DNA of 64,000 nucleotides from Mobula hypostoma (Eukaryota): NCBI RefSeq assembly GCF_963921235.1, contig NC_086097.1:32490001-32554000 (forward strand), written 5' to 3'. Of this stretch, positions 1-64,000 are shown in pieces. The translations under genes were made by a program, and so were the position numbers. The notes beneath the pieces were generated by a model, which searched no databases, was not told the DNA's origin, and saw only the letters and a program-made list of their open reading frames with translations. Within the stretch, counting starts at the first letter, position 1; every line of letters starts with the position of its first letter.

Positions 1-322
1 TTTGGAAGGTCAAATTTAAATTGGGGTCCACATCCACAGATCCCTCAAAGTGGTCGTTCAAGTTGATAGGATGGTAAAGAAGGCATATGGTGTGTTGGCC
101 TTCATTAGTCAGGGGATTGAGTTCAATAGATGCAAGGTAATGTCGCAGCTCGGTAAATCTTAGTTAGACCATACTTGGAATATTGTGTTAATTATAGGAA
201 GGATGTGGAAGCTTTAGAGAAGATGTAGAGGCAATTTACCAGGATACTGTCTGGATTGGAGAGCATGTCGTATGAAGAGAGGTTGAGCTCTTTGGAGCGA
301 AGGAGGATGAGAGGTGACTTGA
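1..322 (+). mobile_element. CR1 fragment; other 3' fragments at ~4975-5345(+), 6322-6765(+), 7622-8110(+), 8795-9305(-), 13310-13715(+), 21320-21910(+), 24873-25995(+)
   Basis: Recurring motifs RRFTRMLPGL, SYEERL, RGDLIEVYK and CR1-type tails. Confidence 0.8.
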
Positions 323-894
323 AAAAAGATGTTGTGATTTTGATTGTTAATTCCATCAAAAAGATGAACTCTTGGAAAGGGAAGGTATTACACTGCTCAG
401 TAGTGCCATTTCTTCACATCTGTCACCTCCTGATGGACAGTGCTGAAGGGGAAACCCAGCAAGTCAGATAGATGTTTTTGTGTTGGCTGAGTGTTTCATT
501 CCCGGTGGAGGCTGAGGAGCAGGTCTTTTGTTGGGTTGGCACGTGGCTCAGGAGGAATGTAGAAATTAGATTAGATTAGATTATGAGGACACACAGTCCT
601 CTTTTATTGGCATTTAGTAATGCATGCATTAAGAAATGATACAATTTGTTCCTCCAGAATGATATCACAGAAACACAAGACAAACTAAGACTAAAAACAA
701 ACTGATAAAAACCACATAATTATAACATATAGTTACAACAGTGCAAAGCAATACTGTAATTTGATGAAGAACAGACCATGGGCACGGCAAAAAAAAAGAG
801 ATCTGGGGAACATAGGAACAGGATGAGCCCTTCAGACTGCAGTCTGCACTGCTGTTCAACGACTCAGAAAACCCACCTTTTCTTTTAAATAAAT

Positions 895-1200
895 ATAAAG
901 ATTAGCTTTATTTGTCTTATGTGCATTGATATTTATAGTGAAATGTGTCGTTCGTGTCAATGACCAACATAGTCCGAGAATTGTTCTGAGGGCAGCCCAC
1001 AAGTGTCACCATGGTTCCGGTGCAACATAGCATGCCCACAATTTATGAACCCTAACTCGTACAACTTTGGAATGTGGGAGGAAACCCCTGCGGTCACGGG
1101 GAGAACGTACAAACTCCTTACAGACAGTGGTGGGAGTTGAACCCCATCAGTGATCTCTGGTGCTGTAACTCGTGATGCTGACTGCTACGCTACTGTGCAA
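895..1200 (-). mobile_element. tRNA-derived V-SINE (HE1-like); further copies at ~13055-13310(+), 20305-20610(+), 42398-42686(+), 46146-46410(-), 62680-62970(+)
   Basis: tRNA-like head (cacagtagcgtagc...ggttcaactccc) plus the V-domain-like core ggagtttgtacgttctccccgtgac...tttcctcccac. Confidence 0.78.
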
Positions 1201-1550
1201 CCCACATTAACCAGTTTACTGACAAGTCCTGCTACTTTAAGGATCTGTGGACATACAACTCAAAGCCTCTCTTTTCCTCCACCCCTTTGATATCCTCCCA
1301 TCTATTTTGTAGTACTTTCTCAGGCACATTATCTCGTGCCCCTGGCTTACATTCCATTCACCAGAGCTGCCCAGACCATCGACGTTACTGCAGTCTACAG
1401 TGTTCCTCTGCATGGTCAAGGCTTATATTCTGTAATACGGAAACTTTAGCATCCCCAGATCATTCTATTATATTACAAAAAGCAAGGTGCTGAGTACTGA
1501 ATTTCCACTAGTAACATTTTTCAGTCATAAAACACCTATGAAATATTACT

Positions 1551-3036
1551 CATCAAAGTTGCTGGTGGACGCAGCAGGCCAGGCATCATCTCTAGGAAGA
1601 GGTACAGTCGACGTTTCAGGCCGAGACCCTTCGTCAGGACTAACTGAAGGAAGAGTGAGTAAGGGATTTGAAAGTTGGAGGGGGAGGGGGAGATCCAAAA
1701 TGATAGGAGAAGACAGGAGGGAGAGGGATGGAGCCAAGAGCTGGACAGGTGATAGGCAAAAGGGGTATGAGAAGATCATGGGACAGGAGGTCTGGGAAGA
1801 AAGACAAGGGCGGGGGGAGACCCAGAGGATGGGCAAGGGGTATATTCAGAGGGACAGAGGGAGAAAAAGGAGAGTGAGAGAAAGAATGTGTGTATAAAAA
1901 TAAGTAACAGATGGGGTACGAGGGGGAGGTGGGGCATTAGCAGAAGTTAGAGAAGTCGATGTTCATGCCATCAGGTTGGAGGCTACCCAGACGGAATATA
2001 AGGTGTTGTTCCTCCAACCTGAGTGTGGCTTCATCTTTACAGTAGAGGAGGCCGTGGATAGACATGTCAGAATGGGAATGGGATGTGGAATTAAAATGTG
2101 TGGCCACTGGGAGATCCTGCTTTCTCTGGCAGACAGAGCGTAGGTGTTCGGCAAAGCGGTCTCCCAGTCTGCGTCGGGTCTCGCCAATATATAAAAGGCC
2201 ACATCGGGAGCACCGGACGCAGTATATCACCCCAGCCGACTCACAGGTGAAGTGTTGCCTCACCTGGAAGGATTGTTTGGGGCCCTGAATGGTGGTAAGG
2301 GAGGAAGTGTAAGGGCATGTGTAGCACTTGTTCCGCTTACACGGATAAGTGCCAGGAGGGAGATCAGTGGGGAGGGATCGGGGGGACGAATGGACAGGGG
2401 AGTTGCGTAGGGAGCGATCCCTGCGGAATGCAGAGAGAGTGGGGGAGGGAAAGATGTGCTTAGTGGTGGGATCCAGTTGGAGGTGGCGGAAGTTACGGAG
2501 AATAATATGTTAGACCCGGAGGCTGGTGGGGTGGTAGGTGAGGACCAGGGGAACCCTATTCCTAGTGGGGTGGCGGGAGGATGGAGTGAGAGCAGATGTA
2601 CGTGAAATGGGGGAGATACGTTTAAGAGCAGAGTTGATAGTGGAGGAAGGGAAGCCCCTTTCTTTAAAAAAGGCAGGCATAGCTAGGACCCATACGGGTG
2701 CCCATAGCTACACCTTTAGTTTGGAGGAAGTGGGAGGAGCCAAAGGAGAAATTATTAAGAGTAAGGACTAATTCCGCTAGACGGAGCAGAGTGGTGGTAG
2801 AGGGGAACTGATTAGGTCTGGAATCCAAAAAGAAGCGTAGAGCTTTGAGACCTTCCTGATGGGGGATGGAAGTATATAGGGACTGGACATCCATGGTGAA
2901 AATAAAGCGGTGGGGGCCAGGGAACTTAAAATCATCGAAAAGTTTAAGAGCGTGAGAAGTGTCATGAACATAGGTAGGAAGGGATTGAACAAGGGGGGAT
3001 AAAACAGTGTTGAGGTATGCAGAAACGAGTTCGGTG
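1551..3036 (-). mobile_element. Penelope-like element, inverted arm (RT N-part, internal deletion, GIY-YIG endonuclease, 3' end)
   Basis: RT motifs DVQSLYTSIP and GVAMGTRMGPSYA; GIY-YIG VIYCVRCSRCGLLYIGET...RFAEH...QPDGMNIDF. Reverse complement of the + arm. Confidence 0.92.
1606..1641 (-). ncRNA. Minimal hammerhead ribozyme, inverted copy
   Basis: Reverse complement of the 4490-4525 motif. Confidence 0.83.
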
Positions 3037-4623
3037 GGGTCCTAGCTATGCCTGCCTTTTTGTTGGCTTTGTGGAACAATCTATGTTCCGTGCCTATTCT
3101 GGTATCTGTCCCACACTTTTCCTTCGCTACATCGACGACTGCATTGGTGCTGCTTCCTGCACGAATGCAGAGCTTGTTGACTTTATTAACTTTGCCTCCA
3201 ACTTTCACCTTGCCCTCAAGTTTACCTGGTCCATTTCCGACACCTCCCTCCCCTTTCTAGATCTTTCTGTCTCTGTCTCTGGAGACAGCTTATCCACTGA
3301 TGTCTACTATAAGCCTACTGACACTCACAGCTATCTGGACTATTCCTCTTCTCACCCTGTCTCTTGTAAAAACGCCATCCCCTTCTCGCAATTCCTCCGT
3401 CTCCGCCGCATCTGCTCTCAGGATGAGGCTTTTCATTCCAGGACGAGGGAGATGTCTTCCTTTTTTAAAGAAAGGGGCTTCCCTTCCTCCACTATCAACT
3501 CTGCTCTCAAACGCATCCCCCCCTTATTTCACGCACATCTGCTCTCACTCCATCCTCCCGCCACCCCACTAGGAATAGGGTTGCCCTGGTCCTCACCTAC
3601 CACCCCACCAGCCTCCGGGTCCAACATATTATTCTCCGTAACTTCCACCACCTCCAACAGGATCTCACCACTAAGCACATCTTTCCCTCCCCCCCCCCTG
3701 CATTCCGCAGGGATTGCTCCCTACGCAACTCCCTTGTCCATTCGTCCCCCCCCCATCCCTCCCCACTGATCTCCCTCCTGGCACTTATCCGTGTAAGCGG
3801 AACAAGTGCTACACATGCCCTTACACTTCCTCCCTTACCACCATTCAGGGCCCCAAACAGTCCTTCCAGGTGAGGCAACACTTCACCTGTGAGTCGGCTG
3901 GGGTGATATACTGTGTCCGGTGCTCCCGATGTGGCCTTTTATATATTGGCGAGACCCGACACAGACTGGGAGACCGCTTTGCTGAACACCTACGCTCTGT
4001 CCGCCAGAGAAAGCAGGATCTCCCAGTGGCCACACATTTTAATTCCACATCCCATTCCCATTCTGACATGTCTATCCACGGCCTCCTCTACTGTAAAGAT
4101 GAAGCTACACTCAGGTTGGAGGAATAACACCTTATATTCCGTCTGGGTAGCCTCCAACCTGATGGAATGAACATCGACTTCTCTAACTTCTGCTAATGCC
4201 CCATCTCCCCCTTGTACCCCATCTGTTACTTATTTTTATACACACATTCTTTCTCTCACTCTCCTTTTTCTCCCTCTGTCCCTCTGAATATACCCCTTGC
4301 CCATCCTCTGGGTCTCCCCCCACCCCGTCTTTCTTCCCGGACCTCCTGTCCCATGATCCTCTCGTATCCCTTTTGCCTATCACCTGTCCAGCTCTTGGCT
4401 CTATCCCTCCCCCTCCTGTCTTCTCCTATCATTTTGGATCTCCCCTCCCCCTCCAACTTTCAAATCCCTTACTCACTCTTCCTTCAGTTAGTCCTGACGA
4501 AGGGTCTCGGCCTGAAACGTCGACTGCGCCTCTTCCTAGAGATGCTGCCTGGCCTGCTGCGTTCACCGGCAACTTTGATGTGTGTTGCTCGAATTTCCAG
4601 CATCTGCAGAATTCCTGTTGTTT
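3037..4623 (+). mobile_element. Penelope-like element, direct arm (RT with YIDD, GIY-YIG, 3' end with hammerhead)
   Basis: GPSYACLF...FLRYIDDC...LPFLDL...YYKPTD...IPFSQFLRLRRICS, followed by GIY-YIG. Frameshifts and a TAA at 4125-4127. Confidence 0.93.
4490..4525 (+). ncRNA. Minimal type-I hammerhead ribozyme (Penelope-associated)
   Basis: AGTC-CTGACGA-AGG(GTCTCGG)CCT-GAAAC-GTC^-GACT. Core CUGANGA/GAAA, helix I AGTC/GACT, helix II AGG/CCT, palindromic ACGT helix III. Predicted cleavage after C4521. Confidence 0.85.
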
Positions 4624-7600
4624 GCTCTTTTAAGTCTTACCCCTTTTGGGAACCTATGCCACCTTGTTTTTGATTCCTTTTCATTGTGAAAAACGCTGTG
4701 TGCATTCCACTTTATCTTGCCCCTCAAGATTTTATACACATCTAAAAGATCAAAAGGAAACCTATTTTATAAAACTCTACAGCACAGTACAGGCCTGACA
4801 GCTCACAACGTTGTGCCAACCTTTTAAACTACTCTAAGGTCAATCTGATGCTTCCATCCCAATAGCCCTCCATTTTTCTATCATCCATGTGCCTATCTAT
4901 AAATACCATGTTAAAGTCCAGGTATCCAGAGATCAAGTGTAGTCTCATTCCTCAAAAATTTCAGTCAAGCTGATTCACTTGATAGTGTACAAGATGATAA
5001 GAAGCATAGATCAAGTGGATAGCCAGAGACTTTTTTTCCAGGGCAGAAATGGCTAATATGAGGGGGCATAATTTTAGATTAGCAGAAATTATAGGGTTCT
5101 ATCAGGGTTATGTTTTTTTTTAAGCAGAGAGAGTTGGGTGCATGGAATGTGTCAACAGGGATAGTGGTAGAGGTAAATACATTTAGGGACATTTAAAAGA
5201 CTATTAGATATTCCTCCATTTTTCTATCACCCATGTGCCTACTACGTAGGAGGGAAGGGTTAGATTGATTTTAAAGCAGGTTAAAAGTTCGGTACCTCAT
5301 TGTGGGCTGAGGGGATGATGCTGTGCTGTAATACTCTATGTTCTTCAGTTGCTTGAAAGACTGGCACAGGGCAGAGGACTCTGGCGAGCTACTGCCAGTA
5401 GCCTATGCCTCATTAGGGGTGATGGGTTAAAATAACTAACTTAAGTTGGAGCACTAATTTCCCTTAACACATTTGTACTGCCAACCTTCTTAATGAAGGT
5501 TGATAGCAATGATTTTTCAACCACAAAAGTTAAACTAACTGACCTATAATTGTTCTAACTTACTGCAATTACTATCTGTCAAGCATGGTACAATTTTCAG
5601 TCAATTGGACTGTTCGTGTACCAGGGATAAATTGCCAGTTCTTATCTCTCCAACACAAGTGATCATACCTTCAGCTGCCAAGACCATGAGGCCAACAATT
5701 ACTCTTGGTGATCTGGTTTCCTCCCACATCCCAAAAAAATGTGCAATTGATACACTAATTGGCCACTGGGAATTGCCCATAGTAAGTGGTAGAATTTAGG
5801 AAACTTGAAGGGAATGTCAAGTTGATGAAAGGATTAGTGCTATATGGGTGTGTGATGATTGATGCATACAAGATGGGCCAAGAGGTCTGTATCTATGTTG
5901 TACAAGTGTATGACTATGCAAGATTGCTTACACAATTCTTATCATTTGAACTGTTAATATTTCATTGCATTTAAAATTTTGGCTTTTGTCTCGTTTGCTT
6001 GTATAAGCAATTTATTGGAAGAAAAGCAAATGAGTTACTGTGGTAACATACTAGAGCTTCTTGCTGCATCTGCTGAAGCTGGACTGGTGCCACTTTTGAT
6101 AGCTGCACCAGAACAAAAGGAGCAGAATACCAACTTTGTCGTGAAGCATATATACCAACTAACATCTGGAAAATTTTGATTCTCTGGAACCTCTGTTAAT
6201 CTATGTCTATGCACACAAACGACCTTTGATCTGAAAGGTCGACTCTGCTTCTCTTTCCACAGATACTATCTGACCTTCTGAGTGTTTCCAGCATTTTCTT
6301 TTGTTTTTAATGAGGACTTAAGATTTACAAGGTTGTTGCCAGGACTTGAGGCACTGAGTTATAGGGAGAGGTTGGGCAGGAAAGAACTTAATTCCTTAGA
6401 GCACAAGAGACAGAGGGATGATCTTATAGAGGTGTATAAGATCATGAGGGCTATAGATAGGGTGAATGAATGCACATGGTCTTTTTCCCAGGATTGTGGA
6501 ATCAAGAACGAGAGGTTTAAGATTCAGTGGATACCTGAGGGACAACTCTTTCTTGCAGAGGCTGGAACAAGCTGCCGGAGGAAGTAATTGAGGCAGGTAC
6601 AAGAACCACCCTGAAAAGACATTTGGATAGGTACATGGACAACAAATGTTTAGAGGGATATAGGCTAAACACAGGCAAATGGGACTAGCTTAGATTGGCA
6701 CCCTGGTCAGCATGTATGTGTTGGGTTGAAGACCCTGTTTCTATGCTGTATGGTTTGATGACTCAATACTGGATTTCCATCATCTGCAGTTTGTTCATTC
6801 TCGTTCACACACAGCTATTTAAAAGGGCAGGAAGGACTAGAGTTCTTTGGTTTCTGGAAGAGTAGAATGAAGGCTGGTAAATGCTTTCTACAAGAGATCA
6901 CTGCTGAAAAGTTCTACTGTCAATGCCCCAATGCACCATCATCATGGACCAAATGCTAGCATATGTGCTCAAAGGTCGTTCTTTCTGCACTTAACTATGG
7001 CTACACAAACAGGCCACCATGAGGAGTTTTAGGGGAGAGCAGCATTGTGGTGTATGGGGTAGGTCAGAGCTGCAGTCAGTGGGAAGTGGGGAAGAATCAT
7101 GACAGCAAGTGAGGGAATTGGGATCGGGTTTCCATCAGCTGCTAAAATGGTTGTGGGAGGAGATGGATGGGGGATATCAGTGAATCAACATCTGCCAAGG
7201 ATATCTTCAGTCTGGGGGAGAGTGTCATCACCTCCAGGGATCCCCTTTAACCGACCTTAAGGCAGATCTGCCATGCATTGTGAAGGCTTGGCTTTTGGAG
7301 AATGGCCCACATTTCTGGACATCCTTTTGCAAAGAGGGATCCATATATACATCCAGAAAACAAAATGCAAGTGTTTCCAGCCCCTTGCTATGTCCCAAAT
7401 TTCAGTTAATGCACAGATAAACACTGAGCCATATGACCAAATTTCTTAGCAAGGTTTTCAGTTGAACTGATTTCAACAAAACTATTCCAAATTGGAGCTT
7501 CAATGAAAATCCTTAAATTGGAGACAAAGATTTGGGATATCCTGAAGAGATGAAAGATGTTATAAAATACATGTCAATCAAGTTGTTCAAGTCAAACCAT

Positions 7601-8288
7601 GAAATAATAGTTGCTGGAGAAGTTGCAGAAATGATTCACGAGGATGTTACCTGGATTGCAGGGCCTTAGTTACAAGAAGGGATTAGATATGCTGACCCTG
7701 AATTCACGGGAGTGAAGGAGGCTGAGAGGTGACCTTATAGAGATTTACGAGAAGCTTGAATATTATAGACAGTGACAGTCTTCTTTCTCAGCGTAGGAGA
7801 GTCTGTAACTATAGGGCATTGAGAAGGAAAAGACTTAAAGCGGATCTGAGGAGCAAATTTATCGACATTGAGGGGGTTGGCTATAACGAGTGAACTGCCA
7901 GATGAGGTAGTAGAAGTGGGAACAGTTACAATGTTTAAAAAACATTTGGATGGATACATAGATATGTAAGGTATGGACCAAATGCTAGCATATGTCTTAT
8001 ATAAGCACTACATATGGCTCATTTAGCTTAGACAGACATTTTGGTTAGCATGGACTAGTTGGGCAGAATGTCTGGTTTCCATGCTGTATGACTCTATGAA
8101 TCTATGAATTCCCTCCTTAAATCTCCCTACCACTTTCTGTACTTTTCTCTCTTCCTTTAAGATCCTCTATGGCCTTTTGGTCACCTCCCCTGATGTTTTT
8201 TATATATGGCTTGGTGTTAACTTCCATTTAATAATACTCTTGTTTTGCCACTTTTAGGGTCTATATAAATACAAGTTGTTATTTCCAG

Positions 8289-8462
8289 GTGATTTCCCAT
8301 GAGATTCACAAGCTACTTGATATTGAAGAGCCTGCCTGGAATCGCAGCATTTCGCATCGCCACAGAGATCCCATGGGCTTGTTTCTAGAGCGCAAGGCTC
8401 CAACAGGACCCAAGGCTGATGCACTAACATTGGAAGAATTCTTGAAACAGCTGGATGCCTGA
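8289..8462 (+). CDS. SAMD15: SAMD15 terminal coding exon (upstream exons not found in window)
   Basis: Acceptor ttatttccag|GTG, then VISHEIHKLLDIEEPAWNRSISHRHRDPMGLFLERKAPTGPKADALTLEEFLKQLDA*. This resembles the human SAMD15 C-terminus as I recall it ([39 protein letters not shown]). Convergent with NOXRED1, as in human synteny. Confidence 0.88.
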   Translation: MISHEIHKLLDIEEPAWNRSISHRHRDPMGLFLERKAPTGPKADALTLEEFLKQLDA

Positions 8463-10129
8463 ATTTCTCAAAATCCTTCGGAGAAGGATCTGACCAAAGA
8501 AATTGGTATCTCAACATGATGTCCCAGACTCTAGGACATTGCTAGTTCTTAGATTTCTGTCACAATGTGTAATGTTGTGTATCTGATGGCATTTAACTAG
8601 GTCAATGTTTTTGTTCAAAGTAGCATCATCAATCTTGCAAATTAGTTGCAAACATCTATAAATGTCCAAAACCATAAGTGTCCTGAGGGGCCAGGCCAAA
8701 TGCTTATTTTATATTATCCATCATTCAGTTCAGGAATGTAAAGGGTTTGACACTGGTTACCTGAAAACTGGCCATGAGTGGAGTAAAACATTTGTACAGC
8801 ACAGTACAGGCCCTTCAGCCCACAATGTTGTACCAACCTTTTAATGTACTCCACAATTAATCTAACCCTTCCCTCCTACACAGTTCATTACCCTCCACTT
8901 TTCTTACATCCATGTGCCTACCTAGAATTCCCCTTAAATGCCCCTATTGTATCAGCCACCCCTGCAGTGTATTCCAGGCACCAACCACTCTCTGTATAAA
9001 ATAACCTACCTTTGACATCTCCCTTAAACTTCCCTCCACTCACCTTCAGTGAATGTCCTTTGGTGTTAGCCATTCCTACTCTGGGGAAATTTCTCTGGTT
9101 AGCCACTCTTTCAATGCATCTTATCAACTTGCACATCTCTATCAAGTCACCTGTTATCCTCCTTCACTCCAAAGAGAAAAGTCCTAGCTGATAAGACATA
9201 CTCTCCATCCTGTCTAAAGCTTCCACATCCTTCCTATAAAGAGGTGACCAGAACTGAATGTAGTGCTCCAAGTGTGGTCTAACTAGAGTTTGCTGGAGCT
9301 GCAAATTGGGGTGCTATGAAATACAAACCTCTGTCGGTGAATAAAGATCACAGGTATATTCAAATTAGTTCTCACTTCCACAGTCAAATCTCTTAGCAAA
9401 TGTCTCCCGCTCTAACACCCAACATAGATTTCAACTCAAATCTCACAATCCATCATCCTCCATCACACAAACCAGCCTCCCTTCCATTGACTCCACCTAC
9501 ACTTCCCACTGCCTGAGGAAAGCAACCAACCTAATCAAGGATTAGTCCCACCCCGGTTATTCTTTCTTCTACCCTCTCCTGTTGGGCAGAAGATCCAAAA
9601 GCCTGGGAGCAGAAATCACTCCCTTCTACCCACTTTTATCAGACTCTTGAATGGATCTCTATGCTTAATCTATTCCATCACGGTCCTTGCATTTTATTTG
9701 TCTCCCTGTATTATACTTTCTCTACAGCTGCAACACTACATTCTGCATTGTTTTCTTTTTACTACCTCAAGGTATTTCAGTATGGGATGATCTGTCTGTT
9801 TAGCATACAAACACCATGTTTTCTCTGTATCTCGGTATATGTGTAAATAATAAACCAGATCCAATATCTCCATAATTCAAAACATACAGATACATTCAAA
9901 TTATCTCCTATCACAGATATTCCCTTCCTCTTAACCATCCCTTCTGCATCCTTCCTCATATGTTAAAATTACCAATTTTATCTTCTTTTCCCAATCTGAT
10001 TTGAAACATTCAGTCTTTTTCTTTATCTACAGATGGTGCTTGACCTCTGGAGGGTTTCCAGCATTTCTATTTTCATCTCTGACAGTCAGATGTCGATCAC
10101 CCATCACAAGCTAAACCATTTCCCCCATA

Positions 10130-11022
10130 CATAGAACATTACAGGCCCTTCAGCACACAGTGTTATGACAACCCTTTCCAAGATCAATCTTACCCTTCCT
10201 CGTAAATAACCTTCCATTTTTATTTCGTCCATCTGCCTAAGAGTCTCTTAAATGTCTCTAACGTAGCTGCTCCCACCACCACCCTTGGCAAAGCATCTAC
10301 CATTCTCTGTGTAAAAAAACTACCTCTAATATCCCCCCCATACTTTCCTCCAATCTCCTTAAAATTATGCCCCTCCATATTAGCCATTTCAGCCCTATGA
10401 AAAAGTATATAGCTGCCCACTCTATTTTGGCCTCTTATATCAGATGATAAGAGTTAACTATTAAGTCACTTCTCATCCTTGTTCGCTCCAAAGAGAAAAG
10501 CCATTGCCACTCAACCTTTCCTCATAAGACATGCTGTTTAATCCAGGTAGCATCCTGGTAAATCTCCTCTGCACCCTCTTTGCCTTCCTCACCACTGATT
10601 CAACCTGCAAGTTAACCTTCAGGGTGTTGTGCACAAGGACTCCCAAGTCCCTCTGCATCTCAGATTCCCGGATTTTCCCCCCTTTAGGAAAATAGCCTGC
10701 ACATTTACTTCTACCAAAGTGCATGACCATACATTTTCCAACATTGTATTTCATTTGCCACTTTCTTGCCCATTCGCCTAATCTGTCCAAGTCCTTCTTC
10801 ATCCTACCTGTTTCCTTAACACTACCTGCCCCTCCACCAATCTTCGTATCATCTGCAAACTTGGCAACAAAGCCATCTATCCTATCATCTAAATTATTTA
10901 TATACAGCATAAAAAGAAGTGGTCCCAACACCAACCCCTGTGGAACACCACTGGTCACTGGCAGCCAGCCAGAAAAGGATCCTTTTATTCCCATGCACTG
11001 CCTCCTACTAATCAGCCAATTT
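10130..11022 (-). mobile_element. CR1 LINE fragments
   Basis: SGVPQGLVLGPLLF, KFADDTK, followed by a CR1 3' UTR. Confidence 0.87.
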
Positions 11023-11255
11023 ATGTTAACAACCTTGAGGAGTGAACAAAGTATAAGGTATCCAGTAGTAGGGGAGTCTAGGACCAGAGAGCATTGCCTC
11101 AGAATAGAAGGACGTCCCTTTAGAAGAGATGAGGAGGAATTTCTTTAGCCAGAGGCTGGTGAATTTGTGGAATTCATTGCTGCAGATGGCTGAAGTGATT
11201 AAAATAGGTGGAAGGGCTTATTGTGATCATAATACAGTGATTCTGCAAAGGGATA

Positions 11256-11480
11256 TCATGGTAAACCATATATATATGTTGTAACTGTCTGGACTCGCCC
11301 CTCTGCTGACTGCTCCTGTGGCTCCTCCCACAGACCCCTGAATAAAGGCGATTGCGCCATTGCTCCTCCTCTCAGTCAGGGGCAGATACTCAGCATGGTG
11401 GAGGTCACATTTTACTGCTAATAAAAGCCTTTCAGTATTTACTCTACTTCCAGTCTTTTGGAGTTATTGATGGTGCATCA
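11256..11480 (+). mobile_element. Short solo LTR (225 bp)
   Basis: TCATG...CATCA ends (one mismatch from TGATG/CATCA), TSD GATA, internal AATAAA; interrupts a CR1 relic. Confidence 0.65.
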
Positions 11481-11728
11481 GATATAGAATGAGTAATTGG
11501 ACAGAGAAATTGTAAATGTAGTTCAACGTGGGAATGTGTGAGGTCATGTACTTTAGCAGCAGACTAAAGGGAGAGAAACTGCAAATCAGTGAAGCCCAGA
11601 GGCATTTTGGATCTACGTGTTCTATTGCATGAATCATAAAAGATTAGCGGGCAGCTCCATCACGCAGTTAGGAAGGCAAAAGACCTTTTTGCCTGTATTG
11701 CAAAGTGGCTGTAGTTTAAGAATAGCGA

Positions 11729-11940
11729 CACACATAAAAGTTGCTGGTGAACGCAGCAGGCCAAGCAGCATCTCTAGGAGGAGGTGCAGTCGACGTTTCA
11801 GGCCGAGACCTCCTGACGAAGGGTCTCGGCCTGAAATGTCGACTGCACCTCTTCCTAGAGATGCTGCCTGGCCTGCTGCGTTCACCAGCAACTTTTATGT
11901 GTGTTGCTTGAATTTCCAGCATCTGCAGAATTCCTGTTGT
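11729..11940. mobile_element. Fold-back Penelope mini-insertion with hammerhead
   Basis: Inverted plus direct copy of the PLE 3' end. GTTTAAGAATAGCGA is duplicated at 11714-11728 and 11939-11953. The core reads GAAAT instead of GAAAC. Confidence 0.88.
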
Positions 11941-12699
11941 TTAAGAATAGCGAGTTTATGTTCCAGTTGTAAAGGTGTTGGTGAGGTCAACTCCACACAT
12001 TTTGCCTGACTTGCTCAGCTCTTCTAGCATTTTCTATGTGTGTGCTTCAAGATTTCCAGCATCTGCATTATCTTTTGTGTTTATAATTTTTAAAAATTAT
12101 TTTTTTGAAATCCTTCGGTCACTACATTTGAACTTCTTGTAGCCTATATCCCTCTGAGGTATCCACATTCTTTCAATTGTAGCCTCTTGGCTTTTCCATA
12201 TTTAACCATTCCACAATCAGTCACGGATTCTTCAGTTGCCAGGGCCTACACTCCAGATTTCCCCCTCTGAACCCCTTGAAATGTAGATTTGAACTATCTC
12301 TAGTCGACTATCTGATAGCTTACAGAACTCATGAGTGTCACAGCATAGAATAAGGCCCTTCAGCCCACACCTCCTAATAAGAACCTAGCCACGGTAATCC
12401 CATTTTATTCTCTCCACATTCACTCTCCTCTCCCCAGATGCTCCCAGTCATTTACATCAGTCTCATGTGGATGGAGATTTGTCTGATACCACCAGGTACT
12501 TTGCCCTTTTTGTGGCATTAATTGAACTGGATAATTCAAGCAGTGGAAGGTGAATTTAGTAATTATTTAAACAGAGGCTTGGTGCATAAATGTGGCAGTG
12601 TGTTTGAAGTACAGTTTGAAATGCCAGACATACAGGCTGTGAGCTTGGGAAGCGCTTCTGCCTTCACTGGCCCATTTTGAAAGCCATTCCCAGCGAAGG

Positions 12700-12975
12700 T
12701 CACTTTTATCCTTACATCTGAGGTTCCAGTTTCAAGCCCACCTCAGAGGCCTAAGAAGAAGTTCTCGAATGAGAGGTGGGAGACTCAATGGCAGGACACG
12801 GGGAGAAGAATGGTCTCCGGACTCCTCACCGGAAGATCTCCCCATTCCTGCTATTTGTCAAACACTGAATGGCAGGCAGGGGTTCAGGAGCAGTTCCTGG
12901 CATCCTGACCAGAAGACCTCTCCATTCTATCAGGTTATTGCTGCAGTTTGTGGGAGCTTGCTATGAGTACATTGT
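12700..12975 (+). mobile_element. Ancient Deu-domain SINE remnant (AmnSINE/SacSINE-like)
   Basis: ttattgctgcagtttgtgggagcttgctatg resembles the Deu-domain core attgctgtttgtgggagcttgctgtg; upstream gtttcaagcccac is B-box-like. Confidence 0.45.
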
Positions 12976-14512
12976 CTGGGCCATGCTGTGATAGTGAACG
13001 GAGCTCCAAAAATGCAAGCCTTTCTGCTTACAAATAGCCTAACCAATAAACGAGGCAGCACAGCAGTAGAGCAGTTAGCAAAACAACCCTACAGTGCCAA
13101 CAACCTGGTTCAATTTCACTGCTGTCTGAAAGGAGCTTGTACATTCTTCCCGTGACCCATGTAGGTTTCCTCCAGAAATGTGCTCCAGGTTCCTCCCACA
13201 TTCTAAAGGTGTACAACAATTGGTCGCAGAAGTGTAATTGGGTGGCACATGCTCATTGGGCTGGAAGGGCCTGCCACTGTGCTGTATCTATGCTAAAGAT
13301 AAATATGGTCCCAAAGGAAAGATACTAGCATGGATAGATCGGTTGACTGGCAGGAAGCAAAAAGTGGGAATAAAGGGGGCCTGTTTTGGTTGACTGTCAG
13401 TGACTAGTGGTGTTCTGCATGGGTTGGTATCGGGACAGCTTCTTCTCACATCATATGCCAATGGTTTGGATGATGGAATTGTTGGCCAAGTTTGTAAATA
13501 GTACAAAGATAGGTGGAGGGCCAGTTAGTATCGAGAAAGCAGGATGTCTGAGACAGATTAGGAGAATGGGCAAAGAAGTGGCAGTTGGAATATAGTGTAG
13601 GGAAAGTGCATGGTCGTGCTCTTTGGTAGAAGGAATAGCATGGGCTATTTTCTAAACAGGGAGTGAGGAAGGCAAATGCAATGTTAATATTCATTTTGAG
13701 AGGACTAGACTATAAGAGATGAACGTGAGCGGCAAGCCAGGTGGGCTGCAGAGGTAGAACAATATATGCAGTGTGTACAAGTGTATTTCAGCAGAAAAAC
13801 TCCTAGATAAATAAGACAGTAAAGGGAAACTCACCAGAATGTCTCAGACCCATCAGGTTGTACACCTTCTTTCATGTTATGGAGAGTAAACTGGAATCTC
13901 GAGAATGTACTCCAACACAAACTGTTAACCCTGCAAAACTTTACTATTATGATGGCATTGACATTGTTATATACTCTGGTGAATTTCAGCCAGCACTGAT
14001 ATTGGAAAACTGTTAAATCATTGTACAATCAAAGCTTATTTAGACTGATTCTGAACAATGTGATGTTACCAGTTACACTATCAAAATGATTTAAAATAAA
14101 AGAATTTCAGTAAATGTCTTTCTAGTCCTGCTCTTGATATTCCATAGGGCAGGGCTTCCCACCTTTATTATGTCTTGGACTCCCACCATTAAACCCATGG
14201 GCCCCAGATTGGGAATCCTGCCATAGGCAACAGAAGAAGAATTCTCCAAGAACTTGGGTTTGTAGAAAAGGGATAAAAAAAAAAGCAGCAGGATTGAATG
14301 GGAGGAGTAGTGTGGTTGAGTATTCTGCAAGATGGAATTACAGAGGAGAATTTCCCTTTTCCCACAATATGCAAAATCTTCTGTAGGGGATTCACAACTG
14401 TTGGTCAATGGTTGAATCTTCAAGGTTAAAAACATTATCCTTAAATATTTTATGATTTAAGATAAAAGATTTTCATTAAATGTCATGATCAGTTTCAGGA
14501 GTGAGTATTTAA

Positions 14513-14990
14513 GGCCCTCCATTGAACACGGTTGACCATGGATGTTGTATCCTAACTATTCATGTCAAAATTGATCTGCAAGCCAGGGCAGTACGATATG
14601 GAGGGCAAGATGTTGCCCATGCAGCAGGCTCCCCCTCTCCATGCAAAGGAACACAGAGACCAATACAGTTTGGCACCTGCAGTGTTGCAGGAATTGCTAT
14701 TCAGCATTGAACTCAACATAGGACTGCCTTAGGGACTCCAGTTCTGGATTTTTCCCTTGGGTTTACTCCCAAATCCTTCCCCATGGGCGGATAACATAGC
14801 CATAATGTAGCGGAGGTTTGAGATCAGAGTTTTCCTTCTCCAAGATGAGCTGCCAACCATAGCTGACGAGCCCCATCTCCTGCCGGTAAAAACACTTCTG
14901 CCGAGCTTAGTAACTAAGCCACATGTGAAGGCCAGGATCTGAACTTAGTTGTCAGAGGCTATTGGAGGTGCAATTCATTGGGAGCATTTG
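14513..14990 (-). mobile_element. Non-autonomous RTE-derived short element (5' UTR joined to 3' tail)
   Basis: RTE-type 5' UTR motif ggttggcagctcatcttggagaaggaaaactc. The 3' end ccatggtcaacc resembles the RTE tail ccatggtcgacc at ~30390. Confidence 0.6.
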
Positions 14991-15255
14991 GGGATGATAG
15001 TTACAAAACTGGAGGTGGGGTTGTTGCAGAGGTGAGGGTGGGGGAATGTGGAATTAATGGAGAAAATCCACCCTCTTTTAAAAGAATTTAATAAAAGAGC
15101 AAATGGAGGATCAAACAGAATCAACTGAGTTTTGAGCAAAAGAACTTGTATTTGATAAATCTACGATTTTGAGGCTATAGTTAGAAGGGAGGATAGGAGT
15201 ATTCAGTGTAGAGGTAGGGCTTCAGGGTTTTCAAAATACATTTGAAAAGGTCACA

Positions 15256-15475
15256 CAAAAAATGCTGGAGGAACTCTGAGATCAGGCAGCACCTATGGAA
15301 GGAAATGGACAATCAATGTTTTGAGCCAAGACCCTTCATCTGGACTGGTGAAGGGTCTCAGCCCAAAATGGCATCTGTTTATTTCCCTCCCTGGATTCTG
15401 CACAACTTGCTGAGCTCCTCCAGTACTGTGTGTGTTGCTCAAGATATCCAACTTCTGGAAAATTTTTGTATCTCT
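15256..15475. mobile_element. Older fold-back Penelope mini-element (similar relics near 16258-16396, 21426-21588, 34680-34780, 35730-35880, 46730-46815, 61970-62100)
   Basis: aaatgctggaggaactc...gacccttcatc|gaagggtctc...tgctgagctcctccag; approximate flanking duplication tttgaaaaggtcaca/tttaaaaagatcaca. Confidence 0.7.
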
Positions 15476-16584
15476 TTAAAAAGATCACATGAGGTTATTT
15501 AAAATAAGGACTCTGGGAATGGGAGGGGAATATATTAGATTCAATAAATTGCTGAAAAGGCAGGAAACTGAAGATTGAAGTGAATAGGTTGTTTTCAGCT
15601 TCGGAAGTTGCTAATAGTGGCGGGGGGGGGGGCACAAAGATCAGCACCCAGTTTCCAGTACTGTATTCATAAACTATCAGTGGTAAGCATGTTGCTTTGG
15701 GGGTGGGGGGGGGGTGATAGGAACAATATTAATCACTTTTGAAATCCTTCATTTGAAACATTTAAAGCGTTTTCTTGAGGAGGTGTTTCATTTGACATCA
15801 GCTGAGCAAGACAAAGTTTACGCTGTATGCAATTAGAACAATAAGAGTAGCTGCCCCTTTTAAGTACACCACTCTCAGCCAGAGCTACAGTCCTTTTTCA
15901 TTCATTTTTCAGGATCTAGGCATCACTGCCAAAGCCAGAGTGCAGGAAATAGGGATCCCCTCCCAGTGGGCTGGAAAATTGTCTAGATATCTAGAAGGAG
16001 GAGACTTTAAAAAAAATCAAACCTTAGACTTTGCCAATGGCACAAATTGAAAAGGCTGCTAACAGAATGTCATTACATATTTAATAACAGTTCAAAAGCA
16101 GTAGTATATTCTAAACATAAATTATACCAGAGGAATACTATACAGGATTATGGTGTAAAGGCTGAGGTCTGAACTTAAACTACTTTAATTCTTTGTAAAA
16201 GCTGTTTCCAGCATTATTGGGCAAACATACTTTACGATTTAGTAAGGTTTTGATTAGCAACACACGTAAAGTGCTGGAAGAACTCAGAAAAGGTGGCGTC
16301 TATGGAAAAGAGTAAGCAATTGTCATTTTGGACCAAGACCCTTCTTCAAGTCCCTACTTGCTTTGGATTTCCAGCATCTGCAGATTTTTGTGTCTTAAAG
16401 GTTTTGATTAGGTTTGTCATGGAGTCTGACAGCACAGAAACAGGCCCTTCAGCCCACAAAATCTGTGCTGACCACACAACATTACCCTTACACTAATCCC
16501 TACAATTCCATCCATTCAACCCTCTCCCCCAACCACCTCAGATTCAGTACTTATCTACACTCAAGGGGCAATTTACAGTGGCCA

Positions 16585-18430
16585 GTTGAGCTCCTAGATG
16601 AACTCAACACCTCTAGGATCGTTTTGACTACCAAAGCAAGGAGGAACCATGCACTTCCACAGTCCCCAATGATCCTGTGATTTCAGAGTCTGAAGCCAAC
16701 GTGAGAGCATCCTTCAAGAGGGTAAATCCATAGAAAGCATCTGGCCCAAATGGGGTACCTGTCTGAGTACTAAAGACCTATGCTGATCAACTGGCTGGAG
16801 AGTTCACCAATATCTTTAACCTCTCACTTTAGCAGTCTGAGATACCCAGATACAAGTAGGCTTCAATTATACCAGTGCTTAAAAAGAACATGGTAACATG
16901 CCTCAATGACTAGCACTTACATTCACTGTAATGAAGTGCTTTCAGAGGTTGGTGATGAAACATATTAATTCCTGCCTGAGAAGTGACTTGGATCCACTCT
17001 AATTTGCTGACTGGCACAACAGGTCTACAGCAAATGCTCTTCCCTCAACCCTGGAACATTTGGACAGCAATGATGCGTACACCAGGATGTTTTTTTAATC
17101 AATTACAGCTTAGCATTCAATACTATGATCCCCTGAAAACTAATCAATAAACTTTAAGACCTTGGCCTCAATACCTCTTTGTGCAATTGGATTCTCTTTC
17201 TGCACAAACAGACCTTAGTCAGTTCTGATTGGCAAAAGCATCTCCTCCACAACCTCCATCAGCACAGGTGCACAAGGCTCTATTCGCTCTACACTGTGAG
17301 GCTAAGCACAGCTCCAATGCCATATTTAAGTTTGCTGACGACACCATTGTCATTGGCCGAATCAAGGGTGGTGATGAATCAGCATATAGGAGGGAGTTTG
17401 AAAATCTGGCTGAGAGGTGACACAACAACTCAATGTCATCAAGACTAAGGAGATGATTATTGACTTAGAGGAGGAAACTGGAGGTCCATAAGCCAGTCCT
17501 CTTTGGGGTATCTAAAGTGGAGAGGGTCAGCAACTTTAAATTTCTCAGAGTTATCATTTCAGGGGATCTGTCCTGGGCCCAGCACGTAAGTGCCATTACG
17601 AAGAAAGCAAGGCAACACCTCTACTTCCTTAGGAGTTTGCTAAGATTCAGCATGACATGTAAAATTTTGACAAACTTCAAAGTTTGGAGAGTATATTGAC
17701 TGGTTGCATCATAGTCTGATATGGAAAAACCAATCCCTTGAATATAAAATCCTACCAAAAGTAGTGGATATGGCCCAGTCCACCATGGGTAAAGCTGTCC
17801 CCACCATTGAGCTCACCTACATGGAGCGCTGTTGCAGGAAAGCGCATCCATCATCAATCCCCACCACCCAAGACATGCTCTCTTCTCACTGCTGCCATCA
17901 GGAAGAAAGTGCAGGAGCCTTAGGACCCACTCCATCAGGTTCAGGAACAGATGTTACCCATCCACTATCAGGCTGTTGAACCAGAGGGGATAACTTCACT
18001 CATCCCATCAATGAACTCTTGTTCATCCCATGTTTTTGATATTTATTAATTTATTATTATTTGTTTTTAATTTTGTATTTGCACAGTTTGTTATCTTCTA
18101 GACATTGGTTGTTTGTTTGTCCTGTTGGGTACAGTCTTTCATTGATTCTATTATGTTTCTTGGATTTACTGAGTATGCCCCCAAGAAAACAAATCTCAAG
18201 TTGTATATGATGATATATACTGTATGTAGTTTGTTAATAGATTTACTTTGAACTGTACTCAACCTTACTTGCCCCATCACTGAACCGTTCCCATAAACAA
18301 GGACTCACTTTCAAGGACTCTCATGTTCTCAATATTTATTGCTTATTTATTATTATTATTATTATTATTGTATTTGCACAGTTTGTTGTCTTTCCCACAA
18401 TGGTTGTTTGTCTGTCCTATTGGGTGTGGT
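16585..18430 (+). mobile_element. Rex1/Babar-type LINE, decayed
   Basis: KFADDTIVIGRIKGGDESAYRRE, ERVSNFKFL..ISGDLSW, KKARQHLYFLRSL. Confidence 0.82.
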
Positions 18431-18482
18431 CTTTTAGTGATTCTATTGTATTTCTGTGTATACCTACAAGACAACCTTATGG

Positions 18483-19990
18483 AAACTCCTTCAGGGAAAA
18501 TCCTACCTGATGAACCTCTTGGAATTCTTTGAGGAGATTACACGTAGGATAGATAAAGGGGATGCAGTGGATGTTGTATATTCAGACTTTCAGAAGGCCT
18601 TTGACAAGGGCCACACGAGGCTGCTTACCAAGTTAAGAGCCCATGATATTACAGGAAAGTTACTAACATGGTTAGAGCATTGGCTGATTGGTAGGAGACA
18701 GCGAGTGGGAATAAAAGGATCCTTTTCTGGTTGGCTAGTGGTGTTCCACAGGGGTCGGTGTTGGGACCACTTCTTCTTATGCTGTATATAAATAATTTAG
18801 ATGATGGAATAGATGGCTTTGTTGCCAGGTTTGTAGATGATATGAAGATTGGTGGAGGGGCAGGCAGTGTTGAGAAAACAAGTAGGATGCAGAAAGAACA
18901 CACATAAAAGTTGCTGGTGAACGAGGCAGGCCAGGCAGCATCTCTAGGAAGAGGTGCAGTTGACGTTTCAGGCCGAGACCCGACGTCCTGACGAAGGGTC
19001 TCGGCCTGAAACGTCGACTGCACCTCTTCCTAGAGATGCTGCCTGGCCTGCTGCGTTCACCAGCAACTTTTATGTGTGTTGCTTGAATTTCCAGCATCTG
19101 CAGAATTCCTGTTGTTTGCAGAAGGACTTGGACAGATTTGGAGAATGGGCAAGAAAGGGGCAAATGAAATACAATGTTTGAAAATGCATTGTCATGCACT
19201 TTGGTAGTAGAAATAAATGTGTGGACTATTTTCTAAATGGGGATAATATCCAGGAATCTGAGATGCAGAGGGACTTTGGAGTCCTTGTGCAGAACACCCT
19301 GAAGGTTAACTTGCAGGTTAAGTTGGTAGTGAGGAAGGCAAATGCCATGTTAGCATTCATTTCAAGAGGTCTAAAATATAAGAGCAAGGATGTATTGCTG
19401 AGACTTTATAAGGCACTGGTGAGGCCTCAGCTTGAATATTGTGAACAGTTTTGGGCCCCTCATCTTAGAAAAGGTATGCTGGCATTGGAGAGGGTCCAGA
19501 GGAGGTTCACAAGGATGATTCTAGGAATGAAAGGGTTATCATATGAGGAAAGTTTGATAGCTCTGGGTCTGTACATGCTGGAATTCAGAAGGATGAGGGG
19601 GATCTCATTGAAACCTTTTGAATGTTGAAAGGCCTAGACAGAGTAGATGTGGAAAGGATGTTTCCCATGGTGGGAGAGTCTAGGACAAGAGGGCACAGCC
19701 TCAGGATAGAGGGGCGCCCTTTCAGAACAGAGATGTGGAGAAATTTCTTTAGCTAAAGGGTGGTGAATTTGTGGAATTTGTTGCCACATGCAGCTGTGGA
19801 GGGCAGATCATTGGGTGTATTTAAGGCAGAGACTGATAGGTTCTTGATTGGACATGGCATCATTACGGGGGGAAGGCCGGGAACTGGGGTTGAGGAGGAG
19901 ATAGAAAAAAAAAGGATCAGCCATGATTGAATGGTGGAGCACACTCGATGGGCCAAATGGCCTAATTCTGCTCCTATGTCTTATAGTCTA
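18483..19990 (+). mobile_element. CR1 LINE 3' portion
   Basis: DFQKAFDK, LYKALVRPQLEYCEQFWAP; tail ggcctaattctgctcctatgtcttat. Confidence 0.9.
18898..19116. mobile_element. Fold-back Penelope mini-insertion inside CR1 RT
   Basis: Same architecture. Duplication TGCAGAAAGA/TGCAGAAGGA; intact hammerhead core at 18985-19018. Confidence 0.88.
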
Positions 19991-20957
19991 AAACGAATGT
20001 CAGCGTTATACATAATGAGATATATGTACTTTGATAATAAATTTATTTTCAACTTTGAATTAACTGACCAACTAATGGGGCTGAGAGGGACGACAGAGGA
20101 TATTCTCCTGGATGGTTCTAGGGATGAGTCTTTGGTTCTATGAAGAGACTACAGAAGCCAGATGAGTGCTCCTTAGAGTAGAGCAAGTTAAGGGATGATT
20201 TTACAGAGGTTTTCAAAGTCATGATAGGTTTGAATAGTAAAAGAACTATGTGAGTGGCCTTCCCTGAATCTCACCTGTGCAGTTTCTGGTTTAGAAACGT
20301 TGGGGCAGTAGAGTAGCATAGTGGTTACTGCAACACTTTATAGTACCAGCTCAAAGATCGGGTTTTGATTCCTGCTGCTATCTGTAAGGAGTTTGTATGT
20401 TCTCCCTGTGATTACGTGGATTTTCTCCAGGTGCTCCAGTTTCCTTCCACATCCCAAAAATGTATTGGTTAGGGATGGTAAGTCGTGGGCATACTATGTT
20501 GGAGCCTGAACTTGCGGGCTTCCCCCAGCACAACCTTCGCTGATTTGATCGATGTAAGCAAAGCATTTCACTATATATTTTCAAATGTACATGTGACAAA
20601 TAAAGCTAATATCTCTTTTCTTTGAAGGGACAGTGATGGGAGAACTTTACTCTGTATATAACCCATATTATCCCAACCTGGGAAGTATTTCATCAGAATG
20701 GAAAAATGTGCAGTCCTAAACACTCACATCCTTTTCCTACAAAGGTGAATGATGCAGCTATGGAGAAGGCCAGATGGCACAAAGAGGTGAACAGTGGTAA
20801 CTGTTTGAAGGAGGAGATGGAACAATGCTGGTGGTTAAAAATGAGGGTTAGAGAAGCACAGTATGACATTGTTGTACTTTAGAGTAGTCATTCTATAATT
20901 TCTTTAAAGTTGTATGCCTTCATGTTGAAAGCATGCAGCAATGATGGATTCAATAGA

Positions 20958-21159
20958 TCAATTCCAATCCATCGTCCATCTTTCTTCAGAGGTTCGGAGT
21001 CTACAGCATCCATCGTCATCAAGTTTGTTTGTCTTCTTTAACATCTTCATGCGGTACACAAAGCTGAAATGCCCCTGTAGCCGTGGGTGTATGCTGAAGA
21101 ATTTCGTAAGGGGAGTGGGCTGCGTAGACACTGAAGGCAAGTCGATCCAGGGGAAAGGG
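20958..21159 (-). CDS. NOXRED1: NOXRED1 terminal coding exon 6
   Basis: Acceptor acttgcag, 202 nt to TGA. Encodes PFPWIDLPSVSTQPTPLTKFFSIHPRLQGHFSFVY...; cf. PFPWFDLTAVQLKETPF. The six exons sum to 1131 nt in frame. Confidence 0.9.
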
Positions 21160-22477
21160 CTGCAAGTAGTTAAAAATGTATGTGACTTCTGCAGGAACAG
21201 TCAGAAATTGTTGTAAACACCAACAGATTATACTAGAAGCACTGCCTCTTTCAATATACTGATTTTCATGTGAGTGTACACTGCACAATTTACAAAGTTC
21301 CAAAAAACTTAGAGTAGAGTCAGTTTATAAAATTATAAGAGGCATTGAAAGAGTAGACAGCTACTGGTATCTTTTCCCCAGGGTCAAAATGTCTAGGATG
21401 TTCAGAAGCATAGAGAGGATGGACAAGACACACAAAATGCTGGGAGAACTTAGCAGCCCAGGCAGCTGTATGGAAAAGAGTACAGTCGACACTCCGGGCC
21501 GAAACACTCCAGCAGGACTGAGTTCCTCCAGCACTTTGTGTGTGTGTTGCTTGGATTTCCAACATCTGCAGATTTTCTCTTGTTTGTGAGAGAGTGGACA
21601 GCTAATGCCTTTTTTGCCAGGGTGGGAAATGGCTAAAATGAGGGGCATAAGTTTAAGGTGTTGGGAGGAAAATATAGGAGATAGGTCAGAAGTAGTTTTT
21701 TTTTTACACAGAAGCACTGGTTGCAAGGGTGGTGGTAGAAGCATATACATTAGGGACATTTAAGAGACTCTTAGATATGCACATGGATGAAAGTAAAATG
21801 GAAGTCTATGCGGGAGAGAAGTGTTAGATTGAGTTATTTAAAAGGTCGGAGCAACATTGTGGGCTGAAAGGCCTGTTCCTGTGCTGTGCTGTACTGTTCT
21901 CTGTTCTATAATGAACTGCGAAGATAGCAGGAATAAACTACAGTCAGTGCGGAATGGAAATAACATCTCCTTCTCACTGACATTTAATACTGGCACTCCT
22001 CGAGGATGCTTGCTTAGCCACTGGTCTACTCTCTCTACACCCATGATTGTATGGCTAGGCACAGCTCGAGCACCATCCACATTAATGTCTGTTGATGACG
22101 CAATTATTGCTGGCAGAATCTCAGATGGTGACAAGGAGACATACAGGAGTGAGATAGATCAGTTGGTTGAGTGGTGGTGCAACAACAGCTTTGCACTCAA
22201 TGTCAGTAAGACCAAGGAATTGATTGTGGACTTCAGGAAGGGTAAACTGTGGGAATAGACACTAGTCCTCATTAAAGGATCAGCAGTGGAAAGGGTGAAC
22301 AGTTTCAGATGTTGGGTGTTAACATTTGTGAAGGTCTATCCTGGGCCCCACCTATTGATGCAGTTACAAAGAAGGAGTTTAGGGAGATTCGTTATGTCAC
22401 CAAAGACTCTGCAAATGTACCATGGCCAGCATTCTAACAGATGCATCACCATCCGATACAGAGTTTATCAGGATAAG

Positions 22478-24240
22478 GCAAATGTGGATTGGGACAGGTT
22501 GTTTTCTGGCAAAGGTGTACTTGGTAAGTGGGAGGCCTTCAAAAGTGAAAGTTTGAGAGTAGAAAGCTTATATGTGCCTGTCAAAAATAAAAGGTAAAGA
22601 TAACAGGTTCAGAAACCTTATTTTCAAGAGGTATTAAGAGCCTGGTTAAATAAAAAAAAAGGAGGTACATAGCAGGTATAGCCAGGAAGAAACAAATGAG
22701 GTACTTGAGCAGTATAAAAAAATGCAAGAGAACACATTAGAAAGAAATCAGGAGGGCTAAATGAAGGCTTTAGGTTACTCCAGCAGACAAGATTAAGGAG
22801 AATTCTAAGGGAGTCTATAGATATGTTAAGAGCAAAAGAATTGTAAGGGACAAAACTGGTCCTCTGGAAGATCAGAATGGTAATCTATGCGTGGAGCCAT
22901 AAGATATAGGGGAGATTTTAAATGGATCTTTTGGATCTGTATTTACTCAGATGGACACAGTCTACTGAAGTGTGGTAAAGCAGCAGCAAGGTCATGGCCC
23001 GTATACAAATTAGAGAGGAGGAGGCGTTTGCTGTGTTGAGGCAAATTAGGGTGGATAAATCCCCAGGGACTGACAAGGTGTTCCTTTAGACGCTGTGAGA
23101 GGCAAGTGCAGAAATCGTAGGGTCACTAATAGAGATATTTAAATCATCCTTAGCGACAAGTGAGCTACCAGAGGATTGGATGATAGCTAATGTTCTGCTG
23201 TTTAAGAAAGGCTCTAAAAATAAACTCAGAAATTAAAGGCCATTGAGCATGACATCAGTAGTGGGAAAGTTATTGGAAGTTATTCTAAGGTACCAAATAT
23301 ACGAGTATTTAGATAGACATGGACAGATGAGGGATAGTCAGCATGCCTTTGTGCTTGGTAGGTCATGGCTAACCAATCTTACAAAGTTTTTTGAGGAATG
23401 TACCAGGAAAGTTGATGAAGGCAGTGGATGTTGTCTATATAGATTTCAGCAAGGCATTTGACAAAGTCCCACATAGGAGGCTGGTCAAGAAGGTTTAGTC
23501 ACTTGGCATTCAGGATAAGGTAGTAAAATGGATTGGTCATTAACTTTGTGGGAGAAGCCAGAGAAGTAGTAGATGGTTGCCTCTCTGACTGGAGGCCTGT
23601 GACTAGTGGAGCACCACAGGGTCCGTGCTGGGTTCATTGTTGTTTGTCATCTATATCAATGACCTGGATGATAATGTGGTTAACAGGATCAGCAAGTTTG
23701 CGAATAACATTAAGATTGGGGGTGTATTGAAAGTGGAGTCACAGGTAGATCGGGTCAAAAAGAAAGCTTTTGGAAAATTGGCCTTCATAAATCAAAGTAT
23801 TATGTACAGGAGTTGGGATAGAATGTTGGAGTTGTATAAGATGTTGGTGAGACCTAATTTGGAGTATTGTGTGCAGTTTTGGTCACCCACCTACAGAAAA
23901 GATGTAAATAAAGTTGGAAGAGTACAGAGAAAATTTACAAGGATGTTGCTGGGACTGGAAGACTTGAGTTATAAGGAAAAATTGAATAGGTTAGGACTTT
24001 ATTCCTTAGAATGTAGAAGATTGAGAAGAGATTTGATAGAGGTATACAAAATTATGAGGGGTATAGATAGGGTAAATACAAACAGGCTTCTTCCACTGAG
24101 GTTGTGTGGGACTACAACTAGAGGTCATGGGTTAAGGGTAAAAGGTGAAAAGTTTAAGGGGAACATGAGGGAAAACTTCTTCACTGCGAGGGTTGTGAGA
24201 GTGTGGAATGAACTGCCAGCACAATTTCAATGTTTAAGAG
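22478..24240 (+). mobile_element. Decayed CR1 LINE ORF2
   Basis: MTSVVGKLLE, IYINDLD, SKFAN, LVRPNLEYCVQFWSP; many stops and deletions. Confidence 0.88.
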
Positions 24241-24603
24241 AAGTTTGGATAGGTATTTATCTTTGAAAGTACAAGGGGCATAGAATGGCTAGTCTGCAGA
24301 AAACATTTCCCCATATCAGAGTTAGATGGAACTACAGGATGTAAGTTTAGGGTAAGAGGAAAGAGATTCAGAGTGATCTTTTTCACCCAGAGAGTGGCAA
24401 GTATCTGAATGCACTGCTGGAGAGAATGTTTGAAAAGCTGGGTTGCTGACAACATTTAAGGGGTGTCTGGGTAAACACTTGCATTGCTTAGGCAGAGGTT
24501 TATGGACCAACTAGCAGATGATGGGCCGAATGGACTGTCCCTATGCAGTCCAATTCTATGACACTCCAAATTGGCAACTAGTAACTGAGGTGCTATGACA
24601 TAC

Positions 24604-24820
24604 CTGTTATGTGACAGTGATTCTGCACAAGATTCAGTAATGAAGCTTTCACACACGAATAAATCTGGATCATGCAAAGCTTCCAGACTTTGTGTGACAC
24701 CAAACAGCAGATTGTTGAGAATCCTCAATGTGCTCAGGTGAGGCACTTTCAGAAAGTTGCATACATTCAGGACCGAGTACAAAACTTCCTCAAACCACTT
24801 TGCTTTCACACATTTCTGAC
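24604..24820 (-). CDS. NOXRED1: NOXRED1 exon 5
   Basis: Acceptor ccttacag, donor gtatgt, 217 nt. Encodes QKCVKAKWFEEVLYSVLNVCNFL...ILNNLLF; cf. KWLEGVFYAALNIC. Confidence 0.92.
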
Positions 24821-25995
24821 CTGTAAGGATTAGAAGCAAATTCAGAACAATCTCTTAGCAAGGAGGGATCTCATTTATATATTGAAAGGCCTAAATAGAA
24901 TGGACATGGGAAGGATGTTTGCAATAGTGGGGGATTCTAGGACCTGATGGGACAACCTCAGAATAGAGGGATGTTCCTTTAGAACAGAGTTGAGGAGAAA
25001 TTTCTTTAAACAGGGGGTGGTGGATCTGTGGAATTCATTGCCACACACAGCTGTGAAGGGCAAGTCATTGGTCATATTTAAAGTAGGTTCTTGATTTGTA
25101 AGGGTATCAAAGTTTACAACGGAAGGCAGGAGAATGTGGTTGAGAGGGATCATAAATCAACCATGATGGAATGGCGGAGCAGACTTGATGGGCTGAATGA
25201 CCTAATTATGTTCTGATGCCTTACGGTCTTGAATAGCTAAGTTCTAATGTATAGTTTGCATATAGAAGGCAGAAAGTCATTCAGATAGAGTATTTTGCCT
25301 GGAGGTCAGTGACCAGTGCTGTTCCGCAGGGATCTGCCTGGGACTTTTTGTGAATTTTATAAATGACTTGAATGAGGAAGTGGAAGAGTGGATTAGAAAG
25401 TTTACAGATTTCATGAAGATTGATGGAGCTGCAGATAGGATAGAAAGTTGTCATAGGTTACAATGGGATAGTGACAGGATGCAGAGTTTGGCTGAGAAGT
25501 TACAGATGGAGTTCAACCCAGAAAAGTGTGAAATAATTCCTTTTGGAAGGTCAAATTTGAAGACTTAAAACAGGGTTAATGGTGGAATTTTTAGCAGTGT
25601 GGAGGAACAGAGGGATCTAGGGGTTGACACCCGTAATGTTGCTGCACTAGCTGATACAGGATTGTTACGAAGATGTATGGTGTGTTGACCTTCATTAGTC
25701 AGGGGAATTGAATTCAAGAGCCACGAGGTAATGATGCAGCTCTATAAAACCCTGGTTACATCACACTTGGAATATTGTTTTCAGTTCTGGTTGCCTCATT
25801 ATAGGAAGGATGTGGAGCCTTAGAGACATTGCAGAGGAGAATTACAAGGATTCTGCCTGGATTGGAGAGCATGTATTATGAGGATAGGTTGAGTAAGCCA
25901 GGGCTTTTCTCTTTAGAGTGAAGGAGGATGAGAGCCAACTTGATAGAGGCGTACAAGATGATAAGAGGCATAGATCTAATGGATAGCCAGAGGCT

Positions 25996-28900
25996 TACTG
26001 AAATAATCACCGATAAAAGCAAGCAGATGGAATGCTGGGTAGAACACTACTCTGAGCTCTACTCGAGGGAAAATATAGTTCTTAGTTCAGCCATTGATGC
26101 TATCGATTGTCTACCAGTCATGGATGAACTTGACTCTGAACCAACCAACCACTGAGGACCTCAGCAAGGCAATTGACAGTCTGACCCCAGGGAAAGCTCC
26201 TGGCAATGATGGGAATCCTCCAGACCTGATCAAACACTGCTCCAACCTTTACACGAGGTCCTCCGTCAGTGCTGGAAGGAAGGAGCTGTACCACAGGTTA
26301 TGCACGATTCCAAATATCGTCACTCTGAAAAAGAACAAGGGTGATAGCAGCCACTGCAACAACTACAGGGGTATCTCCCTCCTCAGTATTGTTGGCAAAG
26401 TCTTTGCTCGTGTAACTCTGGCAGAACGGGTCTACCCTGAGTCCCAATGTGGTTTTCGCGCAAGGAGGTCAACTGTCGACATGATTTTTCTCTCCAGGAG
26501 AAGTGCAGGGAATAACAGAAACCCCCCCATTTCGCTTTCATCGACTTAACTAAGGTATTCGACCTTGTCAGCAGGGATGGGCTCTTTCAGATTCTCCTCA
26601 AGATTGCCTGTCCTCCAAAACTCTAAAGTATCATCAAGTCATTCCATGACGACATGAGGGCTACTATTCAGTATGATGGCAGCTCATCAAAACCCTTCGC
26701 TATTTGCAGTGGAGTCAAACAAGGATGCATGTTGGCCCCAACATTATTCGGCATCTTCTTCTCTCTGCTATTGAAGCACGTGTTTGGGACGTTGACAAGA
26801 GGCATCTACATGCACACCAGGTCTGATGGGCGGCTGTTCAACCCTGCGTGCCTGACAGCAAGAACAAAGGTGCGAAAGATCTTAATACATGACATGCTCT
26901 TTGCCAATGACGCTGCTATAACCTCGCACACCAAACAGCAACTACAAACTCTCATGGACTGCTTCTCTAAGGCATGCAAGGACTTCGGGCTTACCATCAG
27001 CCTAAAGAAAACAAATGTCCTTGCCCAGAATGTAGTGGAGACACCAGTCATTACCATCGACAATTACGATCTAGAAGTGGTCCATGAGTTCACATACTTG
27101 GGGTCGACCATCAGCGACACTCTGTCCCTCAATGCTGAAATCAACAGGCTTATCGGCAAAGCAGCATCGATCCTTGCTCGACTCTCCTTGCGGGTCTGGG
27201 AGAATCCAAAACTCACTACAAAGACCAAGACTGCTGTGTCCAATGCATGCGTTATCAGCATCCTCCTGTATGGTAGTGAGACTTGGACCATCTACTCCAA
27301 GCAGGAGAGGAAACTCAACAGTTTTCACCTGCGCAGCCTTCACCGCATCATAGAAGCATAGAAAACCTATAGCACAATACAGGCCCTTCGGCCCACAAAG
27401 CTGTGCCGAACATGTCCCTACCTTAGAAATTACTAGGCTTACCCATAGCCCTCTACTTTTCTAAACTCCATGTACCTATCCAAAAGTCTCTTAAAAGACC
27501 CTATCGTATCTGCCTCCACCACCGTTGCCGGCAGCCCATTCCATGCACTCACCGCTCTCTGAGTAAAAACCTACCCCTGACATCTCCTCTGTACCTACTC
27601 CCCAGCACCTTAATCTTGTGTCCTCTTGTGGCAACCATTTCAGCCCTGGGAAAAAGCCTCTGACTATTTACACGATCAATGCCTCTCATCATTTTATACA
27701 CCTCTATCAGGTCACCTCTCATCCTCCATCGCTCCAAGGAGAAAAGGCCGAGTTCACTCAACCTGTTTTCATAAGGCGTGCTCCCTAATCCAGGCAACAT
27801 CCTTGTAAATCTCCTCTGCACCCTTTCGATGGCTTCCACATCCTTCCTGTAGTGAGGCTACCAGAACTGAGCACAGCACTCCAAGTGGGGTCTGACCAGG
27901 GTCCTATATAGCTGCAACATTACCTCTCGGTTCCTATAATCAATTCCACAATTAATGAAGGCCAATACACCGTATGCCTTCTTAACCACAGAGTCAACCT
28001 GCGCAGCTGCTTTGAGCATCCTATGGACTTGGACCCGGACCCCAAGATCCCTCTGATCCTCCACACTGCCAATTGATGTGTTTAGTCACATCCTCAAAAA
28101 AATCAATCAGGCTCGTAAGGCATGACCTGCCCTTGACAAAGCCATACTGACTATTCCTAATCATATTATACCTCTCCAAATGTTCATAAATCCTGCCTCT
28201 CAAGATCTTCTCCATGAACTTACCAACCACTGAAGTAAGACCCACTGGTCTATAATTTCCTGGGCTATCTCTACCCCCTTTCTTGAATAAAGGAACAATA
28301 TCCACAACCCTCCAATCCTCTGGAACCTCTCTCGTCCCCATTGATGATTCAAAGATCGTCGCCAGAGGCTAAGCAATCTCCTCCCTCCCACCCCCCCCCC
28401 CCCACAGTAGCCTGGGGTACATCTCATCCAGTCCCGGTGACTTATCCAACTTGATGCTTTCCAAAAGCTCCAGCACACCCTCTTTCTTAATCTCTACATG
28501 CTCAAGCTTTTCAGTCTCCTGTAAGTCATCCCTACAATCGCCAAGATCCTTTTCCATAGTGAACACTGAAGTAAAGTATACATTAAGTACCTCTGCTATT
28601 TCCTCCAGTTCCATTCACACATTCCCACTGTCACACTTAATAGGTCCTATTCTTTCACGTCTTATCCTCTTGCTCTTCACATACTTGTAGAATGCCTTGG
28701 GGTTTTCCTTAATCCTGCCCGCCAAGGCCTTCTCATGGCCCTTTCTGGCTCTCCTAATTTCCTTTTTAAGCTCCTTCCTGTTAGCCTTATAATCTTCTAG
28801 ATCTCTAACATTACCTAGCTTTCTGAACCTTTTGTAAGCTTTTCTTTTCTTCTTGACTAGATTTATTACAGCCTTTGTACACCACGGTTCCTGTACCCTA

Positions 28901-30425
28901 CCATAACTTCCCTGTCTCATTGGAACGTACCTATGCAGAACTCCACACAAATATCCCCTGAACATTTGCCACATCCCTTCCGTACTCTTCTCTGAAAACA
29001 TCTGTTCCCAATTTAAGCTTCCAATTTCCTGCCTGATAGCCTCATAATTCCCCTTACTCCAATTAAACACTTTTCTAACTTGTCCGTTCCTATCTCTCTC
29101 CAATGCTATTGTAAAAGAGATAGAGTTATGATCACTATCTCCAAAATGCTCTCCCACTGAGAGATCTGACACCTGACCTGGTTCATTTCCCAATACCAAA
29201 TCAAGTACAGTCTCTCCTCTTGTAGGCTTATCTACATATTGTGTCAAGAAACCTTCCTGAACACATCTAACAAACTCCACCCCATCAAAACCCCTCGCTC
29301 TAGGGAGATGCCAATCAATATTTGGGAAATTAAAATCTCCCATCATGACAACTCTGTTATTATTACACCTTTCCAGGATCTGTTTCCCTATTTGCTCCTT
29401 GATATCCCTGTTACTATTGGATGGCCTATAAAAAACACCCAGTAAAGTTATTGATCCCTTCCTGTTCCTAACCTCCACCCACAGAGACTCCGTAGACAAT
29501 CCCTCCATGACGTCCACGTTTTCTACAGCCGTGACACTATCTCTGATCAACAGTGCCACGCCCCGACCTCTTTTGCCTCCTTCCCTGTCCTTTCTGAAGC
29601 ATCTAAAACCCAGCACTTGAAGTAACCATTCCTGTCCCTGAGCCATCCAAGTCTCTGTAATGGCCACCACATCATAGCTCCAGGTACTGATCCATGCTCT
29701 AAGCTCATCTGCTTTGTTCACAATACTCCTTGTGTTAAGATAGACACATCTCAAACCGTCGGTCTGAGCGCATCCCTTCTATATCACCTGCCTATCCTCC
29801 CTCACACACTGTCTCCAAGCTTTCTCTATTTGTGAGCCAACCGCCTCTTCTCCAGTCTCTTCAGTTCGGTTCCTGCCCCCTTGGCATCACCTGAAGAGAC
29901 AAAGTCCCAAACTCTGAGGTGCTCTCCCATGCTGGACCTCCCACAATGTTCACGCTTTTAAGACAACGCAGACTGCGCTGGCTGGGCCACGTCTGTCGTA
30001 GGAAGGATGGTAGACTGCCAAAGGACATCCTCTACGGAGAACTAGCAAAAGGCAAGAGGAACGTTGGTAGACCCCAGCTTCGCTTCAAGGACCTCTGCAA
30101 GTGTGAAATGAAAGCCTTAAAAATCAACACAGAGTGCTGGGAGGATACAGCAGATGAACGCAACAAATGGCGAGGTACTCTTCGGCAACACCTAGAGCAA
30201 GGCGAAAGAGTGATCCTGAGTCAGTTTGAGGAACGGAGAGCTAAACGGAGAGCACAGCCGACAGCGGACAACAATTCCATGATAGTCTACACATGCAGCA
30301 ACTGTGGCAGAGCCTGCCGTTCCAGGATTGGCCTCAATAGCCATAGTCGACGCTGCTCGACAAACCAGTGACTCCCAGAGGCCCAGCACCCATGGTCGAC
30401 CACGACCGATAGAGACCATACACAC
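25996..30425 (+). mobile_element. RTE-clade LINE, 5'-truncated, split by a CR1 insertion
   Basis: GKAPG, NYRGISLLS, PESQCGFR, GVKQGCMLAPTLF, LFAND, LLYGSETW, RRLRWLGHV, and C-terminal CSNCGRACRSRIGLNSH. The reading frame resumes at ~29880. Confidence 0.9.
27350..29880 (-). mobile_element. CR1 LINE with open APE endonuclease ORF (28615-29754) and deleted RT core
   Basis: YLNTRSI, ITETW, GDFN, SDHN endonuclease motifs; NYRPVGLTS; deletion junction ~28070; catagaa-type tail at 27350. Confidence 0.9.
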
Positions 30426-31350
30426 TAGATTTACTAGAGCTGTCAGGAGCGACTTGAACTAATATGGCAGGGGGATGTGAGCCAGGATAATAGAGCTGAG
30501 GACGAGCCAGCAAGTTTACAAGCAGATGATCGGTGTAACATGAATGTAAGGAAGATTGTCAATCCAATGATTGAGTACAAATGCAGACAGAGCAAAGAGT
30601 TAAATTGTACCACAGAGGCAAAATTTAAAAGGGCTAAGAATGCAGGACTGAAGGTGCTGTAAGTAAATGTGCGTAGCATTTGGAATAAGGTGGACAAACT
30701 CGTAGCATATTAGAGGCTGGTCAGTATGACATTGTGGGCATCACTGAGTCGTGGCAGAAAGAAAGGCCATAGTTGGGAGCTTAACATCAAAGGATACACT
30801 TTGTATCGAAAGGACAGGCATGAAGGTATAGGTGGTGGTGTGGCTTTGTTGGTAAGAGATGGAATTACATCTTTAGAAAGAGGTGACATAGGGTCAGAGA
30901 ATATTGAATGAGGAGCATTTGGCAGTTTTGGGCCAGTACTCACTAGAATTTAGAAGAATGCCGGGGGAATCTCATCGAAACCTACAGAATATTGGAAGGA
31001 CTAGTTAGGGTGGATGTGGAGAGGATGTTTCTTATGGTGGGGGCATCCAGAACTAGAGGGCACAGCCTCAAAATTGAGGGGTGACTCTTTAGAATAGAAG
31101 TAAGGAGGAATTTTTTTTAGCCGCAGAGTAGTAAATCTATGGAATGCTCTGCCACAGATTGCAGTGGAGGCAAAGTCCATGTGATAATTTAAGGCTAAAG
31201 TTGTTTGTTTCCTGATCGGTCAAAGCATCAAAGTATATGGCGAGAAGGCAGGTTTATGGGATTGAGTGGAATCTGGGATCAGCCATGATGGAATGGCTGA
31301 AGAGACTTGATGGGCTGAATGGCCTAATTCTGCTCCTATGTCTTATGGAC
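30425..31350 (+). mobile_element. Internally deleted CR1 (ORF2 start joined to 3' end)
   Basis: Endonuclease start (YTLYRKDR..GGGVALLVR) fused at ~30910 to CR1 3' sequence and tail. Confidence 0.75.
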
Positions 31351-33414
31351 CTTTTCTCAGGTTGGAAATAGCTAATATGACGTGCCATCATTTTAAGATG
31401 TTTGGAGGAAAGTGTTGGGGAAAGTCAGAAGAAATTATTATTATTATTATTTACTTTCTTCACACAGATAGTTCTGGTGCATGGAACACCCTGTCAGGGA
31501 TGGTGATAGAGGAAGATACATTAGTGACATTTAAGAGAATCTTAAATAGGTATATGATGATAGAAAAATAAGGAGCTGTTTAGGAGAGAAGTTAGATTGA
31601 TCATTAAAGTAGGTTAAAATATCAGCACATCATGGGCCATAGGGCCTGTTCTGTGCTGTAGTGTTCTATGTTTCTACGTTCTACTGTATATTCTTATAAT
31701 GAAGACACTGGTTTTAGTTTGGTAATGTTCACGTGTAAACTCCATTTGGAATTCTATCATATTGTGGTCACCACATCTTTAACCACACTGGAATATGCTC
31801 TTCAGCCCATCAAGTTGGCGCCAACCACAGTAGAGGGGCTAGTGACATGGTGTCATGACATATCCCTCAATGTCAGGAAAACAAAAGAGCTGATCTTTGA
31901 TCACAGAAGATGAGGGGAAGGGTTGATGCTCTGGTTTACATCAATGGTCTTGAGTTTAGACTTGAGCTTCAGGTTCCTAGGAGTGAGCAGCATCAATAGC
32001 TGGTCCTGGTCCGACCATGTATATGTCATGGACAAGAAAACTCACCAGCATCTCAATTTTCTCAGGAGGCTAAAGAAATTTGCCATGTCCCCTTTGACCC
32101 TCACCAATTTTTATTGATGCCCCATAGAAAGCATTCTGCCTGGATACATCATGGCTTGATGCAGCAACTGCATTACCTGTGACCGGAAGAAACTGCAGAG
32201 AGTTTTGAATACAGCTCAGCACATCATGGAAACCAGGCTCCCCTCCATGGATCCCTGTGCCTTAGTAAAACAGCCGGCATAATCACAGACCACACCTATG
32301 ATGAATATTTGCTCTTCTCCTCTTTCCCATTGGGTAGGAGATACAAAAGCCGGAAACAACATACTAAGCATCTTACTGTTATAAGACTATGTGACAGTCC
32401 CCTAGCACAAAAAGATGTACTCTTGACTTCTCAGTATATCTTGTTATGACCTTGCACCTTATTGTTTGCCTGCATTGCACTTTCTCTCTAAGTAACACTT
32501 CATTCTGCATTGAGTTATTACAAACGTATTTGACCTTTTACTACCTCAAAGCACCATTGTAATGAATTGATCTGTATGGACAATATGCAAGTCAAGTTTT
32601 TCACTGTACCTTGGTACCTGTGACAATGACAAACCAATTTATCAATTTAAGACACCCACCCCCCCGCCTGCATGTGGACTGTATCCCTTGATTCCCAGCC
32701 TGTTCATGTGTCTGTCTCAGGTAATAATCTGGAGATAATCACCCTTTTTGGTTCTACTTTTCAATTTTTCCCTGAGCATTGTGTTTTAATTAAATTCACA
32801 TTCTTGCTTTCAAATGCATTGAAAATCTTCCCTTCCCCTACAGCTACACACATAAGGTACTCTTGCAATACTGATCTCTCATGAAGATAGAAGTATTACT
32901 GCTTGGCTGTGGGCAACCCTCCAACTGCCTGGGCCCTAAACTGTAATAGATATTTCCCTAAATCTCCCATGATGCACTCTTTAAAATATTCCTCTTTAAT
33001 CTTTCAGCATGGAGTCATATCGTTATACAGCATGGAAACAATCTCTTCACCATAACTCATCCATACCAACAAAGGTGTCTACCTGAGTCAGGACCACTTG
33101 CATGTTTTTGGCCAACATCCCTGTAAACCAGGGGTTCCCAATGTTTTTCTATGCCATGGACCAATACCATTAAGCAACAGGTCTATGGACCCCAAGATGG
33201 GAGTCTAAACCTTTCCGATACACTTTAAAAATGTCTTTTAATTGTTGACTTATACCTGTCTCTATCACTTCCGCTGGAAGCTCATTCCATATACCACCGC
33301 CTTTTGTGTCCGACTGCCTCTGAGGTCCACTTTGATCTTTCCTCCTTTGCCTTAAACCTGTGCCCTCTAGTTTTAGACTCTCAAGATTCATAATTCAAAT
33401 TTATTTATCAATGT

Positions 33415-34170
33415 GTACATTGATAGAGGGATCAGAAGTGGAGAGAGCGAGCAGCTTCAAGTTCCTGGGTGTCGAGATCTCTGAGAATCTAACCTGGTCC
33501 CAACACATTGATATACCTGTAGTCATAAAGAAGGCAAGACAGTGGCGAAACTTTATTCAGAGTTTGAAGCGATTTGGCATGTCAACAAATACACTCAAAA
33601 ATTTCTATAGTTGTACCGTGGAGAGCATTCTGACAGGCTGTATCACTGTCTGGTATGGAAGGGCTGCTGCACATGACCAAAAGAAGCTGTAGAAGGTTGT
33701 AAATCTAGTCAGCTCCATCTTGGGCACTAGCCTACAAAGTACCCAGGACATCTTCAGGGAGCGGTGTCCCAGAAAGGCAACGTCCATTATTAAGGGCCTC
33801 CAGCACCCAGGGCATGCCCTTTTCTCACTGTTACCATCAGGTAGGAGATACAGAAGCATGAAGGCACACACTCAATAACTCAGGAACAGCTTCTTCCCTT
33901 CTGCCTTCCGATTCCTGAATGGACTTTGAAGCTTTGGACACTACCTCACTTTTTTAATATACAGTATTTCTGTTTTTGCACATTTTTAAATAATCTATTC
34001 AATATACGTAATTGATTTACTTGTTTATTTATTATTATGTTTTATTTTATTTATTATTATTACTTTTTTTCTCTCTCTGCTAGATTATGTATTGCATTGA
34101 ACTGCTGCTGCTAAGTTAACAAATTTCACGTCACATGCCGGTGATAATAAACCTGATTCTGATTCTAATT
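33415..34170 (+). mobile_element. Rex1/Babar 3' portion; similar fragments at 21925-22460, 31810-32645, 55155-55930
   Basis: VERASSFKFLGVEISENLTW...VESILTGCITVWYG; (ctgatt)n tail. Confidence 0.82.
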
Positions 34171-35002
34171 CTGAAACATAGTGAAATGTGTCATTTGCAT
34201 TAACAACCAATCTGGGGGTGTGCTGGGGGTAGCCTGCAAGTGTCACCACACATTCCGGTGCCAACCCTGGGTAAAAGGTCCTGATCATTTACCTTAGCTT
34301 TGGCCCTCATGGTCTATATACTTTTATAAATGACCCCTCAGCTTTCTTCACTCAGGGAAAACAGTCCCAGCTTGTCCAGTCTCTCCTTATAACCCAAGCT
34401 CTCCAGTCCACTGATCCTAGTGAATCTTTACTGCACAGTTTCCAGATTAATGATATCTTTCCCATAGCTAGGTAACCAGAATTGCATACACTATTCCAAG
34501 AGCAGTCTCACCAGCGTTCGTACAGCATCTGTGGTGGGGAAGGAATTGTTAACACTTTCAGAGTCAGAATCAGACTCAGCTTCATTATCACTGACTTGTA
34601 TGAAATTAAAGTTGTTGTTTTGAGGCAGCAGTACAGTGCAAAGACAAAAAAAATTACTATAAGTTACAAAATAAATAGTGCAAACAGTCCAGATGCAGGG
34701 TTTTGAAAAACCGCTGACAATTCCTTCCCTCCCACAGATGTCACTTGACCAGCTGAGTTCCTCCAGACTGTTGGTTGAAATGACATGTGAAGACAACACA
34801 GGAGACAGCTTAAAGTAAATTCCTTTTACTCCAGGTTCTTAAACCCATTGGGATCACTAATGTCGAATCAATATGACTCTACACCAGACTGTCATGAAAC
34901 CATTTAGCTGAAAGGCACTTTGGGGCAGACAATAAATGCTGCCCTACCCACCACAGTGTTTTGAAAGAAGCAGAAAAATCAGCTGGTTTTCAAACTGCTT
35001 AC

Positions 35003-35157
35003 TTTTCCATTTAAATGGGCTTGTTTCTTCGACCACTTCCTGAACAAGCAGACCTTCAACAACAGTTCTATACTTCTCCCACAGATAAAGCCAGGGATCT
35101 TTTTGAATAATATACTGTGGCCTCACTATGTTGCTGTGTCCTAGGAGATTCTGGAGC
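35003..35157 (-). CDS. NOXRED1: NOXRED1 exon 4
   Basis: Acceptor ttttcacag, donor gtaagc, 155 nt. Encodes LQNLLGHSNIVRPQY...SPFKWK; cf. LKLLLNHTNILRPQY. Confidence 0.92.
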
Positions 35158-37550
35158 CTGTGAAAAGAGAGAGAACAATAACAATTCCCACGTAGTAAGC
35201 ACCGAATCCAACTGTTTCCAGGAGTGAGGGAAGTAATCTATGAGGATGAATTTAGTGGAGATAGACAAAAACTTGTAATGGCATAGAAGAAGGCTACCAA
35301 TCCATGCAGGCGCAAAGGTCTGAAATACCATCAGTCTGAATCTCTTTAATTCCCCCTACCTTATCCTCTGATGCACACATGCTCGTCAATTCTCTTTGAT
35401 TCTTTTCTGCCACTAACTTACACTAAGTGATAACTTGCAGTTATAGAATCATAAAGCTCTACAGCATAGAAATAGGCCCTTCGGCCCATCTAGTTCACAT
35501 CAAACTATTATTCTGCTTAGTCCCATTGACCCGCGCCAGGACCATAAGCCTCCATATCCTTACCCAAACCTCTCAAATACTGAACCCACAACCACTACTT
35601 CTGCTGGAAGCTCGTTCCACACTCACATCCTGTCAGTGAAGAAGTACACCTTCAAGTTCCCCTTAAACATTTCTCCTTTCATCCTTAATCTCTGACCTCT
35701 GGTTCTAGTGTCACCAAACCTCAGTGGAAAAACAAACACGAGAAAATCTGCAGATGGTGGAGATCCAAGGAACACACTGGAAGAACTGGAAGAAAATGCT
35801 GGAAGAACTCAGCAGGCCAGGCGGCATCTATGGAAAAGAGTCAACAGTTGATGTTTTAGGCTGAGACCCTCATCAGCAGTCTCATTTCCAATATTAGCCT
35901 TTAATTTCCTGTCTTTTGCTTCCCTGACTTCTTAAAGAGTGGAGTGTCATTTGTGATTTTTCAGTCCTCTGGCACCGTTCTAGGAACTAGTGATTCTTGA
36001 AAGATCATGACTGGTGCCTCCATAATATCTTCAGCCATTCTCCAGAAAGCTATCTCACAGGTGAAGTGGAGATTCTGGACTAGACTGGAATCAGTGAGGG
36101 ATGCTCAACAACTGAGGCAGGGTTTGAATGCCATAACCTCCTACAAAGCTAAATCTTGCAACATAGGGGACAGGAGGGCTTCACATTCGGATAAGTTCAA
36201 TGCCTTCTGTGCATGCTTTGACCACCAGAACAGGGAGGAACCATCCTGCAAACCTCATGTATCCTGATGATCCTTTGGTCTCAGTATCTGAAGATGATGT
36301 GCGGGCTGCTTTCAAGAGAGTGAATCCAAAGAAAGCTCCCGGTTCGGACAGAGTACCTGGCTGAGTATCGAAGCCCTCTGCTGACCAACTGGCTGGTGTA
36401 TTCACAGGTATCTTCAACTTCTCACTCTGGCAGTGTGTGGTACCCACCTGCTTCAAGCAGGCTTCAATCGTACCGGTACCCAAGAAGAGTAAGGTAACCT
36501 GTCTCAATGACTATCGCCCAGTGGCACTTATATCTACAGTGATGAAGTGTTTTGAGAGGCTGGTGCTGAAGCATATCAGCTCCTGTCTGAGAGGTGACTT
36601 GGATCCGCTCCAATTCATCTGCTGAAGCAACAGGTCTACAGCAGATGCCATCTCATTGGCTCTTCACACAACCCTGGAACATCTGGACAGCAAAGATGCA
36701 TAAGAGAGCAAAGAGATCAGGATGCACTTTATCGATTACAGCGCAGCATTTAGTACCATCATCCCCTTAAAACTAATCAGCAAACTCCAAGAAATGGGCC
36801 TCAATACCTCTTGTACAATTGGATCCTGGATCTCCTCACTGTAGACCCCATTCAGTTTGGACTGGCAAAAACATCTCCTCCACAATCACAAAGGAGCACT
36901 ATGGGGATGAATGTGTAGCCCCCTGCTCTACTCACCTCTGACTGTGTGGCTAAATACAGCTCCAACACTATATACAAGTTTGTTGATGAAACCACTGTTG
37001 TGGGCTGTATCAAAGGTGGTGATGAATCAGCATATAGGAGGGAGACTGTAAATTTGACTGAGTGGAGTAATAACAACAATCTCTCACTCAATATCAATAA
37101 GACCAAGGAACTGATTGTGGACTTCAGGAGAGGGAAACCAGAGGTCCATGAGCCAGTCCTCATTGGAGGATCAGAGGTGGAGAGGGTCAGTAACTTTAAA
37201 TTCCTGGGTGTCACCATCTCAGAGGACTTGACCTGGATCCATCATATAAATATACATAATTGCAAAGTAAGCGTGACAGTGCCTCTACTTCCTCAGCACA
37301 ACATCAAAAATCTTGGCAAACTTCTACAGATAGATCAGCCATGATGAAATGGTGGGGCAGACAATGGGCCAAATGGCCTAATTCTGCTCCCGTATCTTAT
37401 GGTCGTATGTGTGGTGGAAAGTGTGCTGACTGGCTGCATTATGGCCTGGTATAGGAACAACAATGTCTTTGAGTGGAAAATCCGACAAAAGGTAGTGGAT
37501 TCAGCCCAATACATCACGGGTAAAGCCCTCCCAACCATCGAGCACATCTA

Positions 37551-38387
37551 TTGAATTGAAATGACTTGATTTCTTACATCCTTCATATACATGCGGAGTA
37601 AAAATCTTTACGTTAGGTCTCCGTCTGAATGAGCAATGTCCAAGTTATAGTAATTTGTAATAAATTGTATGTACAACAGAACAGTCAATATAGCTTAGAA
37701 ATACAATTGTGTCAGCGTGAATTAATCGGTCTGATGGCCTGGTGGAAGAAGCTGTCCTGGAGCCTGTTGGTCCTGGCTTTTATGCTGTGGTACTGTTTCC
37801 TGGATGGTAGCAGCTGAAACAGTTTGTGGTTGGGGTGACTCAGGTCCCCAGTAATCCTTTGGGCCCTTTTTACGCACCTGTTGCTGTAAATGTCCTGAAT
37901 AATGGGAAGTTCACATCCACAGATGCGCTCGGCTGTCCGCACCACTTACTGCAGAGTCCTGCGATTAAGGTGAAGCACCTTCAAGCACCTTCCAGACAGT
38001 TAACCCAGTTACAACATATATATATATATGGTTTACCACATAAGGGAAGTATAGTTCCCATACCAGGCAGTGATACAGCCAGTCAGGATGCTCTTAACTG
38101 TGCCCCCGTAGAAAGTCCTTAAAATTTGGGTACTCATGCCAAACTTCTGTCTGAGGTGAAAGAGGCACTGTTGTGCTTTTTTCACCACACAGCTGATATG
38201 TACAGATCACATGAGATCCTCGGTGATGTGTATACCAAAGAACTTAAAGCTGTTCACCCTCTCATCCCAGATCCATTGATGTCAATAGGGGTGAGCTTGT
38301 CTCTGTTCCTCCTGTAGTCCAAAGCCAGCTCCTTTGTTGTTGTGACATTGAGGGAGAGGTTGTTTTCTTGACACCACTGTGTCAGGG
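37551..38387 (-). mobile_element. Second Rex1/Babar-type LINE 3' portion, nested antisense
   Basis: VRTAERICG...LFQLLPS.KQYHSIKARTNRLQDSFFHQAIR; the host sequence gagcacatcta|catgaaac rejoins across it. Confidence 0.8.
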
Positions 38388-38485
38388 ACATGAAACGTTA
38401 GTGTAGAAAAGCAGCATCTATCATTAATGAACCTCACCATCCAAGCAATACTCTTTTCTCGCTGCTGCCATCAGGTAGAAGGTAC

Positions 38486-38768
38486 TGTCACGTACCCCGT
38501 GACGGGGATAAAGAACCAGCAGAAATAGAAACCACTTTGGAGTCTCGTATTGCTATAAACTACTAATATTTATTAGTAACTACGCAATACAGTAATATAA
38601 ATGTAGATAAATCACACAGATTAGCAAATGATTATATATAAAAGTAAGTGTGGAATATATATGTATGATAACCAAGCTTCTTTAAATCTAGGGGTAAAAA
38701 GATACAGTCTTACGGTGTTGAGTAAAGTTCAGTTCAGTTCAGTTTGTGGTATTTAGTTGAGTAGTGAT

Positions 38769-38823
<55 letters not shown>

Positions 38824-39491
38824 GTTGAGTCTTCAGGTGAGCTGATGCCGTCGATCTTCTCGTTGTCCTCCGAAATCCTTTACAAGTCACCGACTGTGAC
38901 TTTAACCAGGGGGACCGGTTTTCCTGTGGTGGAGCTATCACCCCGGCAAGGATGGACACATAGACAACTCCCCACCAGTCAACCCCTTCTTCACAGGTGG
39001 AATAGCAATTTGGATCGATCCGCCTGATCGATCCTCCAAAACCCACTTTCTCTGCGGGCACAACAATGCTCATTCAGTGTCCAGATCATGTGTCTGAGGT
39101 CTGTATCATCTGACCTCTCATTTATTTCACCAGGCTGAGCATCACCTGTCACTCAAAGAGTCCCTCCTTCCTTTGTCTGTAAAGGAGTGCACAAGCAGGC
39201 AACAAGTCCTTGAAGAAATATCAACAATCTGCCTTTGGTCACCATAGCAACTTTCGAGCTGCGTGGTGCTGTCTCCAACTCCAAACTCAGTAGAAATCCA
39301 AAGTTACTTCCAATGCCTTAAAGTGACAGTCCAACTGTTAATCTTCATCTCTCTCTCTCTTTTCAAAAGCAACACATCGGTGGTAAATAACTCTGTCACT
39401 CTCTCCTTTCCAAACAAACCATCAATGATAAATGTCTCTCTCTGTCTCTCTCGTCAAACAGTTAATAGGGGCACTCCTGGATCCCCTCACA
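38486..39491 (-). mobile_element. Solo LTR (1006 bp)
   Basis: TGT...ACA termini; 4-bp TSD GTAC at 38482-38485 and 39492-39495; internal (GA)n. Strand inferred from a minus-strand AATAAA near 38570. Confidence 0.85.
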
Positions 39492-40024
39492 GTACAGGTG
39501 CCTCAGGATTTGCACCATCAGGTTCAAGAACAATTGCTATACCTCAACCATCAGATTCTAAAACAAAAGGGAATAACTACACTCATTCTACTTCTGGTGT
39601 TCACAAAACCAATGGTCTCACGTTAACGACTCTTTATCTTGTTATTTCATGCTCGTTATTTATTCCTATTTATTTATATCTGTATTTGCACAGTTTGCTG
39701 TCAATTGATCCTGTTTACAGTTACCGTTCTATAGATTTGCTAAGCATGCCCACTGAAAAATAATCTCAGGGTTGTATGTAGTGACATGTACTTACTCTGA
39801 TAATAAATTTTACTTTGAACTTTGAAACTTTGATCTGGCCATGGTCAGATCTGAGTTTAAGATGAACTGGCTATGGACAGACATGGGCTTGATGTGATCA
39901 GGACATAGACAGATCTTAGCTTGAGGTGATCTGATCATTTGTCAGACCTGGTGTGAGACTGACCTCCGCAGGTGATGATCTGGGTGTGTGAGAAATGGAA
40001 TAGGAGGACCTGGATTTGACTGAC

Positions 40025-40205
40025 CTCTTCGCAGGTACCGCAGTCACCAGGCTGTACACAATGCAGGTCTTGGAGATGTGGCCCCGTATCTGAGAGGAAA
40101 CCAGTGTCAGTTGAAATAGCTGACAGCAGAGAAATAACACGTCTACAGAAGCAGCCAGCTGTTGGTTGTCATAGATGCAGTGGACTCCCAGATCCATTAG
40201 CTCCT
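40025..40205 (-). CDS. NOXRED1: NOXRED1 exon 3
   Basis: Acceptor ctgtttcag, donor gtcagt, 181 nt, phases fit. Encodes ELMDLGVHCIYDNQQLAASVDVLFLCC...CIVYSLVTAVPAK. Confidence 0.93.
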
Positions 40206-40689
40206 CTGAAACAGAAAAAGAGATGAGGTTGTTACATAATGGGCTAAGAGGACGAATGCTTTTAGCTCATTGATCTTCAAGTTTCAAAGTAAATCTATAA
40301 TTTTTCTATCTCTAAAAAACTCACTAGATACATAGATGATACAAAAATGGAGGGCTATATAGGATGGAAAGGTTAGATTGACTTTAGAGTAGTTTGAAAG
40401 GTTGGCAAAATATCGTGGGCTGAAGGGCCTGTATTGTGCTGCAACGTCTATGTTCTATATTTATTATCCAAGTACGTATATGTTACCATATACTACCTCG
40501 AGATCCATTTACTTGCAGACATTTACAGGAAAATAAAGAAATAAAATAGAATCTATGAAAAACCATACTTAAGCAAAGGCTTAATCAATGTGTAAAAGAA
40601 AATAAACTGCAAATAAAAGAAATATAACACTGAGAATCAGTTATAAAATAATCCAAAATGGTCTAAATTTATTACAATTATTAACACAA

Positions 40690-42054
40690 AATAATTGAAT
40701 GCATAATTACTCACCCCCTTCAAGTCAGTAAATGCACCTTGGGTTGTAATTACAGCCTTGAGACTGTGTGGATAGGTCTCTATCAGCATTGCACATCTGA
40801 ACACTGCAATTTTTCCCCTTTCTTCTTTACAAAGGTGCTCAAGCTCTGTCAGATTGCATGGAGATCATGAGTAAACAGCCGTTTTCAAGTCCAGCCACAA
40901 ATTCTCAATTGGGCTGAGGGCTGGATTCTGACTTGGTCACTCCATGACATTAACTTTGTTCTCTTTAAGTCATTCCTATGTAGCTTTGGTTTTATGTTTG
41001 GGTTCATTGTGTTGCTGGAAAACAAATCTTCTCTCAATTCGCAGTTCTTGTGTGTTTTTGATGATGTGTATGTGGTGTTTGGCTTACGCCAAACATAGCG
41101 TTTAGTCTGATCGCCAAAAAGCTGAATTTTGGTTTCATCAAACCATAGCACCGTTAGTGTTTAATAATTATAATAAGTTTAGACCAATTTGGGCTGTTTT
41201 ATAACTTATGTTCTCAGTATTATATTTCTTTTATTTGCACAGCTGACTTCAGAGACCTCAGAGACTTCTGGCAAACTCTAGCCAAGATTTCATGTGAATT
41301 ATTTTCAACAGTGGCTTTCTCTTTGCCTCTCTCCTATAAAGCTGTGACTAGTGAAGCACCCGGACAACAGTGTTTGAATGCACAGTCTCTCCCATCTCAG
41401 CTACTGAAGCTCATAGCTCCTCCAGAGCTGTCATGGGTCTCTTGATGGCCTCCCTCCTTAGTCCCTTCTTGCACAGTCATTCAGTTTTTGAGGACAGCCT
41501 ACTCTAGGCAGATTTACAGCTGCACTACGTTCTTTCCATTTTTTGATGACTGACCTAACTGTGCTCCGAGGGATACTTAGTGACTTGGGAATTTTCTTGT
41601 ATCTATCTTCTGACTTGTGCTTTTCAACAACCTTTTCACGGAGTTGCTTGGAGTGTTCTTTTGTCTTCATGGTGTAGTTTTTACTATGTACTGACTCACC
41701 ATCAGTTGGACCTTCCAGATACACGTGTATTTTTACCACAATCAATTGAAACACCTTGACTGACAGATGATCACCATTTAACTGAGTATGTGACTTCTAA
41801 AACCAATTGGCTGCACCAGTGATGATTTGGGATGGCATACTAAAGGGAATGAATACTTATGCAATCAATTATTTTGTTTTATATTTGTAATTAATTTAGA
41901 TCACTTTGTAGAGATATATTTTCACTTTGACACGAAAGAGTCTTTTTCTGTTGATCAGTGTCAAAAAAAGTCAAATTAAATCCACTGTGATTCAACATTG
42001 TAAAACAATAGAACATGAAAACTTCCAAGGGTGAATACTTTTTAATCGGCACTG
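40690..42054 (-). mobile_element. Tc1/mariner transposon relic
   Basis: MKTKEHSKQLREKVV..IPRSTVRSVIKKWK (HTH), LWFDETKIQLFG, degenerate WPS..IENLW; CACTG|TA terminus at 42054. Confidence 0.88.
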
Positions 42055-42685
42055 TATATGATAACAGACCACAGCCTTGTATATCCTCACAATCATCTTA
42101 ATCCTAAATGGCCAATCCCTTATCCCAGGACAAGGTTCTCAGGGCTAAGGGAAGAATTTCTGACCATCAAAATCAGAATCAGAATCAGGTTTATTATCAA
42201 TAACATGCCATGAAATTAGTTGTTTTGCACAGCAGTACAGTGCAATATATAAATATAATCATAAATTACAATGAGTATAAAAAATAAATTAGTCCAAAAT
42301 AGTGAGATAGCGTCCATGGACTGTTCAGAAATCTTATGGCAGAGGGGAAGAAGCTAGAGGTTTCCAGCATTTCCTGCTTTTACTTGGCTTCATGTAGTGG
42401 CACAGTAGCATGTAGCAGTTAATGCAATGCTTTACAGTGCCAGCAATTGGGTTTCAGTTCCCACCTCTGTCTGTAAGGAATATGTATATTCTCCCAGTGA
42501 CTGCGTGTATTTCATTCGGGTACTCTGGTTTCCTCCCACATTCCAAAGACATACAGGGTGGTGTTAGTAAGACTGGGCATTCTATGTTGCCACCAGAAGT
42601 ATGGTGGCACCTGTGAGATGCCCCCAGCACAATCCTTGGATTGTGTTGGTCGTTGACACAACCAATGCCTTTCACTGTATGTTTC

Positions 42686-43600
42686 CATAAGACCATAAGA
42701 CATAGGAGCAGAATTAAACCATTTGGACCATTGAGTCTCCTCTGCCATTTGATCATGGTTGATTTATTATCCCTCTCAACCCCATTCTCCTGTCTTCTCT
42801 TCATGAGCTTTGACACTCTTACTAATCAAGATCCTATCAACCTCTGCTTTAAATATACCCAATGACTTGGCCTCCACAGCCGTTTGTGGCAATGAATTCC
42901 ACAGATTCAGCACCCTCTAGATAAATAAATTCCTGCTCATCTCTCTTCTAAAGGGATATCCTTATACTTTGAGGCTATGCCCTCTGGTCCTAGACTCTCC
43001 CACTACAGAAAACACCCTCTCCAATATCCACTCCATCTAGGTTTTTCAATATTCGATAGGTTTCAATGAGATCCTCATTCATTCTTCTAAATTACAGTGA
43101 GTACAACCCAAAACCATGCAATGCTCCTCATAATGTTAACTCTTTCATTCCTGGAATCATTCTTGTGAACCTTCTCTAGACTCTCTCCAATGCCATCAAA
43201 TGCTTTCTTAGCTAAGCAGCCCAAAACTGCTCACAATACTCCAAGTACAGTCTAATCAATGTCTTATAAAGCCTCAGCATTACATCCTTGCTTTTACATT
43301 CTAGTTCTCTCAAGAAATGCTAACATTATATTGCATTTGCCTTCCTTACCACCGACTCATTCTGCAACATAACCTTTAAGGAATCCTGCACTGAGGCTCC
43401 CAAGCATCTTTGCATCCCTGATTCCTGAATTTTCTCCCCATTTAGAAAATTGTCTGCACCTTTATTCCTTCTTCCAAAATGCATGACCATACACTTCCCT
43501 ACACTGTATTCTATCTGCTCCTTGTTTACCCATTTTCCTAATCTGTCTTAGTTTAGGTTCTACTGCGGACTCCCTGCTTCCTCAACACTATCTCTGCATT
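42686..43600 (-). mobile_element. CR1 3' portion inserted into a V-SINE
   Basis: cataagac tail repeats at 42686; SINE sequence resumes at ~43612. Confidence 0.8.
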
Positions 43601-44052
43601 GTCTGCTAACATTATTCATGTACATATGATCAATAATTGAATTTGGACCTGAATCTGAGATGTCTTATATGAGTCACTGCTAATGCAAGATAGGAAGAGT
43701 GATAGTGCAGGCAGAAAGCTATTGTCACTGGGACCAAGGAATCAGAACCCAAGGTTCTACCTCAATGCACTGTGTAATGAATTGATCTGTATAAACAGTA
43801 TGCAAGACAAGCTTTTCACTGTATCTTGATAAATGTGACAATAATAAACAAATTCTAACTCCAAATTAAGTACTGCATCAATAATGTACTGGGAGAGTCA
43901 GCACGGTTATGTTCCTGAGATACAGAAGTCAATTCTGTAAAGTTATTCAGAAATCCTTCTTTACTCTCCTTTCAGGCTAGATTGTGGGTTCTCTTTCTCT
44001 GTGCTTAATGTAAAGAATAATCACTGTTTTACACATTAACAAATAAGCGTAC

Positions 44053-44252
44053 CGAGTGTCTCTGGTCTCTTGGTGGAGATGGTGATGTGCATTGGAGCCA
44101 CGTTTCCATGCTGAGTCAAAACTAACACCAGCTGCTTCACAAGGTGGCCCTCACCCAGGATTCCAATGCGCAGACAACCGCTGTTGGATTGGAGTATCTG
44201 GAACTTCGCCATCCAGGAATGGGGAAAACAGGTGTTTTCCAGCACATGGCAT
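44053..44252 (-). CDS. NOXRED1: NOXRED1 exon 2 (Rossmann-fold start)
   Basis: Acceptor cctgcag, donor gtacgc, 200 nt. Encodes ...LRIGILGEGHLVKQLVLVL...ITISTKRPETL; cf. VGIIGGGHLGKQL...ISTRRPETL. Confidence 0.93.
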
Positions 44253-44594
44253 CTGCAGGAATTGCACAGTATAGTTAGCTTACTTTAAGCAGTGAATCAC
44301 ACAGAATTGTAATTTCACCGCAGAGGTGTTGTAACACCATCTGCATCTAGCTGACAACGACAAATATTGCCCAAGTGTATCTGCCTGCAAAAAGCAAGAC
44401 CAATCCATGTTGTTCATTAATAAATAATCTGGCATCTCAGTGTTTGGAAATCATAACGATTTATAGATTTAAAGATAAAGATTAGCTTCATTTGTCACAT
44501 GTACATTGAAACATAAAATGTCTATATTTCATTTGGAATTTGAATAGATTTGATTTGTCACCTAAAACACTTGAAAACTTCCATAAATGTATTA

Positions 44595-45608
44595 AAATCA
44601 GAATCAGGTTTATTATTACCGGCATGTGACATGAAATTTGTTAATTCAGCAGCAGCAGCAGTTCAATGCAATACATAATATAGAAGATAAACAAACAAAC
44701 AAACAAACAAACAAACAAATAAATAAATAAATAAATAAATGGATCACGGTATATGTATATTGAATAGATTAAAACATGCAAAAACATAAATTCTGTATAT
44801 TAAAAAGGTGAGGTAGTGTCCAAGGGTTCAATGTCCTTTTAGGAATCGGATGGCAGAGGGGAAGGAGCTGTTCCTGAATCGCTGTGTGTGTGCCTTCAGG
44901 TTTCTGTATCTCCTATCTGATGGTAACAGTGAGAAAAGGGCATGCCCTGGGTGCTGGAGATCCTTTATAATGAGGCTTGCCTTTCTGAGACACCGTTCCT
45001 TGAAGATGTCCTGGGTATTTTGTAGGCTAGTACCCAAGATACAGCTGACTTGATTTACTTCCTCCTGCAACTTTTTTGGTCCTGTGCAGTAGCCCCTCCA
45101 TACCAGACAGTGATGCAGCCTGTCAGAATGCTCTCCATGGTACATCTATAGAAGTTTTTGAGTGTATTTGTTGACATGCCAAATCTCTTCAAACTCCTAA
45201 TGAGGTATAGCTGCTATCTTGCCTTCTTTATAACTACACCCATATGTTGGGACCAGGTTAGATCCTCAGAGATCTTGACACCCAGGAACTTGAAGCTGTT
45301 CACTCTCTCCACTTCTGATCCCTCTATGAGGACTGGTATGTGTCCCTTCATCTTACCCTTCCGGAAGTTCACAGTCAGCTCTTTCACCTTACTGACGTTG
45401 AGTGCCAGGTTGTTGCTGTGGCACCACTCCACTAGTTTGGCATATCTCACTCCTGTATACCCTCTCGTCACCACCTGAGATTCTACCAACAATGGTTGTA
45501 TTGTCAGCAAATTTATAGATGGTATTTGAGCTATGCCTAGCCACACAGTAATGTGAATATAGAGCGTAGAGTAGTGGGCTAAGCACACACCCCTGAGGTG
45601 CACCAGTG
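44595..45608 (-). mobile_element. Rex1/Babar 3' portion
   Basis: LSPLLYALY, KFADNTT, LALNVSKVKEL; tail at 44595. Confidence 0.83.
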
Positions 45609-45962
45609 TATCATGGAGAGCATTCTGACAGGCTGCATCGCTACCTGGTATGGGGTGATGGGGTGGGGGCTACTGCACTGGGCTGAAAGAAGCTACAGAA
45701 AGTTGTAAAATTTGTCAGCTCTATCTTGGGTACTAGCCTCTATAGTATCCAAGACCCCCATCACCCAGGGCATGCCTTTTTCTCATTGTTACCATCAGGT
45801 AGGAGGTACAGAAGCCTGAAGGCACACACTCAGCGACTCAGGAACAGCTACTTTCCCTCTGCCATATGATTCCTAAATGTACATTGAACCCATGAACACT
45901 ACCTCACTTTTTAAAAAATAAATATTACTTCTATTTTTGCACTATTTTAATCTATTCAATAT

Positions 45963-46024
<62 letters not shown>

Positions 46025-46145
46025 ATACATATATATACACACACACACTTTTTTTTCTTTCTGCATTATCATGTATTGCATTGTACTGCTTCCGCTAAGT
46101 TAACAAATTTCATGACACATGCCAGGGATAATAAATCTTATTCTG
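45609..46145 (+). mobile_element. Rex1/Babar 3' end abutting the previous copy head-to-head
   Basis: Runs catggagagcattctgacaggctgcatc to the tail; reverse-complementary to ~44600-45140. Confidence 0.8.
45960..46048. repeat. (CA)n(TA)n microsatellite; others: (GA)n 38774-38820, (AAAC)n(AAAT)n 44688-44740, (TA)n(CA)n 60655-60692
   Basis: Directly visible. Confidence 0.95.
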
Positions 46146-46814
46146 AAATGTGTGTTTCTTGCATCAATGAACGCAGTTCAAGAATGTGTTGGGGGCAGCT
46201 CACAAGTGTTGCCAGCTTCCGGCGCCAACATAGCATGCCTACAACTCACTAACCCTAACCCATATGTGTTTAGAATGTGGAGGAAACCAGTGCATTCAGA
46301 GGAAACTCATGTAGTCAAGGGGAGAATGTACAAACTCGCTACAGACCACACTGGCAAATGAACCCCGATCACTGGCGTTCCAAAGTATTAAGCTAACCAC
46401 TATACTACTCTGTCACGATGGTCTGCCAGCTGACTCATTCATTAGTAGAGTCTGAGCCGGGGATTCACAATGCAAATGGTGTGTGTGGTCAGAGGGAGGG
46501 GAGGGTCCAGAGTATAACTGGAACATGACTGGGAGTGTGGCTTGAAGCATGCTTGGGGTCCAGAATGCTGGGGTCAGTGATGTGGCCGTTTATTTTATGT
46601 TCCACTTACACTCACATAGTTCACTGGAAAATTCATTATAGTGCAGCATAACAGGTAAAAGAAATCTCAGATAAATGTATAAATGTTTACTTGGGCTGGT
46701 CTGGGCCACAACTGGATCACAACCCTAACAACACACACAAAATGCTGGAGGAACTCAGCAGGCCAGGAAGAATTTATGGAAAAAAGTAAACAGTCGATGT
46801 TTTGGGCTGTTCAT

Positions 46815-49800
46815 CAGAAATCCATACACACCAGGTCAAGTGGCCCCACTCTCTGCAAGTGGGACAACGGAGCAGCCCTCATAGGTAGCGTCTTCCTCCA
46901 TATACATTGAATGCATGACTTGCAGTACTCTTCAACCTCCAGCTTCATCTGGGGCTTGTAGAACCGGTCTCTGAGCAATCCATGGGTCTTGTCAACCCCC
47001 AAATGCCCAGAATCATCATGAAGCAATTTCAACACAATCCTCCGATACTTCTCAGGCAGAACTAGCTGCGAATGCTGAGGCCAGTCTGGAGATGATGTGA
47101 CCCACTATAGGATCTGGTTCCTTAATTCCAATCTGGGCTATTCTCTCAGTAATTAGGACACCGTGGCGTATTTTGTCCTGTCCGCTTGGTCTATGTCTCC
47201 CAACCGCTGACCAAATGGTACCAACACCTGGGTCATCTCGCTGAGCAGCTGCCACTTCCCCAGGATTCAATCCGGCAACTGGTTTGTCCTCAGAGCAGTC
47301 AGGTTACAGTAAGCTTGTGGGATGGCACCATCAGAAGCTCCCAACTGATCCACCACCTGATCCTGCCCTTGCCTTTCCTCTGCTTCCCTGTGACAGAAAA
47401 CTGGTATAAGGCTTTCACTCCAGGGCCAGGAACACCCGTCCACTCTCCATCCCTCTCCAGCCCGTCATGTGCACGTTGGGACTATGCATCGGCATCAATG
47501 TTTTACTTCCTGGCCAGTACTTCAGGCTGAAATCATAGGCAGACAACGCCACCATCCACTAAGGGCCTGTGGCATCCAATTTCACCGAGGTCAGGGAATA
47601 AGTTAGGCGATTGTTGTCCATCCTAACTCCAAACTTGGCACCATAGAGGTAGTCACTTAACTTATCCACCACAGCCATTTCAATGCCAGGAACTCCAACC
47701 TTTGTGTGGGATAGTTTTTCCTCAGAAGGTGACAGACTCTGGTTGATAAATGCAACAGGTCTCAACCCTGTGCACTGATCCTGATACAGGACATCCCCTA
47801 AGCCCTCTCTGCTGGCATCTGTATGCAGTACATACAACAATCTGGGGCCTGTAAAAGCCAGCACAGGAGCTTTTGTCAACAGCTTCTTCAGCGACTGAAA
47901 GGCCTCTTCATATTTCGCATCCCATCTCGCTCTAAAAGGTTCTGAAGGGCTAAGATCACTTTTACCATCCTCTCCTTTTGTCTTCCCTTTCTTCCCCAAG
48001 GGAGGGTAACCGCACGGAAGCTGATTTAAAGTGTGACTCACTTTAGAGTACCTTCACACACCTCTGATAGTACCCACAGAATCCAAGGAATGAGCACAAG
48101 GTGCTCACTGTCTAGGGCCTCGGCCATGTGGTCACCGCTTTGATCTTAGATGGATCTGTAACTACTCCATTCCGTGAGACTATGTGCCCAACATAGCTGA
48201 CAGACATCTTGCAGAACTGGCATTTGTCAGCTTTCAGGTGGCCCAGCACCTTCAGTAGTCTTGCTTCATGATCCTCCAAGGTGGACCCAAACACTATGAG
48301 ATCATTCAGATACTCTAATACCTCAGGAGCTTAGGAGGAGAAATGGCGCCTAACAGCGACTCCTTTGCTTGAATCTTTGGAAATAGCTCTATTTCCATCT
48401 TTAATATCTCTAATTTTCCCTTTCAGGGTTCTATTGAAGACCCTGACCTGGAGTTACATGCTGACTTTGGTTCTTTGTGGGAATGGGACCCGCTCTCGGG
48501 GTTTCACGACTGCCCAATATTCAATATGCCAAGGATGCGGCCTAAGAGCTTCGCTTGCCTTTGGAGGACCGAGATCTTGTGGCTCTGGAGAGAGGCGTCA
48601 CCAGAAAGAGGTGCGCCGTTGGCATCCCCTGCCTGAGGGTGACCTCCCACTCTGAAGTGTTCCTGACACTCACTGTCATCCTGTTCACCTGTACAACTGA
48701 GGACTTCTGCAGTTTGGGCTTCACCAGTACCCCACAGGTAAGCAGGACTCCTGTTCATGGTCTTCCGGAGCATTCTCCAGGAGGGCCTTGGCATCAGGCA
48801 TTCTAGGAAATTTGGGATTTCCTGTCACTCTAGCTGCTTCCCCAGGCCTGGACTGGGTGAACCACACAGTCCCTCGATTATGCTCATCATCTAGCCAGTG
48901 CAGCCACGCACTTCCTCAAAAGCAGCTCGGAAGCAGGGTGAACGGACAATGTTTTCAGAAAGCTCTCTCCAACTTCCTCCTTGCAGGCTCCCACTAGCCT
49001 CCTCAGAATAGGAGTATTCATCAGGAATAGGGTTTTTTGCTTTAGGGTGTTCCTTGACATATTGCTGGGAATGTGTTACCCCGAGAGACTAGGCCGTTCC
49101 CTCACTGGGTGTCTCCACTTAGGTACCCAGGGGCTCACTCTCTGAGGGTTTTCCTGTCCTTTACACTCCCGTCTGATGTGTCCTTCTTCACCACAGTTAT
49201 AACAGACAATACCGGTCGTCCTCCACTTCTCGTGGGACCCCGTTCACTTGCAGCCCTTTGCTTAGTCCATCCCCTAAGGGGGTATCTGACTCCCTGTTGG
49301 CTTTATGGTGTGGGGTGGCTGCACACGCTGATGACTACTGGGACATCTCAGCCCTAAACTCTGCCACAGGCTCCTTTACCACTCCCTGGGGTGGGTTATC
49401 AGTGGCTACTTCAGCCAAGGGGACTGTACCCTGAAGACAGAGGCCTCCTGTGTCTCCATCGCATTCTCCTCCTCTCTTACTTTTTGGATCAGCTCGACAA
49501 ATGAGGAAGTTTCAAAGGTACATTTAATGTCAGAGAAATGTATACAATATACACCCTGAAATGCTTTTTCTTCACAAACATCCACGCAAACAGAGGAGTG
49601 CCCCAAAGAATGAATGATAGTTAAATGTTAGGACCCCAAAGCCCCCCACCAGCTCCCCCCTGCCACACGTAAGCGGCAGCAAAGCAATGATCCTCCCTCC
49701 CCCACCAACAATCTTATAAGACATTTGGAGACCCCAAGCGATCAGAACCGGTGACAGGTGCCCCTTTCATCACTTGGTCCATTCTTAACTGATTCACCTC

Positions 49801-51442
49801 AGTGGTTTCAATGACCCCCCCCCAACACACACACTGCAAGCAACTCAGCTGCCTCTCTAGCCGAAAAAAGGTGTAAAGTTTCTCCCCCTTCTCCTGGAAC
49901 ATGTTCTGAAACCCTGTCATAAGCTCCATTGTCACGCCAAACCCATTTTCTAGTGCTTGCACGTAGCCCACAGAGGTGGCAAAGGGGTTCTGTGTCTTTA
50001 CAAATCTCACTACGTCAAACTTTCAATCATTCGCTGTCTTTTTATGTCATCAGAGCACTCCAGTATCTGAAAGGTCTGCTCCACCCAAGTCTCATACTCT
50101 TTCTCCCTCTCAGGGGTGGGCTTCACTCCGGAGAACATTCTCAGCTTTTGATAGCTAGGACCCTCCAACTGTGTACTCGGCCATTTATTCACCAGAGAGG
50201 TAAGGGCTGATACTAACTCGGAATTCTCACTCCTCACTGGGGGACTCATTAGACATATCAAATCAGACCACTCCTTCCCTTTGCTCCCAGAAACGAGAGC
50301 AACCTATCTTTGGAGACTCCGCCCCCAGCTAGAAACTGATCTCTGATTCTGCCTGCTCGCCTACACTCCCCTCCTTCCAGAAAGTATGGACAGCCCATGC
50401 CCCTCCACCCCTAGGGCCCCAATAGTACCAGGCAGTTCCACTGCCATTATGTCAGTGCTAGTCTGAACTAAAACAAAGTCTTTGCCTGCCATTTTATCAA
50501 ACCTCCGCTCCACAATCATAACTACTCCGGCTGCTTTAACAGTACTTAAAGTTTGAATTAACAATCCATCAGGAATACAAATATCTACCCCACTTAATAC
50601 ACATGCATTCATCACTAGTAACTGCATGGATTCGCACCACGGCTCAACCCCTGCAGCGTCCATAACCACGTATCTTAATTACTTTACTGGACAATGGTTT
50701 AAAACAGGTTTAAACACACAACCCACTAGATCAATGCTCAAGGCAATCATACGGTGTCCAATGAAATTGATCCCAGACAAGCCCCCATAATGAAACCCCA
50801 TTTCCTTGGCTGCGTAAGTATAGGGAAGATCCTCTCTGGTCCCGTCAAACTCGTGAGATTGAGATGGCTCTCCCACTCCAAATCCCAGTTTGTGTGGATG
50901 CTGTGTAATTTGCTACCCTGTTACAAATTAGCACTATGAAATAACAGATAGTGTACTGCATATGACTAAAGGAATTATATTTATGAATCTTAACTTAACT
51001 AAAGGGTTAGTAAAGGAAAACAAAAAGAAAAGGGCCCGTTTTAATTAACAGTCAATATACACAAGTTGGAGCTCATCTTGAACTTCTCTGTTACGCACGT
51101 GCTGGGCCCTCGGTCAGTGTGAAAGTGCATGCCACCTCCTGAACGTCATCGCAATCCATTTCCAACAAATGGGTCTCCCACTGGGTCGTATCTTACGACC
51201 GGTTCTCCCCAGCATCTTCTCTCCTCATCTCCCACTGAACAAAACCCCCAAACCTAACTTTAGTGTCCCTCATCAGAGAAACCTCCCCTCAGTTCTACCA
51301 TCCTAATCGGATGGCACACATTTCTTCTCATCCCTTATCTTCAACAGTAATCCAAACAAGCTGAAAAAACAGACTGCTCTTACAGAACTGCTAAATGAAA
51401 TACATACAGTATAACAGTAAAAATGTGAAGCAGAGCATAACA
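46815..51442 (-). mobile_element. Gypsy/Metaviridae LTR retrotransposon, decayed and 3'-truncated
   Basis: 5' LTR 50791-51442 (TG..CA) and PBS. PNMA-like gag (WCESMQL..; YQKLRMFSG..EYETWVEQ..RMIESL), RT (KCQF..VSYVGHIVS), RNase H (LHTDASREGLG) and integrase zinc-binding region (LHDDSGHLGVDKT..YCKSCIQC). Confidence 0.9.
50770..50787 (-). other. Primer-binding site, tRNA-Pro type
   Basis: TGGGGGCTTGTCTGGGAT, 3 nt after the LTR end; two C>T changes from TGGGGGCTCGTCCGGGAT. Confidence 0.85.
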
Positions 51443-51489
51443 GTACCATGGAGGAATCATGTTCTCATCCACAAAACCTTCTTTCCATT

Positions 51490-52100
51490 CCTTGAACCAA
51501 CTAATCCCCCATCACTACAGCTTGCTTCTTCTTCCCACTTTCTTTCTGAGACACAGAGCAATGCTCAGTGCCAGAGACCTCACTGCTGTGACTTTCCTCT
51601 GTTAAGCCATGCCACACCTCCAACCCCTATCAGTGGTACAGTATTGGGGAATGGTCACAGGGTTACTTGGAGGACCTATCCTCTTTCCCCTTCCTGACAG
51701 TTATCCAATTACCCGTGTCCTGCACTTTGAGAGTAACTAGCTTGCTGTATATCCTGTCTATCAATCTCTCAGCCTCCTGAATGATCCGGAATTCATCCAG
51801 TACCAGCTCCATCTCCTTAACACGGTCTGTAAGAAGCTGCAGCTGGATGCAGGTCTTGCAGATGTAGTCATCAGGGACACTGGATTCCCAAATCCTGCAT
51901 CTCACAAAATGAGTATTATACTATCCTGCCTGATATCCCCATTGCTCTAAATGTGCAACAAAAAGAAAGAATAAATAACGAAAAAAATCTACCTACAGCC
52001 TATGCCTCTTCTCACTGAAGTCCCAATGAGCCAAAGTCTTAAATCCCCACTCTAACACTGGCCCAATCACACAATGACCGCTTTGCTTAAACCTGGATTC
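51490..52100 (-). mobile_element. CR1 5' region / ORF1 remnant
   Basis: IWESSVPDDYICKTCIQLQLL..RVKEMEL, a zinc-finger/coiled-coil pattern typical of CR1 ORF1. Confidence 0.7.
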
Positions 52101-52132
52101 TCTGGATTGGATCTTGCCAAGTGCCTAATTAT

Positions 52133-52425
52133 GCACAGTCCAATGTCTCTTCGGGAACCGTGGTGCACAAGAAGTACTGACAGCCCCACTCTTCTTTTAA
52201 ATTTTCCCTCTGCACAGTCCGATGTCTCCTCGGGAACTGTGGCACGCAAAATGTACCAACTGTCCCCACTTGCTTCTTTTAAACTTTCTTCCTCTACACA
52301 ATCTGATGTCTCCTCTGGAAATGTGGCGCACAAAAAGAAGCGATAGCCCCGCTCGCTTCTTTTAAACTCTTTCCTTCCATGCAATCCGATGTCCCCTTGG
52401 GGACTGTAGTGCGCAAACTGTGCCC
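52133..52425. repeat. ~80-85-bp tandem repeat, ~3.5 units
   Basis: Units start gcacagtccaatgtc (52133), gcacagtccgatgtc (52212), acacaatctgatgtc (52296) and gcaatccgatgtc (52381). Confidence 0.85.
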
Positions 52426-52949
52426 AAAATTAATTCTGAATCTGAAATCTAAACAAACAATAATCTTGAAAATCCATTAGTCTAACATCGTCAAATTCCC
52501 AAGGTTAGAATCATAGATCACTACAGCACAGAAACAGGCTTTTTGGCCCACCTAGTCCATGCTGAACTGTTATTCTGTTGAGTTACAAGTGCTGGTTTAT
52601 TAGAGCTTTACTGTACTGACGAAAGAGTTCACTGTTAACCAGCCGCAGAGTGTACGATGGAATGTATTGTCACAATACTAGCAAGCAGCACATCCTGACC
52701 ACAACCGGCTCATTGACATCCAACGCGGGTCTCTCCAGGACAACAGGCTCCAGACCTGGTCACAACCTTAGTCCAGAGGCGGAATCAGATGGGCAGGGAG
52801 GGGCCAGAAAATCATTTTACAGTGGCAACTAATTTTGTACCTTTGGGCCACGTTACCAAATTGTTGGTTGCCGATTTTTACAGGTTATTGCACAGTGGTT
52901 ATTAATTAGGTTATGGTTTAAAAATTGATGCTTTAATGTTTAATACTGT

Positions 52950-53397
52950 ATATTCCGTCTAGGTAGCCTCCAACATGATAACATAAACATCAATTTCTTA
53001 AAACTTCTGGTAATTGCCCCCCCACCTTCACCATTCCCGTTTCCCTTATCTCCTTACCTGCCCATCACCTCCCTCTGGTGCTCCTCTCCCTTCCCTTACA
53101 ACCCTCTCCTATCAGATTCTTTCTTCTCCAGTCCTGTATCTCTTTCACCTATCAGCTTCCCTGCCCTTTACTTCACCCCTCCCCCTCCCAGTTTTACCTA
53201 TCACCTAGTATTTCTTCCCCCCTCCCCCCACCTTCTTGCTCTAATTTCTCATCTTTTTTCTCCAGTCCTGATGAAGGATCTCAGCCTGAAACGTCGACTG
53301 TACTCTTTTCCGTAGATGCTGCCTGGCCTGCTGAGTTCCTCCAGCATTTTGTGTGTGTTGCTTGGATTTCCAGTATCTGCAGATTTTTTCATCTTTG
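52950..53397 (+). mobile_element. Older Penelope 3' end with intact hammerhead (53263-53300)
   Basis: GIY-YIG tail remnant (ttccgtctaggtagcctccaac), pyrimidine-rich UTR, then CAGTC-CTGATGA-AGG..CCT-GAAAC-GTC-GACTG. Confidence 0.8.
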
Positions 53398-53469
53398 AAC
53401 TATTTGATAAAGTTGATTAGCGAAAAACTATTGATCAGAAAGTTAACAGAAATTTGAGAAATGCTTGAT

Positions 53470-54062
53470 GTGATGTTTGTAGTGATTACTGAGTTTGGAG
53501 TGAAAAATTATTGTTTGTTACTGTGATTTGGAGTGAATGATTAGTAATGGTTTACTGATAAGTGAAGGTTCATTATTACATTAACTAACAGTACCCTTAG
53601 TATGTGAATGAAGTTTGATTGTTACTGTCCTGACGAAGGGTCTCGGCCTGAAACGTCGACTGCACCTCTTCCTAGAGATGCTGCCTGGCCTGCTGCGTTC
53701 ACCAGCAACTTTTATGTGTGTTGCTTGAATTTCCAGCATCTGCAGAATTCCTGTTGTTTGATTGTTACTTGTTGACTAGGGCACACTGATGTGTTTGTAG
53801 TGAATGATTATTGATGAGTGAAGGTTTAACGTTACTGGCATAGACTGGCAGGTTTTGAGTGAAGGTTAATTGTTGGTTACTCACATTGACAGGCAGTTCC
53901 CCGGTTGTCTGAGTGATAGTTAATTGTTACTCATTGACTAGCACTATCCAGAGGTGTTTAAGTGAAGGTTTATTGTTGGCTGCTCATTGACTGGCAGTAC
54001 CCCACGGTGTTAAGTGAAGGTTTACTTTTGGTCACTCATTCACTAGCGGTTCCCCGCGGGGT
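53470..54062. repeat. Degenerate ~50-bp minisatellite next to NOXRED1 exon 1
   Basis: Repeated (a/g)agtgaaggtt..ttgtt..ttactcattgact..ca units. Confidence 0.75.
53627..53755 (+). mobile_element. 129-bp Penelope mini-insertion starting at the hammerhead
   Basis: Begins GTCCTGACGA. TSD GTTTGATTGTTACT at 53613-53626 and 53756-53769. Confidence 0.88.
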
Positions 54063-54081
54063 TTGCGCATTAACCAGTTAC

Positions 54082-54257
54082 CTGACGGCTGTCAGAAGAC
54101 TGCAGTAGAAAGCGGCGTGAGCACAACTGCATGCGGTGTGAGCCCAGGCGCGGACCCTGACCATTTTACTGAATTTTTTCTCTCCTTCGCTCAGCGGCGC
54201 CTCGAAGCGAAGCGACGGGAGGCCATGCAGCAAATCCAGGTGTCCGGAGCCCGCCAT
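54082..54257 (-). CDS. NOXRED1: NOXRED1 coding exon 1
   Basis: ATG at 54257 in CpG-rich DNA. Encodes MAGSGHLDLLHGLPSLRFEAPLSEGEKKFSKMVRVRAWAHTACSCAHAAFYCSLLTAV; cf. NOXRED1 DLESLQFE...ACAHATFFCKLL. 176 nt, donor AG|gtaact, phase 2. Confidence 0.9.
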
Positions 54258-54310
54258 GAGTGACCGGGCCTTGGTTCCGAGAGCGGCGACGGCCGAGCCG
54301 CGGCTACTCC

Positions 54311-54419
54311 GTCACCATAACAACGGTTGATCGCGGCCGCTTCTCCTCCACGACTCCGTCGCCAGGCAACGACCGTTCCGTCACCAGAAGAGCCTTGGCT
54401 GCTCCGTCACCATAGCAAC
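54311..54419. promoter_or_regulatory. Cluster of RFX X-box motifs
   Basis: GTCACCATAACAAC 54311-54324, GTCGCCAGGCAAC 54358-54370 and GTCACCATAGCAAC 54406-54419, plus a degenerate copy at 54380. These match GTNRCC-N0-3-RGYAAC (first copy with one mismatch). Confidence 0.72.
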
Positions 54420-56518
54420 TGACGGGAGACGGTCAAGCGAATAACCCTGCAGCTGCTGCAGTGATGACACTAAACAGAAAGGCTGGAAGAACTCGATCAA
54501 GCCTCCTTCGCGGAAGGAGAAAGCCCGTCAATATTTGGTTAGGACTCTTCTCCAGGACTGAAGGGGAGGCTGGAGCGGTTACAGCTTAAAACCTGAAATG
54601 GAGGAGAGGGGTTAAGTGAGGGTTCAGACAGAGGACCATATGGAGACAGGCTCAATGATGAGGGAGACATAGGAGACGACAGCCACTGCAATCTGGATCA
54701 TCACGAAATCTGCTGGAGGGACTCAGCGGCTATGGGGGAAAAGTTTATTACGTTCCTTCAACCTTTTATGTGTTGGACTCATTTGCCTCAATTTGGCATA
54801 GATTTCTGTAAACCTTCTCTATCCATGCATCTTTTAAACTTTGTAATTATACACACCTCCACAACAGCCTCTGGGAACTGGCTTTATTATACCCATCACC
54901 ATCTAAGGTCCTACTTAAATTTCTTCCCCTCTCACCTTAAACCTGTGCTCTCCAGTTTTAGACTCTTCTACCTCGAGGAAAAGACCATGACCATGCAGCT
55001 TATCTCTGCCTGTCAAGATTTTATAAACTTATATAAAATCAGCCTTCGGCCTCCTATGCTCTAGAGAAAAGAGCACCAGCCTATCCAACCTCTTCTTATA
55101 ACTGAAGCTCTCCAGTCCTAGTAACACCCTTGTAAATTGGTTAACTATTGTCTCATAAGTGGTGATGAATCAGTATATGGAAGGGAGACTGAAAATCTGG
55201 CTGAGTGGTGCTATAACAACAACCTCTCACTCAATGTCAGCAAGACCAAGGAGCTTATTACTGACTTCAGGAGGAGGAAAGCAGAGGTCCATGAGCCAGT
55301 CCTCATCATGCGATCAGAGGTGGAGAAGGTCAGCAGATATTGAAGTCCAGCCTCCATTTCAGAGGATCTATCCTGGGTCCAGCACCTAACAAAGTAAAGT
55401 AGCTCCTCTACTTTCTTAGAAGTTTGCAAAGATTCAGCACCATCTAAAACTTTGACAAACTTCTATAGATGTGTGGTAGAAAGTATATTGACTGGTTGTA
55501 TCATGGCCTGGTATGGAAACACAAATACTTTTGAACAGAAAAGCCTACAAAAAGTAGTGGATATGACCCGATCCATCGTGGCCAAAGCGCTCCCAACATT
55601 GAGCACATCTACATGAAGCATTGTTGCAAGAAATCAGCATTCATCATTTAAGACTCCTACCATCCAAGCTATGCTCCTTCTTGTTGCTGCCATCAGGAAG
55701 GTGCTACAGAAGCCTTAGGACCCACACCACCAGGTTCAGGGACAGTATTTACTCCTCAGTCATCTACACTCGTTCTGCTTCTGGTGTTCCCACAGCCAAT
55801 GGTCTCTCTTTAAGGACTCCATATTGTTATTTCTTGCTCATTATTTATTGCTATTTCTATCCCACAGGGGATAACTTCACTCAACCATCACTGAACTGTT
55901 GCCACAACCTAAGGACTCATTACTCATATCATTACTATCCAGATCCAAACTTCGCTTAAATGGTGATATTCAGCTCACATGCACCACTTGTGTTGGCAGC
56001 TTATTCCACACTCACATGACCCTCAGTGAAGAAGTTTCCTCTCATGTTCCCCTTAAGCTTCTCACCTTTTATCCTTAACCCATAACCTTAGGTTGTAGAC
56101 CCACCCAACCTCAGTGGAAAAAGCCCGCTTGCATTTACCCTATCTATACTCCTCAATTTTGTATACGTCTTTCAAATCTCCCCTCAATCTTCTATGTTCT
56201 AAAGTATACAGTCCAAACCAATTGAATCTTTCCTTCTAACTCAGGTCCTCCAGACCCGCTGACATCCTTGTGAATTTTCTCTGTATTCTTTCAACCTTAT
56301 TTACATCCTTCCTGTAGGTAGGTGACCAAAACTGCACACAATACTCCAGATTAGGCCTCACCATCACATCCAATCTTCAGTACTCAATACATCGAGTTAT
56401 AAAGGACAATGTGCCAAATGCTTTCTTGACAACCCTATCTAACTGTGATTCCACTTGCAAAGAATTATGGGCCTGTATTCCCAGATCCCTTTGTTCTTCC
56501 TACCATTACCCTAGTTGG

Positions 56519-59500
56519 AGGACCGCCCTGTCTGCAAATGGAGTAGCAGTATTTTTGTGCTGCTCTTAGTTTCCTTTCTCTACCCCCAGTTTAAGCTTTG
56601 AATTTAAAATTTTTACTTGCTGATTCTTGATGGGATCAATATGTCTATGTCTACAAGAAATGGGAAGAATTTACCTGAACCTAGTGATAAAGGTAATGGG
56701 AAAGGAAAGGTGCAAAAGGAAAGATCTGATGAAATGCCATCGTGGGCTGAAGATATCGTTCGAATCACTGAATCGAATTAAGGATCAGAATGGATCAATT
56801 AAAGACCAACTGGAAAAGAATAGTAATGAAATGAAGTCATTTCTGGGAAAACTTAAAGACCTGGAAACTCAAGTTATTTCACACAAAGAGGAATTGAAGA
56901 TAACTAAGCAAAAGTTGTCTGAAGTTACAACTCGTTTGGAAAGATATCAAAATGAGATTATAGACCTGGAAACTAAGTCTCGACGAAGGAATATACGAAT
57001 TGTTGGGTCGCAAGAAGGAGCTGAAGATGGAGATCTAACGGCTTACTTTGGTAAGCTTTTCTACACTTTATTTCTATAGTTGCCTGCTATAGAAAGGGCA
57101 CACAGGGCGTTTATCTTGAAATTGAAGGATTCTAGTAAACCAAGATCTGTTCTGGTTTGCTTTCATCACTTTAAAATTAAAGATCAAATAATACGACAGG
57201 CAAGAAAACAGAAAGTTTTTAGATTTATAGAATCTGAGCTCCGCTTTTACGAAGATTATCCAAGAGAGATAATGGAACAAAGAGCAAAATTTGCCCTGGT
57301 AATGAAACAAGCATATGATAAAAAAAACTTCTTCCGTATTTGAGGTACCTGACAAGAATTAAAATTTTTCCTGCTAATTCTCCTCCTCATACTTTTTTTG
57401 ATCCAAAAGCTGCACTGGACTTTGTTCAGACTATACCCGCCGCTGTTGAATGATCTATCTGAAAGTCTGTTTGGCTATCTGTATATTATTTGCATTTTGG
57501 AAAGAAGATTTATGAAGATCATTTGTATATTTCATTGAGAGACTAATTAAAGAAGACAAGGAGAGTTATTCATCATTGCATATTGTTGGTTTTCCTTTGG
57601 AAAGACTTATGGCTTAAGTATCTCTGTCTAAATGATCTCTGAAATTCTACGACTGAGAGAAAAAGATAAGGGGATTTGTTCCTTTAATTTAATACTTGGT
57701 TTGTTTCTTTTTTTTAATTAGCTAATTGGTAGTTTTTTCCTACTAATAGGGTTTTTGATATATTTTTCCTGTTTTATTATAACATTCTATAATTGAATTT
57801 AAAGCTTTTTTAAGGAATTAATATTAAACTTGAAGATGGTGCTGGTTTTTCTCTCTAAGAGATAATATTATTTTGGTTCTTTCTTGTTTATTAGTCGATG
57901 GAATGTAAATACCTTTTTTTGCTGAGACTTTTTTTCACAAGGTTACTCTACTTTTTTACTAACTGGGGGGAGGGAAAGAAAACACAGTATGATAATACTC
58001 CTTTTAAAGTTGCAGACTCTTTTAGATATCTAGGTATTATGATTACTTAAAAATATAAGGATCTTTATAAAGCCAATTTTGTTCCCTTAGTAGACTCTAT
58101 GAAGTATTTATTTAGTAGATGGAGTCCACTTACATTTTCACTTGTTGGTCATATTCATATAGTTAAAATGATGATTTTACCGAAATGTTTATATTTATTT
58201 CAGAATATTCCTGTTTTTTGACTAGGAAGTTTTTTGATCGGATTGATTCTATTATTTTATCTTTTATTTGGAATAATAAAAGACCAAGAATTAGTAAATG
58301 TCATTTACAAAAATTGAAAAAGGATGGAGGTCTTGCTTTGCCTAATCCAAGAATGTATTATTGGGCTGTTAATGTGCGATACATGTCTTTTTGGTTATAC
58401 TGGGTTGATAAGAGTGATCAGCCAATTTGGGTAGACCTGGAACTGAAAGTTGTAAAACAGTTTTATTTAACCTCATTATTGGGAGCTCCTGTACCTATGC
58501 AATTAGTTAAAGTTGTTAATTTAAACCTATACCCTGTGATTTTTCTCCCTCTGTCCCTCTGAATATACCTCTTGCCCATCCTCTGGGTCACCCCCCCCCT
58601 TGTCTTTCTTCCCGGACCTCCTGTCCCATGATCCTCTCGTATCCCCTTTTGCCTATCACCTGTCCAGCTCTTGGCTCCATCCCTCCCCCTCCTGTCTTCT
58701 CCTATCATTTTGGATCTCCCCCTCCCCCTCCAGCTTTCAAATCCCTTACTCACTCTTCCTTCAGTTAGTTCTGACGAAGGGTCTCGGCCTGAAACGTCGA
58801 CTGCACCTCTTCCTATAGATGCTGCTTGGCCTGCTGCGTTCACCAGCAACTTTGATGTATGTTCCCTGTGATTAAGTATTCTTTACAAATTTGGCTCCAA
58901 TTCCACAATTTTTTTTAATCTTAAAAAATTTAAACTTTGTAGTTTAATTTACCGAAATTACTTTTTTAAGCCTTCTTTGAGTGATCCAATTTTTTAACTT
59001 TGGAAAAATAAAGGTATTGATTCTTTTTTGGATTTATTTAAAGAAGATAGATTGATGTCTTTTGAAGAATTAATTGATAAATATTCCCTTTCATACTCAC
59101 ACTTGCTGCAATACCTTCAAGTTAGACATTTTTTACAAAAATATTAAAGTAATTTTCCTTACATATTGGAGGCTGACCTGTTAAATACTATTATGAGTAT
59201 GAATCCTTTGATTAAGGGTTCTATTGGAAGAATTTATAACATTATTACAATGGGATAAGCGTCCTTTATCTAAGATTAAACAGGATTGGGAAAAGGAACT
59301 TAATTTGACTTTTATGACGGAGGATTGGATGCGGATATTGAAGTTGGTTAACTCTTCTTCAATTTGTGCTAGCATTCATTGATTCAATTTAAAATTGTAC
59401 ATCGTTATCATTTGACAAAGGAGAGACTTTCTAAAATCTTTTCTAATGTTGATAGTCATTGTGATAGATGCAAAACTGAGATAGCTACAGTGACACATAT

Positions 59501-60144
59501 GTTTTGGTCTTGTTCTATATTGGAAGTTGGTTTTTTCAACAATTTCTAAAGCACTTAAAATTAATTTACAACCAAATAAATTAACTGTTTTTTGGAATAA
59601 TTCCTCAAAATATTCATGGTATTTCTGTGTCCCACCAATGTGTTATTGCATTTGTTACATTGATAGCTAGGAGGGCCATTTTGTTGAAGTGGAAGGATAC
59701 ATCAGCTCCCACTTTGTCACAATGGTTCTCTCAAGTGATGCTATGTCTTAGTTTGGAGAAAATTAGAAGTTGAACCTTTGAACCTTTATTTGATTTTGAG
59801 AAAAGATGGGGCTCATTTGCTTGTTATTATCACTTGAGTTAATTGATATAATTTTTTCACGATCTAATTGTACATTTTTTTAGTATATTTTCTTTTCTTG
59901 CTGGCGGTTTGATGTTTATTTTTAGAAGCTTTTTGTATGACGCATGACTCCAGGGTTGTACACCTAATAGGTTCTTTTTTTTCTCTCACTTTTCTGCTTA
60001 GTAGGTGTTTTTTGTTATCACAATATTTTTTTTCAATCTTTAAGATAATGTTTTTATTGAGGCATTGTAAGTGTTGTTACTTCAATGTACTCATGTTATT
60101 TTTCCTGTATAACAATAAAAAGATTTGAAAAGGAAAAAAAAATA
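56519..60144 (+). mobile_element. L1-clade LINE with both ends and a large ORF2 deletion
   Basis: TSD ATTACCCTAGTTGG at 56505-56518 and 60145-60158. ORF1 DLETKSRRRNIRIVG, IERAHR; ORF2 C-part FRYLGI, GGLALPN..YYWA; AATAAA and A-rich tail. Interrupts a minus-strand CR1 (~55975-56518 and 60159-60465). Confidence 0.9.
58542..58863 (+). mobile_element. Penelope 3' fragment with hammerhead inserted into L1 ORF2
   Basis: Near-identical to 4265-4585; TSD CCCTGTGATT at 58532-58541 and 58864-58873. Confidence 0.87.
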
Positions 60145-60649
60145 ATTACCCTAGTTGGTCCTCCCAAAATGCAAAACCTCATACTTGTCTGCATCAAATT
60201 CTGTCTGCCATTTTTCCAGCTGATGCAGATCTCTCTGCAAGTCATGTTAGTCTTTCTCTCTATGCACTGCACCCACAATCTTGGTGTCATTTGCAAGTTT
60301 GCTGATCCAGTTAACCACATTTTCATCCAGATCATTGATATAGATGATAAACAATGAAGGATCCAGCACCAATATCGGCACCACTTGTCACAAGCCTCCA
60401 GAGAGGTAACCATCTACTACCACTCTCTGGCTTCTCCCACAAAGCCAACGTCTGATCCGATGTCTAATTTTCATTTCACGTTCTTTATTTTTATTGCTTA
60501 ATTATTTATTATTTCTTTTGAATTTGAAGTCTGTTGACATTTGTACATTGGTTGTCCTTGATGGGTGTGGTCTTTGTGAATTCTACTGTGTCTCTTGTAT
60601 TTACTGTGAATGCCTGCAAAAATTGAATCTCAGTTGTACAGGATATGAC

Positions 60650-60695
<46 letters not shown>

Positions 60696-63158
60696 TTGAC
60701 AGTAAATTTACTTTGAACTTTGAAATACCTAGGTACAGTAAAAAAAACCTTTTCTAATTGCTCTTTCTTATAAAAATTGTGTACACGTTTTTCTTGTGAA
60801 TGCTGCTTATCTGATGCTCTGTGCTTGTGAAGCTGCTGCAGGTAAGTTTTTCTTTGCACCTATGCATACACTGGCTTGTGCACCTGACTATAAACTCAAC
60901 TTTGATAATACTGTTATAGTGGATTTATGGATAAATTACCCATTTCTGTGCCTATGAGACTTTGGCTCTGCGTGTTGAAATCCAAGGCCTGAAGGAAGAG
61001 AAGATGTCATACAGTGTCTTGTAACTCTCATCCATTAGAAGCAAGCTTTCACTTTATAAAGCAGGATAATGTACACACAAGATGTGTATTCTTTATTTCT
61101 TCCCTTTCTGAAGTTCACTGTCTATGGTAGATCCATTCACAACCCTCTCTGTGACACATCAACAACATTACTTAGAAATATGTACACCGAGAGCAACCAA
61201 AAAAATATTAATCAATTCACAAAAATTAGGCTTTAAAACTGCTGTACAAAAAAAAAATTAAAACTTTATACAAGGCAATGTTTTTAAAAAAGTAATGATC
61301 TGATTCAGTGATGTTGAGGAGAAACAATTTTATGTGGAAGCTTACAGAGCCAAATTCAGGGAATTTAGTTGAGAATTTGATTGTCACTTTATAGATTTTA
61401 AGATGTATTTTCTGGTGCAGGGGAAATCAGGGATTTGATCCTGCCCTGCCAACACAGCTCCAATCTCAGGTGTAAGGATGCTAGATATCAGTGAAGATAC
61501 TCTTACATGCCAGGTGTCTGCTCACAGATACAGGAAGAGAAAGGGGAGGGGACACAAGAGTTTAAGGGAGGAAGACCGAGAGAAAGGAAAAAGGTGGTGA
61601 GAGGAACAGAAATGAACAGAAGGAATTCTCCCATTTTCCTGTGCCAAAGGAAGCCATTTAGCCCATGATGTGTATGCTGGTTCTCAGATCAATTCCATCA
61701 ATAGCCTTCTCCCACTTCTTTCACTTATCCATTCTAAATTCCATTAATATCCCTCAGATAATCGTTTCAGCCACCAAACAGTAATTTAGAAGGTCAATTA
61801 TTGAGCACTACAGCACAGAAATTGGCCCTTCAGCCAGTCTGGTCTGTGCCAAACTGTTATTCTTCATCTTCATGATGTGGGAATAAACTGGAATACCCAG
61901 GGGAAACACATGTGATCATAGACAGAAATTACAAACTCCATACACACAGCGTGCACACACACACACACACACACATAACAATGGAGGAACTCAGCAAGTC
62001 AGGCAGTATCTATGGGGGAAGGGGTGAATAAACAGTCCATGTTTCAGGCTGAGACCCTTCATCAGGACTGGAAAGGAAGGGTGAAGAAGCCAGAAAAAGG
62101 TGGTGGGGGGAGCTGCGAGCCATCTGCTTTCTACCTGCAGTTATACGACATACTTAAAAGCATGGAGAACACGAATAATCAGTCATGGAGCGGGAGAGAG
62201 TGAGGGAGAGGGGGACGCAAAACAAACCTGATTTGTTAGCTTTCCTCTCTCTAAAGATGCTATTTAACCCACTGGGTACCTTAGAACTTTGTTTTTAATC
62301 ATGTGAGAGAGAATGAGCAGTATAGATAGAGTTAACGCTAGCAGGCTTTTTCCTACTGAGGTTGGGTGTGAGGTCAGAGGTTAAGGGTTAAAGGTGAAAT
62401 ATTAAGGAGAACCTAAGGGGGAACTTCTTCACTCAGACGGTGTTGAGAGTGTGAAGCAAGTTGCCAGTGGAAGTGGTGGATGCAGGCTCGATTGCAGAAA
62501 TTAGATGGATGGGAAGGGTATGGTCCAAGTGCAGGTCGATGGGACTAGACAGAATAACAGTTTGCATGAAATACATGGGCCAAAGGGCCTGTTTCTCTAA
62601 AACAATAAATGTCACATGTCAGAGATAAAAGAAAACTGATTCTAATTTAATGTTCTGAGGCAATGAGTTTTAAACTGGGCATTGATGGCACAGCGAGCAG
62701 AACTGCTGCTTTGCAGCACCAATGATACCAGTTCAATCCTAACATCTGGTGCTGTGTGGAGTTTGCACTTTCTCCCTGTAACTGCATGGGATTCCCCAAG
62801 GTGCTCTGGCTTCTTTTCCTCAGGTCAATGGGTTAACTGCAGCAGTATGTGGGGTAGAATCTGAAAGGTAGTAGGGGAATGTGGGGACAATTAAATGGGT
62901 AAAGTGTATATTGGTGTTCAAGGGTTGGCACAGATTTGGTGAGCTGAAGGATCGGTTCTTGTGTTGTATCTTTAGGAAAAGCTATAAAATGTAGAATACT
63001 AGAACACTGAGCCTTTGATCAGAATTGAGCAAGTAAGAAACAAAGCACAGTGCAGAAAGGAGTGAAGTGTCGGACTGGTACAGTGTTGTGCTGTGGAGAG
63101 GGCAGGAAGAGTATGTTGGAAAACTGAGGTTGGTAATGGAAAAATTCTTGTTGTTGGG

Positions 63159-63237
63159 CAGGAGTTCCCAAACTGGGGTCCACGGACCCTTGATTAATGG
63201 TAGGGGTCCATGGCATAAAAAAGTTTGGGAACTCCTG
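63159..63237. mobile_element. ~79-bp hAT/Charlie-type MITE; relatives at 14150-14220 and 33129-33205
   Basis: Perfect 16-bp TIR CAGGAGTTCCCAAACT. The 14150 copy has a near-perfect 8-bp TSD, CCATAGGG/CCATAGGC. Confidence 0.8.
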
Positions 63238-64000
63238 TAGTAGGATCATAAAACTGGCTTTTCACAGACAGAACCAGGATGTTTTGGAATTGGCAGATAC
63301 TGCACAGCCACCTGTCCCCTTGTTATATCCCGAAAATAAGCATGTCATTTTCCATTTTTGTTACGCTCATCCTGAGTCACTTATTCTGACACTTCAACGA
63401 ATACCACGACCGCTCAAGTTCAGCACATTGTGCTCCATGACGTTTTCAATGCGCTGCAGTGTCTCTGCACTGGACATCTTGGACACTCAACCCAACCTGA
63501 ATGTGAAAACATTTAAGAGAAGAAACAGAAACCAAGAACTTGCAGGCACCTTCAATTTAATCTAAACCTATTGCAGCCAGGGTCTGGCCAATGAATTCCT
63601 CAGGGAGTCTGCTGAGTCAGTTGTTGATGATTGTAGCTATAACCGTTGAAGCAGGCCGCAGGCTCAGGGAGTGTGACCATGAAGAATATCCTGACTAAGA
63701 CAAGGAAGAATAATTAAAATCTTTGCTTCCAGGAGACATAATGCATCCCTTGCAGATGGAGGGTTTATAATCCATATTTGTTATCAAACTGCAAACGATG
63801 CTGACCCCACAGATCACAGCAAGAAGATGGATTCCAGTCACCACCCTGCTTTTTAAAACAATCATTCTCCAAGGCCACTTGTAAATGAACCCGAGAGTTT
63901 CTTCTATGAAGTCACCAGATCAATCAAGTTAATTATGTACTATAAACTCTCCTATTGACACAAAGTTTTTGTTTTTTGGGGATCTGGATGAGACCAAAAT

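Follow-up and report, generated by a model that had tools for sequence, protein, structure and literature searches.

What fixes the 5′ end of a short, hammerhead-bearing insertion that recurs within 64,000 nt of the Mobula hypostoma genome? An initial annotation of this whole stretch, which we call the window, had pointed to three nearly identical arms flanked by target-site duplications, with starts (11811, 18985 and 53627) within 1 nt of one another. The arms were proposed to be a self-propagating, non-autonomous or retrozyme-like unit of Penelope origin, with its 5′ end set at the ribozyme. We compared these arms with one another, with other copies in the window and with copies sampled elsewhere in the genome. 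Element coordinates count from the G of GTCCTGA as +1 (window 53627), in a frame taken from two full-length copies, L081 and L082.

Three short insertions and their relatives in the window

The insertions and their parts are as follows.

53627..53759 (+): lone short Penelope insertion, element +1 to +133, with hammerhead motif, leader and tail (sequence comparison)
53613..53626 and 53756-53769: left and right copies of the 14-nt target-site duplication of the lone unit, 4 nt of which are common with the tail end
53627..53660 (+): minimal type-I hammerhead motif of the lone unit, predicted from sequence, with the architecture described in PMC4209133
53627-53629, 53630-53636, 53637-53639 and 53647-53649: helix I 5′ strand, CUGACGA, and the two strands of helix II
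53650-53653 and 53658-53660: GAAA and helix I 3′ strand; the palindromic ACGT also belongs to the motif
53657|53658: predicted hammerhead cut, element +31|+32, 31 nt inside the unit
53723..53759 (+): tail of about 37 nt, lying between two 3′-end peaks (+95 to +100 and +132 to +135; histogram of 310 arms)
11811..11942 (+): tailed direct arm of an inverted pair, +2 to +133 (sequence comparison)
11724..11810 (-): untailed inverted partner of the 11811 arm, +13 to +99 (sequence comparison)
18985..19117 (+): tailed direct arm of an inverted pair, +1 to +133 (sequence comparison)
18897..18987 (-): untailed inverted partner of the 18985 arm, +6 to +96 (sequence comparison)
1548..4623: long inverted insertion of the same Penelope family, with an untailed minus arm from 1548
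3041-4623 (+): tailed plus arm of that insertion, with broken RT and endonuclease coding sequence
58540..58863 (+): untailed, 5′-truncated copy of 324 nt with a 10-nt target duplication
53136..53386 (+): copy of an older, related family, whose hammerhead is immediately preceded by a pyrimidine tract and CAG

The near-identity of the three arms and their common ends were confirmed. The 53627 unit is 100% identical to 18985-19117 and 99.2% identical to 11811-11942, from which it differs by one base; the three start at +1, +1 and +2, respectively, and all end at +133. Target duplications measure 14 nt at the lone unit, 15 nt around the pair 11724-11942 and 7 nt around the pair 18897-19117. Since four bases are common to the tail end and the duplication, the right end of the lone unit can be placed at 53759, or at 53755 if these bases are assigned to the duplication, and unit lengths of 133 and 129 nt are the same observation. 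The 11811 and 18985 arms are halves of head-to-head inverted pairs, leaving 53627 as the only lone unit. Two further young insertions (1548-4623 and 58540-58863) reach far upstream; a target duplication was sought around the first of these and was not found.

The minimal type-I hammerhead with its palindromic (ACGT) helix III was borne out as a motif, with a CUGANGA and GAAA core, helices I and II, and an NUH triplet. A search of the window with Rfam at the gathering threshold gave no match, and identification was by motif. In the unit, helices I and II each have 3 bp; in long copies, helix I reaches 5 bp if wobble pairs are counted. The predicted minimum-energy RNA folds are alternatives to the hammerhead.

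The insert is the leader and 3′ end of a Penelope element

By sequence, the 133-base insert is the leader and 3′ end of a very abundant Neptune-type Penelope element and not a separate mobile element. The Penelope origin proposed earlier was thereby upheld: in both of the far-reaching insertions, the unit's sequence runs upstream into RT and endonuclease coding DNA. The full-length copies define a 3,510-nt monomer with a single 1,016-aa ORF, and L082 is a partial tandem with a period of 3,510 nt. The ATG of the ORF lies at +170, 36 nt past the tail, so -1 to +169 reads as a 5′ UTR. Because the unit is continuous with coding DNA and is followed by an ORF behind its tail, it closes one copy at the 3′ end and serves as leader to the copy that follows.

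The ORF matched RVT_1 (E=6e-5) and, at its C-terminus, GIY-YIG (E=0.001), both short of the Pfam gathering cut-offs, and a PDB sequence search with it returned no match. In the L082 protein, a CX4CxxC linker between RT and endonuclease matches the Neptune motif, CX2-5CxxC (PMC8557442). The assignment to Neptune follows this linker motif, and Nematis likewise has a linker motif (PMC8557442). Traits of EN+ Penelope elements are present throughout, namely an ORF with RT and C-terminal GIY-YIG, a partial-tandem pLTR with a hammerhead, inverted copies and an optional tail. Genome-wide, a 20-base anchor (+67 to +86) has 94,123 exact matches, and a 58-base stretch of the unit has 3,888. Two loci 30 kb apart (C1:42751637-42754770 and C1:42781482-42784615) are 100% identical over 3,134 nt, which reflects either duplication in the very recent past or an artificial doubling in the assembly.

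5′ ends cluster at the front edge of the hammerhead

Arms were sampled from contig C1 with a 3′-side anchor, the first 100 on the contig and then 210 chosen via arbitrary flank letters. All 310 are from C1, the design admits only starts up to +67, and some insertions contribute both of their arms. The finding itself (L161) and the RT-selected loci L061-L084 were left out of the histograms, which dropped 1 of 311 primary arms, as were 30 loci from a search pattern requiring +2. By type, 179 arms are inverted, 103 simple and 13 tandem-type, and 15 are cut by the locus edge.

The 5′ breakpoints are not uniform. Starts at -2, -1, +1 and +2 number 8, 13, 14 and 11, a total of 46/310 (95% interval 11-19%), so that a four-base span at the hammerhead's front edge takes roughly one in seven copy ends, in agreement with the strong 5′-end bias suggested by the initial annotation. 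Between -50 and +67, 46 of 169 starts fall in this hotspot (binomial p=4e-28), a rate of about 0.056 per base at risk vs 0.001-0.002 in the body (>30-fold). Starts upstream of -15 account for 162/310 arms. Extrapolated from this one contig, 11-19% of the 94,123 exact-anchor arms, or about 14,000, would end at one four-base position.

To this we added a second sample enriched for starts at -46 to +9, in which 98 new arms were pooled with 89 earlier ones (187 arms, -40 to +9). The pooled starts (-3: 1, -2: 12, -1: 16, +1: 20, +2: 18, +3: 8, +4: 11, +6: 11, +7: 10) have an abrupt 5′ edge, from 1 at -3 to 12 at -2, and a 3′ shoulder extending to +7. No second peak was found among 153 arms starting upstream of -45, where any 4-nt window holds at most 4 starts. 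Minor clusters of about equal size lie at -28/-29 and at -15/-16, the latter adjoining a branch-point-like A and comprising 4/27 starts in the first sample (p=0.04, post hoc) and 6/24 in the new one. The 3′ ends of the 310 arms are bimodal, which gives the two peaks listed above. In older families, imprecisely, some 7-11 of 93 arms begin near -1 to +5. Apparent starts at -10 in inverted pairs proved to be an artefact of hairpin self-homology.

These data agree with the earlier remark that self-cleavage fails to explain the boundary. If hammerhead cleavage set the 5′ end, starts should lie at +32, which holds 3/310; the main peak is 31 nt from the cut, and cleavage cannot account for the peak at -2 to +2. 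There is a slight rise at +31 to +33 (7/56 starts between +15 and +67, p=0.04), and one lone copy, C1:1756943, starts at exactly +32 with its duplication adjoining. However, +32 junctions in inverted pairs can stem from helix I microhomology, and the Anolis element PAc inserts from uncut RNA, with no RNA reads ending at its cut site (PMC11167929). We regard self-cleavage as a most implausible source of the boundary.

Short copies are probably made repeatedly from autonomous elements

Were the short copies a non-autonomous, SINE- or retrozyme-like master unit (-1 to +133), transcribed and mobilized in trans, a private haplotype and a shared junction would be expected. Hotspot arms instead carry 16 haplotypes, 10 of them common to long copies, and 38/44 hotspot arms have a haplotype also found among 132 long arms, with frequencies that vary between subfamilies. 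This sharing suggests that hotspot copies were made repeatedly from autonomous subfamilies, with neither a retrozyme nor a single master behind them. Junctions are likewise diverse (144 distinct among 150 short arms), and lone tailed hotspot units make up just 7/310 arms. Tails occur about equally on hotspot arms (21/46) and on arms overall (133/310). No tandem array of the unit was found among the 13 tandem-type arms, and the window copies are single or inverted. The definition of a non-LTR retrozyme, a tandem with at least two complete hammerheads, therefore does not describe them (Li, Clavereau and Pollet 2026, bioRxiv 10.64898/2026.07.22.740005). A unit ending at the tail would also lack the RNA downstream of the priming site that PAc needs (PMC11167929).

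Two observations go against the by-product reading. The haplotype carried by all three window copies is present in just 9/216 sampled arms and 1/44 hotspot arms, which may reflect a local burst from one source RNA. In addition, L395:1481-1677 and L396:1481-1677 share an identical inverted junction at unrelated sites while differing in internal variants, through either recurrent joining or re-mobilization of an inverted mini-copy. A mobile unit could also produce head-to-tail joins of the tail to -2 and -15, seen where L081:2895 and 2908 are joined to 6284 and 6275; these come from contigs of runs guessed as RNA, in which tandem genomic copies and circles look alike. Overall, the self-propagating unit of the initial annotation is largely refuted, and we consider it very unlikely. 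Contigs of four sequencing runs have loose ends at +1 to -3, where RNA ends and genomic copies look alike, and no canonical splice joint was found among the matches listed; these contigs were given no weight as evidence.

Paired arms are coupled in tail status and length

The inverted insertions follow a one-tail rule. Among inverted arms with a partner reaching the 3′ end, 146/148 have a partner of opposite tail status. The untailed arm extends further upstream in 78 pairs and the tailed arm in 57; since the untailed arm is often the longer, a simple fold-back of the tailed cDNA does not predict the pairs. Arm lengths are coupled as well: 19/20 partners of hotspot arms begin no further upstream than -2, and a long partner accompanies just 2/67 of the arms that start downstream of +2 but 39/47 of the long arms. 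One cDNA from each of two priming sites would give both one tail per pair and coupled lengths.

Two insertions bear on this directly. L441 (4798-5213, reverse strand; C1 at about 112454.7 kb) consists of two inverted arms and has a 14-nt duplication; both arms cross the same exact GT-AG junction, from a donor at +405 to an acceptor at -3. As an exact pattern, this junction occurs genome-wide in these two arms only. Judged by its sequence, L441 is a retrocopy of a spliced Penelope RNA, either ORF-skipping or a back-spliced circle, and the presence of this rare junction in both arms suggests that one RNA gave rise to two cDNAs. Since the tailed arm of L441 is the longer one, a single cDNA that folded back would also account for this insertion. 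At L262:2698-2847, three successive passes (+1 to +34, -1 to +34 and -1 to +79) lie inside one target duplication and end at -1, -1 and +1; as repeats they are three 35-nt partial repeats only. The passes suggest repeated run-off with template jumping. Together, the one-tail rule, the coupled lengths, L441 and L262 show a hard template limit as opposed to a leaky pause, and both cDNAs of a pair would appear to come from one molecule.

What limits the template

The bases at the hotspot belong to several overlapping features, most clearly seen in a long copy.

4470..4491 (+): upstream context in a long copy, with a branch-point-like heptamer (4470-4476), a pyrimidine tract, CAG (4485-4487) and TAG (4489-4491)

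In element coordinates the heptamer occupies -21 to -15, CAG -6 to -4 and TAG -2 to +1. A(-1), at window 4490, lies within TTAGT, which we take to be initiator-like. A conserved splice acceptor is thus, by sequence, on the same bases as the putative transcription start. This overlap divides the earlier statement that the 5′ end is set at the ribozyme: the ends do cluster at the helix I edge, but an initiator-like and splice-acceptor motif overlaps helix I there, so the ribozyme need not be what sets the boundary.

We hypothesize that the short leader copies arise when internally primed RT runs off an RNA that ends at about A(-1), probably a transcription start, and we put the chances of this reading at about even. 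What favors an RNA end at A(-1) is that the edge is sharp, that run-off recurs and that no peak lies upstream. Against a start at A(-1), homology to Drosophila virilis Penelope would place the start upstream, since in that element transcription begins 121 nt before helix I, followed by a 46-nt exon and a 75-nt intron (PMC4209133, PMC2377424). We rejected the idea that the hotspot arises from spliced exon-1 read-through: exon-1 sequence is attached at none of 28 non-inverted junctions, and a -617 donor junction has 0 matches genome-wide. Templated A(-1) and T(-2) beside the duplications, together with the absence of exon 1, show that templates are not normally spliced mRNAs.

The same bases could act as a barrier, with RT on unspliced nuclear RNA halted by 3′-splice-site factors (U2AF or the early spliceosome) or by a splicing intermediate. 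We view this as possible but unlikely. It is kept alive by the missing cap G (there is no G excess 5′ of starts, with 7/38 before A(-1) and 8/30 before G(+1) against a background of 22%), by the D. virilis intron, which ends at helix I (PMC4209133), and by the weak -15/-16 cluster, since stops at a branch point would yield a minor class at -15. For that cluster, a branch-point stop fits better than an RNA end. The heptamer reads TACTCAC, TACTAGC or TACTAAC in 78, 28 and 20 of 143 long copies, a pyrimidine tract and YAG stand directly 5′ of helix I in 27/30 long older-family copies despite divergent upstream sequences, and the adjacent CAG was used in the spliced retrocopy L441. A block on one RNA would couple both arms too. 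However, pairing in helix I constrains CAG too, so that its conservation is confounded, and the barrier leaves the similar-sized -28/-29 cluster unaccounted for. The exon-1 and -617 results count against it as well, and older families without the upstream CAG seem to share starts at -1 to +2 (small n).

A third candidate is an RNA hairpin predicted at -11 to +14 (window 4480-4504), which would pause RT or be cut in its loop by a nuclease. The predicted loop falls exactly on +1 to +4, the fold sequesters CUGACGA and has a lower predicted energy than the hammerhead (-12.4 vs -5.4 kcal/mol), and the shoulder of starts extends to +7. If RT paused at the stem, however, starts should pile up at its 3′ foot (+14), where the rise is only mild, and coupling of partner arms as tight as that observed is not what a leaky pause would produce. 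The hairpin is also mostly weak in the older families whose arms seem to start at this hotspot too (median about -4.6 vs -8.3 kcal/mol), and folding z-scores for the region are unremarkable. We therefore think it improbable that the hairpin sets the boundary. In the predicted folds, RNAs that begin at -1 no longer form the hairpin, which may serve to switch the ribozyme on and off.

A run-off model and its relation to known elements

Returning to run-off at A(-1), we propose that nicked target strands would prime reverse transcription at about +96, +133 or both. The 3′-end peaks at these positions are observed, and priming there is suggested by in vitro work on PAc of the anole. Each inverted pair would represent two cDNAs from one RNA, one per priming site, a step that draws on the pair statistics and one direct case. 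On a template beginning at A(-1), cDNA could reach at most about 134 nt; the limit itself is hard in the data, and its identity as an RNA end is our interpretation. The cDNA would then be joined to the other target end or to its partner cDNA with a loss of 0-3 nt, or RT would jump back and run off again. Longer copies would derive from read-through RNAs that take in an upstream partial copy. The hammerhead would be carried uncut, with cleavage at +31|+32 adding little or nothing to the boundary.

We also speculate, with some reserve, that twin priming acts on a single unspliced RNA, one cDNA per side of the tail, so that the short copies are a fossil map of that RNA and splicing-factor occupancy sets whether a mini-copy or a long copy results; this we consider doubtful. 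If it were true, tens of thousands of short copies would record a hard edge at the initiator, acceptor and helix I, minor branch-point stops, and rare copies of spliced or circular RNA. Whether an insertion became a dead mini-copy or a long one would depend on acceptor occupancy, and this dependence would account for the retention of introns by Penelope elements.

Much of this has precedent. Already known are 5′ truncation, inverted arms, one-sided tails, internal priming, minimal hammerheads and an intron ending at helix I. EN+ Neptune-type elements have 5′-truncated and inverted copies and an optional tail of 30-40 bp, and the Mobula element resembles them in its RT and C-terminal GIY-YIG ORF, CX4CxxC linker, partial tandems, head-to-head inverted arms, tail at one end, target duplications and hammerhead in the terminal repeat. 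A fixed 5′-end hotspot at helix I, a near-absolute one-tail-per-pair rule and arm-length coupling go beyond what is described in the available text of PMC8557442 and PMC3846280. In PAc, a Poseidon element of Anolis, two RT start sites bracket the tail, and both strands are primed from uncut RNA in vitro, which the two 3′-end peaks here match (PMC11167929). PAc belongs to another clade, and the leader here is non-coding, with its ATG at +170. A genomic analysis of 5′ ends was not found in the available text of that paper.

The minimal type-I core and palindromic helix III are those of metazoan Penelope-like hammerheads (PMC4209133). As in D. virilis Penelope, a 3′ splice site lies at the 5′ end of helix I, whereas the hotspot is at the helix I edge and the Drosophila start is 121 nt upstream of it; the available text of PMC4209133 and PMC2377424 was not found to link the hammerhead to insertion boundaries. 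Non-LTR retrozymes, which form tandem arrays with at least two hammerheads and circular RNAs, are likewise short, non-coding, hammerhead-bearing and derived from Penelope terminal repeats, and dispersed monomers are mentioned (bioRxiv 10.64898/2026.07.22.740005). Unlike retrozymes, the copies here are single or inverted and end at RT priming sites, not at cut sites. Dispersed hammerhead-bearing monomers in vertebrate genomes can thus be run-off by-products and not retrozymes.

The hotspot, the one-tail rule and the coupled arm lengths were not found in the literature searched. Within that literature they are new, and they constitute a real, quantifiable feature of Penelope by-products. They give precise predictions for CAGE and in vitro assays on partial tandems, inverted repeats, one-sided tails, introns and the role of the hammerhead. 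Run-off at the front end of the leader would give a testable handle on how Penelope copies itself.

Other repeats in the window

Older, diverged Penelope families with the same leader occur at 15251-15400, 21424-21586, 35733-35870, 46729-46802, 53136-53386 and 61987-62084, and at least two of these copies resemble short inverted pairs. Four degenerate direct repeats of about 80 nt each (family D17) lie at 52101-52417.
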